Of a stretch of 20,000 nucleotides of DNA, positions 1-20,000 are shown piece by piece; positions within the stretch are counted from its first letter, which is position 1, and each line of letters opens with the position of its first letter. Below the pieces are notes generated by a model. It had not been told where the DNA came from, made no database searches, and worked only from the letters and a program-made list of their open reading frames with translations. The stretch is from Craspedostauros australis. Taxonomy: Eukaryota. The position numbers and the translations under genes were made by a program. The DNA lies in contig JALAGF010003801.1 in assembly GCA_030167865.1 (NCBI GenBank), positions 45,652-65,651 on the forward strand. The letters are read 5' to 3'.

Positions 1-3
1 ACG

Positions 4-1920
4 ATGACGGCGCCCAACAAGCAGGGATCAGCCTGGGATTCCAAGGAGATCTCGCTGGATGCCGTGTCGAATATCATCCCCAATGGCAGCAGCGTATACA
101 TTGGGAGCTGCGGATCGAGCCCGGAGACCATATTGAAGGCAATGGTGGATGATTACAAGCTGGCGGACATCCAGATCGTCCAAGGACTGCCCGGCGGGAA
201 TCTGCCGCATCTCGACGAGAATGTGGACCGCTTCCGCACGAGTTCCTTCTTCTGCTTCACTCGGACCACGTACTTCAAACCAGAGTACGCGACAAGCACG
301 ACGAAAGAGGGACTCTCCGATTACACGCCGGTATCCTTCTCCGCAATACCTCGGCTGATCCGAGAAAACAAGCTGAGAGTGGACGTGGCCATCATCAAGG
401 TCACCAAGCCACACAAGGGCTTCGTCAGTTTGGGGATGGGCGTGGAATGCACGAAGGAGGCTCTGCACCATGCCAAGATCGTGATTGCGGAGGTCAACGA
501 TCATCTCCCATGGACCGAAGGCCCTTCGAAGATATCGATCGATCACATCCATCACTGGATCCGCAATGACACCCCGCTTCTCACCTCGTCCCAGCTATGG
601 CCTCAGTACTTCCACGCGAAGACGCATGACAAGTCCATTACGGACGCCCTTGGCAAGAACATCGTCAAAGAAATTCCGGACGGTGCTACCTTGAAATTCG
701 GCTGGAGCCCGACCGTTTTCTGCGCCTTCCCGTTCCTGCGCCTGCGCAAGGACCTGGGGCTGCACACGGACGTCTTGACAGAAACCTTATACCAGCTGCA
801 TCAGGAGGGTGTGATCAACAACTCGAAGAAGACGATCGATCAAGGCCGCTCCATCATCACGCAGGCGCACGGGAGCAAGGAGCTGTACGAATTCCTGGAT
901 CGCAACCCCGCCATCGAGGTCCATCCAGCCGTGTACGTCGACGACCCGCAGGTCATGGCAAAGATCGACAACTTGGTCGCCGTCGTCGGAGCGCTGAAGG
1001 TTGATCTCACGGGGCAGGTTGCGACGGATTCCATCGCCCACAAGTTCTACGGCGGCGTTTGGAGCGACGAAGACTCCATCCGCGGTTCGCGCTTCTCCAA
1101 GGGCGGCAAGTCCATCGTGGCATTGACATCCATGAGCCTGCATGGTCGGTCCAACATCGTCTTCGCACTACCGTCAGGAACCGGCGTGTCGATCACGCGA
1201 TCGGATGTCGAGCACGTGGTGACCGAGTACGGCAGCGCCTACCTGTACGGCAAGAGCATCCGCGAGAGGTGCCTCGAGCTCATCCAGATCGCGCATCCCG
1301 ATTTCAGACAGGGACTCCTGGAGGAGGCCAAGAAGCACCTATACGTGTCGCAGACCCAGCCAGGTTTCTTCTTCAACAGCAAGTACCCTGTCGAATTCGA
1401 GCAGATGCACCGCACCAGGAAAGGATCGCAGGTCTTCACTCGGCCCATCAAACCCGCCGATGAGGACATGCTGCGGCACTTCTTCCACCAGCTGTCGGAT
1501 CACAGCGTGTACCTGCGCTACTTTCGCAGGTTGAAATCCATGCCGCAGCGCATCCTGCAGAAGACAACCGATCTCGACTACTCCAAGGACATGGCCTTGG
1601 TGGTGTTGCACCCAGCCCAGGCAGATCATGAGCATCAGGAGATGATCGCGATCGGCCAATGGGTGCACGACGCGAAGGATGGCGTTCCAGAGATCGCATT
1701 CCAAGTGCGAGATGACTGGCAAGGCCAAGGTCTCGGAAAGTTCCTGTTCCTGCGACTGGTCCAAATGACGGACCTGTACGAGATCCCAAAATTCAAATCG
1801 GACGTCCTGGACGGAAACAAGGCCATGAAGTCCATCTTTGAAAACTCTGGCATCCCGTACGAGAAAAGATCCGACTTCGGCGTCGTGACGTACACCTTCG
1901 ATCTGACCGCCAACAAATGA
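4..1920 (+). CDS. Acetyl-CoA hydrolase / 4-hydroxybutyrate CoA-transferase-like protein fused to a C-terminal GNAT acetyltransferase (638 aa, intronless)
   Basis: The N-terminal ~450 aa carry family I CoA-transferase landmarks: GFVSLG, AKIVIAEVN, IPDGATL, DLGLHT, VDLTGQV, SKGGKSI and RSDVEHVVTEYG-A-L-GKSIRER-LI-IAHPDFR. From ~1384 there is a Pat/YfiQ-type GNAT (RPIKPADE, SVYLRYF, EIAFQVRDDWQGQGLG at 1717-1737, N-AM-IF). The start is at the window edge, so an upstream extension cannot be excluded. Confidence 0.9.
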   Translation: MTAPNKQGSAWDSKEISLDAVSNIIPNGSSVYIGSCGSSPETILKAMVDDYKLADIQIVQGLPGGNLPHLDENVDRFRTSSFFCFTRTTYFKPEYATSTTKEGLSDYTPVSFSAIPRLIRENKLRVDVAIIKVTKPHKGFVSLGMGVECTKEALHHAKIVIAEVNDHLPWTEGPSKISIDHIHHWIRNDTPLLTSSQLWPQYFHAKTHDKSITDALGKNIVKEIPDGATLKFGWSPTVFCAFPFLRLRKDLGLHTDVLTETLYQLHQEGVINNSKKTIDQGRSIITQAHGSKELYEFLDRNPAIEVHPAVYVDDPQVMAKIDNLVAVVGALKVDLTGQVATDSIAHKFYGGVWSDEDSIRGSRFSKGGKSIVALTSMSLHGRSNIVFALPSGTGVSITRSDVEHVVTEYGSAYLYGKSIRERCLELIQIAHPDFRQGLLEEAKKHLYVSQTQPGFFFNSKYPVEFEQMHRTRKGSQVFTRPIKPADEDMLRHFFHQLSDHSVYLRYFRRLKSMPQRILQKTTDLDYSKDMALVVLHPAQADHEHQEMIAIGQWVHDAKDGVPEIAFQVRDDWQGQGLGKFLFLRLVQMTDLYEIPKFKSDVLDGNKAMKSIFENSGIPYEKRSDFGVVTYTFDLTANK

Positions 1921-2264
1921 CATGAAACTGGAGCTGGAACTGAAACTGGAAGGTGAGGACAAAGAAGAGTGCGAAGCAAGAGGAAAAGGGATATGGAAGT
2001 CAGAGTGAGAGCGAGAGCGAGAGCGTAAGTGGCGGATTCGACTTGACACGTCATGGCGGATCTCGGATCTCACGATGTATCGATGGCGCTTCAGGCGGCC
2101 GACCATGCTGTCTTTCATTCCAGCCCAACCCACGCATGCTGGCCCATTCCATTCCGATTCTTTGCGCCATAGTTCATTACATGCCCATACATGTATTATA
2201 CGATAATGTAATAGATTATCCATCACAGTGCAAGTATTGCCTTGTACTCTATCTGAAGTAGTCT

Positions 2265-2285
2265 AGAGAGAGAGAGAGAGAGAGA
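2265..2285. repeat. (AG)10 dinucleotide microsatellite
   Basis: agagagagagagagagagaga read directly from the intergenic sequence. Confidence 0.95.
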
Positions 2286-2854
2286 CCATACAAGCAAGCT
2301 TCAAGTCCTCCAACTCTTCGAGGAGTCCGATTGCGGTTCCATTCCACGAGTTACTCCACTGGATCCCGCCCGCCAACATGTCGACATCAAAGTTCGCGCT
2401 GTTCTGCCTCACCAGGTGTTGGCTGGTGCACCAGTGGGACACCTTTGTGTTGTTTCGTCTTGTCCGCGTGCCCAGCGCTTCGTGTCGCATCATCTGAAGC
2501 GCGTTAATTGCGACGCCTCGAATCGCGCGTCAGTGAGATCTTCGAGTCACACAACACATACTTTTTGGGATAAAATTTGTCGTCACACTGCATGGGCGCA
2601 GGCGAAGGTTGGACGTCGCGTTTTGGGGAGGAGAGATGAGTGGAGAATCCCTTCATCCAGCAACCAGTCGCGAGTTACGAGCAAGGAGATGGACAGATCG
2701 CGCTCTTGGCCACGCCATGACACTGCACAGCAGCGAAACGCCTCCATTTGTCGACCAACCAGCACCGTTGGCTCATAATTTCACGAAAGGGATTGGAAGC
2801 AACCATCACCATCACCATCATCATCATCCAAAACGACTGACGGCACAGAGCGAA

Positions 2855-4774
2855 ATGATGGCCTGGAAGCAATGGCACTGTGGAGGAGAGGGGGCGTTCT
2901 TCTGCCACCCGACAAGGTTTCTGCGGACGCTGGTGGCGCTCATGCTGCTAATGCCGACCCTTGCTGCGACAGGAAGTGGTGGCGCCAAGCATCATGGTGA
3001 TGCGGTTCTGCAAGACGGCAATGTTGCCATGGACGGCAACAACTACGATCACCACATCGGCATCAGCGGACCGTTCGACCATCTCCGACCACGCAAACTG
3101 CAACAGGACACGCCCGACGATGTAACGTCGCTCATCCCAGACTTCCCAGCTTGCAACACATTGCTGCACACGCTCAGCAAGGCGCAGGTCGCGACGATGA
3201 TGACAGCACTGATCAACGGTCGGAGCAGGTTTTCGGATTTGGAAAAGTTCATTTTCAGAGCCCAATTTGTTACCAACATCAAGCACGGCGTTGAGATCCG
3301 TCGTGTTTGCGCGTCCTGCGACGACATTCCGCAGTTTGTGAAGTCAGCATCTGCGCAGGTCGCTGAGAGCGTCGAGTCTTTCTGCGGCGCCGATGTGTAC
3401 GGAAGCGACGTCCAGTACTCTGGATTGCTCGTGATCCCAATCGATGAAAACGCAAGCAACGACGCACCATCGCGCATTGTGAAGGGCCCGTTGCGGAGCT
3501 TCGTCTACTTCCACACCACCTCGCATTCGTTCAATGTGCCCAGCATTCGCGAAATCCGCAACACACTGGAGCCGGCCCCGACGTTTGGTTTCGATTTTGA
3601 AACGGGGCTCCAGCTGACCTTGGCTGCGCATGGCGCGGTGATGTTGGCACCAGACTTCATGGGGTACGCCGAGAGTTACGATAAGATCGTCAAGGGCTAC
3701 ATTCTGCGCAAATCTTACGAAACCTCCTCCATCCCGCTTTGGTTTAAGGCCAAGGAGATCGTGCGGGTGGAGACAATGTGCGAGTCCGAGATGGCCAACG
3801 TGGCTGCGGGTGTCGGATTCAGCGAGGGTGGCTACGCAGGCATCGTGGTTATGGAATTGCTTTCGAAGGTATTTGGCGTCGACGTCGTCCAGTACTACGC
3901 CGGCGGGGTCCCTGCCAAGCTCGGTTCTGCCGGCGTCTTGAGCATCATTCAAGCGGTGGTGGATGGCACGCTGGAGGAAGATCGTCGGTACAACTTGGCT
4001 TACCTCGGCGTCGCCTACTCTTCCACTCACACCGGCGCAAAGAACTACAACGTTGGGCAGGATTTCTTGGCAACACATGCCCGCGAAAATGTGACGAGGG
4101 CCGTGAATGAAAGCTACACCCTCGCATGGGTCAATGACGCCGTACCGCTTGGAGATGAGCTGTCGGTCTTCAATGATACCTTCACAAAGTTCGCCTTGGA
4201 CAACCTTGACGACGACAACTTCACACTGTGCCACAGCGACGACGCGGTGCTGCGAGAGGTGGGCGTGGAGTTGCTGTGCGATGCATTGAAAGACAACGAG
4301 CTGTTGGACACGATGGAGAATATCCAATTCCCACTCACGGTCTGCCAATCTCCGGATGACGAGATCGTCAGCATCGACAACTTGCCCGACTTCAGCAAGA
4401 ATGCAAACTTGACCAGGGTCGATGTCACAGGAAGGCACACGTCAGCGGGACTGCAATGCATTCTCAACGGTGCACAGTTCGCCGTGGACGAGGCCTTCCT
4501 CAACTATCCCATTCAGAGCGACATCCATCTGGACAACCTGAACTGCGATTCGCCCGCTCCATCCATGATCCCAAGCATGGCCCCCACTCCGTCGCCCACA
4601 TCAGCGCCGACGAATGCTACAGAAACGGGTGCGCCCACATCGGCGCCAACGAATGCTGCAGAAACGGGTGCGCCCACATCGGGTGGCACCCAGCTAGGCG
4701 CAGGCGCGTGGCTATTGGGTCGAACCGCCATGTTCGCAACTATCGTTGCTGCCCTGTGCTCTTCCTTCGTGTAA
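2855..4774 (+). CDS. Secreted lipase/esterase-like alpha/beta hydrolase (secretory-lipase-like), probably GPI-anchored; start uncertain (in-frame ATGs at 2636, 2717, 2855, 2858)
   Basis: Nucleophile elbow GFSEGG at 3815-3832. YFHTT and APDFMGY resemble the YxHGT and PDYxG motifs of secretory lipases. Candidate catalytic Asp in SPDDEIV and His in GRHTS. Hydrophobic signal-like segment RFLRTLVALMLLMPTLAA shortly after Met 2855. The Cys-containing N-domain is followed after the hydrolase by a P/T/S stalk and a hydrophobic C-terminal tail with no cytosolic extension. The track start at 2609 is TTG, unlikely in a eukaryote. Confidence 0.8.
   Translation: MMAWKQWHCGGEGAFFCHPTRFLRTLVALMLLMPTLAATGSGGAKHHGDAVLQDGNVAMDGNNYDHHIGISGPFDHLRPRKLQQDTPDDVTSLIPDFPACNTLLHTLSKAQVATMMTALINGRSRFSDLEKFIFRAQFVTNIKHGVEIRRVCASCDDIPQFVKSASAQVAESVESFCGADVYGSDVQYSGLLVIPIDENASNDAPSRIVKGPLRSFVYFHTTSHSFNVPSIREIRNTLEPAPTFGFDFETGLQLTLAAHGAVMLAPDFMGYAESYDKIVKGYILRKSYETSSIPLWFKAKEIVRVETMCESEMANVAAGVGFSEGGYAGIVVMELLSKVFGVDVVQYYAGGVPAKLGSAGVLSIIQAVVDGTLEEDRRYNLAYLGVAYSSTHTGAKNYNVGQDFLATHARENVTRAVNESYTLAWVNDAVPLGDELSVFNDTFTKFALDNLDDDNFTLCHSDDAVLREVGVELLCDALKDNELLDTMENIQFPLTVCQSPDDEIVSIDNLPDFSKNANLTRVDVTGRHTSAGLQCILNGAQFAVDEAFLNYPIQSDIHLDNLNCDSPAPSMIPSMAPTPSPTSAPTNATETGAPTSAPTNAAETGAPTSGGTQLGAGAWLLGRTAMFATIVAALCSSFV
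4595..4681 (+). repeat. 39-bp coding tandem repeat, ~2.2 copies (PTSAPTNA[T/A]ETGA)
   Basis: Units at 4595-4633 and 4634-4672 differ at 3 nt; partial third unit at 4673-4681. Confidence 0.9.
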
Positions 4775-5520
4775 GTGAAACTCTCGATAGAGGGGACGTC
4801 GCAAATTAAGACTGATAGTAGAGTGCGCCCACTTTCCCTTTGCCATTCCATGTGTTAAATGCATCCGTATTAGTTATTGTCTTTCAGAAGCAACGTGGAC
4901 GACGGATGAGAGCGGTGCTGAATGCCATTGGCAACGAGAGGGCAGAAAATGTAGCCAAACTGCTCCTACCCGTAGTCCATTCACAACTAGACATGGCATG
5001 GAATGGCTTGGGCTGCAAGCGGCTGCTCTACCACTATTGCCCCCAAAATAGGTATATATGTCGGGAATCACAGATGCTATGAAACCGCATGAAGAACAGC
5101 AGCATGTCAGTAGCACACCACATGAAGAGAATTGTACGAGTGGAACAACGAATGTAAAGTATGAATACAGGAAATTATGTGACAATGTGGAAATCCTGGT
5201 CTCATAATTCGCCATCGAGAACAACAACACAACAAAATAAAAAGCACAAGTCGTGTGAAACAAGGACACTCTGAATTTACGCCAAGTGGATTTCTTAACA
5301 TCCACTTTTTGATTGTTAATGTCATCGCAGGCCTCTTGTGCGGCAATGCGTGTGTTTATAAAGTATCAGCATACCACGTTCGTTTGGTATGATTGCAGAA
5401 CGGATAGAGTAGAGTAGAGTCGTATGTAGGTACATCTTGTACGTGCGTCTGCAGAGCGCAAGCAAGCCCGTGGCACTTGCACAGTACCACGGATACATGC
5501 CAGCCAGAAACACCTCCGAT

Positions 5521-8157
5521 TCAGTCATCGAGTTCGTAATCCTCCGGTTCCATCGCGGCCTTCGTCTCTTCGTAGTAATTCCACATGACGTCCATGAGCT
5601 CGGTCTTCTTGACTTCACGCCACTGATCCAAACTCTTGCCATCGATCGAGACGAAGTACCGGCGTCCCTTCAGTTGTATCTTGATGCCGCGGTACACCCT
5701 TGGATCATACTCCTGTTCGCCTTGAATTAACAGGACGTTGCGAACTGCCTGAAGGAACGTGATTGTGCCTGGATGGTCTTCATCCTCGAAGCAGACGTCC
5801 GTGGACTTGGGTACTTCGCTGCCGCGCACTCGGATGCTCGAATGTGATCGCGTGCTGTGCTGGGTGTGGTGCAATGAACCATCCATGGCTTCTGTCGTGT
5901 CGGTGGCAGAGGAGTCGAGCGTCTTCCTCTTTGGCTTTTTCTTCGCCTTCTTCTTTGGCTTGTCAATGTTGTGATTGCTGCCGCTGACGTTGCTGCTGCT
6001 GCTCTCCGTGCTTTTGGTGCTCCTGCTGGACTTCGAGGATCGGTTGCCCTCGTGGATGTAGTCATCCAGCTCATCGATTTCGAAGCTCTTACTCGAGGAC
6101 GCGACGGTGGATGCGAAAGAATCGACCGAGTTGAGACCGGACGACCATGACGAGTCGTCATAGTCGACAGCACCATTACCGTGACGCCGCGTCTGGCTGT
6201 GACCTGATTGCTTCTCGGCAACCGCCTTCTTGGATGCCTTCATTGATTTCGCCGACTTCTTGGACGTCTTCTGCGTCCCAACCGAAGAGCTCGCCGTGCT
6301 GAGATTCGATGTCGTGCTGCCGCGCTTTGCTTTCAACTTGGTGGCAGAGGATGATTGCGCCGCGATTGGGTAGTCAAACTCATGATCGCTATCCTCGGCG
6401 AATTCCGCATCTGTACCATCGACGTCGCTGCTCGTATCATAGTCATCGAAATGCGAGGGCGGCGGTGCCAGTGGAATTGTTGTTGCGACGTTTTGTTTTT
6501 TGGTTTTCTTGGACTTTGGTTTCTCCAGCGGAACAGCGCTGTCCTTGCTCTTCTTTGACAACTTTCCCATCTCCGGAGAAGCAGCTGCAGTAACACCCTT
6601 CTTCTTTTTCTTCTTCGATGTCGGGGTACCCTCGGCAACTTCCGTTGCTGCGGCTGCCTTCTTCTTCTTCTTCGCCTTTGGCGTCTTCTGCTTGGCCGTC
6701 GCCGCCGATTTGTCCTTCTTCTTGGACTTCTTGACGCGCGTGAGAACGCCCGCAGCCTCGTTGTGGCGCGTGATGCTGCTGCTATCCGAATGGTGAGATG
6801 ATTCTTCAAGAATGATCTCCTGAGGTGGGATGTGCATGCGTCCCGAAGAACGATCGCTCGTGGTCGTGCTGGAGCCAAAGCTGGCGGAGTGCTGGGGTGG
6901 GTGACGATGCGTCGAAGATGCGTAGGGGTTGCGGTGCATTTCGGGTGGAGCATAGGGTCCATTTGCATGGGAGGAGAGAGACATTTGATGGCGCCGTCCG
7001 GGCGTGGATGGGCCGTGTCTGCTGGTGCTGAGCGAGCTGTGCATGGAAGACGACAAGGATGGTCCACCCATCCTCCTCGTCGAATGCTGTCCGTGTGATG
7101 ACATGGATAGGCCCGCTCGCTTGGCGTGCGGGTTTGGTCGCCGCTGCGGCGGCTGTCGCTGCCAGTGCATGGCCATTTGCTGCGATTGCAAGGAAGAGAG
7201 CGGTTCGTCTAGCCCCTTCGGGTAGACGGCATAACGATTGCTGTCCGGCGGTTGCGGCTGTCTGTTCATGCTCTGGCTGTGCCTGGCGTTGCTGTGCATG
7301 GACTGCGACAGACCCATATCAGGTCCTTTCATGCTCTTGTTGATCGGCTTGGACATCATCGTGGGCGGTTGCTTCGATCCGTGCATGGATGCAGACAGAC
7401 CTCTTCCAGAACCTGCGGCAGGTCTGCTGCTTGGAATTCGCTGAAACCCGTACGTGCCGGCGGTGGAATGTTGCATCGGTGGCTGTTTCGATCCATGCAG
7501 AGATGACGAGAGACCCATCGCTCGCATGGACTTTGGCGCGGCGGATTTGCGTGGACCTGGTGCCTGGTGGAACTCCACACGCCTGGATCCCTGGGCCTGC
7601 ACGTTTCTGCTTGAACGTGCCTTTTGCATCTGCCATTTTCTGCCTGCTGTTGGTGACGCAGACGCATGCCTGCCATGCGAGTCTGGCGCTCCTGTCATGG
7701 GGACGCTGTTGTGGAATCGATTCTGTGGATGCGGATGCTGATATTGTTGCTGATAGTGTTGCTGTTGTTGATGGTATTGCTGATGGTGTTGCTGTTGCTG
7801 ACGGTGTTGCTGACCATGGTACCCAGCGTGCTCACCAACGTCTCCGCCTTCGCCGAAGCTGCCGAAGCTGATGAAGCTGTCGTTGAGCCGGTACTGATCT
7901 TCCATGTCGAACATCACATCGAGAGGGACCGCCATCTGCTGCTGCGTCTGCATCTGCGGCTGAACCTTGCCCTTGTTCTTGTTCTTGTTCTTGCCCTTGC
8001 CCTTGGTCTTCTTCTTGTCTTTGTCATTCTTCTTGGTCTTGGCCTTGACCTTCTTGCCGCTCTTGGAAACGAAGGGGCTCTTGAGGTTGATCGGCAGCGC
8101 CATGCCCTGGCTGGGCCGGTTCACCTTCTTGCCGCTGCCAAAGAGCTTGCTGGGCAT
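5521..8157 (-). CDS. 878-aa largely disordered hypothetical protein (K-rich, Q/H-rich and S-rich tracts) with a C-terminal DUF6824-like domain
   Basis: Uninterrupted 2.6-kb ORF with ATG in good context (cagcaccATG). The body is low complexity. The last ~95 aa look globular: PKSTDVCF..HPGT..F..AV...GRRYF...WREV. Confidence 0.8.
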   Translation of the reverse strand: MPSKLFGSGKKVNRPSQGMALPINLKSPFVSKSGKKVKAKTKKNDKDKKKTKGKGKNKNKNKGKVQPQMQTQQQMAVPLDVMFDMEDQYRLNDSFISFGSFGEGGDVGEHAGYHGQQHRQQQQHHQQYHQQQQHYQQQYQHPHPQNRFHNSVPMTGAPDSHGRHASASPTAGRKWQMQKARSSRNVQAQGSRRVEFHQAPGPRKSAAPKSMRAMGLSSSLHGSKQPPMQHSTAGTYGFQRIPSSRPAAGSGRGLSASMHGSKQPPTMMSKPINKSMKGPDMGLSQSMHSNARHSQSMNRQPQPPDSNRYAVYPKGLDEPLSSLQSQQMAMHWQRQPPQRRPNPHAKRAGLSMSSHGQHSTRRMGGPSLSSSMHSSLSTSRHGPSTPGRRHQMSLSSHANGPYAPPEMHRNPYASSTHRHPPQHSASFGSSTTTSDRSSGRMHIPPQEIILEESSHHSDSSSITRHNEAAGVLTRVKKSKKKDKSAATAKQKTPKAKKKKKAAAATEVAEGTPTSKKKKKKGVTAAASPEMGKLSKKSKDSAVPLEKPKSKKTKKQNVATTIPLAPPPSHFDDYDTSSDVDGTDAEFAEDSDHEFDYPIAAQSSSATKLKAKRGSTTSNLSTASSSVGTQKTSKKSAKSMKASKKAVAEKQSGHSQTRRHGNGAVDYDDSSWSSGLNSVDSFASTVASSSKSFEIDELDDYIHEGNRSSKSSRSTKSTESSSSNVSGSNHNIDKPKKKAKKKPKRKTLDSSATDTTEAMDGSLHHTQHSTRSHSSIRVRGSEVPKSTDVCFEDEDHPGTITFLQAVRNVLLIQGEQEYDPRVYRGIKIQLKGRRYFVSIDGKSLDQWREVKKTELMDVMWNYYEETKAAMEPEDYELDD

Positions 8158-10298
8158 GGTGCTGTGTCAATGGTACAATGAGTACGTACAGGTATTGTGG
8201 GATGGTGCTGATTCTTGCTTGATGTTTGATGTTTGCTACAGTTGTTGCTAACGATGGACGAAACTAAGCCCATGTGTGTGGCTATGTGTGTGGATGCGTG
8301 TCGGTATGAGTTGTGAATGTGGAGCAACACGAGGTTCAGGAGCTGGCCCTCTCTCGAGTGTAGTAGTAGTTGATGTTGTTGTTGTGTCGATGTGGAGTTT
8401 GTCAACAAGCTGGATGTCTGGTCAAACACGAGAACTCTTGGGAGTTTGTGGTTGTCTTTTCAGGCGTGCACTTCAATTGGTTGCGGCTTTCGCAGTCCAC
8501 CACGACAAGCCCTTCGGCATGTCCGCCCGAACTGTGTCAGTAGTTTTGCCGGTCGCTGGCCTTCTCAGCCTGCCCTGCACAGAGTCGATGCTATTGTACG
8601 TGTTGGAGACGCAAGAGACCGCAGCGCTGGGGTGCTGTCGCGCTTTCTTCGCTTGTTCTTTCTTCTGGTTTCGCGTGCTCGCTTCTTCTCCCTCTTTGTG
8701 CACAAGGAGTTAGGTTCATTCACAGCCCGATTCAGCGTGGAGTAGCTACTGCAATGCAATTAGAGATCAGCCGCTTTCTGTGCTCTTCCCCTCTTTGTCG
8801 GATGTGTCTCCGTGGTCTTTTGCTCTCTTTTGTCAATTGTCCTTTCTCTCTTTGATGGTCGGTTCTGCCAACACACCAACAGACCGACCCTGCGCCAGGG
8901 TTGGCACACTTGACAAAACCCCGCAACACGATCAAGAGCACAGAGACGAGAGAGGTTGTTGGTGCGCATGCGTATCGTTGATGGACCAGGGATTTACTCT
9001 TCGCCTCTCTGCGTACCTTGGCCCCGAAACAGATTGTTAGACTCGTGTGCTGTGCTGCATTTCGTGATCCCCTCTCCCTTGGTTTCCGTCATGCAGGCTT
9101 TGTTGTCGCCGCTGTGCCTGTTGTCGTTGGCCTTCCTGTCTCTGCTTCGCTCTCTTTGCTGTCAAACCAATTATCGCTGCTGATGTCGCCGTCGATCAAT
9201 GCCCAGTTCCGCGTGAGCACTTTCATCCATTCGTACTTCTGTGACCGAGCAGAAACCAAGCGCGGAACTTGGCGCGATGAAGCTTGGCGAGCCTTCGTCT
9301 TGGTTTGTGTCAGGCAATAAAAGCGAGCTGATCGTAAAATGCGACATCCAAATGCCACATGAATAACTCCATGGTACCTGAATTGTGATGCTCCGCACAT
9401 AACGAAAGCGTGCGCGAGATAAGCCCTATGATTCCATAGAACATAGAAAATGTCATCTTAAAGGTACACGACCTTTGTCAATGTCCGTCAGTCATGCCTT
9501 CTTGCGTTTCGCACGCGGCACTGCACACGACTCGTGTGTCCGTTGGCATTTGCCCTACGCGACTTAATCGTAACGTTCAACGTTTTTAATACTCTTCATT
9601 GTGTATCGGTGTATCTTTGATGTTCTGTACTCTTTCTATAGTATATTGGACATTGTTGAGTCGTGACGTTGACGGTCACGACTGGGCTCGAAACACAGAA
9701 CATCAACAAAACGAGAAACGTAGACGTGCTTTTGCGCGCGCTTGTAGCTTCGTTGATGTTTGTTCCTGCGTTTTGTGGTGGCGATGCTTTGGGTGGTACG
9801 ACTACGGGCAGTGGTTGGTTGGAGCTTGCTGTGGACACTGTTCTTTGTTTCTCCATCTCTCCCGTGTGGTTGCGGGACACAGCTTGCACCCCTGTTGGAC
9901 AGGATCTTCTCTTCTCCCGTGTCCGCTTCATCCGCCAACCGCCCATTCCGTTATTGCCATACTTGCATCCTCAACGCATTTCGTCTCTCACTTGCACACA
10001 CCACAAGTCCCTGTTGCGACAACCTCCCAACCAACAACTCATTGGATTAGGTATACACCTCCCGGTCGCAAGTAAGGAACTGTTGTACAATAGATACCAG
10101 TCACTGGCACCGAGCGTTCCAAGCAACACCCCACCAACACAGGTCATTGTACGAGAATCGAAAAGTGCAACCATCGTCACCGAGACTGGCATCGACTCTG
10201 GCGCGTTAACCTCAAAGCCCGAACAGGCAACCATTCATCGAACGATACACCCACCGAAACATAGCTGCTGCTAATACAAGCACTCCACGTACTGCACC

Positions 10299-11669
10299 AT
10301 GGGAGCCTGTTCATCGTCATGCGGCATCTGCCAAAACAGCGACGCGACGGTCGTGCAACTGCAGGTCATTCCGCCAGAAACGGACCTGCTGGATCTTTGC
10401 AGCTTGGCCACCGACGACACGATCCGCCTCGAAGCATTCGAAATGATCAAGACGCGAGTCGCCAGCCACCCGCGCGAGGCACGCATGTGGAACGAGCAGC
10501 GCCGCTTGCCCATCCACATGATCTGCGCCTTGCCCGATATGTGGGATGAAGCCTCGGCGCGGCACATCATCCGTGTCCTCGTCAACGCGTATCCGAAGGG
10601 CCTCACCATGCCCGATGGATCCAATGATACGCCGTTGCATCTGACATGCGAGACGCAGGGGTACGAAGTGGCAATGACCGTGTTCCAGGCCATGCGCACC
10701 GCTGTTTCCATCAAAGGGAAGGAAGGAAATCTGCCGATCCACATGGTGTGCCGTCGGTACGTTTGTTCAGATGAGAAAAAGTGGCTCGACGTCCTCCTGC
10801 AAATGCTGATGGAATATCCGCAAGGAGTCTTCGAGAAGGACGAAGAAGGGTTGACGCCCATGAAGGCCGCATGGGTTTTCGACGCTGATCTCAGGCCGAT
10901 GATTGACATCAACAAATACATGTGCGACACAACAGAAGCCTCGGGCCGCCAAATGCGCTGCCATGAGGTCGCGCTCATGCTGTTGTTCTTTGCGGAACGG
11001 CACTTGCGAAAAGATGGCAAAGCAGCAAAGATTGTTGAGAAGACCAAGGCAGTAGACGCGTCACAGCCAAATCCTGCTGGCGGCGACAATGGCGAGGATA
11101 CCGACGAACTCGAAGAGACGGATTCTATGGAAGACAGCGAGGAGACGGAGGAAACGGAAGACAGAGAGGATGTGTCGTCGCAGGACGCCCAGTCGGCACA
11201 GGAAATGGACGAGGCGGCGTCCCAGCAGCCGCATGGTGCGCTCCCACCGACTCAATCCACAAGATCCAGTCAGTCTTCGAGCTCCAGTCAGTCTGCAAGT
11301 AGCGACGAAGATTCAGAAATCGAAGAACAACTGAACGACCCAGAAGTGGCTGCTCTGCGAAAGGCCATCATAAAGCGCGATGCGTCTTCCCGCGGTCGCC
11401 CCCCGCTGGCAGCACCAGCGACGTTGTTGTGGCTGGTCAAGTATGGCGACAAATGCAACATCCCGATCGCGCTCTGCAAGGCTATTGTCGCGCATAATCA
11501 AAGCCAGCTGCTGGTGCCGGACGCAGAGACAGGCAAGTTACCGCTACATATATTGCAACAGAGGAAGACTGAGCCGGGCACGGATGAATCGTACCTGACG
11601 AGTTTGACGAACGTGGTCGAGAGCTTTCACAAGCGAGTGTCGGATCCCAAGCGATGCAGATTCCTCTAG
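10299..11669 (+). CDS. Ankyrin-repeat-like protein (456 aa) with acidic/Ser-rich insertion
   Basis: ATG in caccATGg context. Ankyrin-type turns: RLPIHMIC, DGSNDTPLHLTC, KEGNLPIHMVC, KDEEGLTPM, DAETGKLPLHIL, preceded by LVNAYP / LLQMLMEYP helices. An E/D/S-rich linker (~11085-11335) interrupts the repeats. Confidence 0.8.
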   Translation: MGACSSSCGICQNSDATVVQLQVIPPETDLLDLCSLATDDTIRLEAFEMIKTRVASHPREARMWNEQRRLPIHMICALPDMWDEASARHIIRVLVNAYPKGLTMPDGSNDTPLHLTCETQGYEVAMTVFQAMRTAVSIKGKEGNLPIHMVCRRYVCSDEKKWLDVLLQMLMEYPQGVFEKDEEGLTPMKAAWVFDADLRPMIDINKYMCDTTEASGRQMRCHEVALMLLFFAERHLRKDGKAAKIVEKTKAVDASQPNPAGGDNGEDTDELEETDSMEDSEETEETEDREDVSSQDAQSAQEMDEAASQQPHGALPPTQSTRSSQSSSSSQSASSDEDSEIEEQLNDPEVAALRKAIIKRDASSRGRPPLAAPATLLWLVKYGDKCNIPIALCKAIVAHNQSQLLVPDAETGKLPLHILQQRKTEPGTDESYLTSLTNVVESFHKRVSDPKRCRFL

Positions 11670-12567
11670 GACAACGGCAGGCATATAGTGCACTGCGCCT
11701 CATGGGCGAAGCGGCGGAAGACCGTTTGCAATACAATGCGTCTTGAGCGAGCGACCTTCGAGGAACTAGGTCGAACCGAGGCCCCCTGCTGATTTAGTGC
11801 TGGGAGAGGAGGAAAAGGAAAGGGACTTCTCGAAGAACAACATGAAGAATTGCAGGTTTGCATGTGGTAGAAAGGCGGTGTGCACGACCGAGTTATAGCG
11901 GTAGTATACATAACAACATATGGTCTCATTGTGCTCGCATGAGGACGAGGACAGGAAGGCGGAGTCGAGTTGTCTCTACTGTGGCTGGAGCAATGTAACT
12001 GCGAGCTGACCAGTCGCGCTCCACCAACACGAGCAGGTCGGGTTGACAACGGTTGCATGCGAGTCGTGGATGCTGTGTTGAATCTATTCCCGTGAGGCGT
12101 GACAGTTTGGCCTCCACGCTCGTGTGTGACGCGCGGGGCCGGCCAATCCGTTTCGCGAAAGTGCTCACAATTCTATCGCCAACAAGGGAGTTGTCGACCG
12201 GCAAATCCAAGGGCACGACCAAAACAAGACGTTTTATCAGAAGAAATGAAACGCAGAGGTCAACCCTGCCTTTTCGCCGTTCGTGTGATACCGTCATTCG
12301 TTCAATGACAATATTCGCTTTTCGCAACACCAAGAAGCAAGGTTTGCTGTCGCACAAGCACCAACCTCAGATTTGAAATCAACCGCAACAACGAGAACAG
12401 CAGTTGCAGGTAGATAAGAGGACCGAACAGTTCCATTTCTGCGTCACCATCGACATTTCCGTCTCCATCTGCATCTCCAACGCCGACTTCTCCATCGACA
12501 TCAACATCATCAGCAAGAGCAAGAACACGAGCAAGGACAGCGGCCGCACCGCCATAGATGGGCCACC

Positions 12568-15129
12568 ATGGATGGCGGAATGAGCATCAAGGACCGCCTG
12601 GCGGCATGGGGCAAGGCGACCGAACCTCAGAGCTGCCAATCTTCGATGCCGTCTCTCCTGGGCATCACGTCCCATGATAGCAGCGACTGCCGCGAAGACA
12701 TGAAGTCCATATCCACGAGCAAAGGAGACTACAGCACGGACGATGCCTCCCTCGCGACGGCTGAAGTGCGCGAGGAACCACAGGAAACCGTCGAACGAAC
12801 CTACGCAGGCAGTACGAGAGTGAAGCTGAAGAAAGTCGACATCGTGTCGGTGGAGCGACGATCCTACTGCCCTCCCCCAGAAGAGGAGCCGACATACTCG
12901 AGGGAGGCGAAGCTGTTGCGACCTGTGGACATCGATCAGGTTGAGCGCACCAAGACGATCGTGCCCATGGCAGAGCCAGCGTACCGTCAGATCAGTCTGA
13001 GGAAGGCGGGGTCACGCAGCTTGGGCAACGCGATCACCACCGCGTCGAAGAGCTTCGATGACAGGTCTGCAAAAGATATGCGAGATGATGCCATCGTCTC
13101 GCCACCCGACGCTCGCAACCACAGGCGGAGCTTTGGCCACAGGAATCATCGAAGGAGCCGCAGCAGCGTGGATTCATACGTATCCAATCTCAATATCCCG
13201 ATCATGAACATGAATATGAACATGAGTATCAGTACGAGTAGATCGGCTGAGGGCGAAAGGACGCCCATAAAAGCGCAAGTCAAGGATCGCGAAGGTGCAA
13301 GGGATCCCCAAGATGCCGAAAGTCATGCGAAAGCTGACGGTCTCCCCAGCAACACAAGCAGTCGCCTTCCAGTCAAACTCAACAAGGTTGACATTGCCGC
13401 AGTCGAACAACAGCAGAATATCCCGCAGCCCAAGGCTCCACTTTACAAGAATATAAACCTTCGCAAGGTACACCGTCCTGATCGATGTGCCGAGAGCGCC
13501 TCGATGACACCAACGGACGCCAGCTTCACCAGCTGCGAAGCCACGAGCGAACGGAGCAGACCGGTGATCCGTACACCATGCAAGTCATCCAGGACTTCGA
13601 AGCCCTCGTCCATCCAATCTTCATCACTTCCACCACCATCACTGTCGACGGCATTGCCAAATGCTTCTTCTCCCGCAATCACCAGAACACAGACTCCAGG
13701 AACCTCCTCGGGGTCAGCTGGGCAGCGGGATGGTCGACAGCCCCGTGTTGTGCGACGAGTCCAAAGTCCTCCCGTCCATCCACGAGATCCGGTGAAGAGC
13801 AAGGTCGTCATCACGCCAATCCATTCCTCAAGGATGGCAAGACAAGGTAATACGGGCACGGGTGTGAAGCCCGATACCGCGGACATCCCATCGGTCGTCG
13901 AGGTATCCGAACCGGGAAGGCGATCCCCGTACCAGGTTGTCAGCACAAGCACCAGGCCTGCATCGCAGCGATCCGCTTCCCCTGTTGCGTATGAAGGTGC
14001 AACAGCAACAGCAACAGCAGTCCCTCGCACCCCACCGGTCACATGGCGGCCCAAGTTCAAGCACAACAGGTCCAAATCATTGTCGATGCCGCCCAAAGTA
14101 CTCGATACTGCCGCTGGTGACGACCAATCGGCCAAACAGGCTGCCGCCGATGGCCATGGTGCTGGTAGTCCAGCGCCATTGAATGCCCGAAAAGCTCAGG
14201 GCAGCTCTGCATCACTCACGCCGGTGCGAATGCATGCACTTGGGTATTCCCGATCTCGCCTGCGCAGGACGGACAGGACCCCAACGAAGATCCTGGAGAG
14301 CACGACTTCAGAGGGGGCACAGAGCATGGCCACGTCGACAGTGCCATCCTCTTCCTCCTTCTGTTCTTCGTCGTCGTCATCATCGTCATATGTTGCCGAC
14401 TCATCCTCCTCCGTCGTTTCATCATCCACCGAAGCCCCGCCCGCATCAACCGCAGCCACGGCCACTGCCACATCCATTGCCAAATGCATGGTCACTCCAA
14501 CCAAGAAAACGGGCGTTCCTACTTATGCGAAAGTCCACTTGCGACGTACCGACGTCCCGATGACACCACCCCTCGCCAAGCCCCCATTCAAGCAACGACC
14601 GCACACCGCTAGGACAGATATGCAACCGCCGCATTCGAGGTTCGGAGAGGCTTCGGTGATCGAGTTATCGTCTGAAGACAAGCAGATGAGCGCACATGCC
14701 GACGATGGTCCCAAGAAGGTCAAGTGCAGCGCCGCGCCTGCGATCGAGTCACCGGTCCCATCATACGCGAAGGTCAGCCTTCGTCGTGTCGATATGTTAC
14801 AAGAAGAGGGAGAACAACACCCAGCCCAAGTTGAAACGGTCGCATCGCCTCAGTGCACGCCAATCAAGGAGATGGTCCGTCTCAAGAAGGTCGACATTGA
14901 GGAGGTCGAAGCCAAACTGAGGACAGCGCATCTTCAGAATGTGCCACCAGAGCCTGACACATTCCTGCCGCTGGCTGCGGTGAAACTGAAGAGCACCGAG
15001 GAGCGAGAGGCGGAGGCACGGCAGGCAGAAGAAGAGGCGCAGCACAAGCAGGCGGATGCAAGCAGACTTGCTTCCGAGGCGCCGCTGTACAGCCGCAACA
15101 GCTTACGCAAGGTCGCCGATCGGGAATGA
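12568..15129 (+). CDS. 853-aa disordered S/T/P-rich protein with ~11 dispersed L-[KRN]-[KRPS]-[VTA] (LKKV-like) motifs
   Basis: Long ORF with a canonical Kozak context (gccaccATGg) at 12568. A repeated Y-x(4-7)-L-basic-basic-V/T-D motif recurs through it. No globular domain is recognisable. Confidence 0.8.
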   Translation: MDGGMSIKDRLAAWGKATEPQSCQSSMPSLLGITSHDSSDCREDMKSISTSKGDYSTDDASLATAEVREEPQETVERTYAGSTRVKLKKVDIVSVERRSYCPPPEEEPTYSREAKLLRPVDIDQVERTKTIVPMAEPAYRQISLRKAGSRSLGNAITTASKSFDDRSAKDMRDDAIVSPPDARNHRRSFGHRNHRRSRSSVDSYVSNLNIPIMNMNMNMSISTSRSAEGERTPIKAQVKDREGARDPQDAESHAKADGLPSNTSSRLPVKLNKVDIAAVEQQQNIPQPKAPLYKNINLRKVHRPDRCAESASMTPTDASFTSCEATSERSRPVIRTPCKSSRTSKPSSIQSSSLPPPSLSTALPNASSPAITRTQTPGTSSGSAGQRDGRQPRVVRRVQSPPVHPRDPVKSKVVITPIHSSRMARQGNTGTGVKPDTADIPSVVEVSEPGRRSPYQVVSTSTRPASQRSASPVAYEGATATATAVPRTPPVTWRPKFKHNRSKSLSMPPKVLDTAAGDDQSAKQAAADGHGAGSPAPLNARKAQGSSASLTPVRMHALGYSRSRLRRTDRTPTKILESTTSEGAQSMATSTVPSSSSFCSSSSSSSSYVADSSSSVVSSSTEAPPASTAATATATSIAKCMVTPTKKTGVPTYAKVHLRRTDVPMTPPLAKPPFKQRPHTARTDMQPPHSRFGEASVIELSSEDKQMSAHADDGPKKVKCSAAPAIESPVPSYAKVSLRRVDMLQEEGEQHPAQVETVASPQCTPIKEMVRLKKVDIEEVEAKLRTAHLQNVPPEPDTFLPLAAVKLKSTEEREAEARQAEEEAQHKQADASRLASEAPLYSRNSLRKVADRE

Positions 15130-15730
15130 AGTGAAGTCAAGCGGACGCCAACTCTGACGATGGCGATTGCGATAGATGAGCTTTAGATATATGTTCCAAC
15201 AACAATGATTGCAACGTAACCTTGGATGTGGCTCCGTATGGGCGATTGTTCCATGCGGGCTCATGACAGCACGCAGTGCGCGGCAACAACAAAAAACAAA
15301 CAACATTGGTGATGGCAAGAAGTGATACAAGGACATATGTGGATGGTGCGGTGGAAATTCCAAGGGTGGGAGTCAGAAAGCAAGTGAAATGCTGCTGCAC
15401 TGAAGCGCCTGGTGGAGATAGAGACAACGGATCAACAATCAAAGTAAAAGTAAGTTAAGTATGCGAAGTTCTGACGAGTGTGATGTTCCATGCAACTGTT
15501 CACTTTGGTTTTTATGTGGAATATGTTTGGATGTTGAGACATCATGTTGTTGGATCGAACTGGGATGGCGGTGCGTTGCCTTGCCTTGCCATGGTTCTTG
15601 GTTGTGGAAGACGTTGCTTCCGCCGCAACGCGTTCCGTTGTTCTGCTCCTGAAGCACATGGCAACCAAGATGGTATTGCACGAGCGACGGGCGAGACACC
15701 ACCAAGTTCCGGACGGCGTGCGTCCATACT

Positions 15731-17548
15731 CTACACCTGGCCGATCTCCTTGACCATCTTCTGGAACCACTCCTGTTCCACGTTGAACGCCTTTCCGCCC
15801 TTGATGCGTTCGAACTCGATGGGGCGGATGGGGTTTCCTTCCTTCTCCTCGTCCTCTCCCATGCATCCGGACACGCCGCGAATGGCAGACCTGACAGCCT
15901 CGTCGGCGCAGTTTCCGATCAGCTCTCGGTCGAACTCGTTGGCTGCGGCAGAACGCGCGAAGTATCCAGACTTCTGGACAATGGTCTTCTCCGCACCGAC
16001 GACCTCCGCCAGACGCTTCGAGAAGTAGCTGCCTGGGTTGACCTTGTCGAGCTTCACGTGTCCGAAGGCATCACGTGGCACCTCTTCGCCCTTGGACTCC
16101 ATGTCGCGGACGATCTCCTCGACGCCTGTACCTTCTCCGAAGAACACATTGACGCAGCCGTAGGTATCCATGAGCTTCTTGAGGCGTGCGCCTTCGGCCA
16201 TGAGGTCCAGCTTGACTTCTGGGATCCAAATCGCGTGGACATCACGAGATTGACGGTGGGATGGGAAGAGCGGGCTAGCGAACTCCTTCTTCTGCAGCGA
16301 TTCGCGGTAGTAGTATGCCGTGCGGGCTGTGAGGAAGCCGGAGTCACGTCCCATGCACTCGTGCAGGATCAGCATGCGCGGGTTGGCGGATGATTCGCTG
16401 ACGATGTTGGAGAAGAAGAGGGCTCCTTGGCGCGCGGCCGTGTCGGCGCCGAAGGTCTGCTTGATGGGGATGACATCGTTGTCGATGGTCTTTGGCATTC
16501 CGACGACAGTGACCTTGCCGTTGTGCTCGTCCAGAAGGTACTTCGAAAGCACAGCCGCCTGGGTGTTGGTATCGTCACCTCCGATGGTGTGAAGGACGCT
16601 GACCTTGTCGGTCAGAAGAGTCTGGGATGCAACCTCCAGTGGCGTGCTGCCCTCCTTGACGTATCCTCGCTCGATGCAGTTCTTGACGTTGGTGAGCTGA
16701 AATGGAAAAAAGTCAGAATATCACGAAGAAAATTCGACGCAGTTTGACGAATGATGGTATACCAGAATCGTATTATCGTTTGTTTGTTTGTTTGTTTGTT
16801 TGTTTGTGTGGAATGTGGTTCATGCGAGGTGGACAACGAGTATGGTAGTTCAAGGGATCCATGGATGCACGGATCGTGATGGGCAATGTTTGATGAAATG
16901 AAACAGTGCAGCCAACGAATGGATGTGAGATGAGGTGGGGGCGGGAAAACAAGAGCAAAGTGGAAGGGAACGGAAGGGACAAAGTCGGCAGTTTCGCCAG
17001 TGATTGTTGTTGCGTGCGCAATCCTGATTGCAGCCGCACCCAGTCCTTGATCTGGTGCTTTGTGTCGATGCTATTCGAATGGCGATCAAGTTGTTACGAT
17101 GTCTCGCATCATGGTATTATGGCATCATGGCATCGAAATTCACACCCATATCCAAGAGCAGCAACAGCAGCAGCAACAGCAGCATATCCAAAAACCGGTG
17201 GGACAAGTCAACCACACGCCCAATGAGCCGAACCGAAACGAAGACGCTTTGACTTACCTTGACACGGGAGTTTCCGATTGGGGAGCCACCAATCAAGTCC
17301 AAGGCGTCCATGGTCGGCCATTCCGCCTCCGGGACGACGAAGGAGTCGCCGATCAACAGGCCACGGTACCCGTCCTTGTAGAAGCGGATGGTCAGCCCCG
17401 AAATCTCGCCGGCGCGGTAGGACTTGATCCAGTGCTTGGCGAGGTGGCAGATGCTGGAGCTGAGGCATGGTGCGAGGCCGCCGGCCGTGAGCATCGCCAC
17501 GTTGACGTGCTTGCCCTTGAGTTCGAAGTCTGCTGCGTTGGATGCCAT
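15731..17548 (-). CDS. pfp: Pyrophosphate-dependent phosphofructokinase (PPi-PFK), Propionibacterium-type; complement join(15731..16696,17258..17548), 418 aa; alternative start at 17671 gives 459 aa
   Basis: Splicing restores GGSPIGNSRVK|LTNVKNC. Motifs present: LTAGGLAPC, GYRGLL, HTIGGDDT (GGDD = PPi-type), MPKTIDND, HECMGR, EG-G, RDAFGH, QKSGYFARS. Exon lengths of 291 and 966 nt are both multiples of 3 (phase-0 intron). Confidence 0.95.
16778..16805. repeat. (GTTT)7 tetranucleotide microsatellite in PFK intron
   Basis: Seven perfect GTTT units read directly. Confidence 0.95.
17159..17182. repeat. (CAG/CAA)8 trinucleotide microsatellite in PFK intron
   Basis: CAG CAA CAG CAG CAG CAA CAG CAG, bracketed by CATATCCAA direct repeats at 17147-17155 and 17183-17191. 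Confidence 0.85.
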
Positions 17549-19125
17549 GGTTGCTGTGCGTTCTTGTTCGGTTTGTGTTTGTGCTGGTGGTGGTGCCTGT
17601 GTTGTCTTTTGCTTTTTATGCGCACTTTCGGCGCCGTGCTTGCCTTCGTTTGACTGGGTGGGGTCCTGCATGGTGGTACGAGTAGTTGTAGGCGTGTTCG
17701 TGTTCGTATTCGTGTTCTTTTCCATCAAAAGAGGGCAAGGCATCAACGATGTGAAAATGTGGTCACAACAAGAAAGATCTCCAAACAGCTGCACATTTGG
17801 TGGTGTGGGGTTTTCTTCCATGTCTGTCGTGTGGACGACTTCGGTTCAGTTGTGCAACTCGAAACCTTATTGCATCCACACCAGAATTTTGGTGCAATTC
17901 TGGGAGAAGATTCCATCGGAATTGATGGATGCTACTGGATGTACACGAGGGAATGGAATCTTGATTGAGGGTTCGCATTTTTCGATGCCTTCCACATGGA
18001 GAGAAGAATACGTTCTTCGGACGCACATTGCGTCATTGGCCAGCTGCTGGGCGCATAATTTCCGGTGTCTTGGTGGACAGGCGGTGATGGGAGGTTGTTT
18101 GGATTTCGGCTGGTTGTGTGCACCTGGTTGGAACAGGATTGTTCTCTCTTGGATTTGTTCCACTCTGCGACAGGATCCTCTTCCGACAAACGCACTTGTC
18201 GGTTGTACGAGTAGGACTACCTGATGCAAGCAGGCACGTCCTTGTGCCGTTCGCGCAGATGCAAGTGCAAGTGCCCATCACATCACGCCCGTCCGAGAAA
18301 GATCTTCGAGGAGCTTCGCAAGAGATCTTTTGCCGTTGCCGGAGGCGAAGAAATTGAAGGTGGTGATGGGTGGCCGGTGGCGGGTGACAATCCACGCGCG
18401 GACGATGCACGAGCCATGGCGACAATTCTGGCAGATTGCATCTTCGATGTCTCCAATCGAGGAATCAGCGAACCATGGCAGGCAGCCGGATTCGCTGCAG
18501 TCACATCCTCGGGCATCTGCCTTGGCGGTGATTCTGAACGCGTCACGAAACTGGAATAGTCATCTTCCGCTCACCACCATTTACCCACCCGTGACTATTG
18601 GTATGACAATAGCTCACCGGATCTACGACTACTCCACTCGCAGCATGAAACGGCTGCGCATGATGACGCGAAGCCAGCCGATGACTCCAATTCGAACAGT
18701 GGCAGGCGATCAAGTGCCTGGTTGGATCACCGATGGCAAAGCGCAGACCACAAGCTGAGCCCGCTTGCTCCATCGGCAGGAAAGATGCACAATGGGGCTC
18801 GCCGAACAAAAACCGGTGGTGCGATTGCATGCCCTGCGAGCTGGGTCGGAGAGAGACTTGAATGGAGCCTTGGAATCGCGCTTTCAAAACAAGAGAGCGC
18901 CGTGGCAGTGCCATGGTCTGTGAATTGAAAACACGGCAGGATTGAGGTGATTTCATCTGTAAAGTGTTATTCTGAGGTGCTGATCGGTCATTACTACGCA
19001 AATTGATTGGAGCAACATACTCGTACGATCAGTGTTTCATTGGCAAATTACTTCTGCTATATATTCATTGTGTAATTGTTGGAATCTCGTAGGGTTGACA
19101 AGTTCTGCACTTCATGACTCCATCA

Positions 19126-20000
19126 TTAGTTGCTGCTTGCATCATTGTTTGAAAACTCTTTGTGCGTCTGTTCGTACTTTTGCAGAAGATGCGCCCCGAC
19201 CGTAATGGGCTCGAGCTGATGCACGCGCTTGGTCCCATCGGCGTTGCGTTCGCCGCTGTCATAGTCGCGACAATTGTCAAGGCATTCCACGAGCGCATCG
19301 AACGACGGATCGTAAAAGACGGGCGCGGAATAGCGTGCTCGCGACCCGTTGCTCAGCACGCGGTGTTTCGTGCTCCTGCATTTCCCATTCGTCCAGCGCT
19401 CCAGCATATCGCCGAGGTTGATGACGAACTTGTTGGGTTGTGGCGGCACGTCGATCCATTCCCCGCGCTTGGTCAAGATTTGCAACCCCGGGTTGTCGTC
19501 GGTGAGCAGCAGCGTGATCATGCCGTAGTCGGAGTGCGCGCCGCATGCAAAAATGCCGTTGTCGGGATCGCTCTTGGTGGGTTCGTATCGATTCAACCGC
19601 AGCGTGGTGATGGGGTTCTCGAAATGGGAATCAAAGTAGGTCGGCTCCACATCCAGCGCCACGGCGAGCATCTGGACGACCTGATGACCCACCGACATTG
19701 CCGTTTGATAGTACCGTTCCATCGTCGGTTGGAAGTCAGGAATGCCATGCTCATCGGACGGCCATTGGTTGGGACCGCGCAGCTTGGAGACGTCGTACAT
19801 CGGATCGGTCTCCGCAATGTGCTTGCCAATGTAGAAGCCCTCCTTCGTGTCGCCCTTATCCTTCTGCACAGCAGGGTCCAAAGTCTCGTTGCCCAATGCC
19901 AGGTATCCCCGACTCATGGCGCGGTCCACCATCATCAGCTTCTTCTCAACCGGAAGCTGGAAGAGGGCCTTGGTTTGGTCAAGGACCCCGTCGATGGTCT
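19126..20000 (-). CDS. 2-oxoglutarate/Fe(II)-dependent dioxygenase, isopenicillin N synthase-like (DIOX_N + 2OG-FeII_Oxy); 5' end lies beyond the window
   Basis: Fe ligands H-S-D (19536-19528) and STKHRV, and the 2OG-binding R-Y-S motif. Also RGY, D-KEGF, GPNQWP, LRLNRY, GLQI and INLGDMLERWTNG. The frame stays open to the window edge (..TIDGVLDQTKALFQLPVEKK..), so the track's Met at 19935 is internal. Confidence 0.93.
   Translation of the reverse strand, partial: TIDGVLDQTKALFQLPVEKKLMMVDRAMSRGYLALGNETLDPAVQKDKGDTKEGFYIGKHIAETDPMYDVSKLRGPNQWPSDEHGIPDFQPTMERYYQTAMSVGHQVVQMLAVALDVEPTYFDSHFENPITTLRLNRYEPTKSDPDNGIFACGAHSDYGMITLLLTDDNPGLQILTKRGEWIDVPPQPNKFVINLGDMLERWTNGKCRSTKHRVLSNGSRARYSAPVFYDPSFDALVECLDNCRDYDSGERNADGTKRVHQLEPITVGAHLLQKYEQTHKEFSNNDASSN

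Follow-up and report, generated by a model that had tools for sequence, protein, structure and literature searches.

A degenerate member of a diatom family of predicted disordered proteins with tandem LKKV-type repeats

The open reading frame described here, P0001, lies within a 20,000-nucleotide stretch of DNA that was analysed as a whole (the window) and encodes a protein that is a divergent and degenerate representative of a small family, as yet unannotated, whose members are basic and intrinsically disordered. They consist of tandem copies, about 29 residues each, of the repeat (P-x-Y-x4)-L-[KR]-K-V-D-[IL]-x-x-V-E-x-x-K; the family is undescribed and so far detectable in diatoms only. That P0001 is a real gene and belongs to this family can be held with high confidence. 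What the protein does can only be suggested from its sequence, and the reading tentatively preferred is that of a multivalent array of linear motifs for a cytoskeletal partner of repeating structure, actin being the first candidate through a mode of binding that would differ from that of WH2 domains.

An earlier note on this DNA had pointed to 11 leucine codons as the centres of LKKV-type repeats. All 11 are found in frame 0 of the P0001 open reading frame with the flanking residues as quoted, the spacings given (30, 27, 27, 34, 35 and 39 residues) are correct, and the note was right to see a tandem-repeat protein that is undescribed and has a core of LKKV type (Table 1). The chance occurrence of the motifs was assessed with 20000 residue shuffles of P0001, using patterns that were written post hoc, so that the resulting significance is an upper estimate: L[KRN][KRPS][VTA] occurs 11 times against a shuffle mean of 0.61, the strict form L[KR][KR][VT] 7 times (7/11 copies) against 0.12 expected, Y-x4-L[RK][KR][VTA] 6 times against 0.004 and VDI..VE 4 times against 0.0003, and for every pattern the observed count was reached by 0/20000 shuffles. 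When all six frames of the entire 20-kb window were scanned, the motif patterns turned up in this one reading frame only. Recent duplication of DNA as the source of the motifs was ruled out, since there are no DNA-level repeats and the Leu, Lys and Arg codons vary between copies; the motif has thus been maintained at the protein level.

Table 1. Positions in the window of the P0001 open reading frame and its repeat copies, with the score of each copy against the family profile
Feature	Position (nt)	Strand	Residues	Form	Family profile
ORF P0001	12568..15129	+		single exon, 853 aa; houses all 11 motifs	
Copy 1	12814..12867	+	83-100	full form, VK-LKKVDIVSVE	11.6 bits
Copy 2	12880..12957	+	105-130	Y...LRPVDIDQVERTK	7.2 bits
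Copy 3	12973..13005	+	136-146	P-x-Y-x4-LRKA; without downstream half	1.9 bits (weak)
Copy 4	13372..13416	+	269-283	VK-LNKVDIAAVE	7.2 bits
Copy 5	13444..13470	+	293-301	Y-x4-LRKV; without downstream half	missed
Copy 6	14245..14274	+	560-569	Y-x4-LRRTD	missed
Copy 7	14524..14553	+	653-662	P-x-Y-x4-LRRTD	missed
Copy 8	14749..14826	+	728-753	P-x-Y-x4-LRRVD	8.1 bits
Copy 9	14872..14916	+	769-783	VR-LKKVDIEEVE; best copy	14.7 bits
Copy 10	14980..14997	+	805-810	VK-LKST; doubtful repeat	missed
Copy 11	15085..15114	+	840-849	Y-x4-LRKVADR; extreme C-terminus	-0.8 bits

The relatives of P0001 were found in two steps. An exhaustive phmmer search with P0001 against 1.84 billion representative proteins returned exactly one protein at E<=0.001, P0002, an NCBI 'hypothetical protein' from a Bacillariaceae MAG that is matched over 10 stretches (E 1.4e-16), the best of which is the region of copy 2. 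With P0002 as the query, P0003 from Cylindrotheca closterium (E 1e-194) and P0004, a JGI protein (E 3.4e-23), were recovered. The relatives found are these three only. The two that carry diatom names, P0002 and P0003, are both Bacillariaceae and both raphid, which accords with the raphid host that the note had considered as a possibility. The relatives carry the repeat in tandem, with 26 copies in P0002, 19 in P0003 and about 10 in P0004, spaced by 23-37 residues (mostly 28-31; 23-33 in P0002), and in P0002 and P0003 two flavours of repeat follow each other in strict alternation with a super-period of about 59 residues.

Across 56 repeats of the relatives, the leucine is present in 56/56, K at +2 in 52/56 and V at +3 in 50/56, followed by D at +4 (43/56), V at +8 (37/56) and E at +9 (42/56). 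A profile of 32 columns, made from 55 repeats of P0002, P0003 and P0004 with P0001 left out, gives P0001 a score of 39.8 bits, whereas none of 200 shuffles exceeded 4.6. Five of its copies score between 7.2 and 14.7 bits (best shuffled domain 4.0) and two further copies are weakly found, at 1.9 and -0.8 bits; the four that are missed lie at residues 298, 565, 658 and 807. The weakest of the scored copies, at the C-terminus, has its counterpart in the alignment in the L[KD]KV repeat that ends P0002 and P0003. Membership of the family is carried by the E value of the match to P0002, the five clear copies, the aligned C-terminal copy and the predicted disorder.

The family also clarifies the architecture of the repeat. 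VxLxKVDIxxVE and PxYxxxxLRK/R had been taken as two separate sub-types, and they prove to be halves of one repeat, as the fused form Y-x4-LKK[VI]D[IL]xxVE occurs in one piece in P0004 and in the N-terminal copies of P0002 and P0003. Between P0002 and P0003 identity is 65-77% at positions 0 to +4 of the repeat and 46% (215/469) in the linkers, and so the L-K-K-V-D core is better conserved than the sequence between the repeats. No unrelated known repeat family was matched. Pfam gave no family above its cut-off for the repeat in P0001-P0004; an ING N-terminal domain in P0003 (residues 626-656, 31/102 profile positions), whose 25.1 bits exceed the cut-off of 23.9, was taken as a partial match due to composition and set aside.

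Wider searches added no members. A word-indexed protein search with P0001 at near lengths passed 0/7999 scored candidates, from a candidate list that was probably full of low-complexity words, and a second with the family alignment (A1) at lengths of 30-272 residues passed 0/8000. The family searches covered neither 273-494 residues nor lengths above 1575 residues, where members that are fused or fragmentary may occur. Scans of metagenome contigs gave 188 pattern matches with A1 and 502 with P0001, 0 of which were confirmed in either case, and the ESM Atlas returned no usable match for P0002 residues 560-740. The literature search on the string LKKVD found nothing relevant, and that on diatom actin-binding proteins, comparative genomics and profilin found nothing relevant among the titles.

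For both P0001 and its closest relative P0002, disorder is predicted over nearly the full length. The AF2 model of P0001 has a mean pLDDT of 41.1 and a pTM of 0.29, with 784/853 residues below 50, and contains two helices only, both near the C-terminus: a short one at residues 777-787, into which copy 9 continues, and a Glu/Ala-rich one at residues 810-836 (nt 14995-15075), at the start of which copy 10 is placed. For P0002 the AF2 pLDDT is 35.9 (870/900 residues below 50), which rules out a solenoid fold for the regular array, and the ESM Atlas model has a pLDDT of 0.34. P0001 is basic (pI 9.6; 8.7-9.6 across the family), with Ser, Thr, Pro and Ala making up 41% of its residues, and no N-terminal hydrophobic signal-like segment is apparent by eye, without a predictor.

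In the preferred reading, a partner with repeating subunits would dock on the individual copies, each a small site, so that the array engages several of these subunits simultaneously; this partner would most likely be a cytoskeletal polymer or its subunits. Binding could not follow the canonical WH2 mode, with a helix in a hydrophobic cleft, and would have to rest instead on the extended LKKV together with the conserved downstream D-I-x-x-V-E. That the family binds the cytoskeleton in a multivalent manner is given a little less than an even chance. Actin heads the candidates on the grounds that the residues invariant in the repeat are those of the L-K-K-V actin-contact motif, and the period of about 29 residues would, by analogy, be compatible with arrays of actin motifs; actin as the specific partner nevertheless seems somewhat unlikely. 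The LKKV likeness is in part a selection effect, because it covers four residues only and P0001 was picked for it. The degeneracy of P0001 also counts against this reading, with 5/11 copies clearly family-like, linkers of 80-206 residues separating the clusters and a lower GC3, as does the finding that in P0002-P0004 the repeats were not seen joined to any known cytoskeletal domain. Any binding, nucleation or bundling of actin by P0001 itself is something that we purely infer. A co-fold of an actin stand-in (P0005) with P0001 residues 726-795, run without alignments or controls, scored 0.09 where the mark was 0.34; it speaks neither for nor against.

A known system with which the family may be compared is that of the nebulin-type arrays, which bind along the side of F-actin through tens of tandem short modules in a super-repeat organisation. 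The likeness lies in the many modules, each of which could contact one filament subunit, and in the super-repeats that are seen in both. The diatom repeats have no nebulin-motif likeness, however, and are predicted to be disordered whereas those of nebulin are helical.

A different account, which could well apply and is held just as tentatively, is that the proteins are lineage-specific disordered scaffolds with a non-cytoskeletal partner, such as a kinase, a phosphatase or a nuclear or membrane-associated factor, or that they engage in multivalent weak interactions, in which case the LKKV likeness would be a coincidence. Such a scaffold would fit with the lack of known family matches and with the [RK][RK]x[ST] sites that directly precede the repeat leucine in 10/12 cases in P0002 and 8/15 in P0003, which suggest regulated docking. 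The sole language-model neighbour, a match of 0.77 between P0001 residues 60-310 and a 'Treacle' cluster in the ESM Atlas, is a low-complexity nucleolar-type protein and points the same way, albeit below the reporting threshold. Against this, up to 26 near-regular copies suggest that the partner is itself periodic, and the invariant residues are those of a well-known actin-contact motif.

It is distinctly less probable that the family binds the tubulin lattice like tau, MAP2 and MAP4, with an extended basic repeat running along protofilaments. The two alternating flavours of P0002 and P0003, with their super-period, would match alternating alpha- and beta-tubulin, and the disordered, basic and tandem character of the array is shared with these proteins, as is a period of about 30 residues (28-31 in the diatom family); the repeat region of P0002 has a net charge of +34 over 740 residues. 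In addition, K-K-V-D-[IL]-x-x-V-E-x-x-K presumably resembles part of the tau repeat, in which we take a Lys-Lys-hydrophobic-Asp-Leu ... Val ... Lys stretch to be partly similar. On the other hand, the net charge is much lower than in tau, at about +1 per repeat, and the family is diatom-restricted. By eye the sequences lack the Gly-rich stretch with which the tau repeat ends, the Pfam Tubulin-binding family (PF00418) has no match at E<=10 and the PDB profile searches returned no tau chain, which places the family outside the Tau/MAP repeat group.

The proposal that P0001 carries a new WH2-like variant was upheld with respect to the LKKV-type core and not with respect to membership of the WH2/beta-thymosin class, which the comparisons of profiles, PDB chains and upstream helix did not bear out. 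A true array of this type, in which every copy would bind a single G-actin at the barbed-end cleft and the protein would nucleate, sequester or bundle actin like Spire, Cobl or ciboulot, is very unlikely. The resemblance to Spire, Cobl and VopL is clear enough in outline, comprising short disordered modules whose L-[KR]-K-[VT] core frequently has an acidic residue after it and which are arranged in tandem, with flexible linkers and a comparable period (about 27-39 residues inside the P0001 clusters), in cytosolic proteins. Beta-thymosins have an aromatic residue five positions before LKKT, and the Pro-x-Tyr element that had been said to stand in place of the WH2 helix is indeed present, P at -7 in 6/11 copies and Y at -5, which resembles that aromatic residue, likewise in 6/11; this tyrosine is found in 7/56 copies of the relatives, and a helix follows copy 9 only. 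In WH2 domains the helix has hydrophobic positions at -10/-9 and -6, a pattern that, free of proline, occurs in 0/67 copies of the diatom family. Proline occurs between -13 and -5 in 57/67 copies, the stretch before the leucine that has neither Pro nor Gly measures only about 6 residues in P0001 and is by turns 9 and 3 residues long in P0002 and P0003, and no helix is predicted upstream of any copy in the AF2 model of P0001. This differs from the N-terminal amphipathic alpha-helix of two to three turns upstream of LKKV that fits the hydrophobic cleft of actin, as described in excerpts of 10.1101/467431, PMC6770570 and PMC9569871. The conserved element of the family lies mostly downstream of LKKV, in D-I-x-x-V-E-x-x-K, and its up to 26 copies compare with one to four WH2 motifs per protein in the excerpt of PMC6770570.

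Profile searches agree with this. Using hmmscan against Pfam at E<=10, with filters in HMMER that may drop very weak matches, no WH2 (PF02205), Thymosin (PF01290) or other actin-binding family was found in any of the four family members, and phmmer and profile searches of the PDB at E<=10 gave 0, 1 and 2 matches, attributable to chance, among which were neither WH2 or thymosin chains nor cytoskeletal chains of another kind. Among the papers listed on WH2, diatoms and actin, none describes a diatom WH2 protein in its title or the opening of its abstract. The published case of Rickettsia Sca2 illustrates that WH2 repeats predicted from sequence can be wrong.

That P0001 is a non-functional gene, a chance or decaying reading frame with its motifs as relics, is highly improbable: a GC3 of 0.62 against 0.68-0.78 in neighbouring genes, the 6/11 degenerate copies and the absence of an exact P0001 from a collection of 15 billion proteins are outweighed by a frame that stays open over 2.5 kb in DNA of 56% GC, by the protein-level homology to P0002, by the synonymous codon differences between copies and by the same C-terminal architecture in the relatives. 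A query of the run listing found no sequencing run, RNA included, for the reading frame.

The gliding of raphid diatoms runs along a pair of stable actin bundles beneath the raphe. A 2024 study (PMC11420354) found no directional actin turnover in them, and its excerpts name no protein that holds the bundles together. An LKKV-motif family with 10-26 copies in the relatives, of which the two named members are raphid, provides a concrete and clonable candidate. In its boldest form, which is improbable, LKKVDIxxVE would be a new helix-less actin module, with up to 26 copies decorating a filament subunit by subunit as a ruler or stabiliser and holding the raphe-associated bundles for the gliding myosins. 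For experiments, P0002 and P0003 are better entry points than the degenerate P0001. Should actin be bound without a WH2 helix, the definition of LKKV-type actin modules would widen; should another partner be bound, the family would still be a clean new case of a highly multivalent linear-motif array.

The motif copies in the ORF product P0001 are a real observation. The eleven leucine codons that the earlier note listed all lie in the frame of one ORF with the flanking residues as quoted there, and its within-cluster spacings of 30, 27, 27, 34, 35 and 39 aa are correct. In 20000 residue shuffles of P0001 the pattern L[KRN][KRPS][VTA] is expected 0.61 times and is observed 11 times, with corresponding values of 0.004 and six for Y-x4-L[RK][KR][VTA] and of 0.0003 and four for VDI..VE. 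None of the 20000 shuffles equals the observed count for any of the three patterns, a significance that is somewhat overstated as the patterns were composed after the copies were known. Six of the 14 tyrosines are found exactly five residues upstream of a motif leucine, and a six-frame scan of the whole window confines the motif patterns to this ORF. No DNA-level repeats underlie the copies and their Leu, Lys and Arg codons vary, so the motif is kept at the protein level. The clusters are separated by linkers of 80–206 aa rich in Ser, Thr, Ala and Pro, and the GC3 of the ORF (0.62) is lower than that of the neighbouring genes (0.68–0.78).

Features of the window and their main characteristics
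Feature	Position	Strand	Description
P0001 ORF	12568..15129	+	Single ORF, 853 aa, containing the whole finding
MNMNMNM run	13204-13224	+	Alternating Met-Asn run, P0001 residues 213-219, inside a long linker
Neighbour gene	10299-11669	+	Ankyrin-repeat protein (Ank_5 match below cut-off); carries a long insert that is acidic and rich in Ser
ORF	5521-8157	-	878 aa, no Pfam family; rich in Lys, Gln, His and Ser, with poly-Lys tracts, a G-L-S-x-S-M-H-G-S-K-Q-P-P-type motif about five times and a C-terminal end that looks more ordinary; a further disordered repeat protein specific to the lineage
ORF	2609-4774	+	721 aa, no Pfam family; nine-His run near the N-terminus, Pro/Thr/Ala-rich tandem GAPTSAPTNAxET (two copies) near the C-terminus, hydrophobic C-terminal tail; product may be secreted or membrane-anchored

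P0001 matches no Pfam family at E<=10 and nothing in a PDB sequence search, and a word-indexed search across 5.8 billion proteins scored 7999 candidates, of which none passed; P0001 itself is absent from the searched protein collection. An exhaustive phmmer search of 1.84 billion representatives returns exactly one protein at E<=0.001, namely P0002 (E 1.4e-16, 10 matched stretches), a 900-aa NCBI 'hypothetical protein' from a Bacillariaceae MAG. It contains 26 copies of L-[KR]-K-V-D-[IL]-x-x-V-E in a strikingly regular array, 23–33 aa apart, in which two repeat flavours alternate. With P0002 as the query two further proteins are found, P0003 from Cylindrotheca closterium (741 aa, E 1e-194) and the unnamed JGI protein P0004 (498 aa, E 3.4e-23), neither of which carries a precomputed Pfam domain. 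Metagenome scans and a short-protein search gave no further relatives, with lengths of 273–494 aa and above 1575 aa lying outside the family search. Literature searches gave no description of the LKKVDIxxVE-type repeat, which marks out a diatom family not described before. Residues 626–656 of P0003 match the Pfam ING N-terminal domain at 25.1 bits (cut-off 23.9), but over only 31 of 102 profile positions and within the repeat array, and the match is probably compositional.

A family profile made from 55 repeats of P0002–P0004 only scores 39.8 bits on P0001 as opposed to at most 4.6 in 200 shuffles. Five copies are recovered at 7.2–14.7 bits (residues 83–100, 105–130, 273–283, 728–753 and 769–783), the best domain in shuffled P0001 reaching 4.0 bits; two more are weak (136–146 and 840–849) and four, at residues 298, 565, 658 and 807, are missed. 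The last copy sits at the extreme C-terminus, where P0002 and P0003 also have a terminal copy that aligns with it. P0001 is thus a divergent, degenerate family member.

Y-x4-LKK[VI]D[IL]xxVE is seen in one piece in P0004 and in the copies at the N-terminal end of P0002 and P0003. Hence the two sub-types that had been distinguished in P0001, PxYxxxxLRK and VxLxKVDIxxVE, are the upstream and downstream halves of a single unit, eroded to a varying degree in the P0001 copies. In 56 repeats from the relatives, the core consists of an invariant Leu (56/56), [KR] at +1, Lys at +2 (52/56), Val at +3 (50/56), Asp at +4 (43/56), [IL] at +5, Val at +8 (37/56) and Glu at +9 (42/56), after which come a stretch rich in Lys and, at +16, a Pro; the positions upstream of the Leu are weakly conserved. 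The repeats are better conserved than the linkers, since P0002 and P0003 are 65–77% identical at positions 0 to +4 and 46% (215/469) in the linkers, with a modest margin for the whole 10-residue core (147/260, 57%). The outcome that the earlier note would have taken as refuting, repeats conserved no better than linkers, is therefore not what is seen.

The repeat had been proposed as a WH2-like variant. The WH2 motif is described as about 17–20 aa long, and Spire, Cobl and VopL contain tandem copies of it joined by flexible linkers (10.1101/467431; PMC6770570; PMC9569871). The LKKV part is common to WH2 and the diatom repeat, and this much of the proposal stands. The rest does not: none of the four proteins has a WH2 or Thymosin Pfam match at E<=10, and no WH2 or thymosin chain is found in the PDB searches, where the whole-protein profile gives one chance match and the 11-copy P0001 profile two. 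Between −13 and −5, 57 of 67 motif copies contain a proline and none has proline-free, WH2-like hydrophobic residues. The proline- and glycine-free run before the Leu is about six residues in P0001 and alternates between nine and three in P0002 and P0003. Unlike WH2, the conserved element of the diatom repeat lies downstream of LKKV. Sca2, whose predicted WH2 repeats were disproved (10.1101/467431), is a direct warning, and P0001 is therefore not assigned to the WH2 family.

With a four-sequence alignment as input, AlphaFold2 models P0001 at a mean pLDDT of 41.1 and a pTM of 0.29, with 784 of 853 residues below 50 and helices only at 777–787 and 810–836. For P0002 the pLDDT is 35.9 (870 of 900 residues below 50), and the ESM Atlas model is consistent (0.34). 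These low values rule out a solenoid for the regular array, and both proteins are predicted to be disordered. The family is basic (pI 8.7–9.6), and no N-terminal hydrophobic signal-like segment is visible by eye.

What is established is a disordered protein in which a conserved short linear motif recurs many times with a nearly constant period. Each copy would act as a docking site, and the array could engage a periodic partner through several of its subunits at once. The leading candidate for this partner is actin, as the invariant residues are those of the actin-contact LKKV and the period fits tandem WH2 arrays; the binding mode would have to differ from that of WH2. Actin binding by the family is a reasonable hypothesis, though less likely than not. 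A serious rival is microtubule binding in a tau-like mode, for which the 28–31 aa period, the alternation of two repeat flavours and the basic charge all speak, together with a partial resemblance to the tau repeat, but which finds no Pfam or PDB support. A non-cytoskeletal docking role is also plausible. Basic-basic-x-Ser/Thr sites stand directly before the Leu of every second repeat in two relatives (P0002, 10 of 12 such sites; P0003, 8 of 15), with none in P0001 or P0004; these sites may reflect regulation by phosphorylation, a phospho-switch on the motif.

For the actin reading, a stand-in partner is P0005, which is encoded on a public contig; it is a conventional actin of protist type and matches solved actins over its full length (E ~1e-234). 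Full-length actin genes, 82–87% identical to a conventional eukaryotic actin, are also found on long contigs of 121, 34.5 and 243 kb (L013, L026 and L032) that bear the labels cyanobacterial MAG, Microcoleus and Polyangiaceae MAG, and could be real transfers into bacteria rather than contamination, whereas many other actin matches, on short low-coverage contigs, look like contamination. The available part of one account names no proteins that hold the raphe-associated actin bundles together (PMC11420354), and if the family does bind these bundles its interest would rise sharply.
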